Translations under genes and position numbers: made by a program
Notes under the pieces: model-generated
Told to the model about the DNA's origin: nothing
The model's input: only the letters and a program-made list of their open reading frames with translations
Databases searched by the model: none
In this document: one piece after another, positions 1-64,000 of the stretch
How the letters are laid out: the number at the start of each line of letters is the position of its first letter
How positions within the stretch are numbered: position 1 is the stretch's first letter
DNA from: a phage
Direction: 5' to 3' (one strand)
Assembly (NCBI GenBank): GCA_027468165.1
Contig: GCA_027468165.1_3951.1
DNA: 64,000 nucleotides

Positions 1-2
1 GT

Positions 3-1343
3 TCGAATATCTTCAGACTTGCTGATAGATTATTCAACCAACCTTTACTAGCCACTGAATCATTAGCTCACTCAGCAGCAACTTATGTGAATAACAGATT
101 GCTGGGTGATGTCCAAGCAGCAGTAAACTTTGATAAACCTAAAGGTGAAGCAAGAAGTCTTTTAAAAGTAAAAGATGACATTGCTATTATTCCTATTATG
201 GGTGGTTTAACTCATCGTATGACATTCATTGATGCAATGTGTACAGGTGGTCTAAGCTCTTATGAAGGTTTACGTAGAGGCTTTGACGAAGCTTTAGCAG
301 ATGAGTCAATTAAGACTATTGTTCTGCATATTGATTCTGGTGGTGGTGAAGCTTCAGGTTGCTTTGAATTAGCACGTCACATTATGGCTTCAAGAGGCCA
401 AAAGAAAATTATTGCTTATGTAGATGAGTTCGCTTGTTCCGCTGCATATGCTCTTGCATCTTCTGCTGAAGAAATTATTGCATCACCAGATGCAGATGTT
501 GGTTCTATTGGTGTAATCATGGTTCATCAGGAATTAACTAAGGCATTTGAAAAGAATGGCGTAACAATTAACGTCATTAAAGCTGGTGAGTTTAAAGGTA
601 TGGGTTCACCATTCCAAGCACTTTCAGAAGAAAGCAAAGAAAGACTTCAAAAGAGAATTAATGATACCTACGCAACCTTTACAGGTTTTGTAGCTGAATC
701 TCGTAATCTCTCTGAAGAAGCTGTAAAGAATACTGAGGCGAATGTTTATTCTGCTCAGGAAGCTCTTGAACTTGGTTTAATTAACTCAATCATGTCTCAA
801 GATGATTTCTTAAATTACTTACAAGGTTCTGAAGAGGCTCCTGTAAGTTTAAACGTTAACAATTCAGGTGAAGAAATGACTGAACAAGAAAAGCAAGAAC
901 TAGAAGCTTTGCGTCTTCAGGTTGCTCAAATGAAAGCTAAAGAACAGGAAGCTGCTTTGTCAGATTTGACTAATAAGATTTCTGCTTCTGCTGAAGCTTT
1001 TGGATTTGATGCAAAAGAAGCTGCAACGACTATTTTAGGTGCTGGTCTTGATAACCCTCTGAGTGTTCTGTTTATGAATGCTATGGAAGGTGCTAACCAG
1101 AAACTTAATGAAACTATCGCATCCCATGCTTCTGCAATGGAAGAAAAAGAATCAGAGATTACCAAGCTGAAAGAAACTGCTGGTGCTGTTCTTGAACATT
1201 CCAACGCTATGGAAGAAGTGGGTAATGACGGCGAAGCTGATTTGGTTGAAGAAGAAAAAGAACCAGCTAAGAATGCTTCCGAAGACACCGCTGAACAACG
1301 CAAACTGGCTCTCCAGAATGCTCTAAAATCTCTTATCAAATAA
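3..1343 (+). CDS. Prohead protease (S49/ClpP-like) fused to a C-terminal Glu/Ala/Lys-rich scaffold-like domain; 5' end truncated by the window edge
   Basis: Frame is open from nt 3 to the GTG at 87, so the gene starts upstream. Motifs HIDSGGGEASG and FACSAAYALASSA match S49/ClpP peptidases. The C-terminal 150 aa are coiled-coil-like. Confidence 0.6.
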   Translation, partial: SNIFRLADRLFNQPLLATESLAHSAATYVNNRLLGDVQAAVNFDKPKGEARSLLKVKDDIAIIPIMGGLTHRMTFIDAMCTGGLSSYEGLRRGFDEALADESIKTIVLHIDSGGGEASGCFELARHIMASRGQKKIIAYVDEFACSAAYALASSAEEIIASPDADVGSIGVIMVHQELTKAFEKNGVTINVIKAGEFKGMGSPFQALSEESKERLQKRINDTYATFTGFVAESRNLSEEAVKNTEANVYSAQEALELGLINSIMSQDDFLNYLQGSEEAPVSLNVNNSGEEMTEQEKQELEALRLQVAQMKAKEQEAALSDLTNKISASAEAFGFDAKEAATTILGAGLDNPLSVLFMNAMEGANQKLNETIASHASAMEEKESEITKLKETAGAVLEHSNAMEEVGNDGEADLVEEEKEPAKNASEDTAEQRKLALQNALKSLIK

Positions 1344-1354
1344 GGAACACAACA

Positions 1355-1732
1355 ATGGCATATCAAGGTTTTACTAAGTTAGGTAAAAGAGAACCTCTGA
1401 ATGATATCATTCTTTGGGAACAGGTTACCCCAACAGGCCACTCTCGTAAAGAGTACACTCCGGTTGCTTCAACAGAATACCGTGTAGGTGAAGTTCTGAA
1501 AGCAGATGGTACTAAGGTTACAGCAGGGCAAGAAGCTCAGGCTGACTCTGTATGTATCGTTAACTTTTATGCAGACTCACAACTGTCTTATCACGGTCAG
1601 TTGAAAGTGGTAGGTATCTACCGCGATGCAGAACTGAAAGACATGCTTACTCTTGAGTCTGGTGTTAATGCTGAGAACGTCAAGAAAGCTCTGGCTGCTA
1701 AAGGTATTGATTTCTTACCAACTGGCCTGTAA
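1355..1732 (+). CDS. Small head-associated protein (possible decoration or head-stabilising protein)
   Basis: ATG with AAGGA RBS; sits between protease/scaffold and the putative major capsid gene; function inferred from position only. Confidence 0.3.
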   Translation: MAYQGFTKLGKREPLNDIILWEQVTPTGHSRKEYTPVASTEYRVGEVLKADGTKVTAGQEAQADSVCIVNFYADSQLSYHGQLKVVGIYRDAELKDMLTLESGVNAENVKKALAAKGIDFLPTGL

Positions 1733-1765
1733 TAACAATAATAAGACATTCTGGAGAATTTTACA

Positions 1766-2878
1766 ATGTTGACTAATTCTGAAAAAAGCAGATTTTTCCT
1801 TGCTGACCTGACTGGTGAAGTCCAGTCTATCCCAAATACTTATGGGTATATTTCCAACTTAGGTCTGTTCCGTTCAGCACCAATTACCCAAACTACTTTC
1901 CTGATGGACTTAACTGATTGGGATGTTAGCTTGCTTGATGCGGTAGACCGTGATAGCCGTAAAGCAGAGACTAGCGCACCTGAGCGTGTTCGTCAAATCA
2001 GCTTCCCAATGATGTACTTCAAAGAAGTTGAAAGCATCACTCCTGATGAAATTCAGGGTGTACGTCAGCCAGGCACTGCAAACGAACTGACTACTGAAGC
2101 TGTAGTACGTGCTAAGAAGCTGATGAAGATTCGTACCAAGTTCGATATTACTCGTGAGTTCCTGTTTATGCAAGCTCTGAAGGGTAAAGTTGTTGATGCT
2201 CGTGGTACTCTGTATGCTGACCTGTACAAGCAGTTCGACGTTGAGAAGAAGACTATTCACTTCGACCTTGACAACCCTAATGCTGACATCGACGCTTCTA
2301 TTGAAGAACTGCGTATGCACATGGAAGACGAAGCTAAGACTGGCACTGTAATCAACGGTGAAGAAATTCACGTAGTTGTTGACCGTGTATTCTTCAGCAA
2401 ACTGACTAAGCATCCTAAGATTCGTGACGCTTATCTTGCACAGCAGACTCCACTGGCTTGGCAACAGATTACTGGCTCTCTGAGAACTGGTGGTACTGAC
2501 GGCGTTCAGGCTCATATGAACACCTTCTACTACGGTGGTGTTAAGTTTGTCCAGTACAATGGTAAGTTCAAAGACAAGCGTGGTAAGGTTCACACTCTGG
2601 TGAGCATTGATGGTGTTACTCAGGACGGAACTGTAGGTGTAGGTCACGCTTTCCCTAACGTTTCTATGCTGGGTGAAGCAAACAACATCTTCGAAGTGGC
2701 ATATGGCCCATGTCCTAAGATGGGTTATGCAAATACACTTGGTCAGGAACTGTACGTATTCGAATACGAAAAAGACCGTGACGAAGGTATTGACTTTGAA
2801 GCTCACTCTTACATGCTGCCATACTGTACTCGTCCTCAGTTGCTGGTAGACGTTCGTTCTGACGCTAAAGGCGAATAA
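1766..2878 (+). CDS. Major capsid protein (putative)
   Basis: 370 aa ORF directly after protease/scaffold, RBS GGAG, strongly biased codon usage typical of highly expressed structural genes. Confidence 0.55.
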   Translation: MLTNSEKSRFFLADLTGEVQSIPNTYGYISNLGLFRSAPITQTTFLMDLTDWDVSLLDAVDRDSRKAETSAPERVRQISFPMMYFKEVESITPDEIQGVRQPGTANELTTEAVVRAKKLMKIRTKFDITREFLFMQALKGKVVDARGTLYADLYKQFDVEKKTIHFDLDNPNADIDASIEELRMHMEDEAKTGTVINGEEIHVVVDRVFFSKLTKHPKIRDAYLAQQTPLAWQQITGSLRTGGTDGVQAHMNTFYYGGVKFVQYNGKFKDKRGKVHTLVSIDGVTQDGTVGVGHAFPNVSMLGEANNIFEVAYGPCPKMGYANTLGQELYVFEYEKDRDEGIDFEAHSYMLPYCTRPQLLVDVRSDAKGE

Positions 2879-2899
2879 TATTCTTAAGGAGGGTTATGA

Positions 2900-3349
2900 A
2901 TGTGTTATACAGGCGACCCAGCCAATAACCCTCTTGATAGAGTAAGAATCCTCTGCACAGACACCAATAATGATGAAATTCTTATTGAGCAGTCTGTGCT
3001 AGAGTGGTTCTATCTAGAATCTGGAAAGGATGAAAAGAAAGCAGCCATCAAAGCTCTTAAATATTTACTCTTTCAAGTAGCCAAGATGGGAGATGAGAAG
3101 GTTGGTGGTGTTTACTTACGTAACTCTTCCAGATTCAAGTCTCTGAAGGCTGTTTATGACGACCTTGTTAAAAGCTCTGTTTCAGGACTACCCTATGCAG
3201 GTGGTATTAGTCAGTGTGATATTGACATGCGTCGTCATAATCCTTGCTCTGTCAAGAAATACACAGAATATGGTGATGCTGCTAGATACGAAGGCAGAGA
3301 TTACTGCAACCGTGTTAATGGCGTATTTATTATCGAGCGAGATGAATAA
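2900..3349 (+). CDS. Hypothetical head/neck protein
   Basis: ATG preceded by AAGGAGGG; located between capsid and tail genes. Confidence 0.4.
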   Translation: MCYTGDPANNPLDRVRILCTDTNNDEILIEQSVLEWFYLESGKDEKKAAIKALKYLLFQVAKMGDEKVGGVYLRNSSRFKSLKAVYDDLVKSSVSGLPYAGGISQCDIDMRRHNPCSVKKYTEYGDAARYEGRDYCNRVNGVFIIERDE

Positions 3350-3831
3350 TGGTTAAAAGGGTTATTCACCCCGCTAGAGCAAAATTAGTCGGGGCTATGA
3401 AGAACTTGCACACGGCTAATGCTCAAGTTGGGTATTTTCAAGAACAAGGTCAACATAGCTCTGGTTTTTCTTATCCTGCTTTAATGTACTTACAAGAAGT
3501 TATTGGGGTTCCTTCAGCTTCTGGTAAAGTATATCGTAGGTTGTTTGAAATCACTATGATGCTAAACAGACAGACCTTGTTAGAGCAGACTAAGAAGAAT
3601 CTATATAAGCAACTTAGCAGTCTCAACACAGACCCTTCAAACACCTTAGAAGCATTTGCAAAGAATGCTCAGAAGGCAATTAAAAGAGGTTTTGGTAATT
3701 CTGCTATCCTCCCTCCTAACGCACCTTCCACAGTCAAGAAAAAAGGCTTTAACGCACCTCTTGTTGAGACAGGTGACTTAAGGGATAACCTTGCTTATAA
3801 AATTTCTACTAAGAAGGGTATTAAAAAATGA
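3349..3831 (+). CDS. Hypothetical head-tail joining protein
   Basis: ORF tightly packed with neighbours in the structural operon. Confidence 0.35.
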   Translation: MVKRVIHPARAKLVGAMKNLHTANAQVGYFQEQGQHSSGFSYPALMYLQEVIGVPSASGKVYRRLFEITMMLNRQTLLEQTKKNLYKQLSSLNTDPSNTLEAFAKNAQKAIKRGFGNSAILPPNAPSTVKKKGFNAPLVETGDLRDNLAYKISTKKGIKK

Positions 3832-4229
3832 GACTCTTAAACAGACACAGCTTTATAGTAAAGCGTAAAGTCTCTGAAGACGGTTATTATAATGATGATG
3901 GTGATTGGGTAGCTTCACAAGATATTGTAGAGGTTAACTGTAAAGGTAATATCCAGCCATACATCAAAGGTTCTGTAAAGAATGGTACACAGATTGCTTT
4001 ACCGGAAGGTATTAGGCTTACCGATACAAGAATCCTGTATACTACATATAAACTTAGAACTTCAGATGATGTAGAGTGGAATGAGTCTGATATTGTTATG
4101 ATTGATGGTCATGAGTATGAAGTATTTATGACTATGGATTGGTCACAGCAATTAGCCCATACGTCCCATTATGAATATATCATTATTAGAAGGGATAAAA
4201 TGAATGCAGTTAGAAACAGCAGAACTTGA
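3828..4229 (+). CDS. Hypothetical head-tail joining protein
   Basis: Overlaps the stop of the upstream gene (translational coupling) in the structural operon. Confidence 0.35.
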   Translation: MRLLNRHSFIVKRKVSEDGYYNDDGDWVASQDIVEVNCKGNIQPYIKGSVKNGTQIALPEGIRLTDTRILYTTYKLRTSDDVEWNESDIVMIDGHEYEVFMTMDWSQQLAHTSHYEYIIIRRDKMNAVRNSRT

Positions 4230-4803
4230 AAAAGGTCTAGTTAGAACCTTAGTGGATGTTATTGGTCACAGACTAGCTCGTGATAAAAATAATAGACCAA
4301 ATGTAATTAGAGCTTACCCTTCTGATAACTCAAATGACAAAGGTTTAAAACCTGACCAGCCATTCATTACCGTATATTGTCAAGATGCTGCAACACCTTA
4401 TGGTTGGGTTCTTGATAAGTTTGTTGAGGATGATGTAGTTTGCTACAGAATTGCTTTTCAGATTCCAGTATTGATTACGGTAAATGGTAAAGGTGCTCAC
4501 AGTATTATGCTTGAGCTTAAACAACGATTAGAGATGAGTTCAGTCAGAGATTTAATTCTTGAAGAGACAGGAGCTACAGTTCTAGATACTGGAGCTATCC
4601 CAAATGACTATACTTATCTTAATACAGATTTCGAAAATTCTGCACCTCTTGTTGTAACTCTTGTAAAAAATTCAGTCCTGAAAGATGAACGTGGAGGTAT
4701 TATTGAACGTGTCATCGTTGATGGTGAATTAGTTTACGAAGAAGGACAAGAGCCACCAGAATATACTATCCATCTAGATGTAGACTCCAAAGGGGTAAAA
4801 TAA
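4204..4803 (+). CDS. Hypothetical tail completion/neck protein
   Basis: ORF immediately upstream of the putative sheath gene. Confidence 0.35.
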   Translation: MQLETAELEKGLVRTLVDVIGHRLARDKNNRPNVIRAYPSDNSNDKGLKPDQPFITVYCQDAATPYGWVLDKFVEDDVVCYRIAFQIPVLITVNGKGAHSIMLELKQRLEMSSVRDLILEETGATVLDTGAIPNDYTYLNTDFENSAPLVVTLVKNSVLKDERGGIIERVIVDGELVYEEGQEPPEYTIHLDVDSKGVK

Positions 4804-6156
4804 ATGTGGAATCCAATTGTTAATGTAGATATTACATTGAACACCGCAGGAACTACAAGAGAAGGTTTTGGGCTACCACTATTTTTAGCTTCAACAGATA
4901 ACTTTGAAGAAAGAGTGCGTGGTTACACTTCCTTAACTGAAGTTGCTGAAGATTTCGATGAGAAGTCTGCTGCATATAAGGCTGCTAAACAACTTTGGAG
5001 TCAAACTCCTAAAGTAACTCAGCTTTATATTGGTAGACGTGCTATGCAGTACACTGTATCAATTCCTGATGCCGTTACCGAAAGTACAGACTATTCTTTA
5101 ACTGTAGCTGCTGGCGGTGGAATTTCTCAACCATATCAGTATACAGCAAAAAGCTCAGACACTGCTGAAGTAGTGTTGCAACAGTTTAAAACACAGATTG
5201 AAGCTGACCCAACAATCAAAGATAAGGTTTCTGTGAACGTAACTGGTAGTGGTTCTTCTACCACAATGGTTATTACCAAAGCTGGTGATAATGATTTTGT
5301 GAAAGTAACAACTACAGCACAAACAGTGTCAATTGCAAGTACAACTGCTGATACAGCGTCAACTGCTCTGGCAGCCATTGAAGCTTATTCTACTGACTGG
5401 TATTTCATTGCAGCAGAAGACAGAACTCAACAGTTTGTCTTAGCAATGGCTTCTGAGATTCAGGCTCGCAAGAAAATCTTCTTCACTGCTAACTCTGATG
5501 TAGCAGCACTGCAAGGCACAGAATTAAACAGTGCAAATGATGTTCCAGCACAGCTTGCTAAGAACATGTACACCCGTACAGTTTGCTTGTGGCATCACAC
5601 AGCAGCAGAAGACTATCCAGAGATGGCATACATTGCTTATGGTGCTCCATATGATGCAGGTTCAATTGCTTGGGGTAACGCACAGTTAACTGGCGTAGCT
5701 GCTTCTCTACAACCATCTAATCAGAGACCTCTGACAAGTATTCAGAAGTCAGCTTTAGATGCACGTCACTGTAACTTTATTGACCTTGATGGTGGTGTTC
5801 CAGTGGTTCGTAGAGGGATTACTTCTGGTGGGGAATGGATTGATATCATCCGTGGTGTTGACTGGTTAGAATCAGACCTGAAAACTTCTCTGAGAGACTT
5901 GCTAATTAACCAGAAGGGTGGTAAGATTACTTATGATGATACTGGTATTACCCGTATTCGTCAAGTCATTGAAACCTCTCTACAAAGAGCAGTCAACAGA
6001 AACTTCCTGTCATCTTACACAGTTAATGTTCCTAAAGCCTCTCAAGTTGCTTTAGCAGACAAGAAAGCTCGTATCCTGAAAGATGTTACCTTCGCAGGTA
6101 TCTTAGCAGGGGCTATCTTGGATGTTGACTTGAAAGGTACAGTGGCTTACGAATAA
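4804..6156 (+). CDS. Tail sheath protein (putative)
   Basis: 450 aa ORF followed by a 148 aa tube-sized ORF, chaperone-sized ORFs and a tape measure gene; typical myovirus synteny. Confidence 0.5.
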   Translation: MWNPIVNVDITLNTAGTTREGFGLPLFLASTDNFEERVRGYTSLTEVAEDFDEKSAAYKAAKQLWSQTPKVTQLYIGRRAMQYTVSIPDAVTESTDYSLTVAAGGGISQPYQYTAKSSDTAEVVLQQFKTQIEADPTIKDKVSVNVTGSGSSTTMVITKAGDNDFVKVTTTAQTVSIASTTADTASTALAAIEAYSTDWYFIAAEDRTQQFVLAMASEIQARKKIFFTANSDVAALQGTELNSANDVPAQLAKNMYTRTVCLWHHTAAEDYPEMAYIAYGAPYDAGSIAWGNAQLTGVAASLQPSNQRPLTSIQKSALDARHCNFIDLDGGVPVVRRGITSGGEWIDIIRGVDWLESDLKTSLRDLLINQKGGKITYDDTGITRIRQVIETSLQRAVNRNFLSSYTVNVPKASQVALADKKARILKDVTFAGILAGAILDVDLKGTVAYE

Positions 6157-6171
6157 TAGAGGTAAATTGGA

Positions 6172-6618
6172 ATGGCTATGTATCAGCAATATTCCCCTAA
6201 AGACGTTGTATGTAGCTGGAACGGCATTGCTATTGAAGGCTTTGCTCCAGATTCATTCTTACGTCTACAGAGAACATCACCACTTATTACACCAGTTGTA
6301 GGTGCAGGTGGTCAGGTTGCTCTGACAAGAAATGCAGACAAGACAGGTACTATTGAGATTGAGCTAATGCAGACTTCTCTCTCTAATCAGATGCTTTCTG
6401 CAATTCAAGCTAAACAAGACAATATGGAACTTGAAGAAGATATCTCTTCTAACTTCGTAATCTACGACCCATCAGGCTCTGTTCTGGCAACTGGTATTAA
6501 TGCTTGGTTGCAGGAACTACCACAGATTGAACTTGGTCGTGACCAGAACTCTAAGACTTGGATTTTTGGTTGTGAGAAGCTAGACTACACTTCTACAATT
6601 CCAGCGTCAAGTGTTTAA
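6172..6618 (+). CDS. Tail tube protein (putative)
   Basis: 148 aa ORF after the sheath gene, followed by a strong intrinsic terminator. Confidence 0.5.
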   Translation: MAMYQQYSPKDVVCSWNGIAIEGFAPDSFLRLQRTSPLITPVVGAGGQVALTRNADKTGTIEIELMQTSLSNQMLSAIQAKQDNMELEEDISSNFVIYDPSGSVLATGINAWLQELPQIELGRDQNSKTWIFGCEKLDYTSTIPASSV

Positions 6619-6630
6619 TAAATCCTATAA

Positions 6631-6664
6631 GGGGGAGACTTTAAAAGGTCTTCCCCTTTTTTGT
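6631..6664 (+). terminator. Rho-independent terminator
   Basis: GC-rich hairpin GGGGGAGAC/GTCTTCCCC followed by a T-run, immediately after the tube gene. Confidence 0.6.
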
Positions 6665-6691
6665 TTCTTTTAAAAGTATTAAGGAATCACA

Positions 6692-7090
6692 ATGAAAACA
6701 GAAGCTAGAGTAATTAATGGTAAGAAAGTAAATATCGTTCTGCTTGGGGCAAGAGATGGTATTAAGATGTCTATGAAGTTGGGTAAAATTGTTGTTCCGA
6801 CTTTTGCACAGATGCTATCAAGTCTGACTGATAAAGATAAGAAAGAAGTCCCAATGGTTCCATTTAAAGAACTTGTTGAGGCTTGTTTTGACAGAATTGA
6901 AGAAATTAACCTTGAAGAAATGGCTACCATGTTATTTCAAGGGGCAACTGTTGATGACTTCCCACTTAATATTGATACATACTTCCAAGCAAACTATGGT
7001 GAATTTATTGATTACTTAGCATTTGCGCTGGAGGCAAACTTCGGAAGTTTTTTCGAAGCAAGCATTTTCAAAAGCCTAACTTCTCAGTAA
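6692..7090 (+). CDS. Tail assembly chaperone (putative)
   Basis: Small ORF between tube and tape measure genes. Confidence 0.4.
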   Translation: MKTEARVINGKKVNIVLLGARDGIKMSMKLGKIVVPTFAQMLSSLTDKDKKEVPMVPFKELVEACFDRIEEINLEEMATMLFQGATVDDFPLNIDTYFQANYGEFIDYLAFALEANFGSFFEASIFKSLTSQ

Positions 7091-7092
7091 AC

Positions 7093-7331
7093 ATGGGTAA
7101 CACTCTACAGACACCACTAACTGATGCTGCTGTAGAGGCAACCTATGAAGAAGCAGACGAGATGAAATTTGTGCTTGCTATTTATGGTATGGAAGGGTGT
7201 AAAGAAACACTTGACCAACTCTTTGCTATGACATTCTCTGATTTATTATCATTGAGACAATTTCTTGAAATTCAGAGGTCGTATAAAGAGGAAATTGCTT
7301 ACAACGAACTTAGAAGAGCAGGAAAAATGTA

Positions 7332-7332
<1 letters not shown>
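7093..7332 (+). CDS. Tail assembly chaperone, second small ORF
   Basis: 79 aa ORF directly upstream of the tape measure gene. Confidence 0.35.
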
Positions 7333-12734
<5,402 letters not shown>

Positions 12735-12735
<1 letters not shown>

Positions 12736-14204
12736 TGGCAGGATTAACTACAACAGGATTACAAACTCTAAGATATCAGGAAATTTTTGATAATATCAAA
12801 TCAAGACTTCTTAGAGATATTTCACCAAACCTTGACGTTTCTGAAGATAGTCAATTAGGCCTCTTCCTAGCTTCAATTGCAAGGTCTTTAGCAGATACTC
12901 ACGAGATTCTATCAGAAGTCTATGATGGTGGAACAATTGACAAGGCCGAAGGCTTTAACCTTGATGATATTACCGCTTTAAACGCTGTATATAGGTATGT
13001 TGCACAGGCAACAAGAGGTCAGGTGGAGTTTACTGGAACAACTGGTGCTACCATTCCTTCAACAACAAGATTAAGAAGTACTGCCGGAAACATCTTTTAT
13101 CCAGTTAACAACATTACCCTTACCCCATCATATTGTGTTGAAGCTGTCCTTGAAGTTAACTCTTTACGAACTGATGCAGATTATGTTATTATTATTGATA
13201 ACGTCATTTTCTCATATAAACCAACCTCATCAGATACAATCACCACACTTCTAACAAAATTAGCAGAAGCTATTAATGGTGGTATTGTAGCAAAGGCAGA
13301 AGTCATTAATGATGGAGCAGCATTAAAAATCTATAAAGATGAGGGTGATATCATTGCAAGAACAAACCCTATGGTTGTCACTGCAACAACGTTTCTGACC
13401 TTTACAAAAATTACAACTATTTCAGATGTAGTAGCTGAAGAGGTTGGTGCTACCCCTGCTTTAGCTGGTACACTTATTGAGATTGAGACAACTGTTGATG
13501 GTCTTGACAGTATTTATAACAGATATGACTTAACAACTGGTAGAAACGAAGAAACTGACACAGAACTTAGACAGAGATATTTAGAGTCCTTAGCAGTTAC
13601 TGGTGTAGGAACTTTGGATGCAATTGTAGCTGCTGTTAAAAGAGTTCAAGGTGTCTCAGATGCTTCAGGTGTTGAAAATGATACTGAAGAAACAAACTCA
13701 GAAGGTCTCCCACCAAAATCTTTTAAGATTGTTGTAGTTGGCGGTCAAAATGATAATGTTGCTCAAGCAATCTGGGATACAAAACCTGCTGGTATTAGAG
13801 CTTATGGCTCAATTTTTGGTACAGCCCATGATTTAGGTGGTTTAGCACACAATATCTATTTTAGCAGACCAACACCAAAATACGCATTTGTTAAGGTCTC
13901 TTACTCTCTATATGATGAAGAAAGCTTGACAATCCCTGAAGAGGATATCAGAGACAGTATTGTACAAGGTATTAATGCCTACGGAAGAACTCTTAAGGTT
14001 GGTAATGATGTTATCCCTAACAGAATCTATGGACATATCTATGACGTAATTAAAGGTATTGAGATTAATGAAGTTAAAGTAGCATTATCAAATAACCAAT
14101 CAGTTCCACCTAGTGACGGACAATATACTACAGCAAGAATTACTGTTGACGGTGACCAATATACTGTTTGGGAAAGCAGCCAGTATACCATCACTAAGGA
14201 GTAA
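12735..14204 (+). CDS. Baseplate protein (gpJ-like, putative)
   Basis: 489 aa ORF after the W-like gene. Confidence 0.35.
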
Positions 14205-14206
14205 TA

Positions 14207-15061
14207 ATGTTTGAAAAGATTGATAGTGTTTATTACAAAACACTTGATGAACGAACTGTAACACAGTTTAAAGATAAGTTTATCTACACAAGCATCTTGA
14301 AAGCAGTCACTGATGAGTTACAAACGCTAGAGGATGTTTGCTGGCAGATGCACACAGAGAGAAATATCAGGACGTCAGTAGGCCAACAACTTGATAATAT
14401 TGGCTCACTGATTAAAGTTCCTAGACCTTTAGGTGCTGATGATGAAACATATAGAGCTATGCTTTATATCCAAATCTTCCTAAGACGCTCTGACACTACT
14501 CCTACATTCTTGCAAAAAGCAATTATGACACTGTATGGTGCAACTTTCTCTCAGATTTTTGAGCATATTACTCCTAAGACTGGTGGTATCGTTATCCGTA
14601 TTAACACCAGAAAAAACGTTCTTGATGCTGCATATACGCTATCAAAGATTTCTGCAACAACCACTGGTTCTGCTGTTATCTTAAGAGATGTTACTTTAAA
14701 GGGGACTGCTTGGACACCTGTAGAGGTTGCTGATTCAGCACTTGCCATTGTTGATGATAAAGAGAACTGGTTTGTAACTGATGCTAACAGAGGTCTGGTA
14801 ACAAATAACACTGGTGGCTCTCTGGAGTCTAACCTAGTAGGGAGTCTTGCAGATGCTGGTGTTATTGATGGTTACTTTAAGGTTGACAGAACAGCAAACT
14901 CACAGAGTGATGATTACATGACTGTAGATAGGTCTAATAAAAGTGGATATTTCATCATTGGTAAAGAAGCTGTTGCAGGTGGTGCATACGGAATCATGGC
15001 TGAGGTTGCACAAATTGTCAAAGGCAGAAAAGATAAATCACAACAAGAAGGAAATTCTTAA
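14207..15061 (+). CDS. Baseplate/tail fiber attachment protein (gpI-like, putative)
   Basis: 284 aa ORF directly upstream of the fiber genes. Confidence 0.3.
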
Positions 15062-15363
15062 TGGCAGTTTTAAATTGGTCTACAAATGAAGTGGATACCG
15101 ATGGTAATCAGTTAAAAGTTTTACCACCACCGGAAATTCAAGAGACAGGTCTTTTAAAGGGTGAGCCTATGGGTAGGCAGTGGTTCAACTATATTATCAA
15201 CTACCTGCTGAATAAAGTAAACGGCACTGTTGGTGAAGTTCGCTCATATGCAACTGAGCAACCAGATTTAGTGGCTAATGGCTGGAATCTGATTAAGTCT
15301 GAGACAGGGACTGCATCAACAAGTACAAGAAACCTTTACACATATGAATATGTAGGAGCTTAA
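15061..15363 (+). CDS. Hypothetical tail protein
   Basis: 100 aa coupled ORF. Confidence 0.3.
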
Positions 15364-15365
15364 TA

Positions 15366-16541
15366 ATGGCAGTAGGTGAAATTCAAATTAGTGCCTTGCC
15401 ACAAGCGGCCTTACCAATTGATTTGAGTGATATCTTCCATCTTAAGCAAGGTGTTGAGGATAAAAGATGTACGCTTGAACAATTGTTAGCACCTCACGCA
15501 TCTTTGAGGAATAACCCTCATGGTGTAACTAAATCACAAGTTGGTCTTGATAATGTTATTAACTCTCTACAATTAGTTGCAGCTAATAACTTGTCAGACA
15601 TTGTGAATGTTGCTGAGGCAAGAGCGAATCTGCAAATTATGTCTTCAGATGAAGTGAACAGTTTAATTAAGAGACATATCGACGACAAAAGCAACCCACA
15701 CAATACAACTAAAGCACAGGTTGGGTTAAGTAATGTTCAGAACTGGACAACATCAAACCTGTACAATGAAGATGCTGATAAGTATGCTACCGCGAGAGCA
15801 GTGAATAATTTATACAAAGCTATCCAAGCATCATATCCAGTAGGGACTATTCATCTATCTGTTAACTCTACTAATCCATCTACTTACTTGCTTTGTGGGG
15901 GTACTTGGGAGTTAGTATCTAAAGGTAAGGCACTAGTTGGTTATGATACAGATTCTAGACCTGTTGGTTCAACGTTTGGTTCTCAGACTGTAGCATTAAC
16001 AAATAATAATTTACCGGCGCACACCCACTCTATCTATTTAACAGGTGGTGGCCATACACACTCTGCAAGTGTATCTATCTCCAGTTTTGATTATGGTTCA
16101 AGAAGTACATCAACTTTCGATTATGGTACGAAGGCAACCGATGGTGCTGGTGCTCACACTCACACTTTTAGTGGCACGACAAGTAATGCTGGTAACCACA
16201 ACCATAGAGTACCACTGAGAGGTAATGATAGGAGTGGGTGGAATGCTATTACCGCGTCTGCTGATGCTGGGGTTGGTAACGCTTCGTATACTGATTTAGC
16301 AGGTGCTCACACCCATAGCTTCTCAGGCACAACTGCATCATCTGGTGCTCATAGCCATACTGTTGCAATTGGTGCTCATAGCCACACTGTTAGTATCGGT
16401 TCACACAGTCATACTGGCACTGTTACTGTTTCTAGCTCAGAGCATACGCACTCAGGCACATCTGGCTCTGTTGGTGGTGGTCAGGCTTTCAGTGTTGAGC
16501 AGCCATCTTTTGTAGTATATGTATGGCAGAGAACAGCTTAG
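15366..16541 (+). CDS. Tail fiber protein with C-terminal HxH repeat tip domain
   Basis: Repeated AHTHS/AHSHT/GHTHS motifs; C-terminus ...AFSVEQPSFVVYVWQRTA resembles the C-terminus of the next gene. Confidence 0.6.
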   Translation: MAVGEIQISALPQAALPIDLSDIFHLKQGVEDKRCTLEQLLAPHASLRNNPHGVTKSQVGLDNVINSLQLVAANNLSDIVNVAEARANLQIMSSDEVNSLIKRHIDDKSNPHNTTKAQVGLSNVQNWTTSNLYNEDADKYATARAVNNLYKAIQASYPVGTIHLSVNSTNPSTYLLCGGTWELVSKGKALVGYDTDSRPVGSTFGSQTVALTNNNLPAHTHSIYLTGGGHTHSASVSISSFDYGSRSTSTFDYGTKATDGAGAHTHTFSGTTSNAGNHNHRVPLRGNDRSGWNAITASADAGVGNASYTDLAGAHTHSFSGTTASSGAHSHTVAIGAHSHTVSIGSHSHTGTVTVSSSEHTHSGTSGSVGGGQAFSVEQPSFVVYVWQRTA

Positions 16542-16550
16542 TTTCTTTAC

Positions 16551-16571
16551 AGGGGCTTTATAGCCCCTTTT
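16551..16571 (+). terminator. Hairpin/terminator between the two fiber genes
   Basis: AGGGGC-TTTATA-GCCCCT hairpin followed by TTTT. Confidence 0.4.
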
Positions 16572-16587
16572 AAGAGGAAAATTTATA

Positions 16588-19119
16588 ATGGCAGATTACA
16601 AATTGAGTCAATTAAACTCAATCGACACAATCCGTTCAGATGACCTTCTTCATGTCAGAGTTAAAAAGAGACCTGAAATGCTGGGTGATGAAGACCGTCG
16701 AATGACCTATCAAGACTTTTTAGCATCTTTTAAGCTTGAAAGATTTGTTCAGATTGCTGGTAGTAATATGACAGGTGACTTAGGGATTGTTAAGTTACTT
16801 TATGGTGGTAAGGCAGTCTTTGACCCAACAGGCTCTTCTGAGATTACTATTGGGGATGTTTTAAAGACTTTTAAAATCAACGCAAGCGGCCTTAAACTAA
16901 CTATTGCAGATGCTTCAAGGTCGGCAACTGTTTATCATACTCTGAATAAGCCAAGTCCTAATGAACTTGGGATGAGAACTAATGAAGAGAATGATGCAAG
17001 ATATGCAAGGCTTGCTATTACAAACACATTCTCTGGAACTCAGAACATTCAAGGTGATGCTAACTTACTTCGCCTTAGAAACCAAAATGCAAACAAAGCA
17101 CAATATATTGAAGGTGTAAACCTAGATGGTTCGGCTAGATGGTGGGTTGGTATTGGTAGTAATGGCTCTGACGAAGTAAAGCTGTACAATAACAAATACA
17201 ACACAGCAGTGATTGTTGCAAACAATATCTCTGTGAGTAGGTCTTTAGCAATCACTGGTCAAGTTCAACCATCAGATTTCTCTAACTTAGATGCTAGATA
17301 CTTTACTCAGACAGTTGCTAATCAGAGATTTGCACAGTTAGCTGCTAATAACAATTTCACTGGTACTAACACTTTTAGCAGAAATCTAACTATCATTAGT
17401 GACAGTGCTGCTTTAAGGTTGAAAAATGCAACATCTAGTTCCCTATTTATTCAGGGAGTTAACTCTCAGAATGCCAACAGATGGTATGTAGGGAACGGTG
17501 ATAACACCGCCTCTGTGTTACTACACAACTATGTATACAATTCAAATATTAGGCTCGATAATGGATATATCTCAGTCAACCAGAATTTCAGAATCACTGG
17601 TCAAGTTCAACCTTCTGATTGGACTAACATCGACTCTAGATACATTCCGGTAGGAACTTTGAGTAATCTTGCTAAACTAAGTGATGCAAACACTTTCAGG
17701 TCTTCACAAGTAATTCTCAAAGATGAACTATCGTTACAGCTAAGAAACACTGTTCAGGATAAGCCACTATACCTTGCTGGTTATAACGCTGATAATGTGA
17801 GAAGGTGGTTCATCGGGAATGGGGAGCCAGCAGACCCAACTAAACTCATTATTTACAATGATAGGACTGGTACTGCTATTTTCATGCAAGATGACTTCTT
17901 GCTGAACAAAACAGTCAGAATTGCTGGTCAAGTACAACCTTCTGATTGGACTAACATTGATGGTCGATACTATAACAAGTCATCAGCAGATAATAGGTAT
18001 CTAAGAGTAAGAAGCACTGGATTTAACACCAGCGGTGTGGATAAATGGGCTAAGATTGCAACTGTCACCATGCCACAAACAACATCAACAGCAGTAATCG
18101 AGTTGTTTGGTGGGGCTGGGTTCAACTTTGGTGCATATGACCAAGCCTGTAAAACAGAAATTGTTCTTAGAACAGGTAATAACAACCCAAAAGGATTAAA
18201 TGTTGTTGCATGGAAAAACTCACCAAATGGTGTTGTGACGGAAATTGGGTATGTTAACACATCTGGCGATAATTATGACATCTATTGCAAAGCTACTCGT
18301 TATCAAAATGCTACGACAGCTAGGGTTCAGTCATCAGATAATGCAACAGTACAACTGTTTGCAACCCCAGAGACATACGATAATGCTCCAGATGACTATG
18401 TTGCTGGGACAATTGCTTATTATTATACTAGTCTCTTGAAACCAACCCCTTCAGATATTGGTGCATACACTAAAGGAGAAACTGACCAGAAGATTGCACA
18501 GGCAATTAGTGACTCTACAGACCTGAATAAAATCTACCCAGTTGGTATTGTAACGTGGTTTAACAGTAATGTTGACCCTAACACAGCGTTGCCTGGGTTA
18601 ACTTGGACGTATCTGAACAATGGTGTTGGTAGAACTATCAGAATCGCAGCAGCAAATGGTTCAGATGTTGCTACAACTGGTGGTTCAGATTCTGTAACGT
18701 TATCTGTTGGTAACTTACCTTCACACACGCATAGTTTCTCTGCTACCACGTCGTCGTTTGATTACGGCACTAAAACCACGAATAACACCGGGGCGCATAC
18801 GCACAGTGTGAGCGGTACAGCCGCAAGTGCCGGAAACCATACTCATAGTGTCAAAGGCGCATCAGCAGAAAGACGGTACACATCAAGTGGGTCAACAAAT
18901 GAGGTAGTGGCTGCGGTCAATATGAATACAAGTGCTGCAGGAGCGCACACTCATAGTGTCAGCGGCACAGCTGCATCTGCAGGTGCTCACGCACATACTG
19001 TCGGTATTGGTGCTCACACCCATACAGTTAGTGGTAACACTGGTGGTACAGGTTCTGGTTCAGCATTTAGTGTTACTAACCAGTTCTACAAGTTGATGGC
19101 TTGGGTAAGAACTGCTTAA
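16588..19119 (+). CDS. Large tail fiber protein with internal ~110 aa repeats and C-terminal HxH repeat tip
   Basis: 843 aa; three to four repeats containing ITGQVQPSD(F/W)(S/T)N(L/I)D.RY; C-terminal AHTHSVSGTAASAG repeats; C-terminus ...AFSVTNQFYKLMAWVRTA. Confidence 0.65.
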   Translation: MADYKLSQLNSIDTIRSDDLLHVRVKKRPEMLGDEDRRMTYQDFLASFKLERFVQIAGSNMTGDLGIVKLLYGGKAVFDPTGSSEITIGDVLKTFKINASGLKLTIADASRSATVYHTLNKPSPNELGMRTNEENDARYARLAITNTFSGTQNIQGDANLLRLRNQNANKAQYIEGVNLDGSARWWVGIGSNGSDEVKLYNNKYNTAVIVANNISVSRSLAITGQVQPSDFSNLDARYFTQTVANQRFAQLAANNNFTGTNTFSRNLTIISDSAALRLKNATSSSLFIQGVNSQNANRWYVGNGDNTASVLLHNYVYNSNIRLDNGYISVNQNFRITGQVQPSDWTNIDSRYIPVGTLSNLAKLSDANTFRSSQVILKDELSLQLRNTVQDKPLYLAGYNADNVRRWFIGNGEPADPTKLIIYNDRTGTAIFMQDDFLLNKTVRIAGQVQPSDWTNIDGRYYNKSSADNRYLRVRSTGFNTSGVDKWAKIATVTMPQTTSTAVIELFGGAGFNFGAYDQACKTEIVLRTGNNNPKGLNVVAWKNSPNGVVTEIGYVNTSGDNYDIYCKATRYQNATTARVQSSDNATVQLFATPETYDNAPDDYVAGTIAYYYTSLLKPTPSDIGAYTKGETDQKIAQAISDSTDLNKIYPVGIVTWFNSNVDPNTALPGLTWTYLNNGVGRTIRIAAANGSDVATTGGSDSVTLSVGNLPSHTHSFSATTSSFDYGTKTTNNTGAHTHSVSGTAASAGNHTHSVKGASAERRYTSSGSTNEVVAAVNMNTSAAGAHTHSVSGTAASAGAHAHTVGIGAHTHTVSGNTGGTGSGSAFSVTNQFYKLMAWVRTA

Positions 19120-19197
19120 TCCCTTATTGACTGATTGTTAAGATGGTGTTAATATTCTTTAGGGTATTCTCACCATCTTGGCTGATGAGGTGATTAA

Positions 19198-19395
19198 ATG
19201 CCTACAATCCTAGCAATTCTTCTAAAAAATCTAGGTAGCTTCTTCTGGAAACTTATTTTATCCCTTCTAAGTGAATACATGATTGAGAAAGTGTTCTTTA
19301 GGCTTGCAAGATACCTTGCGAGTAAAACAGACACACCTATTGATGATGAGTTCGTAGATAACTTAGAAAAAGCTTTTAAGGGGGAGAATAAATGA
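19198..19395 (+). CDS. Small membrane protein (hypothetical; holin-like topology)
   Basis: 65 aa with one hydrophobic helix and a charged C-terminus. Confidence 0.25.
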   Translation: MPTILAILLKNLGSFFWKLILSLLSEYMIEKVFFRLARYLASKTDTPIDDEFVDNLEKAFKGENK

Positions 19396-19763
19396 AGTGG
19401 CTAGAGGAAGCTTTTAAAAATAATATTGGTGCAATTGTAGTTGGTATTTTTAGTGTTATCGGAATGTATACCACGATGCAAGTTTCAAGTGGTAAACAAG
19501 AAGTGTCTGTCTCAACAAAGTTACAACAGTTGGATAATTACACAAGTAGTAACTATTCAGCTATTCGTGATTTACAGTCTGACATGAGACTTATTCAGTT
19601 AGGGATGGAGAACCAGAAAGTTCAGTTAGAGAATGTTAAGGGTGAGAACGCAAAACTTACCAAAACTCTTGATAAATTCTCTGACAGTGTGAATAATCTG
19701 GCCCAATCAGTATCAGCCCTCCAAGCTATTACTGAGAAGAACACAAAGAATACTGAAAAGTAA
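19392..19763 (+). CDS. Membrane-anchored coiled-coil protein (hypothetical)
   Basis: N-terminal hydrophobic helix IGAIVVGIFSVIGMY followed by a coiled-coil region. Confidence 0.3.
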   Translation: MKWLEEAFKNNIGAIVVGIFSVIGMYTTMQVSSGKQEVSVSTKLQQLDNYTSSNYSAIRDLQSDMRLIQLGMENQKVQLENVKGENAKLTKTLDKFSDSVNNLAQSVSALQAITEKNTKNTEK

Positions 19764-19770
19764 AGTTTAA

Positions 19771-19796
19771 GGCTCCTTTTTACGGGAGCCTTTTTT
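19771..19796. terminator. Bidirectional terminator at the convergence of the plus-strand structural block and the minus-strand block
   Basis: GGCTCC-TTTTTAC-GGGAGCC hairpin with a T-run on the plus strand; lies between convergent genes ending at 19763 and 19800. Confidence 0.55.
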
Positions 19797-19799
19797 GTT

Positions 19800-20699
19800 T
19801 TATTTACCTACTGACAAAGGTGCTTCAATCTTCCCTGCATGTTGGTAATTGTTAATACCACCAATAAAGTCACTTGCAGTGAGATGTTTCAGGTCACTTA
19901 AAGTATTAAGTGGAAGACCAATCTCAAAAGTTGGTGCATGGAACTCTTCATTGTTCATCAGTTCATAAACCTGCTTCATATGATTCTGATAAATCTGAGT
20001 ATCTCCAAAGACACCTATCAAATATCGTGGAGTGTATCCAGTCATCTTACAAAGAACTTCCAGAATAAAACCGTAAGATGCAATATTAAACGGAAGTCCT
20101 AAAAAGGTATCTACTGAACGCTGATACCATTGTAAGTCAACTTCACCCTCGTTAGTAATATAAATCTGAAACAGAACATGACAAGGTGCTAGAGCCATTG
20201 AGTTTGCTGCAATATCTGCTGCATTCCAAGCATTAACAAGCATGTAACGGTCTGTGATATCACCCTTCATCTTTGTTACTAAGGTCTCTAACTGGTCTAC
20301 AACACAACCGTTATGACCTTCAAAGTTTCTCCACTGAACTCCATAGATTCTTCCACCTGCATCTTCTAACCAATCTTGTTCAGAAGAATAATTAGAGCTT
20401 AACCAGCGTTTAAAATCATCTGACCAGATTGTCCAACGTTCTCCGTCATTTTCACCCCAAGTGCGATAACGGAGTTCGCCAAGCTTATTCTCACCATTCA
20501 GGAACCATAAAGCTTCCCCAATAACTTGCCGTGTAAACACCTGTTTAGATGTTAAGAGCGGGAAACCAGTTCGCATATCAAAACGAAACTGAGGTGGAGC
20601 AAATGCAGAGATAACATCTCCAGTTCGTGTAGTACGCAGTTCACCGACGGATAAAACATGGTTCAGGATATTTTTATAACTTGAATCTGCTTGTGACAT
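19800..20699 (-). CDS. thyA: Thymidylate synthase
   Basis: Motifs RTGFPLLTSK, YGVQWR, ALAPCH and LGLPFNIASY match ThyA. Confidence 0.95.
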   Translation of the reverse strand: MSQADSSYKNILNHVLSVGELRTTRTGDVISAFAPPQFRFDMRTGFPLLTSKQVFTRQVIGEALWFLNGENKLGELRYRTWGENDGERWTIWSDDFKRWLSSNYSSEQDWLEDAGGRIYGVQWRNFEGHNGCVVDQLETLVTKMKGDITDRYMLVNAWNAADIAANSMALAPCHVLFQIYITNEGEVDLQWYQRSVDTFLGLPFNIASYGFILEVLCKMTGYTPRYLIGVFGDTQIYQNHMKQVYELMNNEEFHAPTFEIGLPLNTLSDLKHLTASDFIGGINNYQHAGKIEAPLSVGK

Positions 20700-20700
20700 A

Positions 20701-21246
20701 TCAAAAGTGTCCTTTTACTTGTGGAACATAAATTTCAAAAGTTGCTTTACCATCCTCTGATGGTTTTGACTGTACCTTTGTAAATACACGACCATCATAC
20801 AACTTCTCGAAGAAGTTTTCAAAAGGTAAATGTACAGTGACCTCTTCAGTAACTTTATGGAAAACTGTATGGAACACTACATCAGCATACGGTAAAGCAT
20901 TGACAAGGACACCTGCACCACCAATTACAAAGACATCTTCATCAATAGAGCTATCAAGATACTTCAAAAATGCTCCAAATGACTCTTTACTGGCTTTTGC
21001 ATACATTACGTCATCTTTGCCAAAGTCTATACCTAAGTATGGTACAGAGTTTGTTAATATGAGGTTTGCACGTTCTGGTAAAGGTTTACTACCCAGAGTC
21101 TTGAAAGTCTCATTACCCATCACTACTAAGTTGTTTTTAGTGAGTCTCTTAAACTCTTGCATATCCTGTTTATGTCGAGGCCACGGCATACCAGTTGGAG
21201 TACCAAACTCACCATTTTCGCCACTTGCAAAGATTAATTTAATCAT
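20701..21246 (-). CDS. folA: Dihydrofolate reductase
   Basis: GMPW, VVMGNETF, PLPERANLILTNS and VIGGAG match DHFR motifs; adjacent to thyA. Confidence 0.9.
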   Translation of the reverse strand: MIKLIFASGENGEFGTPTGMPWPRHKQDMQEFKRLTKNNLVVMGNETFKTLGSKPLPERANLILTNSVPYLGIDFGKDDVMYAKASKESFGAFLKYLDSSIDEDVFVIGGAGVLVNALPYADVVFHTVFHKVTEEVTVHLPFENFFEKLYDGRVFTKVQSKPSEDGKATFEIYVPQVKGHF

Positions 21247-21503
21247 TTTGTAAATCCTTTCTTAATGAACCAGTTGATAACATTCTTCACAGCTTTATTA
21301 CTATGGTAGATTAAGTGTGGTGTAGGCTGGTATAAACCATAAGCCCAGAAAGCAATGATTTCATTACATCCTGTACACCTTGTACTCTCTTCGGCAATAT
21401 GACCGTGGACTATTTCACTTACCTCACCTTGTAAGTCTGTACACCCACAATGTGGGCATCGGATAGGTGTTCCATCAGACTCATAGCAGTGTTCAATTTT
21501 CAT
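21243..21503 (-). CDS. Zinc-ribbon protein (hypothetical)
   Basis: CPHCGC ... CTGCNE cysteine pairs. Confidence 0.4.
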   Translation of the reverse strand: MKIEHCYESDGTPIRCPHCGCTDLQGEVSEIVHGHIAEESTRCTGCNEIIAFWAYGLYQPTPHLIYHSNKAVKNVINWFIKKGFTK

Positions 21504-22019
21504 TTATTTAACCTCAAAAACTGGCTCAAGAACCAATATAAAGTCTACACAGTCATCTTCTTCATCCAGAATACCATCAAAGTTCTTAGGAACGAAGTCG
21601 AAGAGGCTCATAACAAAACAGTCAGAAGTAACCCTAATAGTGCCTCCCATATTCTCTACAGTCAACACTGTACGGCTTTCTTTTACCTCTCGAAGAAGAT
21701 TGCTCACAAAGTCATCTAAGAAGTACTTCATCAGTGACTTAAAACCTTTAGGGTAATCTGTACCAGAGTATGTTTCAATCTGAGGTACAAGCTTAACATT
21801 TATACTAGTCTTTGTTAAGAACGTATTAGAGAACATGCTATCAGGTAACTTGCAAACAGTCTTTCCAGTACCTTCATGTTCAATCTCAACAAAACCAGCT
21901 TCATCGCCACATGTAACTATTTTAAAAGATGCTTCATTCTCATACTGTGAAGCCATAAACTTTTTAAGCATCTCTTTAAGGAAATCTGCATGGGCATCTT
22001 GTAAGAAGATATCAATCAT
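21504..22019 (-). CDS. Hypothetical protein
   Basis: 171 aa ORF in the minus-strand operon. Confidence 0.4.
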   Translation of the reverse strand: MIDIFLQDAHADFLKEMLKKFMASQYENEASFKIVTCGDEAGFVEIEHEGTGKTVCKLPDSMFSNTFLTKTSINVKLVPQIETYSGTDYPKGFKSLMKYFLDDFVSNLLREVKESRTVLTVENMGGTIRVTSDCFVMSLFDFVPKNFDGILDEEDDCVDFILVLEPVFEVK

Positions 22020-22032
22020 AGTTAATCACCTA

Positions 22033-22392
22033 TTATGGGAACAGACACTTAATGTCATCGTTTTTGAAAACGAAGCTTGTGTAATTGTGACCATCAACGT
22101 CCAGCCAAACAGCCTGAACATCTACACCATCAAGGTTGTGGTAAAGCTCTTTGATGAAGTGGTCTTTCACAATCTGACTGCTAGTTGTTTCCAGCTTAAT
22201 GTTTGAGATTGCTGAACCTACAGCCATATAACCCATGACACGTTTCTTCTCAGTATGATTAATCTTACCATCTTTGTAAGTCATAATGAGATTGGAAAGA
22301 ATCTTTGCACCGTAATGCTTCTCAAGGTGAGTAGGTACACCATAAAAACCTAGTGCGAAGTTTTCAGAGTGGATAATGTTTTCACGTTTCAT
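22033..22392 (-). CDS. Hypothetical protein
   Basis: 119 aa ORF in the minus-strand operon. Confidence 0.4.
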   Translation of the reverse strand: MKRENIIHSENFALGFYGVPTHLEKHYGAKILSNLIMTYKDGKINHTEKKRVMGYMAVGSAISNIKLETTSSQIVKDHFIKELYHNLDGVDVQAVWLDVDGHNYTSFVFKNDDIKCLFP

Positions 22393-22393
22393 A

Positions 22394-22723
22394 TTAATCT
22401 GCCAACCTTAAATTGAAGTTAACACCAAATTTTTCACATACTCCCAACATAAACTCAAGGGAGACATTGCCAGTGAGATTGATTATGTTGGATACACGAG
22501 CCTGAGAGATACCACAAATTTTAGCAACTTGCTCTTGAGAAAGACCTCTGGATTTAATCTCTCTCTTAAAACGATGTGCAACGAAATCTCTCATTTCGTC
22601 TACATCCATTGGACAAATATAACTCCCCATTTCAGCCTCTCTGTCAGCCTCCCAATCATCTTGTGGAGCATAAGGGTCAAAAACCTCATTCATCTTTCTT
22701 CTTCCGTTTGCGTGAAGTGTCAA
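22394..22723 (-). CDS. Helix-turn-helix (XRE-type) DNA-binding protein
   Basis: LSQEQVAKICGISQARVSNIINLTGNVSLEFMLGVCEKFGV matches the HTH_3 pattern. Confidence 0.6.
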   Translation of the reverse strand: MTLHANGRRKMNEVFDPYAPQDDWEADREAEMGSYICPMDVDEMRDFVAHRFKREIKSRGLSQEQVAKICGISQARVSNIINLTGNVSLEFMLGVCEKFGVNFNLRLAD

Positions 22724-22898
22724 TCAATGAATCTATGTTTGTAGCTCTAACCTTTTCACGTTCATCGTTAAGATAATCGTCAAGAGCCTTTTCAATCTGT
22801 GAATCATCTTGACAGATAACTGTAAAGACTGTAAAGCCGTCTGTATCATCAATTATCTTACCATAACCGCTTCTGGGATGTAACTTTTTAAGAGCCAT
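22686..22898 (-). CDS. Hypothetical protein
   Basis: 70 aa ORF with basic C-terminus; overlaps the start of the HTH gene. Confidence 0.3.
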   Translation of the reverse strand: MALKKLHPRSGYGKIIDDTDGFTVFTVICQDDSQIEKALDDYLNDEREKVRATNIDSLIDTSRKRKKKDE

Positions 22899-22899
22899 A

Positions 22900-23283
22900 T
22901 CAAATACCTGTGCAGCTTCTGTTTTCTAAGAAATACTCAACACCATACATAGCTTTTTGCATCAAATCTTCTTTAAACTGGATACGATGATTAAGCATAG
23001 CCTGTACATCAATATCATCATGGTGCTTCTCTTTAATATTTGCAGATTGCAGGAAATACTCTGCAAGAACACGATACTGATAGTCAGTTACCTTATCAGT
23101 CATCTCTGTTAAAGACTCTTCAGAGATTGGTTTAAGTAACTCACCATTAGCCAGAGCAACACCTTTAACAATCTGGCAAGTGTCTTCTGGAACACCTGAT
23201 AAGTCCACATTTGGGAGTTCTGTTGCATTGACTGGTAAATTCATTGCCATAACCATTGCAGCAGCTAATAAAATCTTTTTCAT
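22900..23283 (-). CDS. Secreted/periplasmic protein with signal peptide (hypothetical)
   Basis: N-terminal MKKILLAAAMVMAMNLPVNA signal-peptide-like sequence. Confidence 0.45.
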   Translation of the reverse strand: MKKILLAAAMVMAMNLPVNATELPNVDLSGVPEDTCQIVKGVALANGELLKPISEESLTEMTDKVTDYQYRVLAEYFLQSANIKEKHHDDIDVQAMLNHRIQFKEDLMQKAMYGVEYFLENRSCTGI

Positions 23284-23548
23284 AATGACCTCAAAGTTAT
23301 ATTAAATTTTGTATTACATCGAGTATAAAAATAAGCTATAACACCTGACTTGTCAACAGATTTTATAGCTTATTTGGCAGATTTTTATAAGGCTACTACC
23401 ATCCTTCCATACCAAACCCTACCTTACCAAACCATACAATACTGAACCTCACTTAAAACCCTCTTAGAAGACTCTTAAGTGATGCTGGTGAGTACCCGTT
23501 GGTTTATGCTGCTCAGTATACTCACCAAATTTTCTATGTCAACAACTT

Positions 23549-24652
23549 TTATTCATAATCTCGTATAACGAGACCAACAGGGAACTGTAAAGAACCCTTA
23601 CGAGTCATCTTCTGGAACTGAACCGTTAAAGGCTTCCCGATAAACTCTTCAGGATGTTCAGCAAGATACTGTTTTTTCTCATGAGTAGTCTTCCATGAGA
23701 CATCTACAAAGACGTTAGGGAGAGTCTCTACAACAAACTTGCCATGACCACGCTTATCAGTCTTTACACCAGTTACTTTAAACTCTTCAGTGTGCATCTT
23801 CTTGTGCTTAATCAAGAAGTATGAACGGTGACAACACTCATAGAAGGAGTATTCAGAAATTGAACGGTACATTGCACCTTCAAACTTAGCTTCAACCCAT
23901 TTATCATGAGCTTCATCAAACTCTTCCCAAGAATTTACACGACGAGATTTAACAGGAACAACTTTACAGCCATCTCTAAAGTCATTCAATGGTGAAGTCT
24001 CAATAATATCTCTACGCTCAGGCCACGTCTTAGTGCTGTCACAGATATCATACCAGTAAAACTTGAGCAGGTGTCTGTCAGGATTGTCTTCATTTTTAAT
24101 CATAGAGACAATATCTTCTAAGTCCCACCCATGAGCATAAATCTCTCCATCAAATTCATCAACATCTTTGTGGAGCCTTAGCATTGCCATAATGTCAGGT
24201 ATTAGTTCAGTAGGGATTTTGTAAACAGTATTCTCACGAGAGTATGCTGTAAATACACTGCCAATACTCAAGTGCCTTGAAATCCTACAACGTACACCAT
24301 CCAGTTTTGGTTGAGCATCAGCAGGGAATTTCAAATACTTTGCATGACTAACCTTTGCAGCATCATGAGCAAGCTGAACACCTACCTTTTCAGTATTCTG
24401 TGCAGACTCTTTTGTGTAAGCATAACCTTTGCGGTCAACTTGCTTTTTATACTTAGCAGAAACTTCAAAGAGAGCTTGCTGTTCAGCGTTACGCTCATTC
24501 TTTTTACCGATGTTTTTAGGTTCTGCTGTATACTCTTCAAACATCATCTTGCCATTTTCTTTACCGTAGGTTGTAATAACTTTGTCACCTACAGCAACGC
24601 ATGACCAGACATTGAAAGAGCCATCTTTATTTTGTTTGTACAGAATTGTCAT
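23549..24652 (-). CDS. ATP-dependent DNA ligase
   Basis: Adenylation motif I KLDG (PKLDGVRCR); size and context fit a T7-type ligase; start chosen at ATG after GAGG RBS. Confidence 0.8.
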   Translation of the reverse strand: MTILYKQNKDGSFNVWSCVAVGDKVITTYGKENGKMMFEEYTAEPKNIGKKNERNAEQQALFEVSAKYKKQVDRKGYAYTKESAQNTEKVGVQLAHDAAKVSHAKYLKFPADAQPKLDGVRCRISRHLSIGSVFTAYSRENTVYKIPTELIPDIMAMLRLHKDVDEFDGEIYAHGWDLEDIVSMIKNEDNPDRHLLKFYWYDICDSTKTWPERRDIIETSPLNDFRDGCKVVPVKSRRVNSWEEFDEAHDKWVEAKFEGAMYRSISEYSFYECCHRSYFLIKHKKMHTEEFKVTGVKTDKRGHGKFVVETLPNVFVDVSWKTTHEKKQYLAEHPEEFIGKPLTVQFQKMTRKGSLQFPVGLVIRDYE

Positions 24653-24845
24653 TTTTAACCTCTGAGTGATACCAAGTGTAACAAGCATTACATGCGTAAA
24701 GCTCTAAGTCATTTTTATCTGGTTTATGGAAACAGTTTGACCCACAACGACACCGGAATAGCTTACCATCAACACGAAGAATGAATGTTTCAAGCTCACC
24801 ATCTTCTGTAAGAACTGCGTTCTTAAATTTATCTTCTACAGTCAT
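24627..24845 (-). CDS. Zinc-ribbon protein (hypothetical)
   Basis: CRCGSNC ... CNAC cysteine pairs. Confidence 0.35.
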   Translation of the reverse strand: MTVEDKFKNAVLTEDGELETFILRVDGKLFRCRCGSNCFHKPDKNDLELYACNACYTWYHSEVKNDNSVQTK

Positions 24846-24896
24846 TTTCTCTTACCACCAATTTCTACGTCAATAACTTGAACATCACCAGCAACA

Positions 24897-25133
24897 TCAC
24901 TCAATAACCGTAGTATGTGATTGACCGTTTTTACCATAGCTGTAAGATGTTGTTGTTTGAGAGTTTGGACATCTGACAACAACAATGTCTCTGCTTATGG
25001 TATCACCATGTAACTTATAGACTTTGCAATCTTGCATCTCTGGTGGGAGGCTGTAAGAAGCATTTTTATCTTCATAAGAAGGGTTGCAGCCAGATAGAAA
25101 AATAACACCAAGTGCAATTACTGCTTTCCACAT
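24897..25133 (-). CDS. Putative lipoprotein
   Basis: ATG after GGGGAGG RBS; signal peptide ending in lipobox-like FLSGC. Confidence 0.45.
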   Translation of the reverse strand: MWKAVIALGVIFLSGCNPSYEDKNASYSLPPEMQDCKVYKLHGDTISRDIVVVRCPNSQTTTSYSYGKNGQSHTTVIE

Positions 25134-25319
25134 AATACCTCCCCTATTACTGTTCACGATGTTCTACTTCTCTGTACGTTCGTCGATAGATTATAATAAG
25201 CTGTGCTAACTCGTTGCTTTTCACATCTGAACGTAGCAGTTGCCAATCAAAACCTTTACCGACTCTTCCATACAAACTAAATAATTTTACTTTGTGTTTC
25301 ATTTTGGTGTCCCTAATAC

Positions 25320-25547
25320 TCAGAGGCCAATACTAATACGTTCACCCTTAAGGACTCCTGTACGGTCTCTTGCAATCTTACCGTCAACAATAAGAATGTG
25401 CGCAGACTTTAAAGATTCACTATTAAAACCTTTTACGAACTTACTAGGCATCACCACAATAAGCATCTCTTGAATCAACTCTGGAGTATAGCAGTTGTTG
25501 TGAAGTTGCTGAATAACGTCTGCAAGTGTCATTTTTGATGTCTCCAA
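25320..25547 (-). CDS. Hypothetical protein
   Basis: 75 aa ORF. Confidence 0.3.
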   Translation of the reverse strand: METSKMTLADVIQQLHNNCYTPELIQEMLIVVMPSKFVKGFNSESLKSAHILIVDGKIARDRTGVLKGERISIGL

Positions 25548-25738
25548 TACTCAATGTCAATAAGTTCTTGTGCAATGCTTTTCAGATTACCTTTCAAGAA
25601 AACCTTCTCAGAACCTGAAAGAGATGAATTATCAATTAGCCTGTTCATCCTCTCAAACAACTTCTGCTTACGATTCTTGATAGTCTCCTTTGAAGCACCT
25701 TTCATCATTGCTGCATGGGTTCTTCCACGGTGGCTCAT
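25529..25738 (-). CDS. Hypothetical basic protein
   Basis: 69 aa ORF. Confidence 0.3.
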   Translation of the reverse strand: MSHRGRTHAAMMKGASKETIKNRKQKLFERMNRLIDNSSLSGSEKVFLKGNLKSIAQELIDIEYWRHQK

Positions 25739-25799
25739 AAGCCCTCCTATATAAGATATTGTATAAGGTACTCTTCCATGAGCACCTTGTCAATACTAA

Positions 25800-26356
25800 T
25801 CAGTGTACTTCAAGCCAATTTTTACCAACTTTACCAGTACCAGTTACAAGCGTTTCCTCCTTAAGCCCTAAATTTCTTGACGCTTGACCATACATCCAGT
25901 CAATTACTGCTTTAACATCCTGCGTCATGTCTTCTGGGCACTCCCAACTATTCTCATCGTGATATGCTAAAAGCAATCTAGCGCCAATAGCTGGTTTTCG
26001 ACCATTCAACTTTGTAAGACCCTCTTCACAAGTTCTTCTACAAGCAAGGTTGATGGCTTCATTCTGAACCTGACTTTCAGAACCCATAAGCAAATAATTC
26101 AATAACTTATGTGGAGATTTACACCACAACCAAGCTCCAGCAACCTTTACAAACCCTCCTTTAGAGATTGCGGCAGTCTTACCAAATACCTCTTCAAGAG
26201 CCTTCTTAGTAGCTTTGAAGTCTGCTTCTAAATTATCCAGCAGCTTCTTAATTTTAGGGAGACGTACAAAGTATGTTTGCTTAGTTAAAGCACCCTCCTC
26301 AGTTGTAGATGCTTTAATCGTCTTAGCAAATTTCTCATCGCCAGCCCCGAACAATA
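25800..26356 (-). CDS. DNA polymerase (family A), exon 2 (C-terminal part)
   Basis: LFGAGDEK (end of motif B), AYHDEN (motif C) and C-terminal ...KNWLEVH match Pol I/T7-type polymerases; frame is open upstream of the reported start. Confidence 0.75.
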
Positions 26357-27157
26357 CATCTGGTCAATACACTCGCAAGGTGTACCAGTTCTCTTATGAA
26401 CTTCTCCGCATTTCTACGGAGTGTCGGACTATATCACGTAGCAGTGATGCTACCGTTGCACTTGGGAATGGTCATTAGCTTACCACCCTACTCTACTCAG
26501 TTCATACGTTAAGTATGCCTTTCGATAGTCTCTGAACGTTTCTCTGTTAGGAATCTCTATAGTTATGTTATTTACTTAGGTAGTCAATTGCTCTTTGCAT
26601 ATTATCAACGCTATCTGCAAGCAACCCCAAAGCTCTGTTGCAATTGTGGCATAACATACCTCTTACCTTTCCGGTTTTATGGTCATGGTCAACAACAAGT
26701 TTAGCCTTGTGTCGTGAACCATTCATGATAAAACCTTCACCGCCACAAATTTGACATTTGTAATCACAGTCACGGAGTAGAGCTTCAACCTCTTCTCTTT
26801 CCAATCCATATGTTCTTAGGTAGTAATTCTTAACTCTACCTTTCTCACCGCAATGTGACGAACAATAAACTTGCCTTGCTGTTCTCGGCATGAACACCTT
26901 CTCACAACTAGGACATTTCTTAGTAAGAACCCTGTGTTCTGCCCTTCTGTCAAACTTTAATACACAACTTCTGCACCGTTTCTGATTGTATTGGTATGGT
27001 TTAAACTCCGTACCACACTCAGTGCATAATCTCTCTTCGTAACCTGCCATTGTCTCTCTCCTTGTTTTAGGAGTCCTAACAGAGACTTCGCTGCTGATTA
27101 CCATATCTTTACAGACTTAGGCTTCCAGCAATTCACAACGTTTTACATGCGCCACTG
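26357..27157 (-). mobile_element. Group I intron (about 801 nt) interrupting the DNA polymerase gene and carrying an HNH endonuclease ORF
   Basis: 5' exon ends in U paired to intron GCGCAU (P1); intron ends in G; R-like GTTCAGAGACTA and S-like GATATAGTCC elements (minus strand); exon lengths sum to 2700 nt in frame. Confidence 0.65.
26568..27050 (-). CDS. HNH homing endonuclease (intron-encoded)
   Basis: Cys-rich zinc-binding region plus VVDHDHKTGKVRGMLCHNCNRALG HNH motif; start at ATG after AAGGAGA RBS. Confidence 0.8.
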   Translation of the reverse strand: MAGYEERLCTECGTEFKPYQYNQKRCRSCVLKFDRRAEHRVLTKKCPSCEKVFMPRTARQVYCSSHCGEKGRVKNYYLRTYGLEREEVEALLRDCDYKCQICGGEGFIMNGSRHKAKLVVDHDHKTGKVRGMLCHNCNRALGLLADSVDNMQRAIDYLSK

Positions 27158-29300
27158 ACGCATAAATGCCATTTTTGGCTTTCTTACGACCTTTACTAAT
27201 TTCTTGAAGAAGACTTGCATCCTGTGTAGCTCGACATGTCAAGATGTCTTCCTCTTTATTAAGACTGAAGTAGATACTATTTAAAGTATGTGCATCAGTT
27301 CCTGAGTACACCACGTACAAGTCATTTTCCGAATCATAATGCAAATACTTGTCAATCTCTGGGTTTAGATACTGGTCAAAATGTTTGCAATAATATCTAC
27401 CATCCTCTTGTTTGACAAACTCAACCTCTTCTTTACCCTCTGTCACTGCTTTGGTGAACTCTTTATCACCCATAAAGTTACACAGCAGTACAAGTTGCGC
27501 GCTATTCATATCTGCTGAAACAATATTAGTTCCTTCTTCACAAGTCCAAACTTCCCTCATAGGTGCTCCATAGACAGCAGCACCAGACGGTACGTTTACA
27601 ATACCATATTGTGTCATACGTCCAGTTGAAGTACCAAATACCATTGCACCAGCACTAAGGCGACCATCTGGACGAATCTGGTTCAACCAACCTTTTTCAT
27701 CATCCTTTGAGTTCTCAATAGTTCTGCGTCGGTGCATCAAAGTATAGTACTTAGCAATCTTCTGTCCAAGCTCACCTTCAATCGTATCATAAGATGATTC
27801 AGTAAGTTTTGGTGAAGTCCTAATCAGACAAGGTTCAAGCAAATCTGTGTACTTCTTCACAGACCAGTTATGCTCAATGTACTGGACACCTTCGTGTTCA
27901 ACATAGCTCAAACCACACCGTTCCACCATCTCATCCCACTTAGGATGCTTTGTAATCATCTTTTTGTTGTCTTTGAAGCGACAAACCTTAACAGGACGAC
28001 CATCAGAGTCTTTCTTATAGTTCCAGTCATCTGGAATCCAACCAACTGATTTCAAGTAGTCTTTAACAACTGCTACCTGAGTCATACGAGAAACTTCGAA
28101 CTCAATTGGTGTATATGGTGCATCAATCAAACCTGTGTAGCGACTTGACTCAAGTTCAAAGTGGTTAACAACATGGCTGTTATAGTACTTCACAGTTTTA
28201 ACTGTTTTTACTGGCTTCCAGTCTTTGCACTTCTTACCAATCTTTGCATTCAACTCATTGCAAATTGCACGAGCATCCTTCATTGCTACAAAACCTTCCT
28301 TGTACTCTTCACCAGTTACGGAGTTGGTTGGTGTATAGCAATTCCGCTTTTCAATGTTAAAAATCTTTGTAGTTGGCTTACCAAATGGCTTGATTTCATA
28401 TGTCTGCATCTCACCGTTACGTACCTGCTGACGATACTTTGTCTTAGGGTACTTGGTAATTCTCTTCAGTCCATCTGCATGGCCGAATGCTTCAACATAC
28501 TCATTCCAAGCTTTTGCAAACTCTTCTCCAGTGACTTTGCCTTTGGTCTTAATAGTTGGAGGAAGATGTGGTTCAACTTCTGAAGCAAGCTCATTAGTCA
28601 ACTTGTCAAGTTCCTTTACATGGAACTCCATAAGCTCTTTATCAGCTTTCCAACCATTGATAGCTTGTTGACTCATCCAGAAAGATGTTTCTTTAGCTCG
28701 CATGTAGGTTTCATAGGTGTCTACGCCACACTTCTTCAGCTTGAGATATTCATTATCCAGTGCACGTTTAGTTTTGGCGTTAATACGGATATCTTCTACA
28801 ACACGAGTGAAGATTTCTGCATTCCACACACCCCAATGTTCAATCTCTGGTTTACGTACACCAACACGAGCACCCCATGCTGCCAAGCCATGAGCACCTT
28901 TATAGCCCTTTGGAGTTGGTCTATCCATCCACTGAACACGAGACTGGATAAGAGAATCCTGAAAGAAATTACTCCACGGCTTACACTTTGGATTATCAAA
29001 GTTCCACAAATCAGGTGCAATGTGATTGAAAACCCACCAGTCATACCCTAAACCATTATGGATGCAAAGTCGTTTTGCCTTTAACGCAAACTCAATACCT
29101 TCACGCAAACCACCCTTAATGTACTTGGTATACTTGTGACCGAGGATAGGCTCATCTGTAAAGACCCATACAGGTGGCTCTTCATCGTCAGATTTATAGT
29201 CTGCGAAAGCCATTACGTGCACTTTAGTGAACTCAAGGAGTAAACCATCAGTTTCTGTATCACCAACTAAATGTAAGTTTTTAAAATCTACGTTTTCCAT
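27158..29300 (-). CDS. DNA polymerase (family A), exon 1 (3'-5' exonuclease and N-terminal polymerase part)
   Basis: N-terminal exo motif VGDTETDG; ends in RKKAKNGIYA (start of motif B) then reads into an intron stop; start at ATG after GAGGGAG RBS. Confidence 0.75.
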
Positions 29301-29557
29301 TTTTACTCCCTCTAAAATCATTAACCACATACATTACTGCAAAAAATTATAAAAAGCAAGTTGACAATGTACTTGACAAGGTGTTAATCTTTGCGAAGTG
29401 GGTTTTTACTTAAAAGGTTACTTAACAGTTTAACTATACAGATACTTTAAAACTCTTAAAAGATTATTTAATAGCTTTTAAAAAGCTTTAAAGTATAACG
29501 TATAGAATACGTTAAGATAAAAGATTAAAACTTAATAGTTACTTAAAAGAGGCTTAC

Positions 29558-29980
29558 ATGCAGAAAATGTTTGTTCACCCAGACATAGCTGACTTTGTTA
29601 GAGCTTTGCAGAAGTTGGAAGAACTTGACATTGCTGCTCAACGGGAATATGCTCACCATCACAGGAGAATGGTTGATATACAACATGAAATAGAGTTGTC
29701 TGAAAACTATGAAGATGACTTAAAATGCTCTGTATTTGAGCATATGAAAGATGTTGCTACAGCGAGACGTAAAGCTAAAGACACAGTTGCTTTACTAGAT
29801 TCTCTTAAAAAGAAGTTGCAAAGTGGTACAGACCTGTGTAATCTAGCGTCACTGATTAATGATGTTGAAACTTCTTGGGATAGGCATTACTATCCACGTT
29901 CTGAAAAGACACTTGACTTTTCTTCATCCGAAAACTTAAAATGCTCTAGAAAGAAACTTAACCAACTGAGAGAGAAATAA
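29558..29980 (+). CDS. Hypothetical protein (first gene of the plus-strand early block)
   Basis: 140 aa ORF after an AT-rich control region. Confidence 0.4.
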   Translation: MQKMFVHPDIADFVRALQKLEELDIAAQREYAHHHRRMVDIQHEIELSENYEDDLKCSVFEHMKDVATARRKAKDTVALLDSLKKKLQSGTDLCNLASLINDVETSWDRHYYPRSEKTLDFSSSENLKCSRKKLNQLREK

Positions 29981-29981
29981 T

Positions 29982-30794
29982 ATGAACACTACTGTAGACC
30001 AGATGCTTAAAGAAAAAGGTGTTGACGAAGCATTCTTAATCAATGCCGTAGAAAGCATGGCTATGATTCTTCGTGGAAACAACTACACAGAACAGTTTAT
30101 GCCTGCAAGCTATAACTTGCCTAAAGACAAGTCTGATAACGGTGCTTTTGCAGAACAGGTTAACATGATGCTGTGCGACAAGAAACTTGCTTTAGCATCC
30201 ATCGTTGTAGGTGTTGATGCTCTTGCAGAGTTCATCTTTTATGAGATGCAGAAAAATGACTATATTGCCATGACCTCTGAAGAAAAAGACTCGCTACTAC
30301 TCTTAGATAATAATGAGCTAGTTGACCTGTTAATTTCGTCAACGAGTGCTGTTATGGCTGCTCTTGAGAAGCGCATGGAAGAGAAGCTGTCACGATATGA
30401 AAAACTTGATTGGGGTGTAGAAGAGTTAAACCCACGAATCAAAGAGATTATCCAGCAAACCAAAGATTCTTTGGAAGAAGCTGTGAAAGATGATTCCGTA
30501 GCTGATGTAGAACCACTACAGGTGAAGGTCGCTCTGATGATTCCAGCTATTTCTACAATGATGAATATCGTTGCACTAATCCAACTTTCACAGATGTTGG
30601 GTGTAACCATTGAGTTCGTTGAGGAGATGACTGGTGGTGTCAGTATGCAAGCAATCAATGATGTTTTGGTAAACATTGGTGCTTCAATCATTGAAGAGAA
30701 GCTGCGTATTAACTTTGGTGATGATTTTGTGAAGCAAGTATCAGCTATGGCTGAAAAAGAGTATTCACAGATTAATACCGACCAACTGCACTAA
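29982..30794 (+). CDS. Hypothetical protein
   Basis: 270 aa ORF followed by a terminator. Confidence 0.4.
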   Translation: MNTTVDQMLKEKGVDEAFLINAVESMAMILRGNNYTEQFMPASYNLPKDKSDNGAFAEQVNMMLCDKKLALASIVVGVDALAEFIFYEMQKNDYIAMTSEEKDSLLLLDNNELVDLLISSTSAVMAALEKRMEEKLSRYEKLDWGVEELNPRIKEIIQQTKDSLEEAVKDDSVADVEPLQVKVALMIPAISTMMNIVALIQLSQMLGVTIEFVEEMTGGVSMQAINDVLVNIGASIIEEKLRINFGDDFVKQVSAMAEKEYSQINTDQLH

Positions 30795-30811
30795 GTCTTT
30801 ATAAACCCTAC

Positions 30812-30838
30812 AAGCCTCCTTAGTTGGGGGCTTTTTTA
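30812..30838 (+). terminator. Rho-independent terminator
   Basis: AGCCTCC/GGGGGCT hairpin followed by TTTTTT. Confidence 0.5.
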
Positions 30839-30856
30839 GTAATGAAGGGAGGTAGA

Positions 30857-31600
30857 ATGAGTAGTATTATTGCATTTACTGGAAAGGCACGTTCTGGAAA
30901 AGACACCTCATGCTCTATTGTCAAGAATATCTTAGAAGATGAGTATGGCTACAATGTTGCAGTAATGGCCTATGCAGACAATCTTAAGCTATCTGCGTCA
31001 AAGATATTTGACCTGACTTGGAATGACCTTTACGGAGAAACTAAAGAGACTCCACAGGTTTTTGATTTATCATACCCTGAACTTATGAGTAAAGTTACGG
31101 AAGCTATGGAGTTCACCTTCAGAGATGAACGTTACCATATGGACTTTAAGCTTATGTCTGAGTTAACCGGACGATTAATCATGGAACTTAAGAGGGTTGC
31201 TAAACCAACTCTATTGACACGTCTGGGTTTTAGCAAGAAGTATAAATTCTCATCAAGACAAATTCAACAGATTTGGGGTACTGAAGTTATCCGTAAAGTT
31301 ATGGGTGACAAGTTCTGGGCTAAAGACCTTGAAAAAAGAATGGTAAACTTCTTTGATGTTTGCTCACTTAGGAATCAAGAAGGTGTTGTTTTAATCAGTG
31401 ACTTAAGGTTTGACTCTGAAGCTGAGTGGTTGAGCAGATTTGCACACCAAACTATTGAAGTAAAAAGAGACAATGTGGACAAGGTTTCATCACATGTTTC
31501 AGAAAATGGAATTTCTACTAAATATGCGCGTGACATTATCCATAATAATGGTACTCTTGAAGACCTTGAAAACAAGCTAAGAGCTATCCTGAAAATTTAA
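30857..31600 (+). CDS. P-loop kinase, putative deoxynucleoside monophosphate kinase
   Basis: Walker A FTGKARSGKDT near the N-terminus; ATG after GGGAGG RBS. Confidence 0.5.
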   Translation: MSSIIAFTGKARSGKDTSCSIVKNILEDEYGYNVAVMAYADNLKLSASKIFDLTWNDLYGETKETPQVFDLSYPELMSKVTEAMEFTFRDERYHMDFKLMSELTGRLIMELKRVAKPTLLTRLGFSKKYKFSSRQIQQIWGTEVIRKVMGDKFWAKDLEKRMVNFFDVCSLRNQEGVVLISDLRFDSEAEWLSRFAHQTIEVKRDNVDKVSSHVSENGISTKYARDIIHNNGTLEDLENKLRAILKI

Positions 31601-31608
31601 AAGAGAGA

Positions 31609-31809
31609 ATGAAGATGAGAGTAAAAGATAATTTCAAAGTTATTGACCATCGTTTAGTGGAACTCTCATCTCTTTCCAATGAGGTAATGATTGAACGTCT
31701 TAAGAGAGTTGAATCACGAAGGAAAGAGATTGCAGATGAAATTCATGAACTGGACAAGATTGAAAATGGATTGAAGGCAGAACTACAACGAAGAGGTGCT
31801 AATGTCTAA
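31609..31809 (+). CDS. Small coiled-coil protein (hypothetical)
   Basis: 66 aa ORF. Confidence 0.3.
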   Translation: MKMRVKDNFKVIDHRLVELSSLSNEVMIERLKRVESRRKEIADEIHELDKIENGLKAELQRRGANV

Positions 31810-33787
31810 AGGTCGTAAATTGAAAGAGGCTGGTCAGTTTATTGGTCATTGTGCATGTCCACGTTGTGGTTCATCAGATGCTGGTTCAATCTACCATCAT
31901 GACGATGATTCTTATTCGATGACTTGCTTTAGCTGTAACAAAGGTTTCCCAGAGTGGGATTTTGATAAAGGACAAATCGTGAGCACTTATTCTACTGGTT
32001 CAGATAATAAAAACCGTACTTTCCGTGGAATGGATTTAGACGATGTAAAAGAAAACCTAGAAGCAATGGACTTGAAAGATAGGAAGATTCCTGCAAAAGT
32101 CCTTGAACGTTTAGGTATCAAGGTTGACATTGATAGTGACGGTGAAATTGATGCACATTTCTATCCGACTTACAAACGTAATGAAGATGGCAAGCTAGAA
32201 CATGTTGGTTATCGTGTTCGTCACCGTTACCCAGAAGACCATCCAAAAGAACACCTACGTGGTAAGTTAAAAGACTTTTCAGGTGGTGTTGGAGATATTA
32301 AAGGCGAACTGGCAATGTTTGGTTCATGGATTGCTCCAGAAGGTGGTAACCGTTTATTCATCTGGGAAGGTGAGATGGAATGTGCGACAGCTATCTACAT
32401 GACTTCTTTGGCAATTAAAGATAAGTCTCGTCGTAAGAATTACTGTCACGTATCTGTTCCATCAGGTGCAAACATTAAGTCTATCAAAGACAACTATCAG
32501 TACATCACATCATTTGATGAGATTTACTTGTGCTTTGATAACGATGAAGCAGGTGCTAAAGCCACTAAAGAGGCTGCTGGTATCCTCCCTATTGAGAAGG
32601 TTCGTTTATTCCAGTATCCAGAAGGTGTAAAAGACCTTAACGAATGGTGGACAAAGTTCTATAAAGAGAAAGATACAGTTCTGGAAGGATTTAAGCAGCG
32701 TATCTACAACGCACCTCGTTACTGCCCTGCTGGTATCAAGAACTTCGCAGATGGTTTTGAGGCAATGAAGAATCGTGGTCAGATTCCATTGATTCCTTTC
32801 CCAGAGTCTTTCGGAGATTTGAACAGGCTGACTTATGGTGGTTATGGTTTAGGTGAGATTACAACTATTGCAGCACCATCTTCAGTAGGTAAGTCAGCTT
32901 ACACTCGTGAGATGATTTATTCAGCTTGGAAAGAAACTGATTATAATATCGGTGTAATTCCTGTAGAAGATACCTATGAAGAGTTGATGGAGATGCTCTG
33001 TGCAATTCACCTGAGCAAACAGATTTCTGAGATTCCTTATGACGAACGTGATTGGGATGAATTAAGGGGGGCACACGCAGAGCTTTCTAAAGGTCGTCGA
33101 ATCCATATCGTTGACCATCAAGGGGCAATTGACCAAGATAACCTGCTAGAGTTTGTTGACTATCTTGTTAATAGTTTAGACTGTAAGATTATCATCCTTG
33201 ACCCTATTACGTTGGCTCTGTCACGTTCAGATACGGATGAAGAGGAAGTTTTGTCTGAGCTATTGCGTCGTTGTAAACGCTACCAGTATGCGCAGGTAAA
33301 CGTGTGTCACGTTCGTAAGAGTGCAGGTGGTCAGAAAGCCAACTCTGAAGGTGGAGATATCTCTGAAGAGGATATTAAGGGTTCTGGTGCATACTTCCAG
33401 ATTTCCATGAACAACATTCTGTTAATGCGTAACAAGGTTGACCCAGACCCTGTTAAGAAAAACTTGACAAAAATCAAGTTAACTAAGTGCCGTCGTCATG
33501 GTAAGTCAACAGGTATTGCTGGACACACTTGGTACAATCCAGACACAGGACGTCTTATCAAAGCTTCTGGATGTGGTGTTGATATTGATGGTGCAGCAGA
33601 AAATATTCGGCAACAGTTTGGTATTGGTGAAGCCGAAGACCATTACGATGACTCTTTGCCACATTATGAGGATGAAGTGTTTGACCGTGAGACTGGTGAA
33701 GTCTATACTGAAGAGCAGCGTCAAAGCTCAACGATTCCACCTGTATTAAGTGAGGATGCAGATGACTGCCCATTCGAAACTGAGTGA
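31802..33787 (+). CDS. DNA primase/helicase (T7 gp4-like bifunctional)
   Basis: N-terminal zinc finger CPRCGSSD...CFSCNKG; central primase-like region; C-terminal helicase with Walker A APSSVGKS and Walker B IIILD. Confidence 0.8.
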   Translation: MSKGRKLKEAGQFIGHCACPRCGSSDAGSIYHHDDDSYSMTCFSCNKGFPEWDFDKGQIVSTYSTGSDNKNRTFRGMDLDDVKENLEAMDLKDRKIPAKVLERLGIKVDIDSDGEIDAHFYPTYKRNEDGKLEHVGYRVRHRYPEDHPKEHLRGKLKDFSGGVGDIKGELAMFGSWIAPEGGNRLFIWEGEMECATAIYMTSLAIKDKSRRKNYCHVSVPSGANIKSIKDNYQYITSFDEIYLCFDNDEAGAKATKEAAGILPIEKVRLFQYPEGVKDLNEWWTKFYKEKDTVLEGFKQRIYNAPRYCPAGIKNFADGFEAMKNRGQIPLIPFPESFGDLNRLTYGGYGLGEITTIAAPSSVGKSAYTREMIYSAWKETDYNIGVIPVEDTYEELMEMLCAIHLSKQISEIPYDERDWDELRGAHAELSKGRRIHIVDHQGAIDQDNLLEFVDYLVNSLDCKIIILDPITLALSRSDTDEEEVLSELLRRCKRYQYAQVNVCHVRKSAGGQKANSEGGDISEEDIKGSGAYFQISMNNILLMRNKVDPDPVKKNLTKIKLTKCRRHGKSTGIAGHTWYNPDTGRLIKASGCGVDIDGAAENIRQQFGIGEAEDHYDDSLPHYEDEVFDRETGEVYTEEQRQSSTIPPVLSEDADDCPFETE

Positions 33788-34039
33788 TAGTTATAAAAGA
33801 GAGGGGTTCACACCCTTCTTTGAAGAAAAAAGTTTAAATAAATTTCAGGAAGAGTGTTTGACAAAGATTGATAGGTTCTATAGAATGCTCCACATGAAAT
33901 GCAATGGGGGAGTTGAGATAAAACAAGATTTCCACCAGAGCATGATTACGGTCATCATTGCGCTACCTCAGCATAATATTAGTTGGCTGTTTATAATTAA
34001 AGAAAATGTGTTTGAATATCAAGTATATCGGAGAATATC

Positions 34040-34189
34040 ATGAAACACTCTAAAGCATTTGAAAAAGTTTTTGGGGATTCCTTAAAAGCCACTGCTGGCA
34101 AACCAGCAAAATACTATGAAGAGAAGCGTGTAAGAACTGGAAAAACTGCACGTAAAGCAGCTTCTAAAGATAAGCACAATTTCCAGTAA
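34040..34189 (+). CDS. Small basic protein (hypothetical, 49 aa)
   Basis: ATG after GGAGAA RBS in the gap between helicase and SSB genes; below the ORF-track size cutoff. Confidence 0.25.
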   Translation: MKHSKAFEKVFGDSLKATAGKPAKYYEEKRVRTGKTARKAASKDKHNFQ

Positions 34190-34196
34190 TTAATGT

Positions 34197-34225
34197 TTGA
34201 CAATAGAGTATCAACAAATTAGAAT
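34197..34225 (+). promoter_or_regulatory. Sigma70-like promoter
   Basis: TTGACA, 17 nt spacer, TAGAAT; about 35 nt upstream of the SSB-like gene. Confidence 0.5.
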
Positions 34226-34261
34226 TGGTACTCTTCATAAATTGAGATAGAGGTTTAAATA

Positions 34262-35119
34262 ATGTCTAAAGTTGTTAAAATGAAAGCTCCGGTAGAGAAG
34301 TACAATGGTACTGAACGTCAAACTCTGCGTTACCTGCTGAAAGATGTTTGGTTTTATTACCTGAACACTTCACCACGTCCGGCAAAAGGTAAATCCATTG
34401 ATAAGAAATTCCCAGGAAAAGATTGTAACTACAGTGTTTCAATTCTGGCAGAGGATGGTAACAAGCTGTTTAAAGAGTTTACTAAGTCTAAGAAAAACCC
34501 AGAAGGTTGGGATAAAGTTACTACTGAAGCAGTTGATGCAGATGACTTCGAAGAGAAGTTTGGTTGCAAACCACCATTTGAAGCAGACACTTACCATATC
34601 TTGAAAGTAAGTCGTGCAGCAGCTTATAAAGATGGTGCTGTGTGGACAGCTAAACAGTCATTCCCTGTAATGCTGATTGAAGAAGTAAATGGTAAGCGTG
34701 TAGCTGTTAAACAGCCGATGAAGAAAATCAAAGCTCAAGCATCTGACAAACATGAAGATGACAAGAACTATGATGTAATTCATCCAGATATTGCAGTCGG
34801 TAACGGTTCTTTTGGTAGTGTGATTCTTTCTACTCACTTCTACACTTTTGAGAACAATGTTCTGACAAAACCTATTCAGGAACAGTTTATCATTGATACC
34901 CTTGTACCTTACACTGGTGGTAACGGTGCTAACGGTGAACCTGAACTGGATGAAGACGAACTGGCTATGCTTGGTCTTGATGGTGTTGAAGATAACGGTG
35001 AAATCACTGAAGAAGACGCAAAAGACCACAAACCTTCGAATGATTCTGATGATGGTGACGATGAAGACTTGCCAGACCCAGATGACGAAGAAGATGAAGA
35101 CTTCGATACAGAAGACTAA
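34262..35119 (+). CDS. Single-stranded DNA-binding protein (T7 gp2.5-like, putative)
   Basis: Highly acidic C-terminal tail ending DEEDEDFDTED with an aromatic residue near the end; replication-module context. Confidence 0.5.
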   Translation: MSKVVKMKAPVEKYNGTERQTLRYLLKDVWFYYLNTSPRPAKGKSIDKKFPGKDCNYSVSILAEDGNKLFKEFTKSKKNPEGWDKVTTEAVDADDFEEKFGCKPPFEADTYHILKVSRAAAYKDGAVWTAKQSFPVMLIEEVNGKRVAVKQPMKKIKAQASDKHEDDKNYDVIHPDIAVGNGSFGSVILSTHFYTFENNVLTKPIQEQFIIDTLVPYTGGNGANGEPELDEDELAMLGLDGVEDNGEITEEDAKDHKPSNDSDDGDDEDLPDPDDEEDEDFDTED

Positions 35120-35138
35120 TCTCTAAAAGTTACTTTAA

Positions 35139-35165
35139 AGCCCTGTACTTGGTATGGGGCTTTTT
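35139..35165 (+). terminator. Rho-independent terminator
   Basis: AGCCC/GGGCT hairpin followed by TTTTT. Confidence 0.45.
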
Positions 35166-35181
35166 CATATGGAGAGTCACA

Positions 35182-36222
35182 ATGGAGAAGTATACGCTAA
35201 CAAAACTTCCCGATTCAGTTACACATGTCTTTATTGACTCTGACAGTATTGCCTATAAAGGTGCTTGTGTAGTTGAGAAAGCAAAATATAAATATGTCAA
35301 TAAACTCACAGCAGAAGAATCTGAACCATTTGATAATGCAAAAGATGCTGCAAGATGGTTAGCAGACCAGAGAATCTTTGTAGAAGAGCTTGGCCTAACA
35401 TTTGATGAAGATGAATGGGAAAGACAGACTTGGAAAGAAGCTAAGAGTGAAAAAGAAGCTATCATGGCTACTCAGCAGGTTCTTCAGGAATGGCTTAAGG
35501 TTGTTGGTAAAGAAAGAACTTGGGTAGGTTATTTAACAGAGAAGGGTGTGCATAAACATAAAGACGTTAAAGGTCTTGAGCACCAATATCAAGGTAACCG
35601 TAAAGATGCTGTCACACCAACACACTTAGTTGCTTGTCGTGAATATCTTTTATCCAGACCAGAGTTCAAACTCTTAAAGGGTGGATTCGAAGCTGATTCC
35701 ATCGTAATTGCTAAAGCTGAAAAGATGGGTAAGAAAGCTGCTCTTATGAGTATTGACAAAGACCTTCGACAAGCTGAAGGAACCTATTGTATTGATATGA
35801 CTTATGAAAAATCACCACTAATTTTTATCGCTGATAATAACGTTGGTGATATCTGGGATTGTCCTATCAAATCAAAACCAAAAGCTGCAAAAACAGTTGG
35901 TGTAGGTTTTAAATTTTTGTGTTATCAGGCTGTTGCTGGTGATAATGCAGATAACTACTTCGGTCTTAAAGGTGCTGGAAAAGTAGCTGTGATGAATGCT
36001 TTAGATGGTAAAGAGACCTATAAAGAGTGTCTTGACGCTATCTATGAACTCTATGCTAAAAAAGAGTCTTATACCTATGTATCATGGGATGGACAGACTG
36101 TTACAAAAACACCATTAGAGTTAATGGAGCAGCATTTCTGGGTAGCATATCAAGAGAGAAATCCAAAAGATAATTTCTCTTTTAAGAAATATAATTGGGA
36201 GCCGTGTATGAATGAAGATTAA
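35182..36222 (+). CDS. 5'-3' exonuclease (FEN/RNase H family)
   Basis: N-terminal FIDSDSIAYK (cf. DG.S..YR) and helix-3-turn-helix-like AVAGDNADNYFGLKGAGKVA; ATG after GGAGAG RBS. Confidence 0.6.
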   Translation: MEKYTLTKLPDSVTHVFIDSDSIAYKGACVVEKAKYKYVNKLTAEESEPFDNAKDAARWLADQRIFVEELGLTFDEDEWERQTWKEAKSEKEAIMATQQVLQEWLKVVGKERTWVGYLTEKGVHKHKDVKGLEHQYQGNRKDAVTPTHLVACREYLLSRPEFKLLKGGFEADSIVIAKAEKMGKKAALMSIDKDLRQAEGTYCIDMTYEKSPLIFIADNNVGDIWDCPIKSKPKAAKTVGVGFKFLCYQAVAGDNADNYFGLKGAGKVAVMNALDGKETYKECLDAIYELYAKKESYTYVSWDGQTVTKTPLELMEQHFWVAYQERNPKDNFSFKKYNWEPCMNED

Positions 36223-36709
36223 AGGATTTGGCAATTGTCCTACCTATGGTCATTGGGTATCTTTATGTGGGGAAGTTGACCCCACTAAACATTTTGGTTT
36301 TGTCTACCTAGTGTACTGCAAAAAGACTGGACAGTATTATTTGGGTAAAAAACAGCTTAATAGTGTGACCAAAAGAAAAGTTGCTGGCAAGACTCGGAAG
36401 AAGGTAGTCACTAAGGAGAGTGATTGGATGACTTATGAGACTTCTTCTGAGTATATTAAGAAAGATATCGAGAGCTTTGGAAAAGAATTTTTTGACTTTT
36501 ACATTATCCAAACCTACTACACGAAAGGTGGCCTAGTTTATGGTGAAGCAAACCTCCAACATAAATTCGATGTAATGACAAAAAGGATTGACTCTAAGCT
36601 CAGACTCTTCTACAATGCCAATATTGCAGCAATTAAGTTTATTACTAAAGAAACTTATGAAGATGCTGAAAAAAGAATCCATAAGATAATGAAAGCAAAC
36701 TGTGCTTGA
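36212..36709 (+). CDS. GIY-YIG family endonuclease (putative free-standing homing endonuclease)
   Basis: GFVYLVYCKKTGQYYLGKK fits the GIY-(10 aa)-YIG pattern. Confidence 0.45.
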   Translation: MKIKGFGNCPTYGHWVSLCGEVDPTKHFGFVYLVYCKKTGQYYLGKKQLNSVTKRKVAGKTRKKVVTKESDWMTYETSSEYIKKDIESFGKEFFDFYIIQTYYTKGGLVYGEANLQHKFDVMTKRIDSKLRLFYNANIAAIKFITKETYEDAEKRIHKIMKANCA

Positions 36710-36730
36710 TAACTATTGAGAGAGAATAAA

Positions 36731-36961
36731 ATGTTTAACAAAAGTAAAGCTGTGAGTCATGTAGCAAAGGTTGACAGCAAGATTGAAGAACTTGAGCGCA
36801 TTCTTGCAAATGCCAGAGAGTCAATAATTAAAGAAGTTGAAGCTGTTGAATCTCAAATGCAGCACCTAATGCTTAAACGTCAAGAGTTACGTGAGCATCT
36901 GGAATATATTGAAACACGAGAGCTAAAAGTTAACAGATTTTTAAGGAGTCCGAATGTTTAA
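36731..36961 (+). CDS. Small coiled-coil protein (hypothetical)
   Basis: ATG after GAGAGAG RBS. Confidence 0.3.
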   Translation: MFNKSKAVSHVAKVDSKIEELERILANARESIIKEVEAVESQMQHLMLKRQELREHLEYIETRELKVNRFLRSPNV

Positions 36962-37709
36962 CTCAAGAGAATCAGTAAAAAACTGGAATCTTCGTTGCGG
37001 AAACACCCAAAAGCAACCTTACAGTGATGAGTATTGGGAATCTTTGAAATCCCAGTCTCTGTGTATGCTTGAAGAAGCAAAAGAGCTTGTAAAAGCAATT
37101 GAAGAGAAAGACCCCATTGAGACACTGGATGCTCAGGCAGATTTGCAATATGTTCTTGACGGTTTGATTTACCTGTCACAACATGACCATAACGGTGCTA
37201 TGAAAGCTGTTTGCCATAATAATGACCTGAAGTATACAGACGACTATGAAGAAGCTTTAAAGCGTCTTGCAGATGTTGAGAAGCGTACTGGTCAAGAGTG
37301 TATCATTAGAATGTCAGTGGTTGATGGTAAAGAGTGGTATGCGATTGTCCGTGCAGCCGATGGGAAGATTATGAAGCAATCAAATCTCCCTAAAGTACAG
37401 CTTGGTGAATACATTGTAGAGCTTGAAAGCCAAGAACTTTTTGTGGTAGTATCTGAGACATGCGTTATCTGCAAAGGTATTGTAGGTAGCTTAAAGGATT
37501 TGGGTGTAGATGGTTTTGTAGAAGTTAATCCAATTACCTCTAAAGCAGATAAAGATTTCTGTAAAGAGAATGGACTATGGATTGCAGATATTGTCTACTA
37601 CGATGGTGAGCAGTTCCATGTAACCTCATACCCGAAACTGAACTATGATGCTAATAACCTGAAGTGCTGGTTAAAAGGGGTTGGTTATAATGGATTCACA
37701 GAACATTAA
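36954..37709 (+). CDS. Hypothetical protein
   Basis: 251 aa ORF. Confidence 0.4.
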   Translation: MFNSRESVKNWNLRCGNTQKQPYSDEYWESLKSQSLCMLEEAKELVKAIEEKDPIETLDAQADLQYVLDGLIYLSQHDHNGAMKAVCHNNDLKYTDDYEEALKRLADVEKRTGQECIIRMSVVDGKEWYAIVRAADGKIMKQSNLPKVQLGEYIVELESQELFVVVSETCVICKGIVGSLKDLGVDGFVEVNPITSKADKDFCKENGLWIADIVYYDGEQFHVTSYPKLNYDANNLKCWLKGVGYNGFTEH

Positions 37710-38013
37710 TAAAGAAGGTGTGGCTCAGAAGAGCCACTTCTCAAACTACAATATCTCTATGACGGTGTTTATGTATGACCCGTTACTTGAGAAGTATGGT
37801 GAGACTCCAGATACACTTCTGGATAATGAACAAGTTTTAAAAGCAGTTCTGTACAAATACGGGATTGATATTGAGAAAGAGTATTCTTTTGAAATCTGTC
37901 AACACAGGAATACTTTTGGCAAAGTTGTAATGGCTCCACTCTTCATGGGTGTAGAAAGAACTGACTATGGTTGGTTATATCTAAAAAGAAACTTGGAGAA
38001 ATACCGTGTCTAA
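37690..38013 (+). CDS. Hypothetical protein
   Basis: About 107 aa ORF. Confidence 0.3.
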   Translation: MDSQNINKEGVAQKSHFSNYNISMTVFMYDPLLEKYGETPDTLLDNEQVLKAVLYKYGIDIEKEYSFEICQHRNTFGKVVMAPLFMGVERTDYGWLYLKRNLEKYRV

Positions 38014-38341
38014 AGCAAAAAAGCTATCTTATGATGACATTATCTCAGGTGCTAAATTAGGTGTTGATAGTATCGGACAAGATGTTAAGCACGAGGACAC
38101 AGTTATGTACTGTGACGACCGAAGAGGTAGAAGTGCAATCTTGTTTGGAAGAATTGTTTGCAAAATGCGAGGCAATTACGTTGTTGCAGACATGGATGTG
38201 AATGTCACACAAAAACTTGAAACAATTATGGATGCTAGTGCACCGTCATGGTTCCTGAATTGTATGCACACTTCTTCAGTCACAAAAGTAAGTGATAAGT
38301 TTTACGATATGTGGCAGAATGAGCAAATTTTCAAGATTTAA
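38006..38341 (+). CDS. Hypothetical protein
   Basis: 111 aa ORF followed by a terminator. Confidence 0.35.
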   Translation: MSKAKKLSYDDIISGAKLGVDSIGQDVKHEDTVMYCDDRRGRSAILFGRIVCKMRGNYVVADMDVNVTQKLETIMDASAPSWFLNCMHTSSVTKVSDKFYDMWQNEQIFKI

Positions 38342-38347
38342 ACTAGG

Positions 38348-38369
38348 GAGCCTCTTCGGAGGCTCTTTT
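38348..38369 (+). terminator. Rho-independent terminator
   Basis: GAGCCTC-TTCG-GAGGCTC hairpin followed by TTTT. Confidence 0.6.
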
Positions 38370-38387
38370 CATCTGTAGGATTTAAAA

Positions 38388-40622
38388 ATGATTAAGACAA
38401 TTAAAAAATCAAACGGTACAGTAGTAAACTTTGACCCAGAAAGACTGAATAAGTGGGCATCATGGGCAGATAAGCGTGGTATTATCTGGTCAGAAGTCAC
38501 TATGGAAGCCATGAAACGTGTCTATGAAGGTTGCACTACAAAAGAGATGCACCAAGCCATGATTGATGTTTGTGTTGATAAACAAACTCAAGAGTACTCA
38601 GATATGGCTGGACGGCTACTTCTGGGGATTATCTACAAAGAAGCCTTTGGAGGCTTTACTAAGGTTCCTACGCTGATTACCTTCGTTAAAAATATGGAGA
38701 GAGCAGGACTTTGGGAGAAGATGGACTATTCTCAGGAAGAGCTTGAATATCTGCAAGGGTACATTGTGCACTCAAAAGATATCTCTTACGGTTATGCAGT
38801 CCTGAAACAGTTCAGAGACAAGTATGGTATCCGTGATATTAAAACGGGAAGACTTTTTGAGTCACCACAATTTATGTTTATGGGTATGGCTATGAAAGCC
38901 TTCGAGAAGCAACCAAAGCACCGTAGACTGCAAGATGTTATCAAGCTGTACACTTACCTATCTGACCTGAAGATTAATGCTCCTACGCCTTATCTGAATG
39001 GTTTAAGAGCTACTAAATCAGGTTATGCGTCATGCTGTTTGATTAAGGCAAACGATACTGCTGAGTCACTTGGTATTGCTGCAAAGGTTGCTTATGATAT
39101 GACTACGAAGCAAGCTGGTATTGGTATGCTGATGGAGACTCGTACTATTGGTGATGGTATCCGTCAAAATACTATCGAACACATGGGTAAACTACCTTAT
39201 TACAAGCTTGTACGTTCATCTGTAGAGGCAAACAAACAAAAGAGCCGTGGTGGTTCAGCTAACAACTTCTACACCGCTCTAGACCCGCAGATTGAAGATT
39301 TACTGCGTTTGAAGCACCCTACAACGGTTCCTTCGAAACGTATTAACGAGATGGACTACTCATTTGGTACAAATGATTATTTCTGGCAGTGTGTTCAATA
39401 TGATACAGACTGGTTGCTATTCTCTTACAAGGATGCACCAAAGCTCTATGACATGTTCTACACAGCATCTGCTGATGAGTTTGCTATGGCAGTTGGTCAC
39501 GCAGTACATTCAGGTGTTAAGCACAGACGGGTGAAGGCTCGTGAAATTGCTAAACTGTTTATCCAGCAGCGTTATGCAACAGGCCGTGTGTACCCATTCT
39601 TCACGAATAATGCAAACACACATACACCATTTAAAGAGCCTTTGAAGATGTCAAATCTTTGTATGGAAATTGTGTTGCCAGTGTACGGCTTTGAGAAAGA
39701 GACAGACCTTTACAGAGATGATGCTGTGAAAGAGGATGGTGAGGTAGCTCTTTGCTTCCTAGCTAGTTTGGTTGCAGGGAGAATTTCAGAAGATGAATAC
39801 GCTGACGTTGCTTATTATGCTCTTGCAATGGTTGACTCCGTTATCGACCTTATGGATTATCCGTATCCGTCGATGCGCAACCATGTTCAGAAGCGTCGTT
39901 CTGTTGGGATTGGCCTTACAAATGTGGCTCATTACCTTGCGAAAAACTACGTGAACTACTCTTCAAGAGCAGGTAAGACAAAGCTTCATGAGCTTGCTGA
40001 AATGCACTCTTACTATTTACACGAAGCTTCTTTAAGACTTGCTAAAGAACGTGGTGTACCTGAGTATATGCAGTTCACTAAGTATCCTGAAGGTTGGGTT
40101 CCTCCGAAAACAGCTAACAGGAAGATTGATGAGAAGCATGATGCAAAACTTCGTTATGATTGGGATGACTTAGCACAACGTATTAAAGAAAATGGTGGAA
40201 TCCGTAACTCTGTATTAGAAGCTTACATGCCTAATGAGAGTTCTTCACTGGCAACTAATACGACAAATGGCCTGTATCCAATTCGTGACTTTATTTTAAC
40301 TAAAAAGTCTGCAACTGGTAACGTACTGTTTATTGTTCCAGACTACGAAGAGTTGAAGTATGTCTATGAAATTGCTTGGGATATTGACACCTTTGACCTG
40401 ATTGATTGTTATGCAATTGTTCAAAAGTTCACTGGTCAAGCTATCTCTTCAGATTTCTATGTTGACTATGCAAAGTCTAAGAAGGTATCATTGTCTCAAG
40501 CTTTGAAGTACATGATTTATGCCAACTCAGTAGGTATGAAAACCATGTACTACCTTAACAGTCGCATTGGTGTAGGTAAATCTGCACTGCAAGATGCTTA
40601 TTGCGAGGGTTGTGGTGTTTAG
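38388..40622 (+). CDS. nrdA: Ribonucleoside-diphosphate reductase, alpha subunit (class Ia)
   Basis: N-terminal ATP-cone; active-site NLCMEI; C-terminal YCEGCGV cysteine pair; followed by nrdB and nrdH. Confidence 0.9.
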   Translation: MIKTIKKSNGTVVNFDPERLNKWASWADKRGIIWSEVTMEAMKRVYEGCTTKEMHQAMIDVCVDKQTQEYSDMAGRLLLGIIYKEAFGGFTKVPTLITFVKNMERAGLWEKMDYSQEELEYLQGYIVHSKDISYGYAVLKQFRDKYGIRDIKTGRLFESPQFMFMGMAMKAFEKQPKHRRLQDVIKLYTYLSDLKINAPTPYLNGLRATKSGYASCCLIKANDTAESLGIAAKVAYDMTTKQAGIGMLMETRTIGDGIRQNTIEHMGKLPYYKLVRSSVEANKQKSRGGSANNFYTALDPQIEDLLRLKHPTTVPSKRINEMDYSFGTNDYFWQCVQYDTDWLLFSYKDAPKLYDMFYTASADEFAMAVGHAVHSGVKHRRVKAREIAKLFIQQRYATGRVYPFFTNNANTHTPFKEPLKMSNLCMEIVLPVYGFEKETDLYRDDAVKEDGEVALCFLASLVAGRISEDEYADVAYYALAMVDSVIDLMDYPYPSMRNHVQKRRSVGIGLTNVAHYLAKNYVNYSSRAGKTKLHELAEMHSYYLHEASLRLAKERGVPEYMQFTKYPEGWVPPKTANRKIDEKHDAKLRYDWDDLAQRIKENGGIRNSVLEAYMPNESSSLATNTTNGLYPIRDFILTKKSATGNVLFIVPDYEELKYVYEIAWDIDTFDLIDCYAIVQKFTGQAISSDFYVDYAKSKKVSLSQALKYMIYANSVGMKTMYYLNSRIGVGKSALQDAYCEGCGV

Positions 40623-40636
40623 TTTTAATAACTATG

Positions 40637-40656
40637 AGGGTCGTAAAAGACCCTCT
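40637..40656 (+). other. Stem-loop without a T-tract between nrdA and the next ORF
   Basis: GAGGGTC-GTAAAA-GACCCTC perfect 7 bp hairpin. Confidence 0.35.
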
Positions 40657-40677
40657 AAAATTAACTTTGGAGAAACT

Positions 40678-40935
40678 ATGAAAGACTTAATAGAAAAACA
40701 TGAGCGGCCAATATACTTGCTCTACAAACCCCGCAAAACATTGTACTATGTGAGCAGCACAGGCATCATGATAAAGCAGAATGATGACTTATGGGTCACT
40801 GGAGCCTCTTACATCTCTACAGTAGATGGTAAAATCTATGTAAGACCTTATGACATGTTTAATAAAGAAAATTGGGAAGTTTTAGACAGAAAACAAGCCT
40901 CAGAGATGATAAAGAAAGGAGAAATCACGCTATGA
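40678..40935 (+). CDS. Hypothetical small protein
   Basis: ATG after GGAG RBS; sits between nrdA and nrdB. Confidence 0.35.
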   Translation: MKDLIEKHERPIYLLYKPRKTLYYVSSTGIMIKQNDDLWVTGASYISTVDGKIYVRPYDMFNKENWEVLDRKQASEMIKKGEITL

Positions 40936-42005
40936 TTAACCAACACCCAATCTTTTTAGGTGGTGAGAGAAAGACTTTTGACTCACTTAATAAACACTAC
41001 CCAAAAATCTTTGAGCTATATAAACAACAAAAAGCACAAGACTGGTCAGAAGATGAGTTCCCTTTTGAACAATCACGTCTTGATTTTGAGAGTGTACCAG
41101 CATCAATGTCAGGTGTAATGCTTGAGATTCTTAAGTGGCAGTGGGAAGCAGATACCCAAGTTGCTAAGAGCTTAGCGTTTGCCTTTGCACCATTCATCTC
41201 TGATGACATTTATGCAACTGCAATTATGAAGCAGTCTGAGATTGAAAACCTACATGCTCTTACTTACTCAGAGATTGTAAGGCAATGTATTAAAAATCCT
41301 GAAACAATCTTAGATGAGATTAACCAGAATGTTGCTGTGCAAGACCGATTAAAAACTGTGAACCGTGTTCTTGAAGAATTACTAGATGAAGGTATAAACT
41401 ATCGTCTGAGTTATGTCCGTGACTCGCTTCTGGACAAAGACCCTTTACACTTCCATAAAGTGATTTTGAAAGGTCTATTTGCAGTGACTGCACTTGAAGG
41501 TATCTCTTTCATGGCATCCTTTGCATGTACTTTTGCACTTGATGCTCAAGATAAATTTCAAGGTATTGCTCAAGCTGTCCAGAAAATTATGCTTGACGAA
41601 ATCCTTCACACTAAAATTGATATTGAAGTTTTAAAAGAAACTTTAAGAGATGATGAGTGGCAAAAAGCTTTCCAACAGATTCTCCCAGAGATTAAAGTAA
41701 TCTTAGATGAAGTAGTTGAAAGTGAAGAAAAATGGTCGTATTATATCTTCTCCGAAGGACGTGCTGTAGTTGGGTTAAATACAAAACTTCTTCATGAGTG
41801 GGTTTACTATAATGCTGCCCCACTGTATGATATGTTTGGCATTCCCAGAGATTTTGTAGCTCCTAAAGAACCACCTTTGAAGTATATGATTAAGAAGATG
41901 GAAATTGATAAAGAGCAGAATGCTAATCAGGAGCAACAGAACGGTGCGTATCTATTGAATACTGTTGTAGATGATTTGAATAGTGGATTTTTAGAGGTTC
42001 CTTAA
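40932..42005 (+). CDS. nrdB: Ribonucleoside-diphosphate reductase, beta subunit
   Basis: Size and position after nrdA; ferritin-like helical protein with EGI.F-type iron-ligand region. Confidence 0.8.
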   Translation: MINQHPIFLGGERKTFDSLNKHYPKIFELYKQQKAQDWSEDEFPFEQSRLDFESVPASMSGVMLEILKWQWEADTQVAKSLAFAFAPFISDDIYATAIMKQSEIENLHALTYSEIVRQCIKNPETILDEINQNVAVQDRLKTVNRVLEELLDEGINYRLSYVRDSLLDKDPLHFHKVILKGLFAVTALEGISFMASFACTFALDAQDKFQGIAQAVQKIMLDEILHTKIDIEVLKETLRDDEWQKAFQQILPEIKVILDEVVESEEKWSYYIFSEGRAVVGLNTKLLHEWVYYNAAPLYDMFGIPRDFVAPKEPPLKYMIKKMEIDKEQNANQEQQNGAYLLNTVVDDLNSGFLEVP

Positions 42006-42247
42006 TGACTTATGTAATTTACTCCAAAACTGGATGCCCTCAGTGTGAGACTGCAAAGAATTTTGCAAAAGCTCGTGGTATTGACCATGTTGTAAGAATG
42101 TTAGGGCAGGATTATGAACTGTCAGACCTGATGGATATTGCACAGATGCCAGTTCGTCAGATGCCATTCATCATGAAAACTGATGGTCAAAACCTAGAGC
42201 CTGTTGGAACGCTACAGAATTTTATGGCAGAGGTGAATAATGCTTAA
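42005..42247 (+). CDS. nrdH: Glutaredoxin-like protein (NrdH-type)
   Basis: N-terminal CPQC redox motif in an 80 aa protein coupled to nrdB. Confidence 0.75.
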   Translation: MTYVIYSKTGCPQCETAKNFAKARGIDHVVRMLGQDYELSDLMDIAQMPVRQMPFIMKTDGQNLEPVGTLQNFMAEVNNA

Positions 42248-42446
42248 ACGCCTTTGGGAAGGCTTGGTTATTGATGCACCAGCTATTGTGATTGGTATGC
42301 TTGTTGTTAACCTATTTACTGACTTTGAACAAGGTTCATTGTTTGGAGCCATGTTAATATGGGTTATCTTTGAAATCTTAGAGATACAGTTAGGCATCAC
42401 TGAAAAACTAAGAGAACTCTTTTCAAAGTTTTCTAAAAAGATTTAA
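42240..42446 (+). CDS. Small membrane protein (hypothetical)
   Basis: 68 aa, hydrophobic. Confidence 0.3.
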   Translation: MLKRLWEGLVIDAPAIVIGMLVVNLFTDFEQGSLFGAMLIWVIFEILEIQLGITEKLRELFSKFSKKI

Positions 42447-42453
42447 AATGAAA

Positions 42454-42475
42454 GGGTCTCTTCGGAGACCTTTTT
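42454..42475 (+). terminator. Rho-independent terminator
   Basis: GGGTCTC-TTCG-GAGACC hairpin followed by TTTTT. Confidence 0.6.
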
Positions 42476-42494
42476 AGCATGTAAAGGGGCAATA

Positions 42495-44639
42495 ATGAAC
42501 AAAGTACAAATTATTAAAAAGAATGGCTCACTTGAAGAACCTGATATCAAAAAAGTTTTAGCAGCAGTAACTAAGTCAGCTAACAGAGTTGGGTATAAAG
42601 AACTTCCACCAGATGTTACCCAAGCACTTGAATCAGCATTTATGAGGATTCTGGTAAAATCCACTAAGCAGAATAATTTGCTCATCTCGGTAAATGATAT
42701 CCACAGTATTGTTGAAGGTGCTTTGGCAGAAGTCAATCACGAGATTTATGAATCTTATTCAACATATAGAAATTACCGGAAAGAGGTTGCTCAAAATTGG
42801 GATGAGCTTTACCAAAAGACTAAAGACACGCTCTTCTTAGGTGACCGTGAAAATGCTAACTTTGACAGTAGTTTAATTTCTACAAAAGGTTCAATTATTC
42901 GTGGTTATCTGACTAAAGAAATCTTTAAACAGTACCATTTAACACCAGAGGAACTCGAAGCCATTGAAAAAGGGTTTATCTACATCCATGACTTAAGAGA
43001 CCTAATTTTTGGTGGGATTAACTGTTGCCTGTTCGACATTGGTAAAGTACTGGAAGGTGGCTTTGAAATGTCTGGCATCGAATACTGTGAACCGAAGTCT
43101 GTACTGTCAGCCTTACAGGTTATCGGTGATGTAGTTCTTTCAGCAACTGCACAGCAATTTGGTGGATTTACTTTAGCAGAGATTGATAAGGTGCTTGTAC
43201 CGTATGCTAAAAAGTCTCTACGCTACCATGCTGAGAAAGCAGCGTCTTACGGTATTCCTAAAGAACATTACCATAATTATGTCATGGAGCAGCTACAGAT
43301 TGAATTAACTCAAGGCTTCCAGTCACTAGAGATGAAACTGAATACTGTACCATGTAGCCGTGGTGATTTTGCATTCACAACTTTAACATTTGGTTTACTT
43401 GACTCAGACATGTCTAATGAAGACAACCTGCTGCAATACATGATTGCAAACACCATTCTTGATGTTCGCATGAATGGACAAGGTAAGAGCAAGAAACCTG
43501 TTGTATTTCCTAAACTGGTTTATATTTATGACCAGAAGAGACATGATGAGAATATCTGTCAAGGTCAACTGTACAGTAAAGCTATTGAGTGTTGCTCTAA
43601 AGCAATGTATCCAGATTTCTTAAGCGTATCTGGTCATGGTGCTGTAGCAGAGGCTTTTGAGCGTTCTGGCAAGGTAATTTCACCGATGGGTTGCAGAGCT
43701 TTCTTATCCCCATATCTTAACGAGAATGGAGAAGAGTTCTACGTTGGTCGTGCTAACATTGGTGCTGTATCTTTGAACTTACCAATGATTTACCAGTATT
43801 CTAAAGAGAATGGTTTAGATTTCTGGAAAGAACTTGATAAGTACCTAGAGATGATTCGCAGCTTCCACAAGAAACGCTACGAAATGATTGCTAATATGCC
43901 AGCAAGTTCTAACCCTCTTGCATTCACACAAGGTGGTCTGTACAAAGGAACTAAGAAACCTACTGACAAGGTTGGTTGGGATATCGTGAAGTCCTTCACA
44001 GCTTCTTTTGGGGTTACTGCGCTTGATGAGTTGTCTGTTCTTAGTGAGGGTAAACGACTTCATGAAGTTGGAAGCTGTAGCTTTGCATACGATGTTCTGG
44101 CATACATTAACATGAAAACTGAAGAGTTTAAGAATGAAGATGGCTTCTTGTATGCGGTATATGGCACTCCAGCAGAATCACTTTGCGGGACTCAGCTAAA
44201 ACAGTTCAGAGATATGTTTGGCGTTATCAAAGGTGTTTCTGACAAGGAATACTTTACAAACAGTTTCCACATGAATGTTGCAGCAGACATATCACCATTT
44301 GAGAAGCAGGACTTAGAAGAGCCATTCTTCCATATCTGTAGAGGTGGCAGAATCCAGTATGTAAGGGTAGCTAACCCAGAAAACTTGCCAGCACTTAAAA
44401 GTTGTATTACAAGAGGCATGTTGAAAGGTTTTTATCAGGGACTTAACTTTGACTTAGCAATCTGTGAACATTGTGGTAACAGACCAAAGGCTGATGTTGA
44501 AGAATGTGAAGTTTGCCATTCACATGATATCTCTGTGATTAACAGGGTGTGCGGGTACTTGGGGTGGACTAAGATTAAAGGCGAATCCCGAATGAACGAT
44601 GCAAAAATTGCTGAGATTCGTGATAGAGTCTCTATGTAA
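42495..44639 (+). CDS. nrdD: Anaerobic ribonucleoside-triphosphate reductase (class III)
   Basis: C-terminal glycyl-radical motif RVCGYLG preceded by a Cys cluster CEHCGN...CEVCHS. Confidence 0.9.
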   Translation: MNKVQIIKKNGSLEEPDIKKVLAAVTKSANRVGYKELPPDVTQALESAFMRILVKSTKQNNLLISVNDIHSIVEGALAEVNHEIYESYSTYRNYRKEVAQNWDELYQKTKDTLFLGDRENANFDSSLISTKGSIIRGYLTKEIFKQYHLTPEELEAIEKGFIYIHDLRDLIFGGINCCLFDIGKVLEGGFEMSGIEYCEPKSVLSALQVIGDVVLSATAQQFGGFTLAEIDKVLVPYAKKSLRYHAEKAASYGIPKEHYHNYVMEQLQIELTQGFQSLEMKLNTVPCSRGDFAFTTLTFGLLDSDMSNEDNLLQYMIANTILDVRMNGQGKSKKPVVFPKLVYIYDQKRHDENICQGQLYSKAIECCSKAMYPDFLSVSGHGAVAEAFERSGKVISPMGCRAFLSPYLNENGEEFYVGRANIGAVSLNLPMIYQYSKENGLDFWKELDKYLEMIRSFHKKRYEMIANMPASSNPLAFTQGGLYKGTKKPTDKVGWDIVKSFTASFGVTALDELSVLSEGKRLHEVGSCSFAYDVLAYINMKTEEFKNEDGFLYAVYGTPAESLCGTQLKQFRDMFGVIKGVSDKEYFTNSFHMNVAADISPFEKQDLEEPFFHICRGGRIQYVRVANPENLPALKSCITRGMLKGFYQGLNFDLAICEHCGNRPKADVEECEVCHSHDISVINRVCGYLGWTKIKGESRMNDAKIAEIRDRVSM

Positions 44640-44650
44640 AACTTGACAAG

Positions 44651-44685
44651 GTGATGTGAGTCTTGATAGGCTTACATCACTTTTT
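44651..44685 (+). terminator. Rho-independent terminator
   Basis: GTGATGT/ACATCAC hairpin followed by TTTTT; overlaps a TTGACAAGGTG motif. Confidence 0.45.
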
Positions 44686-44700
44686 ATTTGGAGTTGCATC

Positions 44701-45036
44701 ATGGACTTGTGGCTTTATGTAGCAGTTTGTGGGATTGTATGTCTGATAATCTTATTTATTCTTGGAATAATGAGATTTAGAGACATTATACAGTCAGATT
44801 TTTTGCCTGAGATTGCCATGATAGTTGGGGTTATTACACTTTGTGTCTTGGCAGTGTTCTATTCATACAAAACTGTGATATGGATGGAGGCAAACAATTG
44901 TGTAAAAACTCATCAACATCGTGAGGTTACTTATTTTGTGAGTGTACTTAGTGGGAACACCACTATACTTGTCCCACAAACTTCTGTAGAGTATCTTTAC
45001 ACATGTGATAATGGTAAAACTATATGGTGGAATTAA
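44701..45036 (+). CDS. Membrane protein (hypothetical)
   Basis: Two or more hydrophobic helices; ATG after GGAG RBS. Confidence 0.35.
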   Translation: MDLWLYVAVCGIVCLIILFILGIMRFRDIIQSDFLPEIAMIVGVITLCVLAVFYSYKTVIWMEANNCVKTHQHREVTYFVSVLSGNTTILVPQTSVEYLYTCDNGKTIWWN

Positions 45037-45239
45037 CAATGACAACACTCTTAAGGGTATTAGCACCCACACTACACATAGCAATCTTCTTCTTTGGAGT
45101 TAGTGTTATGGTATGGGGTTTTTCAGACCCACAATGGAGTTTCGCATATCATGGTCAGATGGATTTATGGTCATGCTTCAAACCATTTTTAGGGTTAGCT
45201 ATAGCATTCAGTGCATTGCCAACTAGGGTGAAATTATGA
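45024..45239 (+). CDS. Small membrane protein (hypothetical)
   Basis: 71 aa, hydrophobic. Confidence 0.3.
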   Translation: MVELTMTTLLRVLAPTLHIAIFFFGVSVMVWGFSDPQWSFAYHGQMDLWSCFKPFLGLAIAFSALPTRVKL

Positions 45240-45631
45240 TTAAGTTGAACCAAAAACAGTTAGAGTGGGTTAAAGACTACACCTCAGAGTGTGGCTCTTG
45301 CGAAAAGAATCACGTAAAATACTCAACATTCCATACAGTCTTCACATTGTACATCAGCGACAATGTTCTAAGTGATTCCGTGGAAGACGGTGTAGCGTTA
45401 CCTAATGAGTTACTTGATAAACTAGCTGTAGTCACTGGAACTTGGTCTGAAGAAGACGGTCATGAATTATCTGATGATGTTGTCTTCTACACTCTTGAAA
45501 ACATCATGAATCCAGAGTACATTATGCTAATGACTTGTGCACAAGACTGTGTGCCATTACAAAACTTCATTAAAGAACACTGTGAAGAATTTATTACTAA
45601 ACAGGTTCCTTGTCAGGTGGTGTTTGAATGA
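45236..45631 (+). CDS. Hypothetical protein
   Basis: 131 aa ORF. Confidence 0.35.
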   Translation: MIKLNQKQLEWVKDYTSECGSCEKNHVKYSTFHTVFTLYISDNVLSDSVEDGVALPNELLDKLAVVTGTWSEEDGHELSDDVVFYTLENIMNPEYIMLMTCAQDCVPLQNFIKEHCEEFITKQVPCQVVFE

Positions 45632-45927
45632 GTAAAACAATTCGAAGAAAAGGTTTAAAGAACGTTCATGGACTCTATGAGTGGAGAAATGAGGTGCGTA
45701 ACAGAGAAAATGCTTCAGATGTCTACTTCCATTCTGATATGATGTCCAGAAAAGGTGGCTCTTATGACTTTACAAGTCAGCCTTGTAGAGAGATTAAGAA
45801 GGCTACTAAACGTCTTACAAGAACACAAATCAGTCAGCTTTCTAAGACATCCTTCTTAGATGAAGATTTTGACATTGACAGCAAATCTCCAAAGAAAGCT
45901 GCTCAGAGCACTTATATGTATTGGTGA
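45628..45927 (+). CDS. Hypothetical protein
   Basis: 99 aa ORF. Confidence 0.3.
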   Translation: MSKTIRRKGLKNVHGLYEWRNEVRNRENASDVYFHSDMMSRKGGSYDFTSQPCREIKKATKRLTRTQISQLSKTSFLDEDFDIDSKSPKKAAQSTYMYW

Positions 45928-45936
45928 GGTAACTAG

Positions 45937-46422
45937 ATGAATTACATGGAGATTCGACCATTTGACACAGCTAATGGTGAAGGGGTTCGTGTAAGTCTCT
46001 TCGTAGCTGGCTGTAAACATCACTGTGAAGGCTGCTTTAACAGGGAGTCTTGGAAGTTTAATGCTGGTAAAGAGTTTACTTATGCAAACCTCTACGGCAT
46101 CATTAAGTTAATGGATGATAATGCTATCAGTGGGCTGTCAATACTTGGTGGGGAACCTCTGGATGACAGAAACATTCAAGAGGTCACCAACATATGCAAG
46201 CGTATTAAAACTGTTTATCCAGAAAAGTCTATATGGCTTTGGACAGGTTTTCAACTACACGAAAAAATCCACTTAGATGTTATGAAATATGTTGACGTGG
46301 TGATTGATGGTAAGTATGATTCTTCTAAACCAACAGTTAAACCATATCGTGGTTCTGATAACCAAAACCTCTGGAGAAAAGAGTATGGGTGGCAAGGTGA
46401 CTGTCAATGGCGAGCAGAGTGA
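45937..46422 (+). CDS. nrdG: Anaerobic ribonucleotide reductase activating protein (radical SAM)
   Basis: CKHHCEGC radical-SAM cluster motif; close to nrdD. Confidence 0.85.
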   Translation: MNYMEIRPFDTANGEGVRVSLFVAGCKHHCEGCFNRESWKFNAGKEFTYANLYGIIKLMDDNAISGLSILGGEPLDDRNIQEVTNICKRIKTVYPEKSIWLWTGFQLHEKIHLDVMKYVDVVIDGKYDSSKPTVKPYRGSDNQNLWRKEYGWQGDCQWRAE

Positions 46423-46459
46423 ATCTCGTCGTAAAATTGGCTACGGAAAAGGTGAGATA

Positions 46460-46762
46460 ATGATTATATCTTTTAATAGTGCTTTATTAGGCACTTATAA
46501 GGTTAAGACTGAACTCCTTGATGAGTGGAAAAAGTATACAAACTCACTTTTTGGTAATGTTGGAATGGAAGCCTTAGCAGAGATTGAGAAGGCGGGAACA
46601 TTCGAAGTTGTTGGTAAAGGCCACTTTACAATGTTCTACAGAACAAACCTAAACGTTGGTGACAGTATTGTTGGTGTCACTGAAGAAGAACTTAAAACAT
46701 TTTGTGAAAAGATTGAGAGAGATACGAAATGGGAATCTGGAACAGTTTTAAATCAAAAATAA
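46460..46762 (+). CDS. Hypothetical protein
   Basis: ATG after AAAGGTGAG RBS; the longer track ORF overlaps nrdG and is probably an over-extension. Confidence 0.3.
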   Translation: MIISFNSALLGTYKVKTELLDEWKKYTNSLFGNVGMEALAEIEKAGTFEVVGKGHFTMFYRTNLNVGDSIVGVTEEELKTFCEKIERDTKWESGTVLNQK

Positions 46763-46986
46763 AAGCAGCACTGGCATCACTAGGTATGCTCACTGGTGTT
46801 GACGTTACTCATCTCATGCAGAACTTCAAGATGGATGAGAAACTAGCTAATGAGATTATGAAAAGCATCTATGTAGGTCGTGGAAAAGGTGGTAAAAAAC
46901 AAGCACATCGACCAACTGGTGCAGCAGCAATTAAACGTGCAGCTAAAAAAGCTCGTAACCGTAAACGTAACAAGAAGGCTAAATAA
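46729..46986 (+). CDS. Small protein with Lys/Arg-rich C-terminus (hypothetical)
   Basis: C-terminus AAIKRAAKKARNRKRNKKAK. Confidence 0.3.
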   Translation: MGIWNSFKSKIKAALASLGMLTGVDVTHLMQNFKMDEKLANEIMKSIYVGRGKGGKKQAHRPTGAAAIKRAAKKARNRKRNKKAK

Positions 46987-46988
46987 TC

Positions 46989-47309
46989 ATGAGCAAAGTT
47001 TATAACACTCGTAAATTACAGATTTTCGTACTGTGCCAGTTTATGGCTAAAGAGTATAACTGCTACTATTGTGGTACAGGGTTCATTAGTGATAATGACG
47101 GCTCATATCTACCATTCAAAGAGGCTGTAAAACTCTTCAATGAAGAGAAAAGCTCTAAGAAAGATATTGAAAAGGTTAAGTTAACCTACAGCAAGAAAGA
47201 TAAGAAGATTATCTGCCTAGATAACTTTGTAAAAGTTACTGGAGAAGCAAAAGAGTTTATGGATGAGAGTGAAATCTCATTCACAAGCATCTTGAAAGTA
47301 GCTCAGTAA
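46989..47309 (+). CDS. Hypothetical protein
   Basis: 106 aa ORF followed by a terminator. Confidence 0.35.
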   Translation: MSKVYNTRKLQIFVLCQFMAKEYNCYYCGTGFISDNDGSYLPFKEAVKLFNEEKSSKKDIEKVKLTYSKKDKKIICLDNFVKVTGEAKEFMDESEISFTSILKVAQ

Positions 47310-47320
47310 ACAGATACTAT

Positions 47321-47347
47321 AAGGGGACTGTAAAGGTTCCCTTTTTA
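47321..47347 (+). terminator. Rho-independent terminator
   Basis: AAGGGGA/TTCCCTT hairpin followed by a T-run. Confidence 0.4.
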
Positions 47348-47360
47348 TTTTGGAGATAAT

Positions 47361-47894
47361 ATGTATCTGTCAAATCTGAAACGTTCGGTTGCAATGTCAG
47401 TTCTAAGACTCAGCTTTGAGGAACGTCAAGAGTTCATTGACACCCACCAATATGACCCTTCTAACTCTAATCACATGATTCTCTGGAATCGTGAGAGTAC
47501 TCGTGAAAGAGCACTATTCCGCTATTACCCACACTACACTATAGATAACCTGTATGAATGTTTTGTTGTGAAGAACACCATTACAGTTCTCAATAAGCTT
47601 TGTAGATACACAGGTAACCAGTCCTTCACATTAGGTCACCACAAGCCTGTTACAAAAGGTGGTGAGCATCACTGTACAAACTGGTTTATCCAAACTAAAG
47701 CTGATAATCAGAAGCAAGGAGATAACCTCCTAAGTACTCCTAAGATGACCTATGAAGAGCAAGAGAAATATATCAAAAATAATATGCCAGATGTGCTTGA
47801 CAACAACTATACAGATTTGGCAATATCTCTCCTGTTGAAGTTCGAGACAGTTTATAGGGCAACTTACAATGGCAGTAACAAACGTAACTTTTGA
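47361..47894 (+). CDS. HNH endonuclease-like protein (putative free-standing homing endonuclease)
   Basis: LGHHKPVTKGGEHHCTNWFIQTKADNQKQGD resembles an HNH core (His pair, Asn, conserved Gly). Confidence 0.45.
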   Translation: MYLSNLKRSVAMSVLRLSFEERQEFIDTHQYDPSNSNHMILWNRESTRERALFRYYPHYTIDNLYECFVVKNTITVLNKLCRYTGNQSFTLGHHKPVTKGGEHHCTNWFIQTKADNQKQGDNLLSTPKMTYEEQEKYIKNNMPDVLDNNYTDLAISLLLKFETVYRATYNGSNKRNF

Positions 47895-47909
47895 TTGAGA
47901 GAGAAAACT

Positions 47910-48365
47910 ATGATTTTTTGCAGCTTCCAAAAAAGAATTATTGAGATTCTATACAATAAGTTTGGGACAGATAACACATTTGACTCAAATGAAGCTATTG
48001 AAGCCCTACAAGAAGGAAGTGATTATATCAAAAAACAGCCAATAGCAAACATCAGGTACTACTTGACTCAGATGAGAAAGTGGGGTGTGCTCATCGTGGT
48101 AGGACAGATTAAGCAACAAGGGAGGATGCTCATCAACCAATTAAATAGGGGTTTTATTGAGAAGCACATTCAGCTAGAATATTTACTTAAAGAGCCACGA
48201 AAACAACGTGAAGAGCAGCAAAAAGACTTAAGTGGTGGTGTAGATGTGTCTCCAGACATAAAATTCTTTATTGGTGAGTTGATGTTTGATACACTCCAAG
48301 ATGCTGTTGAACACTGCAAAAAGTATATTATCAAAGTAAAACGTGCAAAAATTATTTGGGAGTAA
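47910..48365 (+). CDS. Tandem paralog family member A1 (unknown function)
   Basis: About 60% identical to A2 at 48787; shares N-terminal ILY.KFG.DNTF and C-terminal EA.EHCKK..I.VK.AK.IWE with all four members. Confidence 0.5.
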   Translation: MIFCSFQKRIIEILYNKFGTDNTFDSNEAIEALQEGSDYIKKQPIANIRYYLTQMRKWGVLIVVGQIKQQGRMLINQLNRGFIEKHIQLEYLLKEPRKQREEQQKDLSGGVDVSPDIKFFIGELMFDTLQDAVEHCKKYIIKVKRAKIIWE

Positions 48366-48369
48366 TAAC

Positions 48370-48765
48370 ATGTTTGAGCTTCTGAAGGTTCTGTATATAA
48401 ATTTTGGCTATGACAAAACATTTTCTGGCTCACAACTAACTAAGGTTTTTAATAAATATCTACCACATGCTTCAATCAGGGATAAAGCTAATTGGTCTCA
48501 CAGATTACGTAAAAGTGGATATCTTAGTGTTGTTGGAGCGACAGGCTTTAATAATGAGTATCTTATGAGAATCAATGAAAGCAAAGCTAAAAATGTGCTT
48601 TTAAGTTGTAATGACCATCAACAAAAGGATGAAGAGGTTAGTGTAGGTGAAGTAGGGTACTTCATAGGTGATATACACTTTACCAGTATGGAGGCAGCAG
48701 TTGAGCATTGTAAGAGAACGGTTATCCAAACAAAAAGAAAGCGTATTGTTTGGGAAGAAGTTTAA
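48370..48765 (+). CDS. Tandem paralog family member B1 (unknown function)
   Basis: Starts MFELLKVLYINFGYDKTF; pairs with B2 at 49256; shares the C-terminal motif. Confidence 0.5.
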   Translation: MFELLKVLYINFGYDKTFSGSQLTKVFNKYLPHASIRDKANWSHRLRKSGYLSVVGATGFNNEYLMRINESKAKNVLLSCNDHQQKDEEVSVGEVGYFIGDIHFTSMEAAVEHCKRTVIQTKRKRIVWEEV

Positions 48766-48786
48766 ACATTTGATTAGGAATACACT

Positions 48787-49251
48787 ATGATTTTTTGCAA
48801 TTTACAGAAGCACGTAATAGAGATTTTATACAAAACCTTCGGGACAGAAAACACTTTTGACTCTAACGAAGCAATTGACGCATTAAGAGAGAATAGCCTT
48901 TTTATACGAGGCCAGTCAATCAGCAATACCCGTGGGTATCTAACAATGTTAAGACAGTCTGGTGTACTGCTGACTGTAGGGCAGGTAAAAAGCAAAGGTA
49001 GACTAAGTATTAATCAATTAAATCGAGCCTTTATGGAGAAGCACATACAACTGTCAAGGATGCTAGACAATACGCGTGAAGAGTTGGGGAGTTCACAAAA
49101 AGCAAGTTCACCTGATGTTAAAGATGTGGATGTACAACCTGACGTAAGATACTTTATTGCTGATGTTATGTTTAAAACACTCGATGAAGCTATTGAGCAC
49201 TGCAAAAAGCATCTTATTAAAGTTAAACATGCAAAAGTTATTTGGGAGTGA
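48787..49251 (+). CDS. Tandem paralog family member A2 (unknown function)
   Basis: MIFCNLQKHVIEILYKTFGTENTFDSNEAI... paralog of A1. Confidence 0.5.
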   Translation: MIFCNLQKHVIEILYKTFGTENTFDSNEAIDALRENSLFIRGQSISNTRGYLTMLRQSGVLLTVGQVKSKGRLSINQLNRAFMEKHIQLSRMLDNTREELGSSQKASSPDVKDVDVQPDVRYFIADVMFKTLDEAIEHCKKHLIKVKHAKVIWE

Positions 49252-49255
49252 TGCT

Positions 49256-49636
49256 ATGATTGAACTGTTAAAAGTCCTATATAAAAAGTTTGGTTATGAT
49301 AAAACTTTTACTTGTTCACAGATACGTAGTATCCATGACAAGGAATTTCCAAATGTATCCAAGACAAACAAGTCAACTCGGTTCAATCGTCTTCGCCAGA
49401 GGGGTTACATTAAAATAGTTGGATACAAGAATAACTCTTTCGAGTATGTAATGCAGATTAACAGAGAAGTATCAAGTAAAATACTTGAAGAGCCAACAGC
49501 CGAAGAACAAAAGATACAAGATGGTGAAGTTCGCTTCTTTGTGGAGAAGGAAAGTTTTGGGTCAATAGATGAAGCTATCGAGTATTGTAAAAAGAACATT
49601 ATCCAGATAAAGCGTAGAAAGGTTATTTGGGAATAA
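49256..49636 (+). CDS. Tandem paralog family member B2 (unknown function)
   Basis: MIELLKVLYKKFGYDKTF... paralog of B1; ATG after GGGAG RBS. Confidence 0.5.
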   Translation: MIELLKVLYKKFGYDKTFTCSQIRSIHDKEFPNVSKTNKSTRFNRLRQRGYIKIVGYKNNSFEYVMQINREVSSKILEEPTAEEQKIQDGEVRFFVEKESFGSIDEAIEYCKKNIIQIKRRKVIWE

Positions 49637-49651
49637 AGAGAGAGAGAAACT

Positions 49652-50533
49652 ATGAAAACATCTATCCGTGTTACAGTTCATTCACCAACTAAAGGGACTC
49701 ATGAAGAAGAATTTAACATCATCCAATTCCCTTCTGGTGAGATTGGTGGACACTTTTCACCAGAGTTTGTTGATTTTACTGCATATGCAGCATCATCTAT
49801 CAACAATGTGATTATGATTGTAAAAGGTTATGATAAAGATACATTGTTTGCTGTGGCACTTGCTAAAGAGGCTGTGGACAACTTAGTACCTCATAAGTTT
49901 GCTATGAAGACTGTTATCTTTTACTATTTACCAAATGCACGTTATGACCGTCACATGTTTAAAGGTGATGCAGCAGCTTTGAAAGTGTTTGCACAACAGG
50001 TTAATGCAATGGGTTTTGATGCAGTCTGTGCAGTTGACCCTCACAGCTATGTGCCAGATAACCTGTTTAACTGCTTCCAGAGCATTCCTCAAAAGGAAAT
50101 TGCAGTCCACTATGCAAATGACCCACTGGTTGATTACTTAGTAGCCCCAGATGCAGGTGCTTCTAAGAAGATTGCAGAAACTGCTAAAGAAGTGGATAAA
50201 CCATACATCACAATGTCTAAAGTACGTAACCTTAAGACTGGTGAAATTACTGGTATGCGAATCCTTGATGATGTTGATTTGACAGATAAAACCGTCATGA
50301 TTCTGGATGATATCTGTGATGGAGGTCGTACCTTTATAGAAGCAGCTAAACATCTTCGCGAAGCAGGTGCAAAACGTGTGGAACTCTATGTAACACATGG
50401 TATCTTCTCTAAAGGTGTTGAAAACCTTCTTGACAATGGTATTGACCATATCTACACTACAAACTCTTTAGGGGAAGCTAAAGACCGTGGTTTAGCACAT
50501 TATAGCCAAGTTACTGTAGCAAACCTTGATTGA
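49652..50533 (+). CDS. prs: Ribose-phosphate pyrophosphokinase family protein (Prs-like; possibly NARP1 ADP-ribose pyrophosphokinase)
   Basis: PRPP-binding-type motif VMILDDICDGGRT; directly upstream of a NadV-like gene. Confidence 0.65.
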   Translation: MKTSIRVTVHSPTKGTHEEEFNIIQFPSGEIGGHFSPEFVDFTAYAASSINNVIMIVKGYDKDTLFAVALAKEAVDNLVPHKFAMKTVIFYYLPNARYDRHMFKGDAAALKVFAQQVNAMGFDAVCAVDPHSYVPDNLFNCFQSIPQKEIAVHYANDPLVDYLVAPDAGASKKIAETAKEVDKPYITMSKVRNLKTGEITGMRILDDVDLTDKTVMILDDICDGGRTFIEAAKHLREAGAKRVELYVTHGIFSKGVENLLDNGIDHIYTTNSLGEAKDRGLAHYSQVTVANLD

Positions 50534-50544
50534 AACTTTATAGG

Positions 50545-50565
50545 GGGGCTTCAAAGCCCCATTTT
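50545..50565 (+). terminator. Hairpin/weak terminator
   Basis: GGGGCTT-CAA-AGCCCC hairpin followed by ATTTTG. Confidence 0.35.
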
Positions 50566-50581
50566 GAGAGAGATTAAAAAG

Positions 50582-52363
50582 ATGACTAAATCACTTTATG
50601 CAGTACCAGCAGGTTTAAACGCGGACGCTTACAAATCTGGCCATGTTTACCAATACCCTAGTGCAACAGATTACTTGATGTTCAACCTGACACCACGTAG
50701 TGATAAATGGTTTAATAGTCCTTTAGCAATTGATGGTGTAGTGGCTTTTGGTATTCAACGTTTTGTTAAAGATTACTTGATAGACCACTGGAACGCCACT
50801 TTCTTTGAACGTGATAAAAAAGAAGCAATTGACGAAATCTTAGAAGTCATGAATGGTGTTCTGGGTAAAGATGCTATCGGTCGAGAGCATTGGGAAGCAC
50901 TTCACGACTTAGGTTATCTACCAGTTGAAGTATACGCTGTAGAAGAAGGTACAGTTGTACCTATGCGTGTTCCAATGATTGTATTCCAGAACACTGTTTC
51001 AGGTTTCCATTGGGTAGCGGGATATCTGGAAGATGCTTTCTCTGCTGAGATTTGGAAGGCTTGTACCATTGCAACTATTGCATTGCACTACAAACGTATC
51101 TGTAAGAAGTGGGCTGACCTCACTTGCAACAATGACTCACATTTGCCTTATCAGTGCCATGACTTTGCTATGCGTGGTATGTCTGGCTTTACTGATGACG
51201 CATTTAACGCTGTAGGTCACTTAACAAGCTTTAAAGGGACTGATAGCTTCCCTGCGGTATATACAGCTAAACGCATTTATGGACAGTCATACCCAATCTC
51301 TGATATTGGTAGCTCTGTACCAGCCACTGAACACTCTGTCATGTGTGCAAACATTGCTTGGGAAGGTGGTAATGAGTTGATTGAAGAAGAAAGACGCTTT
51401 AAAGGTGAGTTGCAAACCTTCCGTCGTTTCTTAACAGAAACTTACCCAACTGGTATTGCAAGTGTTGTTTCAGACACTTATAATTTCTGGAGAACTGTAT
51501 CAGAAATCTTACCAGCACTTCGTAAAGAGATTATGGAACGTGACGGAAAACTGGTAATTCGTCCTGACTCTGGCGACCCTGTACATATTGTCACAGGTTA
51601 TAAAGCAATCCACTTAGAGTGCGCTAAAAAAGCTTATTACGAACACCTAAGCAAGCTGGAAGCCAGCGACACAAAGTTGAATGCTGTTCTGAACATGAAT
51701 CTTGAAGACATTCACTATATTATGGCTGGGTGGTTACGTACAGAAGGCTATGAAATGGTGGTTGACAGAGAAGACTTTGAAGTAGCTGATACAGTGCTTC
51801 TGAAAGATGCCTACATCAACGGCTCTGCAAACGTTGTAACACGTCCTGTAGCAGAGATTGATGGAGCTATTAAGACCCTGTATAACATCTTTGGGGGGAC
51901 TATCAACTCTAAAGGCTTTAAGGTACTGGATGAGCACATTGGCCTTATCTATGGTGACTCTATCACGTTGGAACGTGCAAACGAAATCCTGAAGCGTTTG
52001 TATGAAATGGGTTTTGCAAGCTCTAACGTAGTGTTTGGTGTAGGTTCTTACACTTACCAGTACATGACTCGTGACACCTTTGCATTTGCTGTCAAAGCAA
52101 CTCTTGCAAGCATTGGTGGTAAAGAGATTATGCTTGCAAAAGACCCTAAAACAGATAGCGGTGTTAAGAAGTCTGCTTTTGGTGGTGTAGCACCTATGTG
52201 GGATGGTGATAAGCTGAAAGCTGTAGATGGCTATGGATTCCAGAGCTTTGCAGATGTGCTTGAACATCCAGCTTGTGCTTTACGTTTAGTCTTTAGTGAC
52301 TCTGAGCAGTTCGGTTACACAACTCTTGGTGATATTCGAAATAATATTGACAAGCAGCTTTAA
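50582..52363 (+). CDS. nadV: Nicotinamide phosphoribosyltransferase family protein (NadV/NAMPT-like; possibly NARP1 Namat)
   Basis: About 594 aa ORF paired with the Prs-like gene; assignment rests on size, pairing and general NAMPT-like character, not a verified alignment. Confidence 0.55.
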   Translation: MTKSLYAVPAGLNADAYKSGHVYQYPSATDYLMFNLTPRSDKWFNSPLAIDGVVAFGIQRFVKDYLIDHWNATFFERDKKEAIDEILEVMNGVLGKDAIGREHWEALHDLGYLPVEVYAVEEGTVVPMRVPMIVFQNTVSGFHWVAGYLEDAFSAEIWKACTIATIALHYKRICKKWADLTCNNDSHLPYQCHDFAMRGMSGFTDDAFNAVGHLTSFKGTDSFPAVYTAKRIYGQSYPISDIGSSVPATEHSVMCANIAWEGGNELIEEERRFKGELQTFRRFLTETYPTGIASVVSDTYNFWRTVSEILPALRKEIMERDGKLVIRPDSGDPVHIVTGYKAIHLECAKKAYYEHLSKLEASDTKLNAVLNMNLEDIHYIMAGWLRTEGYEMVVDREDFEVADTVLLKDAYINGSANVVTRPVAEIDGAIKTLYNIFGGTINSKGFKVLDEHIGLIYGDSITLERANEILKRLYEMGFASSNVVFGVGSYTYQYMTRDTFAFAVKATLASIGGKEIMLAKDPKTDSGVKKSAFGGVAPMWDGDKLKAVDGYGFQSFADVLEHPACALRLVFSDSEQFGYTTLGDIRNNIDKQL

Positions 52364-52377
52364 AAGTATATGATAAG

Positions 52378-52400
52378 AGGCTCCTACGGGAGCCTTTTTA
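52378..52400 (+). terminator. Rho-independent terminator
   Basis: AGGCTCC-TAC-GGGAGCCT hairpin followed by TTTTT. Confidence 0.6.
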
Positions 52401-52416
52401 ATTTCTGGAGAGGATT

Positions 52417-52752
52417 ATGAAAATCAAAGAGATGAATATCAATATTGTCTTAGAAGAACGTTGGGAGAACATCAAGAAGCCTGAAAATGGTCATAAGTTC
52501 CTCAACAAAATCTTAGTAGCAGCTAAAGAAGAACTGACTGGCAAGGTTGCAGCGGCAATCACGATAAAGGTGTGTGTAAAGGGTCTTCCAGACAATCACC
52601 AATTTGCACTTGACGAGTTTAAAGAAAGCTTCTACAATCCAAACAAACAGATGCTTGAAAGTAACTTTGCAGTATCTACAAGTATCGTCCATGACAGAAG
52701 CTTTACCCTTTACAAGAATATGAGAGGTGAGTCATGCAAGCATATTGGATAG
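52417..52752 (+). CDS. Hypothetical protein
   Basis: 111 aa ORF. Confidence 0.35.
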   Translation: MKIKEMNINIVLEERWENIKKPENGHKFLNKILVAAKEELTGKVAAAITIKVCVKGLPDNHQFALDEFKESFYNPNKQMLESNFAVSTSIVHDRSFTLYKNMRGESCKHIG

Positions 52753-52910
52753 AAATTTTACTGTCACTTGGTAGTGTAGCAGTATTTGTTTACCTTCTTT
52801 GCAAGTACTACGCAGAGTACAAAAAATGTGACTTCTGTAACGGAGAGGGTTATACAAGAGCAGGTTGCTGCCCTATGTGTGGTGGTTCTGGTAAAATGTT
52901 TAATAAGTAA
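52734..52910 (+). CDS. Small membrane-anchored zinc-finger protein (58 aa; DnaJ-type CxxCxGxG repeats)
   Basis: ATG after GAGGTGAG RBS; hydrophobic N-terminus then CDFCNGEG and CPMCGGSG; below the ORF-track cutoff. Confidence 0.35.
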   Translation: MQAYWIEILLSLGSVAVFVYLLCKYYAEYKKCDFCNGEGYTRAGCCPMCGGSGKMFNK

Positions 52911-52938
52911 TTTAACAGTAAACTAAGAGGAAAGTATT

Positions 52939-55305
52939 ATGCGCATGGTAAATGACCACGCAGAAGTGATTAAGAGTTCAACTTCTTTGGAGACGTCTCA
53001 AGCACAGATTACAATGACACCTGAAATGTTCAGCCTTCTGAGTTCTGGTGTATATACCTTTAAAGAGCGAGCAGTAATTCGTGAACTGTCATGTAACGCA
53101 GTAGATGCTCAGAAAGAAGCTGGAAAAGAGAACATCCCGTTCCATGTGCATTTACCTACTCGTTTTGAGCCTTACTTTGAAGTTCGTGATTTTGGAACTG
53201 GATTGACTCATGATAAAGTTATGAGTTTGTATCTAAATTACGGGGCTTCTACGAAGAATGACTCTAATGACTACATTGGTGCAATGGGTATCGGTTCAAA
53301 ATCTCCATTTGCAATTGCTCAGTCATTCACAGTATCTAGCTATGTTGATGGTATTGTTAATAAGTACTCTGTTTACCTTGAGAATGGTATCCCTCAAGTA
53401 ACTAAGCTGACTACCAACCCAACAAAAGAACCTAACGGTTTAGCTGTACGTGTAGCAGTTGCTGACCATCGTATCTCAAAGTTCTTTGAAGAAGCTGGTC
53501 ACGTATACTCATACTTTACTGTAAAACCAGAAAGTAACATTGAGTATGACGATGTATTAGCAGATATGAATGTCATTGCCCGTGAAGAAGGTGTTTATGA
53601 TGCCATGATTCATAAGCAAAGCTGGCGTTCTAGTGGTAACAAGACAGAGTTTAATGTAGTGATGGGTAACATTGCCTACCCTGTTAACATGGAAGCACTA
53701 CTTGGTGATGATTTCTTTAAAGTCTTGCCAGAGTTTTTCCGTAGGAGCGTAGACCTTGTAAACATCTATATGCCTATTGGTTCAGTTGCTATTGCAGCTT
53801 CTCGTGAAGCATTGCAGATGAATGATACAACAAAAAATGTTATCATTGAGGCTACTAAAAAGATAACTGAAGCAATTACAAAGGATGTTATCAAGAAAGT
53901 TAATAGCCAACCTACACTCATGGATGCTGCACAGGCTTATGCTGAGTTACGTTTAAACTCACGAGAGATGTTTAATGCTGTGTGTCCAAAGCTAGAGTGG
54001 GGAGGCGTTAAGCTTGATTCTTTGGAAGAAGAATTGCTAAACATTCGTCGTGGAATTATCTACGCAGAAGACGGCTCAGTCATTTATGAACGTGACGGTA
54101 AAGGTAATATTAAGGTTGATAGGAACGGAAACAACATCCCTAAAGTAGATTATCTTTATGACCCAGTTGCTTATGTCAAGTTCAACTCTTTAGAGAGTAA
54201 GATTCGTGCAACATCACTTTCCTACACTCAAGAGGCAAGTATGTTCAATATCTTTGGAGCAATGCGTAAAAGTCAAATTGAACAGTTTTTGTTTGTTATA
54301 AATGACCGTCGCAATAAAAACGGTACTGAGAAGACTGTAGGACGCAATCAAATCTTGCGTGGTGCATGTCGAGACTATGCCAGTGAGTCGAGTATGTTTC
54401 ACAGATACAATGGTATTGTCTTTGTATTCTCTACTGAGAAAGATTTAGACGACCTAATCAATCTACACAAACTTGATAAAAGCTTGTTAAAGATTGTGAA
54501 GATGTCTGATAAGGAACATCATTATCAGCGTAAAGAAGCTGTAAGAGGTGTTGTAAAACTCTGGAAAGCTGTTCCAGCAGAAGGTGTAGCTTCATACAAA
54601 GAGGTGTCAGAAGACTTAGATACGATTGAAGAGCCTCAGCTTTATATTAAGGCAGTAGGCGACACAGTTGATGGCGAATGTTTTTGCTCATCTCCAGAAG
54701 ATGTAGCTAAGTCAGTTGCCAATGTCATTGGAAAGACAGTATATGTTTTCCGAAAAGCAAATTGGAAAAAGATACCAGAAGATTGGGTTGAAGTAGATGA
54801 GAAGCTCTTGAACGACAGCTTAACTGATGTTCACTGGATTAATCACAACAGGTATATGACACGTATCTATGTGAATGGTGTCCTTGACCTTACAAGCAGT
54901 TGGATTATTGCCAGAAACTTTACGTTCAATAACAGGAAGATTTCTCGTGGCTATTGCTATTCACGAGATACAAACAAAACTATCTTCTTAGAAGGTAATG
55001 AAGATGCTGTTGAGGCAATGTTTGGCAAAATCCAATACGTTGCTGCACCGTTTGCATACACTTACACTGTTAGCAGGTTGCAAACTTTGAAAGGATGCCT
55101 TGACAACGATACAAAGCTGTACAAGAAAATTAAGAAAGCTGGCGACCGTATGGTCATTAAGGTGACAAACTATCTTTCAAAAAGAAAACAAGAAAACTTC
55201 TTGCTTTCTCATTTAGATTGGAATAAAGTGTCACCCATCGAAGTGAGTAAGTTCTTAGGCTTTGATGTGAAGTGTGTTCCAGAAGGGACTACAATTTACG
55301 ATTAA
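52939..55305 (+). CDS. rIIA: GHKL-family ATPase domain protein, rIIA-like
   Basis: N-terminal Bergerat-fold motifs ELSCNAVDA, VRDFGTGL and GAMGIGSKS; 788 aa; followed by a candidate rIIB. Confidence 0.5.
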   Translation: MRMVNDHAEVIKSSTSLETSQAQITMTPEMFSLLSSGVYTFKERAVIRELSCNAVDAQKEAGKENIPFHVHLPTRFEPYFEVRDFGTGLTHDKVMSLYLNYGASTKNDSNDYIGAMGIGSKSPFAIAQSFTVSSYVDGIVNKYSVYLENGIPQVTKLTTNPTKEPNGLAVRVAVADHRISKFFEEAGHVYSYFTVKPESNIEYDDVLADMNVIAREEGVYDAMIHKQSWRSSGNKTEFNVVMGNIAYPVNMEALLGDDFFKVLPEFFRRSVDLVNIYMPIGSVAIAASREALQMNDTTKNVIIEATKKITEAITKDVIKKVNSQPTLMDAAQAYAELRLNSREMFNAVCPKLEWGGVKLDSLEEELLNIRRGIIYAEDGSVIYERDGKGNIKVDRNGNNIPKVDYLYDPVAYVKFNSLESKIRATSLSYTQEASMFNIFGAMRKSQIEQFLFVINDRRNKNGTEKTVGRNQILRGACRDYASESSMFHRYNGIVFVFSTEKDLDDLINLHKLDKSLLKIVKMSDKEHHYQRKEAVRGVVKLWKAVPAEGVASYKEVSEDLDTIEEPQLYIKAVGDTVDGECFCSSPEDVAKSVANVIGKTVYVFRKANWKKIPEDWVEVDEKLLNDSLTDVHWINHNRYMTRIYVNGVLDLTSSWIIARNFTFNNRKISRGYCYSRDTNKTIFLEGNEDAVEAMFGKIQYVAAPFAYTYTVSRLQTLKGCLDNDTKLYKKIKKAGDRMVIKVTNYLSKRKQENFLLSHLDWNKVSPIEVSKFLGFDVKCVPEGTTIYD

Positions 55306-55310
55306 AGTGT

Positions 55311-55340
55311 TTGACAAGGGGCTTTGAAGCCCCTTAGAAT
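55311..55340 (+). promoter_or_regulatory. Sigma70-like promoter with a GC hairpin in the spacer
   Basis: TTGACA, 17-18 nt spacer containing AGGGGCTTTGAAGCCCC, then TAGAAT. Confidence 0.4.
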
Positions 55341-55384
55341 AGCCTTACAAAATGATTTATTAACTAACAAGAGAGAGTAATAAG

Positions 55385-56494
55385 ATGACTACTAAAACTA
55401 AAGCACAGATTGACGCAGAAATTTACAAACTGGTTAAAGAAGGCAAGCTGACTAAAACAGCTATTGCACAGAAGTTCAATACTTCAACCCGTTCAGTTGG
55501 TCGTGCTGTAGAGCGTCATGAAGCAACCTTAAAAGGTAAGAAAAAGGCAACTTCTAAGCCAGCTAAGAAGACCCTAAAGCAAGTTGCTAAGTCAGTTAAA
55601 AAGAAAGCTGGCAAACCAGTTGAAAAGGTTGTTAAAGAGGCTGTACAAAAGGCTCCGGTAAACAAACTGCACGAAGCTATGCAGAAAGATGACAAGATTG
55701 AGTACATGATTACTGGTGACTCTGTAATTATGACTTACGGTTCAGAATCTGAAATTGTTGAGTCTACTCATCCGAACTATCAAGAGATTGTAGTTCATGT
55801 TGTGAAAGGTGAGTTCAAGAAAGCCTTTGAACTGATGAACATTCGTAAGTCTATCGAAAACTTCACTCAGGGTGCTATCACAATCAAAGGTGATAAGCTA
55901 TTCTACGGGGCTGTTGAGATGCGTTCTACTCTGGTTGACCGTATCCTTCACATGATGAAGACTGGCGATAAAGGTTTTGAACGACTTGTAATGTTCTTCG
56001 AAAAACTGATGGAAAACCCATCTAAAGATTCTGTAGAACAACTTTGGGGATTTGTATCCCACCTTGATGTTGAAATTGATGAAGAAGGTTACATCATTGG
56101 TTGGAAGAGAGTCTCTACTCGTGAAGGCAAGTTGGTTGACTCTCACACACACAAAGTGCCTAATGATTTGGGTAACATTGTAGAGATGCCACGTTGGATG
56201 GTTGATAACAACCGTAACGTAACTTGTTCTCAAGGTCTTCATGTTGGTGCTTGGGATTATGTTCGTTACTTCTCAGGTGATACCATCCTGAAGGTTCGTG
56301 TCCATCCACGAGATGTTGTATCTGTTCCAACTGATTACAACGATATGAAGATGCGTTCATCCCGTTATGAAGTTGCAGCAATCGTTGATAATCAGCGTAA
56401 AGTACTGAAAGCGTGGGATGGTAAGACTGAGGCTTTGCATGTCATCGTTGGCACTGCTGGTGAACTCATCTCCCAACGTAAACGTGAAATCTAA
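55385..56494 (+). CDS. rIIB: rIIB-like protein (putative)
   Basis: 369 aa ORF downstream of the rIIA-like gene; N-terminal HTH-like segment and Lys-rich linker; call from synteny only. Confidence 0.3.
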   Translation: MTTKTKAQIDAEIYKLVKEGKLTKTAIAQKFNTSTRSVGRAVERHEATLKGKKKATSKPAKKTLKQVAKSVKKKAGKPVEKVVKEAVQKAPVNKLHEAMQKDDKIEYMITGDSVIMTYGSESEIVESTHPNYQEIVVHVVKGEFKKAFELMNIRKSIENFTQGAITIKGDKLFYGAVEMRSTLVDRILHMMKTGDKGFERLVMFFEKLMENPSKDSVEQLWGFVSHLDVEIDEEGYIIGWKRVSTREGKLVDSHTHKVPNDLGNIVEMPRWMVDNNRNVTCSQGLHVGAWDYVRYFSGDTILKVRVHPRDVVSVPTDYNDMKMRSSRYEVAAIVDNQRKVLKAWDGKTEALHVIVGTAGELISQRKREI

Positions 56495-56510
56495 TAAGTA
56501 ATTTCTTAAA

Positions 56511-56532
56511 AGGCTGCTTCGGCGGCCTTTTT
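56511..56532 (+). terminator. Rho-independent terminator
   Basis: GGCTGC-TTCG-GCGGCC hairpin followed by TTTTTT. Confidence 0.55.
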
Positions 56533-56534
56533 TA

Positions 56535-56562
56535 TTTGTATTTTGTGCAGAGTGCTGTATAA
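56535..56562 (+). promoter_or_regulatory. Sigma70-like promoter
   Basis: TTGTAT, 16 nt spacer, TATAAT; about 30 nt upstream of the transglycosylase gene. Confidence 0.45.
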
Positions 56563-56594
56563 TTGAGGTCACGATAAACTAAACAGGAGAACCA

Positions 56595-57146
56595 ATGAAG
56601 AAGTTGATTCTAGGTTTGTGCTTAATGTTTACAGCACACTTATCTTATGCAGTTGACTGCCCAGAGCTATCAATTAGTCAAAAAGTAAACATGTTAAAAG
56701 CTTACCAGTATGGTGAGAATAATATGGGTAAAGGATGGGGCATCACTCTAGCTGCTATAGCCTTACAAGAGTCAGAGTTAGGTCTGAATATGGAGAATAA
56801 AAAGACCCATGACTATGGTATCTTCCAGAATCACTTGAAGACTGTTGTAAAGCGTAACAAAATCAGCCCTAATGTGGCTAAAAAGAAACTCTTAAAAGAT
56901 TTTAACTATGCTGCAAAGGAAACACACAAAGAGCTTGAGTTTTGGACGAAGGTACATGGTCAACCAAAATCAAAGAAGACTTTACAAAAAGTTTTAGCGT
57001 CATATAATGCTGGGTATTCGTACAAAATCCCTAAAGCTAAGAAATATTCTCAGGATGTCTATAACAATATGAAAGTCATCGCTCAATGTGAATTTGCAAC
57101 AAACATTTCTAAGGTAAATCATGAAAAAATTAAGAAAGTTGGATGA
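56595..57146 (+). CDS. Secreted lytic transglycosylase-like protein (SLT domain; candidate endolysin)
   Basis: Signal peptide MKKLILGLCLMFTAHLSYA; SLT-like ES...DYGIFQ and SYNAG motifs. Confidence 0.5.
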   Translation: MKKLILGLCLMFTAHLSYAVDCPELSISQKVNMLKAYQYGENNMGKGWGITLAAIALQESELGLNMENKKTHDYGIFQNHLKTVVKRNKISPNVAKKKLLKDFNYAAKETHKELEFWTKVHGQPKSKKTLQKVLASYNAGYSYKIPKAKKYSQDVYNNMKVIAQCEFATNISKVNHEKIKKVG

Positions 57147-57816
57147 AGTACTGTGCCATGCTTACGACTTGCATCCTCATGAGTTAGGTCTTGATTCCTG
57201 TGTATGGACTCCAGAACAGTGCAGAGATTTTGAAGATACTGCAAGAGAAGTTGTATGCTCACTTGAAGAGTTCCACACATCAGAACCAATTGTGAACGTT
57301 GTGGACAAAGAGACTGGACAATCTATAGGTGTAAGACGTGACAGTTTAGTCATAGTCAATAAAGACCTTGTAGAAAAAGGTAACCTCATCTTAGCAGATA
57401 TTGATGGTGTTCTTACAAATTTTAATCACGAAGATTGCTCAACGGAATTGACTGATGGGTCATTCTCACAGTACACTAATCTTCTTGACTCTGTAAGAGC
57501 AAAACCAACGTATGTTTTTAGTATTATTGATGCAATTGCTAATCATGCTGCCATTGGACTCTTGACAGCAAGAGGTGAGTCTCAGAGAATACCTACTGAG
57601 ATGTTTTTAAGGCATAACATAGAGCATGACTACATGCTTCTTATGCGTGGTTTTGGAACTAACTCTATAAGTGCAGAAAGTTTAAAAGTTAGGATGATTC
57701 AGTCTTGCATTCTTCCTTACTTTAATATAGTATGCTTTATAGAAGATACAGAGAAGAATGTTCAGAAGGTAAACAGAATCCTTCCACACATTAAAACCAT
57801 GTTAGTTAAACATTGA
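57121..57816 (+). CDS. HAD-superfamily hydrolase-like protein (putative phosphatase/nucleotidase)
   Basis: HAD motif I-like LADIDGVLTNF. Confidence 0.4.
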   Translation: MKKLRKLDEVLCHAYDLHPHELGLDSCVWTPEQCRDFEDTAREVVCSLEEFHTSEPIVNVVDKETGQSIGVRRDSLVIVNKDLVEKGNLILADIDGVLTNFNHEDCSTELTDGSFSQYTNLLDSVRAKPTYVFSIIDAIANHAAIGLLTARGESQRIPTEMFLRHNIEHDYMLLMRGFGTNSISAESLKVRMIQSCILPYFNIVCFIEDTEKNVQKVNRILPHIKTMLVKH

Positions 57817-57826
57817 GAGAAAACTT

Positions 57827-58291
57827 ATGAACAATATCATTACGGTAGCACTGGACGATACGACAAACAAATCTGTATTAGTTCGTAAATTGATTCAAGG
57901 TAACTTTGAAGGTAAAATTTTTCGTGCTGTTAATGTAAAAGCTGATGGCAGCATTCGTGAATATCGTGCATTGTTGAATGTTAAAAAGCACGTAAAAGGT
58001 GCTGGTTCAACGACTGCACACAAAGAAAACCTGATGACTATCTATGATATGGGTAAGGCTTCAGAGTTAGGTGCTGAAGGTATCGTTAAAGAAGGTGCTC
58101 CGTATCGCTCTTTCAATCTGGAAACTACTCTTATGCTTTCCTTTACAAGTGGTTCTAAAACAATCACTTACCTCTTTACTGATGCTGCAACGGTATCTGC
58201 TATTAAGGATGGCACTGTCAAAGCTGGCGTAGTTGCTGCTGCAAAAGCTTCTTCGATGGCTGCGAATATCCTTGCTAAAGTCCTCAGTTAA
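57827..58291 (+). CDS. Hypothetical protein
   Basis: 154 aa ORF followed by a strong terminator. Confidence 0.4.
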   Translation: MNNIITVALDDTTNKSVLVRKLIQGNFEGKIFRAVNVKADGSIREYRALLNVKKHVKGAGSTTAHKENLMTIYDMGKASELGAEGIVKEGAPYRSFNLETTLMLSFTSGSKTITYLFTDAATVSAIKDGTVKAGVVAAAKASSMAANILAKVLS

Positions 58292-58303
58292 GGTTAAGAT
58301 ACA

Positions 58304-58325
58304 GGCTCCTTCGGGAGCCTTTTTC
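58304..58325 (+). terminator. Rho-independent terminator
   Basis: AGGCTCC-TTCG-GGAGCCT hairpin followed by TTTTT. Confidence 0.6.
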
Positions 58326-58343
58326 ATTTCAGGAGATTGTTAA

Positions 58344-58691
58344 ATGACATTTAAAGAGTTCTGCCAAGCTACTTTCATAATTGTTTTCTTAGTTGGGGCG
58401 GGTGTCTGGGGAGGATACTCTTACCGAGACTATCAAGTTGCTGAAGCTGAGCTAAACAATGAGAAGCTAATAAGTGTTGCTAAAGATGCTTATCAGGAAG
58501 GTTTAGCCACACTCAGCACTAATTACAAAAATGATTTGAAAGACGTGCTTGCTAAGAATAAGCATACAAAAGAGGTACTAACATATGAAAAAACTAAGCC
58601 AGAGTTTTATAATGTTTGTGTTACTGATAATTATGTCAGGGTGTTCAACGAACAAAGTGAACAGTACATTCAAAAACTCCCAAGTAAGTGA
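58344..58691 (+). CDS. i-spanin (Rz-like, putative)
   Basis: N-terminal transmembrane helix FIIVFLVGAGVWGG then a charged periplasmic domain; an o-spanin-like ORF starts inside it in another frame. Confidence 0.45.
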   Translation: MTFKEFCQATFIIVFLVGAGVWGGYSYRDYQVAEAELNNEKLISVAKDAYQEGLATLSTNYKNDLKDVLAKNKHTKEVLTYEKTKPEFYNVCVTDNYVRVFNEQSEQYIQKLPSK

Positions 58692-58854
58692 GAGTGACAA
58701 GTACACCCAAGAAGAATCAAGATTCACTGTCAAAGGCAACACTGGTAGTGATGTGGCAGCAGCCCTTGAGTTTTATCGTGATGGTTTTTACCAGTGCACA
58801 ATCAAAGCTAATAATCTTATTGACATGATTTTATTAGAGAACAAACAGCAATGA
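58585..58854 (+). CDS. o-spanin (Rz1-like lipoprotein, putative)
   Basis: Signal peptide with lipobox-like IMSGC; begins within the i-spanin gene and extends past it. Confidence 0.45.
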   Translation: MKKLSQSFIMFVLLIIMSGCSTNKVNSTFKNSQVSESDKYTQEESRFTVKGNTGSDVAAALEFYRDGFYQCTIKANNLIDMILLENKQQ

Positions 58855-59120
58855 CAGAGAACGAAGACACTTTCTATGTAGAAGGGTACTTACTGCTACC
58901 ACGACCAAAAGAAACTTATATGCGGGTTGATTTTTCACCAACCATTATGGATAACGTGATGTGTCATATCTTTATGCAAGGTGTCACAGCACAACTTAAG
59001 CATGTTGGTAAAGAGTGCAAAATAAAGGTTGACACTCATCCAGAAATCAAAGAGAATCACTACACATGGTTCTTACCAGACTCTAAAGAAATCTTAGCAG
59101 TTCTTAAAACGAGGAAATGA
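58851..59120 (+). CDS. Hypothetical protein
   Basis: 89 aa coupled ORF. Confidence 0.3.
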   Translation: MTENEDTFYVEGYLLLPRPKETYMRVDFSPTIMDNVMCHIFMQGVTAQLKHVGKECKIKVDTHPEIKENHYTWFLPDSKEILAVLKTRK

Positions 59121-59431
59121 TTATGCAATTCCAGCCAACAAATCGTGGATTTTCTTATGCAGAATTTAAAGATGCTAAAGGAGAGATTTGTACTTTACAA
59201 GAAAGTTCATCATATGAACCATGTATCTGGTTAGGTGCTAAAGAGGTCTCTGTTCAGTACCTAGATGGTGGCTGGAAAACACTTGATATCCCAGCATTAG
59301 TAGGCAAAGATTTTGTAGGTAACCAAAGAATGAAACTCAACCAAGAACAGGTGAAAGAGTTGTTACCGTACCTTCAGTACTTTGCTGAAAATGGTGAATT
59401 ACCAACAGAGGAACTTACAAATGCAGATTAA
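59117..59431 (+). CDS. Hypothetical protein
   Basis: 104 aa coupled ORF. Confidence 0.3.
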   Translation: MIMQFQPTNRGFSYAEFKDAKGEICTLQESSSYEPCIWLGAKEVSVQYLDGGWKTLDIPALVGKDFVGNQRMKLNQEQVKELLPYLQYFAENGELPTEELTNAD

Positions 59432-59744
59432 TGGAAGAGACTTTGTAGCTGTTTACTACGAGAAAGATAAAGAAGTTGGCGTAGCACAAGTATCTTATGG
59501 TAATGGTAAGTGGTTGTATGGAACAATCGCAGTAGTCGGAACAAGGAGTGATACAAAAACTTTTAAAGATTGTGTTGACCTTCTTGAAGAATCCATCCAC
59601 AATCATTGGTGTCTGATATGGATGACTGACAACGAAGTGATAGCACGCTTCAAAAAGATTGGTATCAACATTGATAGCATTGAGCATGTTGATTTGTATG
59701 AGCTAACTGAGAAGGTAAACTATGAAAGCTCTAGAGGTAGTTGA
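59421..59744 (+). CDS. Hypothetical protein
   Basis: ATG after GAGGA RBS. Confidence 0.3.
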   Translation: MQINGRDFVAVYYEKDKEVGVAQVSYGNGKWLYGTIAVVGTRSDTKTFKDCVDLLEESIHNHWCLIWMTDNEVIARFKKIGINIDSIEHVDLYELTEKVNYESSRGS

Positions 59745-59949
59745 CAAAGACACTGGAGAAGTCATATCTGCATGTGTTTTCATAAGCGATGACACAGTGA
59801 TACCATTTTACAACCTTGATGGTTTTAGTTTTACAGGGATAACTCCAGAAGAATACTTTGAAGACCTTACCTTTGCCAGAATCTCTATAGATACATTCTA
59901 TAAATGTTTCTATGATGAAGGTAAAGAGTTACGAGAAACTGAACTATAA
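59722..59949 (+). CDS. Hypothetical protein
   Basis: 75 aa ORF. Confidence 0.3.
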   Translation: MKALEVVDKDTGEVISACVFISDDTVIPFYNLDGFSFTGITPEEYFEDLTFARISIDTFYKCFYDEGKELRETEL

Positions 59950-59960
59950 GGCTTATATTT

Positions 59961-60161
59961 ATGGCTGACTTCTGCAAAGATTGTGCTATCGAAATGTTCG
60001 GACGTGATACAGGAGACTTAAAAGGTCTTATCACTGAAGATGACTTTAAAGCTGGCTATGCAATGCCAGTAATCTGTGAAGGTTGTGGGTGTATCTGGGT
60101 AGACCACGAAGGACAACGTGTAAAACCTTCAGAAGATAAAGAATCTTGGGAGAGATGTTAA
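59961..60161 (+). CDS. Small zinc-ribbon protein (hypothetical)
   Basis: CKDC ... CEGCGC cysteine pairs. Confidence 0.3.
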   Translation: MADFCKDCAIEMFGRDTGDLKGLITEDDFKAGYAMPVICEGCGCIWVDHEGQRVKPSEDKESWERC

Positions 60162-60947
60162 ATGGGTATTGTAAAAATAATCAATGGGGATATCTTCTCT
60201 GCATTTGATAAAGGTAAGTTTGATATCATTGGTCACGGTTGCAACTGTATGAACTTAATGGGTGCAGGTATCGCTGACAAGATTTCTAAACTTTACCCAA
60301 AAGCATATGAGACTGATACAGAAGTTTATCTGTATGCAGGTGGTATAGGCCACAAACCCTGTGAAAATTTACTAGGTAATTTCTCTGTAGCACGTTTAGA
60401 ACAAGGCCGTATAGCTAACCTTTACACTCAGCTTAAGACTGGTAAAGATGCCCGATACAGTGCTTTAGAGTCATCTTTGAAACAGCTTAACAGATACTGT
60501 GAAGTCAATCAGTTGAAGAAAGTTGGTTTACCTATGGTTGGTGCAGGTATCGGTGGACTAGACCCTCAAGCCGTCACAGTTATCATTAATCAGGTGATGA
60601 AGAGCGTAGATGTTTACCTGTATGTCTACGAGGCAGAGATGTACCACGAGTTACACTCAGGTTGGAATAACTACTGTGAACCAGAATACTTTGCAGGTGT
60701 AGTAGTGTTCACTGATGATGCAGTTACCCTCTTCAGACGAAGAAAAGGTAAGATACATCAAAGTAACCCTCCGGTTGAGAAGATGTCTCTAAGTAACGCT
60801 CTAGTTACCCACCTGTCGAAGAGCAATCACAGAATTGCAGTAACATTTGGCAGTGATGCAGATACATATATCTATGCAAGAACTGATGAGGATGTTAAGG
60901 AAATTTTCTCTTCACAGGAAGTTACCTTCTTAGACGCAAAGAACTAA
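60162..60947 (+). CDS. Macro-domain-like protein (possible ADP-ribose binding/processing)
   Basis: DIIGHGCNCMNLMGAGIADKI resembles the macro-domain glycine-rich motif (cf. VNAAN..L.GGGGV); weak, from memory. Confidence 0.3.
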   Translation: MGIVKIINGDIFSAFDKGKFDIIGHGCNCMNLMGAGIADKISKLYPKAYETDTEVYLYAGGIGHKPCENLLGNFSVARLEQGRIANLYTQLKTGKDARYSALESSLKQLNRYCEVNQLKKVGLPMVGAGIGGLDPQAVTVIINQVMKSVDVYLYVYEAEMYHELHSGWNNYCEPEYFAGVVVFTDDAVTLFRRRKGKIHQSNPPVEKMSLSNALVTHLSKSNHRIAVTFGSDADTYIYARTDEDVKEIFSSQEVTFLDAKN

Positions 60948-61017
60948 GAAACTCTGTAGAATATTCACAATAGACTAAGCCTTTCTTATCTGGTAAATTT
61001 TTCAGGTAAGGAGGGCT

Positions 61018-61200
61018 TTTTCATTTCAGGATTGTGCAGGTAGATTTCTGGACAGAAATCTGTAGAGAGAATTTTGAACTCCAAAGAGAAAATTCATTTT
61101 CAAACTGTGCAGGTAATCTCCAAAGAGCTTTTTCATTTTCAAAACGTGCAGATAAAAATCAGGTCGGGCAAGAAAAATCATTTTAGAATTGTGCAGGTAG
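61018..61200 (+). repeat. Four imperfect direct repeats, core TTCATTTTCAAA-N-TGTGCAGGTA, in a noncoding region
   Basis: Copies near 61018, 61092, 61130 and 61177; also CTCCAAAGAG twice; the 70 aa track ORF here translates the repeats. Confidence 0.6.
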
Positions 61201-61375
61201 GTGAGTGTAGGTGGGAATGTCGCCATTTCTCACAAGGCTACCACATCCGAAAAGAAAAGTCAACAGAAAAATTTGTAGCGGATTGAAAAATAATTCTTGA
61301 TTTGTGTTCTGTTTTGTGGTAGTCGCGTGCGCCCGTTTCATTACATTTTTGCCAAAAATATTTTTAAAATTTTTA

Positions 61376-61404
61376 TTGACTCCTCGAACTGGTTTTTATA
61401 GTAT
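61376..61404 (+). promoter_or_regulatory. Sigma70-like promoter with an AT-rich UP-like element
   Basis: TTGACT, 17 nt spacer, TAGTAT (or TATAGT at 15); preceded by AAAAATATTTTTAAAATTTTTA. Confidence 0.4.
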
Positions 61405-61410
61405 TTGCAT

Positions 61411-61469
61411 CAACGGGGAGGTAATGAACTTCCCCACTAAGTAAAACCCTTAAACTAGGAGATTCAAAA
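61411..61469 (+). repeat. Cassette element X1: hairpin GGGGAGG..CTTCCCC plus conserved leader AAACCCTTAAACTAGGAGATTCAAAAATG
   Basis: Near-identical copy at 63179-63237. Confidence 0.6.
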
Positions 61470-61850
61470 ATGGCATATCGTGCACCTAAATTCATCAATA
61501 AAGACAACTTCCGCAACGCACTGGAAAAATCACTTGATGGGAATTTTACAGGTCAGATTATTGTTGTTCATGCATTCAATTTTAAGTATGATATTAACGG
61601 GAACAGAATCAACCATTACACGGCAACCATGTTAGATGGTACGCTATCAAGTGAAAAAGCTGTACTGAATGCACTTGCTGGACGTGGTAAAAACCTGATA
61701 AAATGCAATAAGAGACGTTATCAGGGCGGCGCATATGGTTATGATGATGCTGTTTATCATCTTGAAAATATGGGCTATTCAGTGGAAAAAGCTGGAGTGT
61801 CTCAAATAATCGGCAGTGACGGCTATGTGACAATATTCAAAATTAACTAA
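61470..61850 (+). CDS. Cassette small protein A (hypothetical)
   Basis: 126 aa ORF starting right at the conserved AGGAGATTCAAAAATG leader. Confidence 0.45.
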   Translation: MAYRAPKFINKDNFRNALEKSLDGNFTGQIIVVHAFNFKYDINGNRINHYTATMLDGTLSSEKAVLNALAGRGKNLIKCNKRRYQGGAYGYDDAVYHLENMGYSVEKAGVSQIIGSDGYVTIFKIN

Positions 61851-61853
61851 TAA

Positions 61854-61938
61854 AGTACTTTACAAGGGGTTTATAGTTCGATAAAGTAAGCCCCAGATAA
61901 AGAGCTTTACCACTCAATCCTAAATTGGAGATTCTAAA
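61854..61938 (+). repeat. Cassette element Y1: GTACTTTACA + hairpin GGGGTTTA..TAAGCCCC + AGATAAAGAGCTTTACC + leader
   Basis: Related copies at 62200-62286 and 63511-63597; leader variant CTAAATTGGAGATTCTAAAATG. Confidence 0.6.
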
Positions 61939-62196
61939 ATGGCTATTATCAAAAACGTTGTAATTACTGCAAAAACTCGCGATGACGCTCGCATCATGGC
62001 GAAAAAGTTAGGCGGGAAAGTTGTTGACAACGGAAAACAATCTGCTGTAAGGTGGGGCGTGAAGGCTGATAAACAACTAACCTTAAAACGCAGTTCAAAC
62101 AATCTTTTTAAAGGTGTAAAATCACTCGGTAAAGTGAACGTGTTTACCAAAAAAGGCTATAAAATGCGCTTGTCATTAACTGGCAATTTAATCTGA
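61939..62196 (+). CDS. Cassette small protein B (hypothetical, Lys-rich)
   Basis: 85 aa ORF after element Y1. Confidence 0.4.
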   Translation: MAIIKNVVITAKTRDDARIMAKKLGGKVVDNGKQSAVRWGVKADKQLTLKRSSNNLFKGVKSLGKVNVFTKKGYKMRLSLTGNLI

Positions 62197-62199
62197 TAA

Positions 62200-62286
62200 A
62201 GTACTTTACAGGGGGCTTAAAAGCTGATATCTTAAGCCCCAGATAAAGAGCTTTACTATATTAACCTTAAACTAGGAGATTCAAAA
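62200..62286 (+). repeat. Cassette element Y2 (stem variant GGGGCTTAA..TTAAGCCCC)
   Basis: Same flanks as Y1/Y3 with paired changes in the stem that keep base pairing. Confidence 0.6.
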
Positions 62287-62799
62287 ATGAAAACTGTAGA
62301 CGCTACCTTTGAAGTTGTAAAAGAAAAATTTTCCATCATTTACGAAGCTGTTAACTGCTACGAAGCAAGCCATAGCCTTGATAATTGGGAATTTACAGAT
62401 AATCACCAAGGTGGTGTGACTATTAAAAACCCCAACTATCGTTATAATGCTTTTAAATATGCAATCCCTTTACATTACAGCCTTAAACAGCTTTCAAGCG
62501 ACTATGCAAAACAAGGCCGGGAAAATCCATCAAAAGCGGCCTATATCAGCTTGCAGAGAGAACTAGAAAGGGATTTAGAAGCTTCAGCATATAATATTGC
62601 CGCAAAAGTTGTCGATGCAAACGGGAAAACGGTTTTAGATAGTTTTTCTATTGGTTACGCTTTCGATTGGTGCTATAGCGACGGCGTCGATTTAGCGGAT
62701 AGACTAAAAGAGGAGGTGAGCAGTTCAGGCGCAGAATCTGAAGTTATGGAACAATTAGAAGCCTTAAAAGATTCAGTGATGAATATCTTTAAAAATTAA
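62287..62799 (+). CDS. Cassette protein C (hypothetical)
   Basis: 170 aa ORF after element Y2. Confidence 0.45.
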   Translation: MKTVDATFEVVKEKFSIIYEAVNCYEASHSLDNWEFTDNHQGGVTIKNPNYRYNAFKYAIPLHYSLKQLSSDYAKQGRENPSKAAYISLQRELERDLEASAYNIAAKVVDANGKTVLDSFSIGYAFDWCYSDGVDLADRLKEEVSSSGAESEVMEQLEALKDSVMNIFKN

Positions 62800-62815
62800 A
62801 TTAAGAGGGAACACC

Positions 62816-63148
62816 ATGTTAATGATGGGTATCACTGCAATCATCGCCATTATAGCACTTTACAAGGCTTATAGCGCATATAATTTGGCAAGTAAGGCAA
62901 TCACACAACAGGTTAGTAATAACCTTGTAATGAGCTTTCTGGAGCGTTTAAGTGATGAGCAATTGAAACGGCTAGAAATGAGCTTTAGATTCAAAGCGAA
63001 AACCTATCAGATAAGTGATATCTTAAAAGAGGATTTTCAGCTTGTCGATGATTATAACGCCCTGATAAATGCTTTAAATATCAGTGACTTAAAAGATTAT
63101 TACGCTGTAATTGTCCAAGAATTGAACAAACGAAAAAATTTCTCTTGA
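62816..63148 (+). CDS. Cassette protein D (hypothetical; N-terminal hydrophobic helix)
   Basis: 110 aa ORF with its own GAGGGA RBS; N-terminus MLMMGITAIIAIIALY. Confidence 0.4.
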   Translation: MLMMGITAIIAIIALYKAYSAYNLASKAITQQVSNNLVMSFLERLSDEQLKRLEMSFRFKAKTYQISDILKEDFQLVDDYNALINALNISDLKDYYAVIVQELNKRKNFS

Positions 63149-63178
63149 ATTTGGTTTTAAAAGCAAGTAAATTACTAA

Positions 63179-63237
63179 TCAACGGTGAGGGAATGAACTT
63201 CCCCACTAAATAAAACCCTTAAACTAGGAGATTCAAA
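63179..63237 (+). repeat. Cassette element X2
   Basis: CAACGGTGAGGGAATGAACTTCCCCACTAAATAAAACCCTTAAACTAGGAGATTCAAAATG, near-identical to X1. Confidence 0.6.
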
Positions 63238-63510
63238 ATGTATACTACTAACAACGGTCGCACCTTAAACGTAACCCTGCGCCACTATGTAAACGGCGTG
63301 ATGAACTTTGAAGATTTACAAGCGGAGCAACACATTCTGGATTGGCAACTTGCAGGATTCCAAAAAACTGCTACCGGATACGGGAAAAAGATTCCAACTA
63401 GTTGGAAAGTATACTACGAAGGGCGTTTGCGCAGAATTTATCAGGATGTATACAGCAATAGCGCATCAACTTACATCATGGTAAAAGGTAAAAAATTGCA
63501 TTTAGTGTAA
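63238..63510 (+). CDS. Cassette small protein E (hypothetical)
   Basis: 90 aa ORF after element X2. Confidence 0.4.
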   Translation: MYTTNNGRTLNVTLRHYVNGVMNFEDLQAEQHILDWQLAGFQKTATGYGKKIPTSWKVYYEGRLRRIYQDVYSNSASTYIMVKGKKLHLV

Positions 63511-63597
63511 AGTACTTTACAAGGGGCTTATAGTTCGATAAAGTAAGCCCCAGATAAAGAGCTTTACCGCATTAACCTTAAACTAGGAGATTCAAAA
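63511..63597 (+). repeat. Cassette element Y3
   Basis: AGTACTTTACAAGGGGCTTATAGTTCGATAAAGTAAGCCCCAGATAAAGAGCTTTACC...AACCTTAAACTAGGAGATTCAAAAATG. Confidence 0.6.
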
Positions 63598-64000
63598 ATG
63601 GCTATCAATAAACGCGAATTATCAATTTTAAAAGCACGTTTGACCGTTAACCGGATTAATGTTATTACGTCATCAGCACCAGACGAGACACTGCAAAACA
63701 TTATTGGGAAGATTCAAAGTGTTATCTTAGACGTTGAAAGCGTAAAAAACTCACTGACTGACGTTGCAGCAGGTATCACCTTAAACGGTGCACAATATGA
63801 AATGGCTGACATGTTAGGCAAATCTAAGGTAATGAATAAAGAGCTTGATTTGAAAATGTTCAGATTCGCCGTAAAAGTATGGTTATCCGTCGATTATGAC
63901 GCAAATTTTGCAATCGCTGACTTTTTTGCAACATGGTTACAACGTAATTTGACAAATCACGATTTTCGTGATATCTGCGATGCAATTTATGCAGAACTTT
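63598..64000 (+). CDS. Cassette protein F (hypothetical; 3' end beyond the window)
   Basis: ATG at the conserved leader; frame open to the window end (MAINKRELSILKARL...). Confidence 0.4.
   Translation, partial: MAINKRELSILKARLTVNRINVITSSAPDETLQNIIGKIQSVILDVESVKNSLTDVAAGITLNGAQYEMADMLGKSKVMNKELDLKMFRFAVKVWLSVDYDANFAIADFFATWLQRNLTNHDFRDICDAIYAEL

What the first reader, a model, noticed from the sequence alone, without database searches (positions are those of the whole stretch)
60162..60947. Macro-domain-like protein next to the repeat region
DIIGHGCNCMNLMGAGIADKI resembles the glycine-rich ADP-ribose-binding loop of macro domains. In a genome that also encodes a possible NAD+ reconstitution pair, an ADP-ribose-processing enzyme would fit a role in reversing host ADP-ribosylation or handling ADPR from NAD+ cleavage. 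The motif match is weak and made from memory.
Basis: inference. Interest (0 to 1): 0.45.

Follow-up and report, generated by a model that had tools for sequence, protein, structure and literature searches.

The report
Phage macrodomain hydrolase with orphan tail
This gene of a FelixO1-like phage does encode a macro-domain (ADP-ribose-processing) enzyme, related to phage proteins recently shown to undo bacterial ADP-ribose/NAD+-based defences; it is an ordinary member of that family except for an extra C-terminal domain, of unknown role, found only in this phage group.

Summary
The ORF at 60162-60947 (+) is real and encodes 261 aa. Residues 1-157 are a genuine macro domain: Pfam Macro scores above its gathering cut-off, PHROG 335 matches at E=1e-110, and the AlphaFold model matches TARG1, DarG and Poa1p at TM 0.73-0.83.

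The window is a Felixounavirus, the genus in which the NAD+ reconstitution pathway NARP1 was discovered. The macro domain falls in one 100%-bootstrap phage clade with two characterised proteins:
- T4 Tk.4/AdfM, needed to resist DarTG2.
- Vibrio phage Adpp, an ADPR-1''-phosphate phosphatase that feeds NARP1 against aRES.

The protein has the His25/Asn28/Gln90 set, not the catalytic Lys of DarG and TARG1. The same Asn-Gln pair is catalytically essential in SCO6735, which cleaves thymidine-linked ADP-ribose from DNA.

Most likely it is a counter-defence hydrolase that cuts the substituent at C1'' of ADP-ribose. The substrate would be DarT2-modified DNA and/or ADPR-1''P, and the product ADPR feeds the phage's own NARP1, encoded 7.8 kb upstream.

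Residues ~175-261 form a faster-evolving orphan domain with no sequence or fold relatives outside Ounavirinae fusions. Its function is unknown. Overall: a new member of a known kind, moderately interesting.

The parts
60162..60947 (+). Complete gene, 261 codons plus TAA: a two-domain macro protein
   Evidence: ORF list. PHROG 335 'phosphatase' E=1.2e-110 over residues 1-260. 257 phage records contain it at >=80% coverage. Relatives annotate it as 'phosphatase', 'putative macro domain protein' or 'O-acetyl-ADP-ribose deacetylase'.
60162..60632 (+). Macro domain (residues 1-157), ALC1/TARG1/Poa1p-like class, His/Asn/Gln type
   Evidence: Pfam PF01661 above its gathering cut-off. Profile against PDB: TARG1 6e-16, Poa1p 5e-14, DarG 1e-11, SCO6735 3e-11. 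Foldseek TM 0.73-0.83. PADLOC DarG model E=5e-13, macro part only. dN/dS 0.05-0.18.
60222..60284 (+). Contains His25 (60234-60236) and Asn28 (60243-60245).
   Evidence: His25 aligns with Poa1p His23 and Gary Adpp His24, the H24A mutant. Asn28 aligns with PhiKZ AdfM Asn23, whose N23A mutant has reduced activity, and with the DarG Asn. H25 and N28 are invariant in alignments A1 and A2.
60417..60431 (+). N-L-Y-T-Q (residues 86-90). Gln90 (60429-60431) occupies the position of the catalytic Lys of DarG (K80) and TARG1 (K84).
   Evidence: Alignments A3: window, T4 Tk.4 and Adpp have Q; DarG, PhiKZ AdfM and TARG1 have K. SCO6735 has an essential Gln85 at the same position, positioned by Asn27.
60525..60563 (+). 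Loop 2 (residues 122-134, GLPMVGAGIGGLD), the second glycine-rich diphosphate-binding loop
   Evidence: P124, G127 and G129 are invariant. The loop aligns with the TARG1 P-R-I-G-C-G-L-D and DarG P-P-L-G-x-G-N-G-G loops. TARG1 Asp125 corresponds to Gly131 here.
60633..60683 (+). Helix and low-confidence linker (residues 158-174)
   Evidence: AlphaFold2: helix 158-165, pLDDT below 50 at residues 167-173. Length varies between homologs.
60684..60944 (+). C-terminal orphan domain (residues ~175-261), beta-rich (six strands and two helices in the model), function unknown
   Evidence: - Exhaustive phmmer against 1.84 billion representatives found only 2 clusters, both the same fusion protein.
- A profile search found only the same lineage.
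- No Pfam or PADLOC match.
- dN/dS 0.20-0.55, so it is coding but evolves about 3x faster than the macro part.
- It is replaced by a non-homologous ~100-aa tail in the Erwinia Kolesnikvirus.
60977..61018 (+). Terminator-like hairpin (17-bp stem followed by a T-run), 30 nt after the stop codon. The macro gene appears to end a transcription unit.
   Evidence: the only terminator-like site found in 59300-61600. This is a consensus match only.
49652..52363 (+). NARP1 pair (Adps-like 49652-50533; Namat-like 50564-52363). It is the probable consumer of the ADPR that the macro enzyme would release. Same strand, 7.8 kb upstream.
   Evidence: PHROG 619 E=5e-99 and PHROG 448 E=4e-202. NARP1 was defined on genes 79-80 of Bas63, a Felixounavirus. 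The pair and the macro region occur in the same ~259 phage records and are syntenic in the Erwinia Kolesnikvirus.

Best explanation
The gene encodes a two-domain counter-defence enzyme.

Macro domain (residues 1-157). It binds the ADP-ribose moiety with its two glycine-rich loops. It hydrolyses whatever is attached to C1'' of the distal ribose and releases free ADP-ribose. The chemistry is the lysine-independent, water-mediated type described for SCO6735: Asn28 positions Gln90 against the distal ribose. His25 is also conserved; it is the residue mutated in Adpp (H24A) and Poa1p (H23A).

Two substrates are documented in its clade:
(a) Thymidine-linked ADP-ribose placed on phage single-stranded DNA by DarT2. 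This is the role of T4 Tk.4/AdfM, the closest characterised homolog.
(b) ADPR-1''-phosphate made by RES-type NAD+ phosphorolysis (aRES). This is the role of Adpp.

In either case the product ADPR is the substrate of the phage's own NARP1 (Adps and Namat, 7.8 kb upstream).

My ranking of the main in-vivo substrate: DarT2-modified DNA about 0.45, ADPR-1''P about 0.35, something else about 0.2. There is roughly a 0.4 chance that both documented activities coexist.

Basis of each step:
- Shown here: the fold, the clade membership, the residue set and the genomic co-occurrence with NARP1.
- Taken from the literature on homologs: the activities.
- Inferred: transfer of those activities to this protein, and everything about the C-terminal orphan domain. 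I tentatively regard that domain as a partner-binding or targeting module.
For: - Macro identity: Pfam above its cut-off; PHROG 335 E=1e-110; fold match to TARG1, DarG and Poa1p.
- Clade: in an NJ tree with 200 bootstraps, the window protein, T4 Tk.4 and all NARP1-linked macros including validated Gary Adpp form one clade at 100%. The clade is separate from DarG plus PhiKZ AdfM, also at 100%.
- BLASTP of the macro part: T4 Tk.4 33%/81 bits, JG004 (NARP1-linked) 30%/75 bits, Gary Adpp 27%/52 bits, DarG 27%/42 bits.
- Residues: His25 = Adpp His24 = Poa1p His23. Asn28 = PhiKZ AdfM Asn23 = the DarG Asn. Gln90 sits at the DarG K80/TARG1 K84 position. SCO6735 has an essential Gln85 there, and both N27S and Q85A kill dT-ADPr hydrolysis.
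- Function of homologs: a T4 tk.4 knockout is sensitised to DarTG2. Purified Adpp converts ADPR-1P to ADPR, and the 3-gene operon overcomes aRES.
- Context: NARP1 is present in the window and was validated in congeneric Bas63. NARP1 and the macro gene are syntenic in a divergent Ounavirinae genus. In other lineages the macro gene lies inside or beside NARP1.
- Selection: strong purifying selection on the macro domain, dN/dS 0.05-0.18.
Against: - No activity has been measured for this protein or for any Ounavirinae ortholog.
- The T4 AdfM and Adpp results come from preprints. The T4 evidence is genetic only.
- The gene is about 12 genes from NARP1, not in the operon. No FelixO1-like phage is in the published NARP1-AP list, which only looked within +/-2 genes.
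- Identity to characterised homologs is only 27-33%. Deep nodes inside the clade have bootstrap support below 50%, so the tree cannot assign it to an 'AdfM' or an 'Adpp' subgroup.
- The Erwinia Kolesnikvirus ortholog has Gln in place of His25, so His is not indispensable across the subfamily.
- The equivalence Gln90 = SCO6735 Gln85 rests on transitivity: my alignment to DarG/TARG1 plus the paper's statement. It is not a direct alignment.
- The extra C-terminal domain is unexplained.
Confidence: 0.7

Rival explanations
1. Pure NARP1 accessory (Adpp acting in trans). Its only relevant activity is dephosphorylating ADPR-1''P made by aRES/RES NADases, so that Adps and Namat can rebuild NAD+. It has no role on DNA.
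For: - It is in the same clade as validated Adpp, and the His that was mutated in Adpp is conserved.
- Poa1p is the second-closest solved relative and shares the H-x-C-N-C motif.
- NARP1 is present and co-conserved with the macro gene throughout the Ounavirinae examined.
- aRES homologs occur in Escherichia and Salmonella (Table S2 counts).
Against: - The gene is not in the NARP1 operon.
- It is closer to T4 Tk.4, and T4 has no annotated NARP1 yet needs Tk.4 against DarTG2.
- A small-molecule phosphatase gives no reason for an extra, fast-evolving domain.
- The Kolesnikvirus ortholog lacks the His.
Confidence: 0.25
2. Pure orphan antitoxin (AdfM-type). It only reverses DarT2 thymidine ADP-ribosylation of phage DNA, and the co-occurrence with NARP1 is coincidental.
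For: - The closest characterised homolog is T4 Tk.4/AdfM.
- It has the same HGCNC / NLYTQ motif variants as T4.
- The Asn/Gln pair is proven for dT-ADPr hydrolysis in SCO6735.
- It hits the PADLOC DarG model.
Against: - The DarG catalytic Lys is absent.
- There is no biochemistry for T4 Tk.4.
- Tk.4-type and NARP1-adjacent members interleave: Acinetobacter phiAbaA1 groups with Octan Tk.4 at 92%. This argues against a clean functional split.
- Macro domains are commonly promiscuous, as the Adpp paper's discussion of viral macro domains notes.
Confidence: 0.25
3. It acts on another ADP-ribose conjugate. Candidates are Thoeris-type cyclic ADPR signals, ADP-ribosylated RNA or protein, O-acetyl-ADPR, or the Appr-1''p by-product of RNA repair. 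A PNK-like gene lies 2.3 kb upstream.
For: - Comparative genomics predicts that phage macro domains mainly target soluble ADPr derivatives.
- Some records annotate the gene as O-acetyl-ADP-ribose deacetylase.
- A PNK-like gene lies at 57121-57816.
- SCO6735 and TARG1 also de-MARylate proteins.
Against: - No member of this phage clade has been shown to do any of these.
- The window shows no Tpt1/KptA-type context: Pfam scans of the neighbouring ORFs are empty.
- The annotation names were assigned by similarity only.
Confidence: 0.12
4. It is a non-catalytic ADP-ribose binder (reader or sponge), not a hydrolase.
For: It lacks the TARG1 Lys/Asp dyad and the DarG Lys. Some ALC1-like macro domains are binders only.
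Against: The Asn and Gln needed for the lysine-independent mechanism, and the His, are invariant across the family alignment. Clade members are demonstrably enzymes. A sponge would not need these residues conserved at dN/dS 0.05-0.18.
Confidence: 0.05

Closest known systems
T4 Tk.4 = AdfM (anti-DarT factor, macrodomain; bioRxiv 10.1101/2025.11.20.689424)
   Same: - 33% identity over the whole macro domain.
- Same loop-1 H-G-C-N-C, same N-L-Y-T-Q, same P-x-I-G-A-G-I-G loop 2.
- Same 100%-supported clade.
- Both are stand-alone phage genes with no adjacent toxin gene.
   Different: - T4 Tk.4 is 155 aa, macro domain only. The window protein has an additional ~100-aa C-terminal domain.
- The T4 locus shown has no NARP1 nearby, whereas this phage encodes NARP1.
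- Function in T4 is shown genetically, not biochemically.
Adpp, the NARP1-associated ADPR-1''P phosphatase (Vibrio phage Gary; bioRxiv 10.64898/2026.01.28.702374)
   Same: - Same clade.
- The catalytic His is conserved (Gary H24 = window H25), as are the Asn and the Gln.
- The genome also carries Adps and Namat.
   Different: - 27% identity.
- Motif variants are H-Q-C-N-C and Y-G-Q, against H-G-C-N-C and Y-T-Q here.
- Adpp sits between Adps and Namat, whereas the window gene is about 12 genes downstream.
- Adpp has no C-terminal domain.
SCO6735 of Streptomyces coelicolor (PDB 5E3B; PMC9411070)
   Same: - ALC1-like macro domain with His24, Asn27 and Gln85, matching window His25, Asn28 and Gln90.
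- Lysine-independent mechanism.
- Profile match E=3e-11.
   Different: - It is a bacterial DNA-damage-inducible protein, not a phage protein.
- It has a longer central loop and a single domain.
- The residue equivalence was established here by transitivity only.
DarG antitoxin macrodomain and PhiKZ gp104 'AdfM' (PMC13309987)
   Same: Same fold (TM 0.73-0.75). The catalytic-site Asn is conserved. It hits the PADLOC DarG model at E=5e-13. The likely biological target, DarT2 adducts, is shared.
   Different: - A separate clade at 100% bootstrap.
- DarG and PhiKZ have F-P-T-K with the catalytic Lys, whereas the window has Y-T-Q.
- DarG's C-terminal DarT-binding domain is not matched.
- PhiKZ AdfM scores only 26 bits against the window.
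Yeast Poa1p (PDB 6LFQ), ADP-ribose-1''-phosphate phosphatase
   Same: H-x-C-N-C...G-x-G-I-A loop 1 with the His (H23) that was mutated in deposited structures. Profile E=5e-14. TM 0.73.
   Different: - It is a eukaryotic tRNA-splicing by-product enzyme.
- Poa1p Ser30 corresponds to Leu32 here.
- About 21% identity.
Human TARG1/OARD1 (PDB 4J5S)
   Same: Best overall sequence-profile and structural match (E=6e-16, TM 0.80-0.83). It has the His at the loop-1 position.
   Different: The catalytic dyad Lys84/Asp125 is Gln90/Gly131 here, and TARG1's Ser at the Asn28 position differs.

Membership tests
Macro domain superfamily (Pfam PF01661) | Sequence match above the curated threshold | tested here: met
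   29.6 bits against a gathering cut-off of 22, E=7.4e-7, residues 25-141 covering profile positions 2-117 of 118.
Macro domain superfamily (Pfam PF01661) | Three-layer alpha/beta/alpha macro fold | tested here: met
   AlphaFold2 model, pLDDT 77. Foldseek against PDB gave 239 hits at E<=0.001; all 50 listed are macro domains or designs built on one, and the top TM values are 0.73-0.83.
Macro domain superfamily (Pfam PF01661) | Two glycine-rich ADP-ribose/diphosphate-binding loops | tested here: met
   M33-G-A-G-I-A and P124-x-x-G-A-G-I-G-G are invariant or nearly so across homologs.
ALC1/TARG1-like macro class | Closest to TARG1, DarG, Poa1p and SCO6735, not to MacroD-type domains | tested here: met
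   Profile E-values run from 6e-16 to 3e-11 for TARG1, Poa1p, BT1257, DarG and SCO6735. Alphavirus macro domains score 6e-3 or worse.
TARG1 | Catalytic dyad Lys84/Asp125 | tested here: not met
   Lys84 aligns with Gln90 and Asp125 with Gly131.
DarG (DarTG2 antitoxin) / PhiKZ-type AdfM | Catalytic Lys80 in the F-P-T-K motif | tested here: not met
   The window has Y-T-Q (Gln90). K80A inactivates DarG.
DarG (DarTG2 antitoxin) / PhiKZ-type AdfM | Conserved active-site Asn (PhiKZ N23) | tested here: met
   Asn28 aligns with PhiKZ Asn23 and the DarG Asn.
DarG (DarTG2 antitoxin) / PhiKZ-type AdfM | C-terminal DarT-binding domain and an adjacent darT gene | tested here: not met
   The PADLOC DarG profile is matched only at positions 17-146 of 329, and the C-terminal domain alone has no hit. 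The flanking ORFs have no Pfam family.
Phage Tk.4(AdfM-T4)/Adpp clade (PHROG 335; His/Asn/Gln type) | Family profile match and phylogenetic placement | tested here: met
   PHROG 335 E=1.2e-110. The clade has 100% bootstrap support and includes T4 Tk.4 and Gary Adpp.
Phage Tk.4(AdfM-T4)/Adpp clade (PHROG 335; His/Asn/Gln type) | His (Adpp H24 / Poa1p H23), Asn, and Gln in [Y/H]-[T/G/A/S]-Q | tested here: met
   His25, Asn28 and Gln90 are present and invariant in alignments A1 and A2.
NARP1-AP (Adps-Adpp-Namat operon) | Macro gene within the NARP1 operon (published criterion: +/-2 genes) | tested here: not met
   The macro gene starts 7.8 kb, about 12 genes, downstream of Namat. No Escherichia, Salmonella or Felix phage is in Table S1.
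NARP1-AP (Adps-Adpp-Namat operon) | Adps and Namat encoded by the same genome | tested here: met
   PHROG 619 and PHROG 448 hits at 49652-52363. These are the NARP1 of Felixounavirus Bas63.
NARP1-AP (Adps-Adpp-Namat operon) | ADPR-1''P to ADPR phosphatase activity and an anti-aRES phenotype | not testable with these tools
   Needs an enzyme assay and phage genetics.
AdfM (functional definition) | Removes DarT2 ADP-ribose from DNA and is required for DarTG2 resistance | not testable with these tools
   Needs an enzyme assay and phage genetics. It has been shown only for homologs.
SCO6735-type lysine-independent hydrolases | Asn27-Gln85 pair, with Gln at the position of the catalytic Lys | tested here: met
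   Window Gln90 aligns with DarG K80 and TARG1 K84. The paper places SCO6735 Gln85 at that same position. The H24/N27 spacing equals the H25/N28 spacing here. The equivalence is transitive, not from a direct pairwise alignment.

The most novel reading that the evidence does not exclude
One enzyme bridges two counter-defences. It strips DarT2's ADP-ribose from phage DNA and also dephosphorylates aRES-made ADPR-1''P, and it hands the ADPR to the phage's NARP1. 'NARP1-AP' would then operate in trans in all ~260 FelixO1-like phages and be much commoner than the published 15%.

The orphan, fast-evolving C-terminal domain, which is swapped between genera, would be a second prong. It would bind a host defence protein (as DarG's C-terminal domain binds DarT) or a NARP1 enzyme.
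Probability: 0.25. Interest if true: 0.6.

Novelty: new member of a known kind. Interest (0 to 1): 0.4.

Why it matters
Macro domains are the commonest ADP-ribose-processing domains in phages, but only in 2025-2026 were two of them given functions: T4 Tk.4/AdfM against DarTG2, and Adpp with NARP1 against aRES.

This analysis places the FelixO1-type protein in the same clade as both. It also shows that the clade uses a His/Asn/Gln active site like SCO6735, not the lysine of DarG.

Three concrete predictions follow:
(i) T4 AdfM and Adpp may share both activities.
(ii) FelixO1-like phages, the group in which NARP1 was found and for which genetic tools exist in Bas63, may already run a NARP1-plus-phosphatase pathway with the phosphatase encoded elsewhere in the genome. 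The published +/-2-gene survey would have missed this.
(iii) The name 'AdfM' currently covers two non-orthologous macro clades.

The lineage-specific C-terminal domain is a small, well-defined piece of phage dark matter attached to a known enzyme. That makes its role experimentally approachable.

FelixO1-like phages are used in Salmonella and E. coli typing and biocontrol, so their counter-defence repertoire bears on host range.

Tried and rejected
- Homology between the Felixounavirus and Kolesnikvirus C-terminal tails: rejected (hhalign probability 0.2%).
- Using net charge or pI to separate DNA-acting from small-molecule-acting members: uninformative, since pI ranges from 4.6 to 9.2 within both groups. 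The C-terminal domain is mildly acidic in most homologs, which argues against a generic nucleic-acid-binding tail.
- Using the tree to assign the protein to an 'AdfM' or an 'Adpp' subgroup: not possible. Deep nodes have support below 50% and the two types interleave.
- Looking for an Ounavirinae lineage that keeps the macro gene but lacks NARP1, which would uncouple the two. The Erwinia Kolesnikvirus has both in the same synteny, so the test did not discriminate.
- Checking whether the aRES paper tested a FelixO1-like phage: the text does not say.
- MacroD-type membership: rejected on profile scores.
- Neighbouring small ORFs: no Pfam families.
Full report
**1. The observation**

The window has an ATG-to-TAA ORF of 261 codons at exactly 60162-60947 on the + strand. 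Its ATG directly follows the TAA of the preceding 66-codon ORF and is preceded by GGGAGAG.

The resemblance to macro domains is not a chance match:
- Pfam Macro (PF01661) scores 29.6 bits against a gathering cut-off of 22 (E=7.4e-7, residues 25-141).
- PHROG 335 ('phosphatase') matches residues 1-260 at E=1.2e-110.
- The single sequence already finds TARG1/OARD1, DarG and coronavirus Mac1 structures.
- A profile of 13 homologs finds TARG1 at 6e-16, yeast Poa1p at 5e-14, BT1257 at 3e-12, M. tuberculosis and T. aquaticus DarG at 1-2e-11 and SCO6735 at 3e-11. Alphavirus macro domains are at 6e-3 or worse.

An AlphaFold2 model (mean pLDDT 77) matches TARG1 (TM 0.80-0.83), the DarG macrodomains (0.73-0.75) and Poa1p (0.73) at Foldseek E about 1e-9.

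**2. Where the window comes from and how the gene is distributed**

The region is 92-96% identical to Felixounavirus genomes such as Salmonella phage S19cd and Escherichia phages EC6 and GEP101. In those records the gene is annotated variously as 'phosphatase', 'putative macro domain protein', 'O-acetyl-ADP-ribose deacetylase' or 'hypothetical protein'.

By tblastn, 2,794 phage records encode a relative of the macro part (residues about 3-160). These include T4, Klebsiella, Pseudomonas, Vibrio and Acinetobacter phages. Only 257 records cover at least 80% of the protein. The macro part is therefore widespread, and the last ~100 residues are lineage-specific. The T4 homolog is Tk.4.

**3. Anatomy**

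The model has two domains: a macro domain (strands and helices up to residue 165) and a beta-rich C-terminal domain (about 176-260). They are joined by a linker with pLDDT below 50 at residues 167-173.

In the macro domain three elements are invariant across homologs:
- Loop 1: H25-G-C-N28-C...M-G-A-G-I-A.
- N86-L-Y-T-Q90.
- Loop 2: P124-x-x-G-A-G-I-G-G.

Residue-level comparison gives the following:
- Asn28 aligns with Asn23 of PhiKZ gp104/AdfM and with the DarG Asn. The N23A mutant of PhiKZ AdfM has reduced activity.
- His25 aligns with Poa1p His23. The register was checked against the S30A chain of 6LFT. His25 also aligns with His24 of Vibrio phage Gary Adpp, for which an H24A mutant was made.
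- Gln90 occupies the position of the catalytic Lys of DarG (K80), TARG1 (K84) and PhiKZ AdfM (F-P-T-K).
- TARG1 Asp125 corresponds to Gly131.

The protein therefore fails the defining catalytic feature of both TARG1 and DarG. This is not a sign of inactivity. SCO6735 of Streptomyces coelicolor is an ALC1-like macrodomain that cleaves thymidine-linked ADP-ribose from DNA and neutralises DarT. [quoted passage not shown] Q85A or Q85E abolishes activity. N27S nearly abolishes it, because Asn27 locks Gln85 against the distal ribose. A water-mediated mechanism is proposed (PMC9411070; review PMC9967889). The window protein has the same His-x-x-Asn...Gln set. The equivalence Gln90 = Gln85 is transitive, from my alignment plus the paper's statement, and was not checked by direct superposition.

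**4. Characterised phage relatives**

Two recent studies assign functions to homologs.

(a) T4 tk.4. It was the single hit in a transposon screen on a DarTG2 host, and a clean knockout sensitised T4 to DarTG2. The gene was named adfM (bioRxiv 10.1101/2025.11.20.689424). The evidence is genetic, and removal of ADP-ribose from DNA is assumed.

(b) NARP1-associated macro proteins. In 15% of NARP1 operons a macro protein lies within two genes of Adps/Namat. The one from Vibrio phage Gary (Adpp) converts ADPR-1''-phosphate to ADPR in vitro. ADPR-1''-phosphate is the product of the RES-domain defence aRES, and NARP1 cannot use it. The three-gene operon overcomes aRES, and its closest known homolog is Poa1p (bioRxiv 10.64898/2026.01.28.702374).

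A third protein, PhiKZ gp104, is also called AdfM. It removes DarT2 adducts in vitro (PMC13309987), but it is a close DarG relative (E=1e-24) with the lysine motif.

**5. Placement**

BLASTP of the window's macro domain gives:

| Subject | Identity | Bits |
|---|---|---|
| T4 Tk.4 | 33% | 81 |
| Pseudomonas JG004 (NARP1-linked) | 30% | 75 |
| Gary Adpp | 27% | 52 |
| T. aquaticus DarG | 27% | 42 |
| PhiKZ AdfM | 24% | 26 |

A neighbour-joining tree (148 columns, 200 bootstraps) shows:
- One clade at 100% contains the window protein and other Ounavirinae (83% for the subfamily), the T4-type Tk.4 proteins, and every NARP1-linked macro including Adpp.
- DarG plus PhiKZ AdfM form a separate clade, also at 100%.
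- Inside the phage clade, a NARP1-adjacent Acinetobacter protein (phiAbaA1) groups with an Acinetobacter T4-like Tk.4 (Octan) at 92%. 'AdfM-type' and 'Adpp-type' genes therefore interleave and are not two orthologous groups.
- Deeper nodes have support below 50%.

The window protein shares the H-G-C-N-C / Y-T-Q variants with T4 and the Acinetobacter proteins. Vibrio and Pseudomonas Adpp-type proteins have H-Q-[C/A]-N-C / Y-G-Q.

**6. Genomic context**

- The window encodes an Adps-like (49652-50533, PHROG 619, E=5e-99) and a Namat-like protein (50564-52363, PHROG 448, E=4e-202).
- NARP1 was discovered as genes 79-80 of Bas63/JohannRWettstein, which is a Felixounavirus.
- The macro gene lies 7.8 kb downstream on the same strand. 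Between them are rIIA, rIIB, a PNK-like gene, the spanins and several small ORFs, about 12 genes in all. It is followed by a terminator-like hairpin at 60977-61018.
- It therefore fails the published +/-2-gene criterion for NARP1-AP. Accordingly, no Escherichia, Salmonella or Felix phage is in that paper's Table S1.
- NARP1 and the macro region are found in the same ~259 records with the same organism breakdown. That shows only that both are core genes of the group.
- In the divergent Erwinia Kolesnikvirus (macro domain 40% identical) the same order is kept: NARP1, rIIA-rIIB, PNK, spanin, macro.
- In other lineages the macro gene sits inside or beside NARP1: Vibrio ABurr, between the two genes; Otagovirus psageK4; Bas60 PaulScherrer, next to a phosphoribosyltransferase.

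**7. The C-terminal domain (residues ~175-261)**

- It has no relatives outside the same fusion. Exhaustive phmmer against 1.84 billion representatives returned 2 clusters. A profile search returned only the same lineage, in one contig split by a frameshift at the domain boundary.
- There is no Pfam or PADLOC match, so it is not DarG's DarT-binding domain.
- The stand-alone model has pLDDT 72.5, so the fold should be treated with caution.
- It is real coding sequence under purifying selection, but it evolves about three times faster than the macro domain: dN/dS 0.20 against 0.05 versus GEP101, and 0.55 against 0.18 versus Michonne.
- It is mildly acidic in most homologs.
- The Kolesnikvirus ortholog carries a tail of similar length but no detectable homology (hhalign probability 0.2%).
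- Bas60 has an N-terminal extension and Det7 a shorter C-terminal one.

Variable accessory modules on a conserved enzyme, together with faster evolution, fit a partner-binding or targeting role. That is inference only.

**8. Interpretation**

The chemistry I commit to (about 0.8) is a lysine-independent macro hydrolase that cleaves the substituent at C1'' of ADP-ribose and releases ADPR.

For the biological substrate I rank the options as follows:
- DarT2-modified thymidine in phage DNA: about 0.45. Reasons: the closest characterised homolog, the same motif subtype, and the Asn/Gln mechanism proven on that substrate in SCO6735.
- ADPR-1''P from aRES-type NAD+ phosphorolysis: about 0.35. Reasons: the same clade as Adpp, the His conserved, and NARP1 present in the genome.
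- Something else: about 0.2.
- Both documented activities coexisting: roughly 0.4.
- At least one of the two documented roles: about 0.7.

Either way the product is the substrate of the phage's own NARP1.

Main caveats:
- There are no measurements on any Ounavirinae protein.
- Two of the key papers are preprints.
- Identity to characterised homologs is low.
- The Kolesnikvirus ortholog has Gln in place of His25.

**9. Novelty and score**

The macro-domain identity is already reflected in GenBank annotations, and the family now has characterised members. I therefore file this as a new member of a known kind. The unexplained C-terminal domain and the 'NARP1-AP in trans' possibility are the parts worth an experiment. 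Interest: 0.4.

Noticed in passing
window 61012-61282: An array of 4-5 direct repeats of ~40 nt lies in the 520-nt gap between the macro gene and the next ORF (61470), directly after the terminator-like hairpin. The repeats share the core TTTTCATTTTCAAAnnGTGCAGGTAA. It could be a set of phage promoters or regulator-binding sites.
   Followed up: partly
window 59961-60161: A 66-aa Cys-rich ORF (CxxC...CxxC, zinc-ribbon-like; PHROG 2210; no Pfam match) has its stop codon abutting the macro ATG (TAAATG). A 66-aa gene precedes the macro gene in the same way in L003, L013 and Citrobacter phage Michonne (L009). This suggests translational coupling, and possibly a functional link.
   Followed up: partly
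[not shown]
   Followed up: no
L004 2498-3280 (Erwinia phage vEam_W_25, Kolesnikvirus): The orthologous macro protein is also 260 aa, but its C-terminal ~100 aa shows no detectable homology to the window's. Its loop 1 reads Q-G-C-N-C, with Gln in place of the His that was mutated in Adpp and Poa1p.
   Followed up: partly
L013 291-1069 (Logan ERR2213706 contig): In a relative of P0009, the macro domain (162 aa) and the C-terminal domain (114 aa) are called as two overlapping ORFs. The frameshift falls exactly at the domain boundary. It is either an assembly error or a natural split.
   Followed up: no
L008 34-768 (Escherichia phage PaulScherrer/Bas60); L007 286-891 (Det7): Other lineages add different extensions to the same macro core. 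Bas60 has an ~89-aa N-terminal extension and lies directly after a phosphoribosyltransferase gene. Det7 has a ~50-aa C-terminal extension.
   Followed up: partly
literature and alignment A3, tree: The name 'AdfM' is used for two non-orthologous macro clades. T4 Tk.4 is the His/Asn/Gln type and falls in the same clade as the ADPR-1''P phosphatase Adpp. PhiKZ gp104 is the DarG-like type with the catalytic Lys.
   Followed up: yes
(GU169904 'Staphylococcus phage SA1'; two 'Campylobacter' records): Records labelled as Staphylococcus and Campylobacter phages match this Felixounavirus DNA at about 90% identity. They are probably mislabelled or contaminated database entries.
   Followed up: no
window 57121-57816: A 231-aa protein matches PHROG 3970 'polynucleotide kinase' (E=1.6e-133) but has no Pfam match at E<=0.01. 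It is conserved between NARP1 and the macro gene in both Felixounavirus and Kolesnikvirus.
   Followed up: no

What the first reader, a model, noticed from the sequence alone, without database searches (positions are those of the whole stretch)
60948..61410. Noncoding region with four iteron-like direct repeats upstream of a promoter
A roughly 460 bp region contains four imperfect direct repeats (core TTCATTTTCAAA-N-TGTGCAGGTA at about 61018, 61092, 61130 and 61177, plus a duplicated CTCCAAAGAG), followed by an AT-rich tract and a TTGACT-N17-TAGTAT promoter. The only ORF called here (61074-61286) reads HFQTVQV, HFQNVQI, HFRIVQV, so it is a repeat artefact. Spaced direct repeats next to an AT-rich segment are typical of replication origins or clustered regulator binding sites.
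Basis: seen in the sequence. Interest (0 to 1): 0.55.

Follow-up and report, generated by a model that had tools for sequence, protein, structure and literature searches.

The report
Conserved protein-binding repeat array in phage
A Felix O1-like phage carries four copies of a ~27-base DNA motif in its largest non-coding gap, kept across the whole phage subfamily more strictly than the neighbouring gene; they are most likely docking sites for an unidentified phage regulator rather than a proven replication origin.

Summary
The window comes from a Felixounavirus. The gap 60948-61469 is the largest non-coding stretch in the 64 kb. It holds four same-strand copies of W5-TCATTTY-N7-GTGCAGRTA, at 61016, 61089, 61128 and 61173. 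Nothing comparable occurs elsewhere in the window or in a complete relative genome.

The array keeps its position in Felixounavirus, Mooglevirus, Suspvirus and Kolesnikvirus, and five copies occur in a more distant 88-kb contig. Between genera the repeat cores are 84-85% identical. The adjacent macro-domain gene is 69% identical overall and 55% at third codon positions.

The array is not coding: the ORFs break in relatives. It shows no sign of a structured RNA: no excess folding and no Rfam hit. It is not the genome terminus: the terminal repeat lies about 6 kb further right.

The "AT-rich tract" is a near-consensus UP element in exact register with the TTGACT-N17-TAGTAT promoter. A fifth, solitary motif copy overlaps the -35/spacer of another conserved promoter 4.5 kb upstream.

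There is no skew switch, no adjacent initiator gene and no DnaA or IHF sites. Published barcode insertions inside the array in phage Bas63 are tolerated.

Best reading: binding sites for a phage-encoded regulator. An accessory origin remains possible.

The parts
60162..60947 (+). Macro-domain ('phosphatase') gene. It is the upstream neighbour of the array in every lineage examined.
   Evidence: Pfam Macro PF01661, E=7e-7. phrog_335 'phosphatase'. Synteny in Felix O1, Moogle, phiSUSP1, M7, Si3, SB18, Coenus and L064.
60977..61018 (+). Intrinsic terminator hairpin of the macro-gene operon. Its T-tail (TTTTTCATTT) is the left part of repeat 1.
   Evidence: Terminator scan: 17 pairs. RNA fold -25.8 kcal/mol, z = -6.8.
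61016..61042 (+). Repeat 1 core: CTTTTTCATTTCAGGATTGTGCAGGTA.
   Evidence: (49.9 bits).
61089..61115 (+). Repeat 2 core: AAAATTCATTTTCAAACTGTGCAGGTA. Preceded by CTCCAAAGAG at 61079-61088.
   Evidence: (46.1 bits).
61128..61154 (+). Repeat 3 core: CTTTTTCATTTTCAAAACGTGCAGATA. Preceded by CTCCAAAGAG at 61118-61127.
   Evidence: (46.5 bits).
61173..61199 (+). Repeat 4 core: AAAAATCATTTTAGAATTGTGCAGGTA.
   Evidence: (43.3 bits).
61203..61256 (.). Unconstrained spacer. It is replaced non-homologously between clades: the window type versus the C-rich Felix O1/Moogle type.
   Evidence: Alignment of 34 distinct relatives.
61256..61350 (+). Block conserved in Felixounavirus, Mooglevirus and Suspvirus only. 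It includes a degenerate fifth repeat-like unit (61245-61282, 61% to the unit). It also includes a possible weak promoter, TTGATT-N14-TGG-TAGTCG. Function unknown.
   Evidence: (family D1). The promoter reading is my inference from the alignment; it is not called by the scanner.
61352..61373 (+). A/T tract CCAAAAATATTTTTAAAATTTT. It matches the UP-element consensus (-59 nnAAAWWTWTTTTnnAAAAnnn -38) at 14 of 15 specified positions, in exact register with the -35 hexamer.
   Evidence: Read directly from the sequence. The consensus is recalled from Estrem et al. 1998, not looked up. The tract is conserved in all genera. The 40-bp window 61336-61375 is among the 0.1% least stable in the window, but at 100 bp the region is unremarkable at 4.6%.
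61376..61404 (+). Sigma70-type promoter TTGACT-N17-TAGTAT. It is the first promoter of the right-end block of small genes.
   Evidence: TTGAC is invariant and the -10 element is conserved across genera.
61405..61469 (+). 5' UTR with a stem-loop (61415-61435) and AGGAG (61457-61461). This cassette recurs before other early genes.
   Evidence: Fold -16.4 kcal/mol, z = -2.5. Cassette alignment. Matches at 63160-63240.
56527..56563 (+). Solitary fifth motif copy: TTTTT-TTATTT-GTATTTT-GTGCAG, followed by N7 and TATAAT (56558-56563). The motif covers about -42..-20 of a promoter placed just after the rIIB terminator (56508-56531). This promoter heads the operon that ends at the array.
   Evidence: TTTTTTATTTG-N6-GTGCAG-N7-TATAAT is conserved with variable N6 and N7 in Felixounavirus, Moogle, Michonne, L104 and L169. 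The TTATTT variant also occurs in true array repeats of L070, L076 and L113.

Best explanation
The four repeats are DNA-level binding sites for one sequence-specific DNA-binding protein. That protein is probably phage-encoded and is not identified.

Layout: the sites form a high-affinity cluster directly after the terminator of the rIIB-to-macro operon. They lie 177-360 bp upstream of a strong UP-element promoter that opens the right-terminal block of small genes. A fifth, weaker site lies across the -35/spacer region of the promoter that starts that same operon, 4.5 kb upstream.

Most likely role: the protein controls transcription timing at these two boundaries. It would act as repressor or as a -35-replacing activator at the solitary site. 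The array would serve as the main occupancy, nucleation or titration cluster.

Shown here: the repeats, their uniqueness in the genome, their strong purifying selection, the absence of coding or RNA-structure signal, the promoter overlap of the fifth site, and (from published data) the dispensability of an intact array for plaque growth.

Inferred: that a protein binds the sites, that it is phage-encoded, and that the output is transcriptional.
For: - The motif is confined to this locus plus one promoter-overlapping site.
- Copy number, order and offsets from the macro stop codon are conserved: 69/142/181/226 in the window against 67/142/183/228 in Moogle.
- The cores are 84-85% identical between the window and Mooglevirus/Suspvirus. 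The adjacent gene is 69% identical overall, 79% at codon position 2 and 55% at position 3. Spacers vary or are replaced.
- The motif is bipartite and asymmetric (TCATTTY and GTGCAG, 7 nt apart, with a sequence-free A/T tract). That is the pattern of a protein footprint.
- The right half-site follows phage lineage, not host. Salmonella phage SB18 (Kolesnikvirus) has GTGCATAG. Salmonella Felixounaviruses have GTGCAGGTA.
- At the solitary site, GTGCAG is invariant inside an otherwise variable promoter spacer in at least four lineages. It sits a fixed 7 nt from a perfect TATAAT, and the window has only a 3/6 -35 hexamer.
- Insertions within the array of Bas63 ('gene 96') score +0.24 to +0.98. That matches non-essential genes; DNA polymerase scores about -1.3 and ligase about -1.8. 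This fits a regulatory or accessory element.
- The Felix O1 paper states that temporal control of transcription is unknown.
Against: - No binding protein is identified.
- The array lies 177-360 bp from the nearest downstream promoter, which is far for simple repression.
- The other early promoters carry no motif copy.
- The solitary promoter site was not found in Kolesnikvirus or in L064, within the flanks available.
- The only annotated regulator is an HTH_3 protein (Bas63 gp35). Proteins of that type usually bind palindromes, not asymmetric direct repeats.
- One array of direct repeats plus one site at a promoter is also the classic layout of an iteron origin with an autoregulated initiator gene.
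Confidence: 0.45

Rival explanations
1. Replication origin. The repeats are iterons bound by a phage initiator, with melting in nearby A/T-rich DNA, possibly helped by transcription from the adjacent strong promoter. The solitary site would autoregulate an operon that encodes the initiator.
For: - Four same-orientation repeats at one unique locus, in the largest non-coding gap.
- Very strong conservation.
- A locally unstable 40-bp A/T tract and a strong promoter nearby.
- The layout of an array plus a promoter-overlapping single site resembles iteron plasmids.
- No origin has been reported for these phages in the papers I could search.
Against: - The A/T tract is a near-consensus UP element in register with the -35 hexamer. 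It starts about 135 bp after the last repeat.
- At 100-bp scale the region is unremarkable. The least stable DNA in the window is 29423-29547, next to the DNA polymerase gene.
- GC skew stays at +0.11 to +0.15 across the locus and follows transcription direction only.
- Flanking genes have no Rep, initiator or DNA-binding domain.
- DnaA, IHF and Fis consensus sites are not enriched.
- Repeat spacing is 37-75 bp, against about 22 bp for typical iterons.
- Insertions in the array, and in every gene of the upstream operon, are tolerated in Bas63.
Confidence: 0.25
2. Another DNA-level cis-acting role tied to genome ends. Examples are an accessory packaging signal, a DNA anchoring or partition-like site, or a pause signal for DNA entry.
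For: - In Pr103Blw, which has annotated terminal repeats, the array lies about 6.1 kb inside the right repeat. That is about 6.9 kb, or 7.7% of the genome, from the right end.
- It sits at the border of the terminal block of small genes that each have their own promoter.
Against: - The physical ends are elsewhere. The 581-bp repeat of Pr103Blw has no match in the window.
- Ends were mapped experimentally in UAB_Phi87, giving a 608-bp repeat.
- Insertions in the array are tolerated.
- I found no evidence for stepwise DNA entry in these phages.
Confidence: 0.08
3. A non-coding RNA or a small protein is encoded in the gap, and the repeats are part of its sequence.
For: - Felix O1 'ORF14', originally annotated in this gap, gave an RT-PCR product with maximum signal at 25 min.
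- Several genome records annotate short ORFs here.
Against: - RNA folding is no better than shuffles on either strand: z = +0.28 and +1.13.
- No Rfam match lies within 60948-61470 at E<=1.
- No promoter-like site is found between the terminator and 61376 on either strand.
- All four ORFs acquire stops, frameshifts or lost start codons in other genera.
- A 54-bp segment is swapped for unrelated sequence between clades.
Confidence: 0.04
4. A neutral tandem duplication of terminator-proximal sequence, with no function.
For: Repeat 1 shares its T-tract with the terminator. Repeats 2 and 3 form a simple 39-bp tandem duplication.
Against: Copy number, order and core sequence are maintained across at least five lineages whose neighbouring protein is only 34-69% identical. 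Spacers between the cores drift freely.
Confidence: 0.03

Closest known systems
Iteron origins (phage lambda ori with four 19-bp repeats next to an A/T-rich region; iteron plasmids such as P1, F, pSC101)
   Same: Several direct repeats in one orientation at a single locus, with an A/T-rich tract and a promoter nearby. A separate single site at a promoter recalls initiator autoregulation.
   Different: Spacing is 37-75 bp rather than about 22 bp. No initiator gene contains or adjoins the repeats. The A/T tract is an UP element that starts about 135 bp after the last repeat. No host-factor sites are present. Insertions are tolerated.
Titration or control arrays such as P1 incA or E. coli datA (recalled from general knowledge)
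   Same: A cluster of high-affinity sites for one DNA-binding protein, set apart from the site where the protein acts. Such a cluster is dispensable for viability.
   Different: Those arrays bind replication initiators. Here neither the protein nor its activity is known.
Activator sites that straddle or replace the -35 element (lambda CII direct repeats at PRE; T4 MotA box at middle promoters)
   Same: The solitary site has two conserved blocks either side of the -35 region of a promoter that has a perfect -10 and a poor -35.
   Different: The sequence is unrelated. No MotA, AsiA or CII homologue is known in these phages. The four array copies have no -10 element at the corresponding distance.
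F plasmid sopC (tandem 43-bp centromere repeats)
   Same: Tandem units of about 40 bp, each holding one protein-binding core.
   Different: This is a virulent phage with no partition genes identified. The cores are not inverted repeats.
Phage T5 injection stop region at about 8% of the genome
   Same: A repeat-rich non-coding region at the inner border of a terminal block of small early genes, at about 8% of genome length.
   Different: Two-step DNA transfer is not known for Felix O1-like phages. In T5 the region lies inside a 10-kb terminal repeat; here the repeat is about 0.6 kb and about 6 kb away.

Membership tests
Iteron-type replication origin | Three or more direct repeats of one motif, in the same orientation, at one locus | tested here: met
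   Four copies, all on the + strand and unique in the genome. The spacing of 39-73 bp is atypical.
Iteron-type replication origin | An adjacent A/T-rich unwinding element | tested here: inconclusive
   A 40-bp A/T tract at 61336-61375 ranks in the lowest 0.1% for duplex stability. It matches the UP-element consensus in register with the promoter, and it starts about 135 bp after the last repeat.
Iteron-type replication origin | An initiator gene that contains or adjoins the repeats | tested here: not met
   Ten flanking proteins were scanned. Only a Macro domain and a polynucleotide kinase were recognised; no Rep or HTH domain was found.
Iteron-type replication origin | Host factor sites (DnaA boxes, IHF, Fis) | tested here: not met
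   Two one-mismatch DnaA boxes against 1.5 expected. Zero IHF and zero Fis sites.
Iteron-type replication origin | Replication starts here, or the element is required in cis | not testable with these tools
   Indirect evidence only. There is no GC-skew switch. Insertions in Bas63 'gene 96', which spans the array, score +0.24 to +0.98.
Transcription-factor operator or binding-site array | A conserved short motif in non-coding DNA with unconstrained spacers | tested here: met
   Cores are 84-85% identical against 55% at neighbouring third codon positions. Spacers vary or are replaced.
Transcription-factor operator or binding-site array | At least one site overlaps core promoter elements | tested here: met
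   The solitary site at 56527-56553 covers about -42..-20 of the promoter whose TATAAT is at 56558. The arrangement is conserved in at least four lineages. The array itself is 177-360 bp upstream of the 61376 promoter.
Transcription-factor operator or binding-site array | A cognate DNA-binding protein is identified | not tested
   No candidate was tested. The only annotated regulator, Bas63 gp35, is an HTH_3 protein.
Genome terminus or terminase recognition site | Coincides with the physical ends or the terminal repeat | tested here: not met
   The annotated 581-bp terminal repeat of Pr103Blw has no match in the window. It lies about 6.1 kb to the right of the array. Ends were mapped experimentally in UAB_Phi87.
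Structured non-coding RNA | Excess folding stability or a match to a known family | tested here: not met
   z = +0.28 on the + strand and +1.13 on the - strand. No Rfam hit lies in the gap.
Protein-coding gene | The reading frame is preserved in relatives | tested here: not met
   The four ORFs are intact in 5 to 19 of 30 relatives, and in none of the other genera.

The most novel reading that the evidence does not exclude
The array marks the inner border of a right-terminal block of about 6.9 kb (7.7% of the genome). That block would be transferred or expressed first, so the array would be a protein-bound pause or barrier site. It would be analogous to the T5 injection stop region and would separate host-takeover genes from the rest of the genome. 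A milder version: the four sites are a titration cluster that times when the regulator reaches the weaker promoter site 4.5 kb upstream.
Probability: 0.05. Interest if true: 0.8.

Novelty: new member of a known kind. Interest (0 to 1): 0.45.

Why it matters
Felix O1 and its relatives are widely used for Salmonella typing, biocontrol and therapy. Yet their genome paper states that temporal control of transcription is unknown, and I found no reported origin.

This array is the most strongly conserved non-coding element of the region and it is unique in the genome. Together with the promoter-overlapping fifth site, it gives a defined 27-bp probe for fishing out the missing regulator or initiator. 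It also defines two promoters to test.

For phage engineers, it flags a 0.5-kb "empty" gap that tolerates insertions but is under strong selection in nature.

Tried and rejected
- **Rfam scan of 58-64 kb:** nothing in the gap.
- **RNA folding of 61019-61375, both strands:** no better than shuffles.
- **GC and AT skew:** follows transcription direction only, with no switch at 61 kb.
- **Genome terminus or pac site:** the terminal repeat of Pr103Blw is absent from the window. Several metagenome contigs end inside the gap, but one carries a Nextera adapter, one is chimeric, and they break in a C-rich tract. I treat these as assembly artefacts.
- **Host-factor sites** (DnaA, IHF, Fis, CRP, sigma54, oriC-type 13-mers): none enriched. 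My by-eye comparisons with marbox, Fur, sigmaE and sigma70 promoters on either strand gave no consistent match across the four copies.
- **Array copies as promoters:** none has a -10-like hexamer at the position where the solitary site has one.
- **Two-copy motif scans:** in IMG/VR (43 loci) and metagenomes (120 loci), every true array was Ounavirinae-like. All other hits were coding repeats.
- **Pfam and PHROG scans of neighbouring genes:** no candidate binder.
- **Literature:** the Felix O1, wV8, BASEL, UAB_Phi87 and rV5 papers do not describe the repeats or an origin. The phiEa21-4 genome paper was not available. No transcriptome study was found.
- **CRISPR-like mini-array:** considered and rejected, because the 39-45-bp period is too short and the spacers are conserved.

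Full report
**Identity and setting**

The window is from a Felix O1-like myovirus (genus Felixounavirus, subfamily Ounavirinae). The 801 bp around the finding are 97.5% identical to Salmonella phage RPN213, and 288 phage records match.

The finding lies in the gap 60948-61469. Upstream is a macro-domain 'phosphatase' gene at 60162-60947 (Pfam Macro). Downstream is a 126-aa gene of unknown function that starts at 61470. This 522-bp gap is the largest stretch in the 64 kb without any ORF of at least 75 aa.

- The pattern TCATTTNNNRANYGTGCAGRTA matches perfectly at 61021, 61094, 61133 and 61178, all on the + strand. Chance expectation is 0.48.
- With the preceding A/T pentamer, the 27-nt cores are 61016-61042, 61089-61115, 61128-61154 and 61173-61199.
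- The unit extends upstream into a purine-rich block, CTCCAAAGAG at 61079 and 61118. Repeats 2 and 3 therefore form a 39-bp tandem repeat, the best-scoring one in the window.
- A weight matrix scores the four copies 43-50 bits against 14.9 for the next site in the window.
- In the complete genome of relative Bas63, the four sites score 32-38 bits against 14.3 for the next. Shuffled genomes reach at most 14.7.
- The promoter TTGACT-N17-TAGTAT is at 61376-61404.

**Conservation**

The same gap with the same array follows the macro gene in several lineages:

- Felix O1, Moogle, phiSUSP1 and Erwinia phage M7.
- Si3, SB18 and Coenus.
- 29 IMG/VR loci.
- A more distant 88-kb contig, L064. There the macro protein is only 148 aa and there are five copies.

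Offsets from the stop codon are almost fixed: 69/142/181/226 in the window against 67/142/183/228 in Moogle. Kolesnikvirus has four evenly spaced copies at 37, 37 and 39 bp.

Between the window and Mooglevirus or Suspvirus, the 108 nt of cores are 84-85% identical. The neighbouring gene is 69% identical overall, 79% at second and 55% at third codon positions.

Spacers drift. One 54-bp segment, 61203-61256, is replaced by unrelated, C-rich sequence in the Felix O1/Moogle type.

The motif has two invariant blocks, TCATTTY and GTGCA, 7 nt apart. They are preceded by an A/T pentamer whose orientation is free (T5 or A5).

The right block is GTGCAGGTA in Felixounavirus, Mooglevirus and Suspvirus. 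It is GTGCATAG in Kolesnikvirus and L064. Salmonella phage SB18 (Kolesnikvirus) carries the Kolesnikvirus form although it shares its host genus with Felix O1. I take this as a sign that the reader of the motif is phage-encoded. That is an inference.

**What it is not**

*Not coding.* The four ORFs of the gap are interrupted, frameshifted or lack start codons in other genera.

*No sign of a structured RNA.*
- Folding z-scores are +0.28 and +1.13.
- Rfam finds nothing in the gap.
- No promoter-like site lies between the terminator and 61376.

*Not the genome end.*
- Felixounaviruses have short direct terminal repeats: 581 bp by PhageTerm in Pr103Blw and 608 bp mapped by Bal31 and run-off sequencing in UAB_Phi87.
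- The annotated Pr103Blw repeat has no match in the window.
- In that genome the array lies about 6.1 kb left of the right repeat.
- In Bas63 the ends fall in the 1.66-kb gap between genes 111 and 112.

**The surroundings**

A strong intrinsic terminator at 60977-61018 (-25.8 kcal/mol, z = -6.8) ends the macro-gene operon. Its T-tail is the left part of repeat 1.

The "AT-rich tract" at 61352-61373 reads CCAAAAATATTTTTAAAATTTT. This matches the UP-element consensus as I recall it (Estrem et al. 1998) at 14 of 15 specified positions, with position -38 falling two bases before TTGACT. The tract is conserved in all genera.

At 40 bp it is among the 0.1% least stable windows. At 100 bp the region is ordinary. 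The least stable DNA of the window is the divergent gap at 29.4 kb, next to the DNA polymerase gene. The tract is therefore explained by promoter function and need not be an unwinding element.

**A fifth copy**

The weak matrix hit at 56516 turned out to be conserved. Just after the rIIB terminator (56508-56531) lies TTTTTTATTTG-N6-GTGCAG-N7-TATAAT.

- The N6 and N7 spacers differ among Felixounavirus, Moogle, Michonne, L104 and L169, while GTGCAG is invariant.
- The TTATTT variant also occurs in genuine array repeats of three relatives.
- The motif covers about -42..-20 of a promoter with a perfect -10. In the window this promoter has only a 3/6 -35 hexamer.
- It is the only GTGCAG in the window followed by a -10-like hexamer at that distance.
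- A relaxed pattern finds just these five intergenic sites, plus one coding hit, in the whole Bas63 genome.
- This promoter heads the operon that ends at the array: SLT-like secreted protein, polynucleotide kinase, spanins, small genes and macro.
- I did not find such a site in Kolesnikvirus or L064 within the flanks available.

**Tests of the origin idea**

- GC skew stays positive at 0.11-0.15 across the locus and changes only where transcription direction changes.
- Flanking proteins carry no initiator or DNA-binding domain.
- DnaA, IHF and Fis consensus sites are not enriched.
- The PhageMaP study inserted barcodes genome-wide in Bas63. Its 'gene 96' (64142-64297) is a spurious minus-strand ORF running from repeat 1 to the start of repeat 4.
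- That 'gene' scored +0.24 to +0.98 in every condition shown. This is like the macro gene (+0.6 to +1.1) and unlike DNA polymerase (about -1.3) or ligase (about -1.8).
- All genes of the upstream operon also score as non-essential.
- A single insertion may leave three sites working, so this rules out only an essential element that needs all sites intact. 'Gene 97', which covers the downstream conserved block, has no data.

**Conclusion**

The best-supported reading is a cluster of binding sites for one phage-specific DNA-binding protein that acts in transcription control. A high-affinity array sits at the terminator/promoter boundary, and a weaker operator-like site sits on the promoter of the upstream operon.

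Whether the protein represses, or replaces -35 recognition, cannot be decided from sequence. An accessory origin with an autoregulated initiator has the same layout and remains the main rival.

The papers I could read do not mention these repeats or an origin. The Felix O1 paper states that temporal regulation is unknown, and it reports an RT-PCR product for the former ORF14 in this gap with a maximum at 25 min. The phiEa21-4 genome paper could not be read.

I therefore rate the element as a new, undescribed member of a familiar kind: clustered direct-repeat protein-binding sites. It is of moderate interest.

Noticed in passing
window 56527-56563: A solitary copy of the repeat motif (TTATTT variant) overlaps the -35/spacer of a promoter with a perfect TATAAT, directly after the rIIB terminator. 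The arrangement is conserved in several genera.
   Followed up: yes
whole window 1-64000: The tetranucleotide GATC is completely absent. There are 0 sites against 184 +/- 11 expected from dinucleotide-preserving shuffles. This is extreme avoidance of the Dam/MboI/Sau3AI-type site.
   Followed up: partly
window 29331-29557: The divergent gap next to the DNA polymerase gene is the most A/T-rich (25% GC) and least stable DNA of the window. It holds a 27-nt near-palindrome and direct repeats CTTAAAAGRTTAYTTAAYAG. It is an alternative candidate for an origin or a divergent-promoter control region.
   Followed up: partly
window 61405-61469, 61845-61938, 62195-62286, 63150-63240, 63505-63600: The small right-end genes are each preceded by one of two recurring promoter/stem-loop/RBS cassettes. 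Gene content behind the first cassette differs between relatives; RPN213, for example, has an extra 204-bp gene. This suggests cassette-mediated gene shuffling.
   Followed up: partly
window 61203-61256; L002 and L003 equivalents: Two unrelated alleles occupy this spacer. The Felix O1/Moogle allele is a polypyrimidine tract (CCCCTCTCCCCCTCTTACTCCCCCTCCCCCC). On the opposite strand it has four or more G-runs, so it is capable of forming a G-quadruplex.
   Followed up: no
L020, L021, L023, L028 (IMG/VR contigs from metagenome 3300045988): Four near-full-length contigs end 300-415 bp after the macro gene. L021 ends in a Nextera adapter sequence and L023 continues into unrelated sequence. These are probably assembly breaks at the C-rich tract or at strain-variable DNA, not physical ends.
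   Followed up: partly
L064 660-790 (minus strand): In the distant relative, the five repeats are followed by about 150 bp with TTAACA recurring roughly every 11 bp. No equivalent is seen in the window.
   Followed up: no
window 59961-60161: The 66-aa gene just upstream of the macro gene has CxxC...CxxCxC spacing typical of a small zinc-ribbon protein. It has no family annotation (phrog_2210, function unknown).
   Followed up: no

What the first reader, a model, noticed from the sequence alone, without database searches (positions are those of the whole stretch)
61411..64000. Array of small ORFs, each preceded by a near-identical hairpin-plus-leader cassette
At least five intergenic elements of two related types (X at 61411 and 63179; Y at 61854, 62200 and 63511) precede successive small genes. 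Each has a GC-rich hairpin, and all but Y1 (which carries a related variant) end in the same leader AAACC(C)TTAAACTAGGAGATTCAAAAATG with the start codon at a fixed distance from AGGAG. Y copies also share GTACTTTACA before the hairpin and AGATAAAGAGCTTTACC after it. Stem differences between Y copies (GGGGCTTA..TAAGCCCC versus GGGGCTTAA..TTAAGCCCC) preserve pairing, which points to selection on RNA or DNA structure. The hairpins lack a T-tract, so they are not classical terminators. The arrangement resembles the mobile stem-loop-plus-promoter cassettes that flank shuffled small genes in hyperplastic regions of T4-type phages, and may mark a region of host-takeover or anti-defence genes.
Basis: seen in the sequence. 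Interest (0 to 1): 0.8.

Follow-up and report, generated by a model that had tools for sequence, protein, structure and literature searches.

The report
Promoter-hairpin gene cassettes in Felix-O1-like phage
The end of this window is the start of a fast-changing block of small early genes in a Felix O1-type phage, where each gene carries a near-identical promoter, RNA hairpin and ribosome-binding leader that also serves as the point at which genes are gained, lost and swapped, as already described for T4-type phages.

Summary
The window is a Felixounavirus genome. Bases 61376-64000 hold five repeated intergenic cassettes of two types: X1 and X2, and Y1, Y2 and Y3. In relatives the array continues for about six more cassettes beyond the window end.

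- **X cassette:** a sigma-70-type promoter (-35, 17-bp spacer, TAAATT or TAGTAT), then ATCAAC, a GC hairpin and a shared AGGAG leader.
- **Y cassette:** also looks like a promoter. TTTACA, a 17-bp spacer and TAnnnT are kept across 21 different loop sequences. The promoter is embedded in a two-tier hairpin.
- **Y hairpin:** it shows real compensatory evolution, with 97.7% of positions paired and 6 covarying pairs. Its G·U pairs lie almost only on the sense strand, which points to an RNA structure.

Compared with 14 relatives, every collinearity break but one falls inside a cassette. Only 20 of 250 related genomes cover at least 80% of this segment, against 78-99% for three control segments. Gene order is rearranged in other Ounavirinae genera.

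This matches the PeSL (promoter-early stem-loop) cassettes of T4-type phages in every sequence-testable feature, but without sequence homology. Promoter activity, hairpin function and the roles of the encoded proteins are untested. The proteins have no known family or fold.

Verdict: new member of a known kind, moderate interest.

The parts
60977..61027 (+). Intrinsic terminator after the macro-domain gene; marks the upstream limit of the array
   Evidence: 17-pair stem followed by TTTCATTTCA. It corresponds to terminator t13 of Felix O1 (Table 2 of PMC3185647).
61376..61404 (+). X1 promoter: -35 TTGACT, 17-bp spacer, -10 TAGTAT, with an AT-rich tract upstream
   Evidence: 9 of 12 matches. The same hexamer positions and 17-bp spacer recur in 85 distinct Ounavirinae X copies.
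61409..61469 (+). X1 transcribed part: ATCAAC (61409-61414, predicted start region), hairpin GGGGAGGTAATGAACTTCCCC (61415-61435), shared leader with AGGAG (61436-61469)
   Evidence: family D4; 8-bp stem; -13.5 kcal/mol for the 34 nt that start at ATCAAC; leader.
61470..61850 (+). Cassette gene g4, 126 aa, no known family
   Evidence: No Pfam hit; phrog_4495, unknown function. Absent from Felix O1 and ST11.
61851..61938 (+). Y1 cassette: outer 5' arm TAAAGTACTTTA 61851-61862; -35 TTTACA 61859-61864; inner hairpin 61866-61894; -10 TAAAGT 61882-61887; outer 3' arm 61898-61909; leader up to the ATG at 61939
   Evidence: (89.5 bits).
61939..62196 (+). Cassette gene g12, 85 aa, very basic (pI 11)
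   Evidence: Absent from 7 of the 14 mapped arrays (13 relatives plus the window). One search shows the same g12 gap in L007, which could not be mapped. Flanked by Y on both sides.
62197..62286 (+). Y2 cassette: -35 TTTACA 62205-62210; inner hairpin 62212-62240; -10 TATCTT 62228-62233, preceded by TG; outer 3' arm 62244-62255; leader
   Evidence: (89.0 bits).
62287..62799 (+). Cassette gene g7, 170 aa, acidic
62816..63148 (+). g0, 110 aa, hydrophobic N-terminus; no cassette of its own, starts 16 nt after g7; present in every genome examined
63145..63237 (+). X2 cassette: -35 TTGAAT 63145-63150 (overlaps the g0 stop codon), -10 TAAATT 63168-63173, ATCAAC 63178-63183, hairpin 63184-63204, leader
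   Evidence: Only 8 of 12 hexamer matches, so the scan does not list it. The same slot carries TTGACA in other genomes.
63238..63510 (+). Cassette gene g1, 90 aa
   Evidence: Present in all genomes.
63508..63597 (+). Y3 cassette: the TAA stop of g1 lies inside the outer 5' arm; -35 TTTACA 63516-63521; inner hairpin 63523-63551; -10 TAAAGT 63539-63544; outer 3' arm 63555-63566; leader
   Evidence: -27.3 kcal/mol, z -4.46; 88.4 bits.
63598..64000 (+). Cassette gene g2, 134 aa, cut at its stop codon by the window end
   Evidence: Its Felix O1 ortholog (gene 20) was maximally expressed at 5 min.

Best explanation
Bases 61376-64000 are the first third of a hyperplastic early-gene array of a Felix O1-like myovirus. 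Each small gene, or gene pair, is preceded by a 60-95-bp composite regulatory cassette.

On DNA the cassette is a host sigma-70 promoter.
- **X type:** TTGACA-like -35, 17-bp spacer, TAAATT or TAGTAT, 4 nt, then ATCAAC.
- **Y type:** TTTACA, 17-bp spacer, TAnnnT.

Both types end in the same translation leader, CCTTAAACTAGGAGATTCAAAAATG.

On sense RNA the cassette folds into a GC-rich hairpin.
- **In X** the hairpin lies a few nucleotides from the predicted 5' end of the cassette's own transcript. This is the position at which 5' stem-loops protect E. coli mRNAs from 5'-end-dependent decay (my inference from general knowledge).
- **In Y** the promoter sits inside a two-tier hairpin that begins at the stop codon of the upstream gene. 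Only transcripts reading through from upstream can form it. It would therefore attenuate, terminate, process or 3'-stabilise the upstream message and insulate each cassette (inferred).

Because the cassettes are near-identical direct repeats, homologous recombination between them deletes, inserts, replaces and homogenises whole gene cassettes. That produces the presence and absence pattern seen among relatives.

Shown here: the repeats, the conserved hexamers at fixed spacing, the covarying strand-specific structure, the breakpoints at cassettes, and the plasticity of the region. Inferred: promoter activity, transcription start sites, what the hairpins do, and the timing and function of the genes.
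For: **Identity.** The segment shows megablast matches (60-99% identity) in 250 phage records, nearly all Felix O1-like phages by organism name. Y matches 1454 places in 290 records. X matches 1289 places in 243 records.

**X promoters.** In 85 distinct Ounavirinae copies the -35 is TTGACA (22), TTGCAA (21), TAGACA (13), TTGACG (10), TTGACT (9), TTGATT (7) or TTGAAT (2). The remaining copy, TGACAC, has an 18-bp spacer by my reading. In the other 84 the spacer is 17. The -10 is TAAATT (70), TAGTAT (6), TAAAGT (5) or TAATAT (4). Spacer sequences differ between array positions. The 34 nt starting at ATCAAC fold at -5.3 to -16.6 kcal/mol, -8.0 or lower in all but one copy.

**Y promoters.** T10 T11 T12 A13 A15 of TTTACA and T33 A34 T38 of the -10 are invariant. 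TAnnnT sits 17 bp after the -35 in 66 of 71 distinct copies by script. By my reading the other 5 also fit, 4 because the script picked the wrong -35 in the g13-slot copies and 1 with an 18-bp spacer. This holds despite 21 different loop sequences. T33 and A34 are unpaired loop bases, so base pairing cannot explain why they never vary. The same layout is found in Erwinia phage phiEa21-4 and Citrobacter phage Michonne with different stems.

**Y structure.** Across 71 distinct copies, 97.7% of cells are paired against 92.2% in shuffles (0 of 500 shuffles reach it). Six pairs carry compensatory changes. The covariation score is 0.158 against 0.058. With partners slid by 1-3 columns only 33-56% pair. 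All four copies in phage ESCO45 read GGTGC...GCACC. G·U pairs on the sense strand number 113, against 4 A·C. Folding z-scores are -3.0 to -4.5.

**Recombination.** Breaks in collinearity with 14 relatives fall at 61412-61476, 61941-61953, 62185-62198, 62291-62292 and 63208-63241, all inside cassettes. For the g6 indel the two aligned blocks overlap in exactly the 25-nt leader. Private variants are shared by paralogous copies within five genomes. Michonne carries an empty cassette and a tandem g12 duplication.

**Plasticity.** Only 20 of 250 records cover at least 80% of this segment. Three controls of the same length give 214 of 230, 258 of 259 and 202 of 258.

**Timing.** Felix O1 orthologs of g7, g2, g3 and g5 were maximally expressed 5 min after infection.
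Against: - **No wet-lab data:** I found no transcription-start, termination or reporter data for any Felix O1-like phage in the searchable literature.
- **Weak hexamers:** the Y hexamers score only 9 of 12. Matches at that level are common by chance, with 18 found against 9.5 expected in this segment. X2 scores only 8 of 12.
- **Mixed timing:** the Felix O1 RT-PCR placed orthologs of g1, g13 and g11 at 25 min.
- **No U-tract:** the hairpins lack one, so terminator activity is not predicted by rule.
- **Fixed order within the genus:** in Felixounavirus the gene order never changes and only indels are seen. Passive homologous recombination is enough to explain that.
- **One exception:** the indel junction at 62800-62803 (Y plus g13 inserted before g0) has a cassette on one side only.
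- **Test caveats:** the covariation alignment was fitted to the model, and the copies are related paralogs. The shuffle test therefore overstates independence.
Confidence: 0.7

Rival explanations
1. Only the X elements are promoters. Y is purely an RNA signal in a polycistronic early transcript. It would be an RNase III-type processing site, or a barrier to 3' exonucleases, like the inter-cistronic sites of the T7 early region. It would cut the message into single-gene mRNAs that end in a protective hairpin. (The T7 comparison is from my own knowledge, not tested here.)
For: - Y folds into a 9-bp inner stem, a 3x3 internal loop and a 6+5-bp outer stem, about two helical turns in all.
- Both stems covary.
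- G·U pairs are sense-strand specific, 113 against 4.
- The structure starts at the upstream stop codon, has no U-tract, and can form only in read-through RNA.
- The Y hexamers are modest, at 9 of 12.
Against: TTTACA and TAnnnT stay at a fixed 17-bp spacing across 21 loop variants and three genera. This includes the invariant unpaired loop bases T33 and A34, which a processing site would not need. The two roles are compatible, so this rival mainly disputes the promoter half of the main explanation.
Confidence: 0.2
2. The boxes TAAAGTACTTTA and TAAAGAGCTTTA are two palindromic operators on double-stranded DNA. A dimeric phage or host regulator would bind them to switch the early promoters off. 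The hairpin potential would be a by-product.
For: - The left box is a perfect 12-bp palindrome overlapping the -35.
- The right box lies just after the predicted start site.
- The Felix O1 RT-PCR shows that early genes are not all expressed alike.
Against: - Within-box dyad symmetry shows no covariation. There are 0 compensatory pairs, and the 86.7% pairing equals the shuffle mean (215 of 500 shuffles reach it).
- Pairing between the boxes reaches 96.7% with 2 compensatory pairs. When L5 changes from G to T, the compensating change is in the other box (R8, C to A), not in the same box.
- The conserved U·G pair and the 113:4 asymmetry of G·U over A·C do not fit a duplex-DNA site.
- The phiEa21-4 TTGCAA/GATTAT cassettes lack the right box altogether.
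Confidence: 0.05
3. The Y hairpins are structured single-strand DNA recombination sites. They would be analogous to integron attC sites (outer stem, unpaired spacer, inner stem, variable loop), recognised by a dedicated recombinase or structure-specific nuclease that actively moves gene cassettes. (The attC comparison is from my own knowledge.)
For: - The region is an array of small genes separated by imperfect inverted repeats in which structure is better conserved than loop sequence.
- Genes are gained and lost as cassettes, and order changes between genera.
- Strand asymmetry also fits a single DNA strand.
- The PeSL authors raised the same analogy.
Against: - No integrase or recombinase is annotated in the 33 kb around the array in fBSPA4, and these are virulent phages.
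- Breakpoints are not at one fixed position. Several lie in the leader rather than the hairpin, and X-X and X-Y junctions also occur.
- Ordinary homologous recombination across 25-90 bp of identity is enough.
Confidence: 0.03

Closest known systems
PeSL (promoter-early stem-loop) cassettes of T4-type phages RB49, phi1, PST and nt-1 (Arbiol et al. 2010, PMC2839356; Comeau et al. 2014, PMC4122927)
   Same: - Repeated intergenic composite motifs of about 100 bp: upstream stop codon, sigma-70-like -35 and -10, a GGGG...CCCC stem-loop, Shine-Dalgarno sequence and start codon.
- The stem-loop lies either between or over the -35 and -10 (as in Y) or just after the -10 (as in X).
- They are concentrated in hyperplastic regions full of orphan genes.
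- Indels between close relatives are bounded by the motifs.
   Different: - There is no detectable sequence homology. Blastn with X and Y found essentially only Felix O1-like (Ounavirinae) records by organism name and no named T4-type phage.
- The host lineage is Ounavirinae, not T4-type.
- The Y stem-loop is two-tiered, with an outer stem spanning the -35 and the early transcribed region.
- All cassettes share one long leader.
- Promoter strength, terminator activity and mini-circles were shown experimentally for PeSLs and are untested here.
Direct repeats listed in the Felix O1 genome paper (Whichard et al. 2010, PMC3185647)
   Same: These are the same elements. The 57-bp repeat CTTTACATGGGGCTTAAAAGTCTGTAAAGTAAGCCCCAGATAAAGAGCTTTACCACT is the Y core. 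The 39-bp repeat TTGACACTGGTTTTTAGATAGATTAAATTACACATCAAC is the X promoter.
   Different: The paper lists them only as repeats of at least 24 bp. It assigns no function, structure, promoter role or link to gene-content variation, and does not include them among its predicted promoters.
Host-takeover modules with one strong early promoter and ribosome-binding site per small gene, such as the SPO1 terminal-redundancy module and the T5 pre-early region (recalled from my own knowledge, not checked here)
   Same: A dense run of small genes of unknown function, each with its own host-type early promoter and strong Shine-Dalgarno sequence. The run lies next to a long non-coding region in which at least one deposited record is opened.
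   Different: The position relative to the true genome ends was not established here. Those modules are not known for conserved hairpins or for cassette-bounded indels.
RNase III processing sites between T7 early genes (from my own knowledge)
   Same: Inter-cistronic hairpins of about two helical turns, interrupted by an internal loop and lacking a U-tract.
   Different: T7 sites do not contain promoters. Cleavage of Y has not been tested.

Membership tests
PeSL-type regulatory cassettes | Conserved composite intergenic motif of about 60-100 bp, repeated many times per genome | tested here: met
   Five copies in the window. I count 9-13 X, Y or Z cassettes in each fully mapped array. X copies are 95% identical and Y copies 68-87%. 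Y matches 1454 places in 290 records and X 1289 places in 243 records.
PeSL-type regulatory cassettes | Sigma-70-like -35 and -10 hexamers at proper spacing (sequence level) | tested here: met
   X: a 17-bp spacer in 84 of 85 Ounavirinae copies, with a near-consensus -35. Y: TTTACA, 17 bp, TAnnnT in 66 of 71 copies by script, and in all 71 by my reading. The scan tool lists X1, Y1, Y2 and Y3.
PeSL-type regulatory cassettes | Promoter is active and strong in vivo | not testable with these tools
   The only indirect evidence is RT-PCR of Felix O1 orthologs, with several maximal at 5 min.
PeSL-type regulatory cassettes | G/C-tract stem-loop placed within or beside the promoter | tested here: met
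   In Y the stem fills the spacer and overlaps the -10. In X it starts 10 nt after the -10. The Y structure is supported by covariation.
PeSL-type regulatory cassettes | Stem-loop attenuates or terminates upstream transcription | not testable with these tools
   There is no U-tract. Sense-strand G·U bias shows the RNA form is under selection, but its effect is unknown.
PeSL-type regulatory cassettes | Shine-Dalgarno sequence and start codon of the downstream gene at the 3' end | tested here: met
   AGGAG or TGGAG lies 7-9 nt before the ATG in every copy.
PeSL-type regulatory cassettes | Located in a hyperplastic region rich in orphan genes | tested here: met
   20 of 250 records cover at least 80% of the segment, against 78-99% for controls. 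There are no Pfam hits, and all PHROG matches are of unknown function.
PeSL-type regulatory cassettes | Indels and replacements between close relatives are bounded by the motifs | tested here: met
   Five of six breakpoint zones lie inside cassettes. One zone (62800-62803) is bounded by a cassette on one side only.
PeSL-type regulatory cassettes | Formation of excised cassette mini-circles | not testable with these tools
   This needs inverse PCR or long-read data from infected cells.
PeSL-type regulatory cassettes | Occurs in T4-type myoviruses, or shows sequence relatedness to described PeSLs | tested here: not met
   The host genome is a Felixounavirus. Matches to X and Y are essentially confined to Felix O1-like (Ounavirinae) records by organism name. 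I treat this as a matter of lineage, not of mechanism.
Intrinsic (Rho-independent) terminators | GC-rich hairpin followed directly by a U-tract | tested here: not met
   No X or Y hairpin is called. The only + strand terminator-like site is 60977-61018, upstream of the array.
Rfam RNA families | Score at or above a family's gathering threshold | tested here: not met
   There are only sub-threshold chance matches over Y2 and Y3, to miRNA models at 22-23 bits against thresholds of 47-88.

The most novel reading that the evidence does not exclude
The 64-nt Y core is a dual-coded element. On duplex DNA it is a sigma-70 promoter. On read-through sense RNA the same bases form a covarying two-tier hairpin that acts as a dedicated processing or insulation signal. 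Together with the shared leader, it defines gene cassettes that are exchanged as units across Ounavirinae genera by a hairpin-dependent mechanism, rather than by passive homology alone. In effect this would be an integron-like cassette system without an integrase in virulent phages.
Probability: 0.1. Interest if true: 0.75.

Novelty: new member of a known kind. Interest (0 to 1): 0.45.

Why it matters
- **Wider reach of the cassette strategy:** it would show that promoter-stem-loop-ribosome-binding cassettes are not peculiar to T4-type phages. An unrelated subfamily would have arrived at the same solution independently, which suggests a general way for virulent phages to keep a rapidly changing set of early accessory genes.
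- **A good test system:** more than 250 sequenced Felix O1-like genomes give a natural experiment in cassette gain, loss, duplication and conversion. The unpaired invariant loop bases of Y allow a clean test that separates promoter function from RNA structure.
- **Practical relevance:** Felix O1-type phages are used in Salmonella and E. coli biocontrol and typing. This array is where closely related isolates differ most in gene content. It is therefore the obvious place to look for determinants of host takeover or sensitivity to host defences.

Tried and rejected
- **Rfam:** a scan of 58000-64000 at a permissive threshold gave only sub-threshold chance hits.
- **Classical terminators:** rejected, because no hairpin is followed by a T-tract.
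- **Two palindromic operators:** tested as an explicit alternative structure. There was no covariation and pairing equalled the shuffle mean.
- **Symmetric DNA cruciform:** disfavoured by the 113:4 excess of G·U over A·C.
- **MAFFT alignment of Y cores:** it mis-registered the three copies from the g13 slot by one column. I replaced it with a covariance-model alignment.
- **First model search:** it also pulled in minus-strand hits at about 40 bits, because the element is quasi-palindromic. I repeated it at E no greater than 1e-10.
- **Genome ends:** the start and end of the pEP20 record share no repeat. The record simply opens about 1.1 kb after the array, so the position of the array relative to the true termini remains open.
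- **Literature:** searches for transcriptomics of Felix O1-like phages, and for any link between PeSLs and Felix O1, found nothing.
- **KhF2 record:** it annotates the X hairpins as minus-strand Rho-independent terminators. I regard this as an automatic-annotation artefact.

Full report
**What the window is.** Bases 60900-64000 show megablast matches (60-99% identity) in 250 phage records, nearly all Felix O1-like phages by organism name. The best is Salmonella phage fBSPA4 at 94%. The finding covers the start of a run of small rightward genes. The run follows a macro-domain gene (60162-60947; Pfam Macro, 29.6 bits), an intrinsic terminator (60977-61018) and a 420-nt non-coding stretch. In fBSPA4 the run continues for 13 genes and ends at a non-coding region of about 1.7 kb. 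The window therefore holds only the first five cassettes.

**Checking the observation.** The repeats are real and far beyond chance.
- The two X copies (61409-61469 and 63178-63238) are 95% identical.
- The three Y copies (61851, 62197 and 63508) form a 93-nt family.
- The leader 20-mer occurs four times exactly, and the Y-specific 20-mer three times, with none expected in shuffles and none elsewhere in the 64 kb.
- No hairpin has a T-tract.

Two corrections are small. X2 has its ATG one base closer to AGGAG.

**X is a promoter with a hairpin at the 5' end of its transcript.** I collected 85 distinct Ounavirinae X copies from 16 relatives plus the window.
- The -35 hexamer is TTGACA, TTGCAA, TAGACA, TTGACG, TTGACT, TTGATT or TTGAAT.
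- The spacer is 17 bp in 84 of 85 copies.
- The -10 is TAAATT in 70 copies, otherwise TAGTAT, TAAAGT or TAATAT.
- Four bases later comes ATCAACGG and the hairpin. The 34 nt from ATCAAC fold at -5.3 to -16.6 kcal/mol, -8.0 or lower in all but one copy.

Spacer sequences differ between array positions while the hexamers and spacing stay fixed. Some -35 hexamers lie inside the upstream coding sequence or over its stop codon. That is the signature of a real promoter. The predicted start falls in ATCAAC, so the hairpin would sit a few bases from the 5' end of the mRNA.

**Y is also promoter-like, and the promoter lies inside a hairpin.** The scan tool lists TTTACA, 17 bp, then TAAAGT or TATCTT at all three Y copies. 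At 9 of 12 matches that is weak on its own. The comparative evidence is what counts.
- In 53 distinct Y cores, T10 T11 T12 A13 A15 and T33 A34 T38 are invariant.
- Among 71 distinct copies, TAnnnT lies 17 bp after the -35 in 66 by script. By my reading the other five also fit, four because the script mis-anchored the -35 and one with an 18-bp spacer. This holds although the loop takes 21 different sequences.
- T33 and A34 are unpaired loop bases, so pairing cannot explain why they never vary.
- The same plan, a -35 followed at once by the 5' arm with the -10 in the loop and 3' arm, recurs with different stems in Erwinia phage phiEa21-4 and Citrobacter phage Michonne.

**The Y hairpin is under selection as sense-strand RNA.** Y folds into a 9-bp inner stem, a 3x3 internal loop and an outer stem of 6+5 bp, formed by TAAAGTACTTTA and TAAAGAGCTTTA. 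The free energy is -22 to -27 kcal/mol, with z-scores of -3.0 to -4.5. I built a covariance model from the cores and used it to align 85 copies. On that alignment:

| Measure | Observed | Control |
|---|---|---|
| Cells paired | 97.7% | 92.2% in shuffles (0 of 500 reach it) |
| Pairs with compensatory change | 6 | 3.1 in shuffles (6 of 500 reach it) |
| Covariation score | 0.158 | 0.058 in shuffles |
| Cells paired with partners slid 1-3 columns | 97.7% in register | 33-56% |

Examples of compensatory change:
- GGGGC...GCCCC becomes GGTGC...GCACC in all four copies of phage ESCO45 and in phiEa21-4.
- TTAA/TTAA becomes TATC/GATA in the copies that precede gene g13.
- An outer-stem G:C becomes U:A.

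The alternative, that each box is its own palindromic operator, shows no covariation at all. G·U pairs on the sense strand outnumber A·C pairs 113 to 4. The selected form is therefore a single strand of sense polarity, most simply RNA.

Transcripts started at Y's own promoter would lack the 5' arms. The hairpin must therefore act on RNA arriving from upstream, beginning at the upstream stop codon. What it does there is not known. Attenuation, RNase III-type processing and 3' protection are all possible.

**The cassettes are where genomes differ.** I mapped genes and cassettes in 13 relatives. Gene order is constant, but g6, g15, g4, g12, g7, g13, the block g8-g9-g10, g17 and others come and go in many combinations. 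Aligning the window to 14 relatives puts the breaks at these positions:
- 61412-61476 (X1)
- 61941-61953 (end of Y1)
- 62185-62198 (start of Y2)
- 62291-62292 (Y2 leader)
- 63208-63241 (X2 leader)

For the g6 indel against fBSPA4, the two aligned blocks overlap in exactly the 25-nt shared leader. One junction, at 62800-62803, has a cassette on one side only.

Paralogous copies within a genome share private variants in five genomes, which indicates gene conversion. Michonne has a tandem duplication of g12 and a cassette with no gene. In phiEa21-4 the homologous genes are in a different order, and 9 of 17 genes are new.

Only 20 of 250 related records cover at least 80% of this segment. Three equal-length controls give 214 of 230, 258 of 259 and 202 of 258.

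**Comparison with what is known.** The Felix O1 genome paper listed the Y core and the X promoter as direct repeats, without interpreting them. The architecture matches the PeSL cassettes of T4-type phages in every feature I could test from sequence:
- a sigma-70-like promoter;
- a GGGG...CCCC stem-loop within or just after the promoter;
- a Shine-Dalgarno sequence and start codon;
- location in a hyperplastic region of orphan genes;
- indels bounded by the motifs.

There is no sequence similarity to T4-type elements. No paper in the searchable library links PeSLs with Felix O1-like phages. I therefore file this as a new member of a known kind. It works like a PeSL and meets the definition except for lineage. 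The experimental features (promoter strength, attenuation, mini-circles) remain untested.

**Verdict.** My confidence in the cassette explanation is about 0.7. The main rival, at about 0.2, is that Y is only an RNA processing signal. Interest is moderate.

Noticed in passing
window 61021-61199: Four direct copies of a 22-nt motif, TCATTTTNNNANTGTGCAGGTA, at 61021, 61094, 61133 and 61178 (0.12 expected by chance). They lie in the 420-nt non-coding stretch between the terminator and the first array promoter. That stretch is 84-97% identical in relatives. They could be regulator-binding sites or iterons. Some records annotate a 50-aa ORF across them.
   Followed up: partly
window 60162-60947: The gene just upstream of the array encodes a 261-aa protein with a Macro domain (Pfam 29.6 bits against a cutoff of 22). 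Relatives annotate it as a phosphatase or O-acetyl-ADP-ribose deacetylase. It could counter ADP-ribosylation by the host.
   Followed up: partly
window 62800-63148: g0 (110 aa, hydrophobic N-terminus) has no cassette of its own. It always follows whichever variable gene (g7 or g13) comes before it, 16 nt downstream or overlapping. The Y+g13 indel joins here without a cassette on the right-hand side.
   Followed up: partly
L016 (Citrobacter phage Michonne) 3999-4686: A tandem duplication of the g12 homolog, with an 'empty' cassette between the copies. There a leader plus ATG runs straight into the CTTTACA of the next Y element. This looks like a scar of cassette recombination.
   Followed up: partly
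L017 (phage KhF2) 4168-4188, 5033-5053, 6591-6611, 7750-7770: The deposited record annotates 21-nt Rho-independent terminators on the minus strand inside the array. Judging by their positions relative to the X copies, these are the X hairpins. Nothing appears to be transcribed from that strand and there is no good T-tract, so this is probably an automatic-annotation artefact.
   Followed up: no
L001 (fBSPA4) 21133-21230 and 21230-22860: After the last array gene comes a degenerate X/Y-like remnant (ATCAACGCAACGGGGCTAAATAGCCCCAGATACCTTTACAG) and then a true intrinsic terminator. About 1.7 kb of non-coding DNA follows, full of short repeats such as CTTGTTAG and TGTTAAG. The pEP20 record is opened inside this region. 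A 608-bp terminal repeat is reported for the related phage UAB_Phi87, but I did not locate it.
   Followed up: partly
L001 18787-19329 (gene g9, beyond the window end): A 180-aa, very acidic protein (pI 4.05) that begins MKCFHGTT. The HGT motif recalls ADP-ribosyltransferase or 2'-phosphotransferase active sites, but that is my recollection only. There is no Pfam hit and no significant PDB sequence match. The block g8-g9-g10 is absent from Felix O1 and ST11.
   Followed up: partly
window 55302-55351: A weak plus-strand match of the Y covariance model (21.7 bits, E 0.07). Equally weak matches occur at the equivalent position (downstream of rIIA) in four relatives. It is probably an unrelated hairpin.
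   Followed up: no
literature (PMC12724215): A Gifsy-prophage defence protein restricts Felix O1 and Alf5 but not the closely related VpaE1. Members of this subfamily therefore differ in sensitivity to a defence system, which could be tested against differences in array gene content.
   Followed up: no
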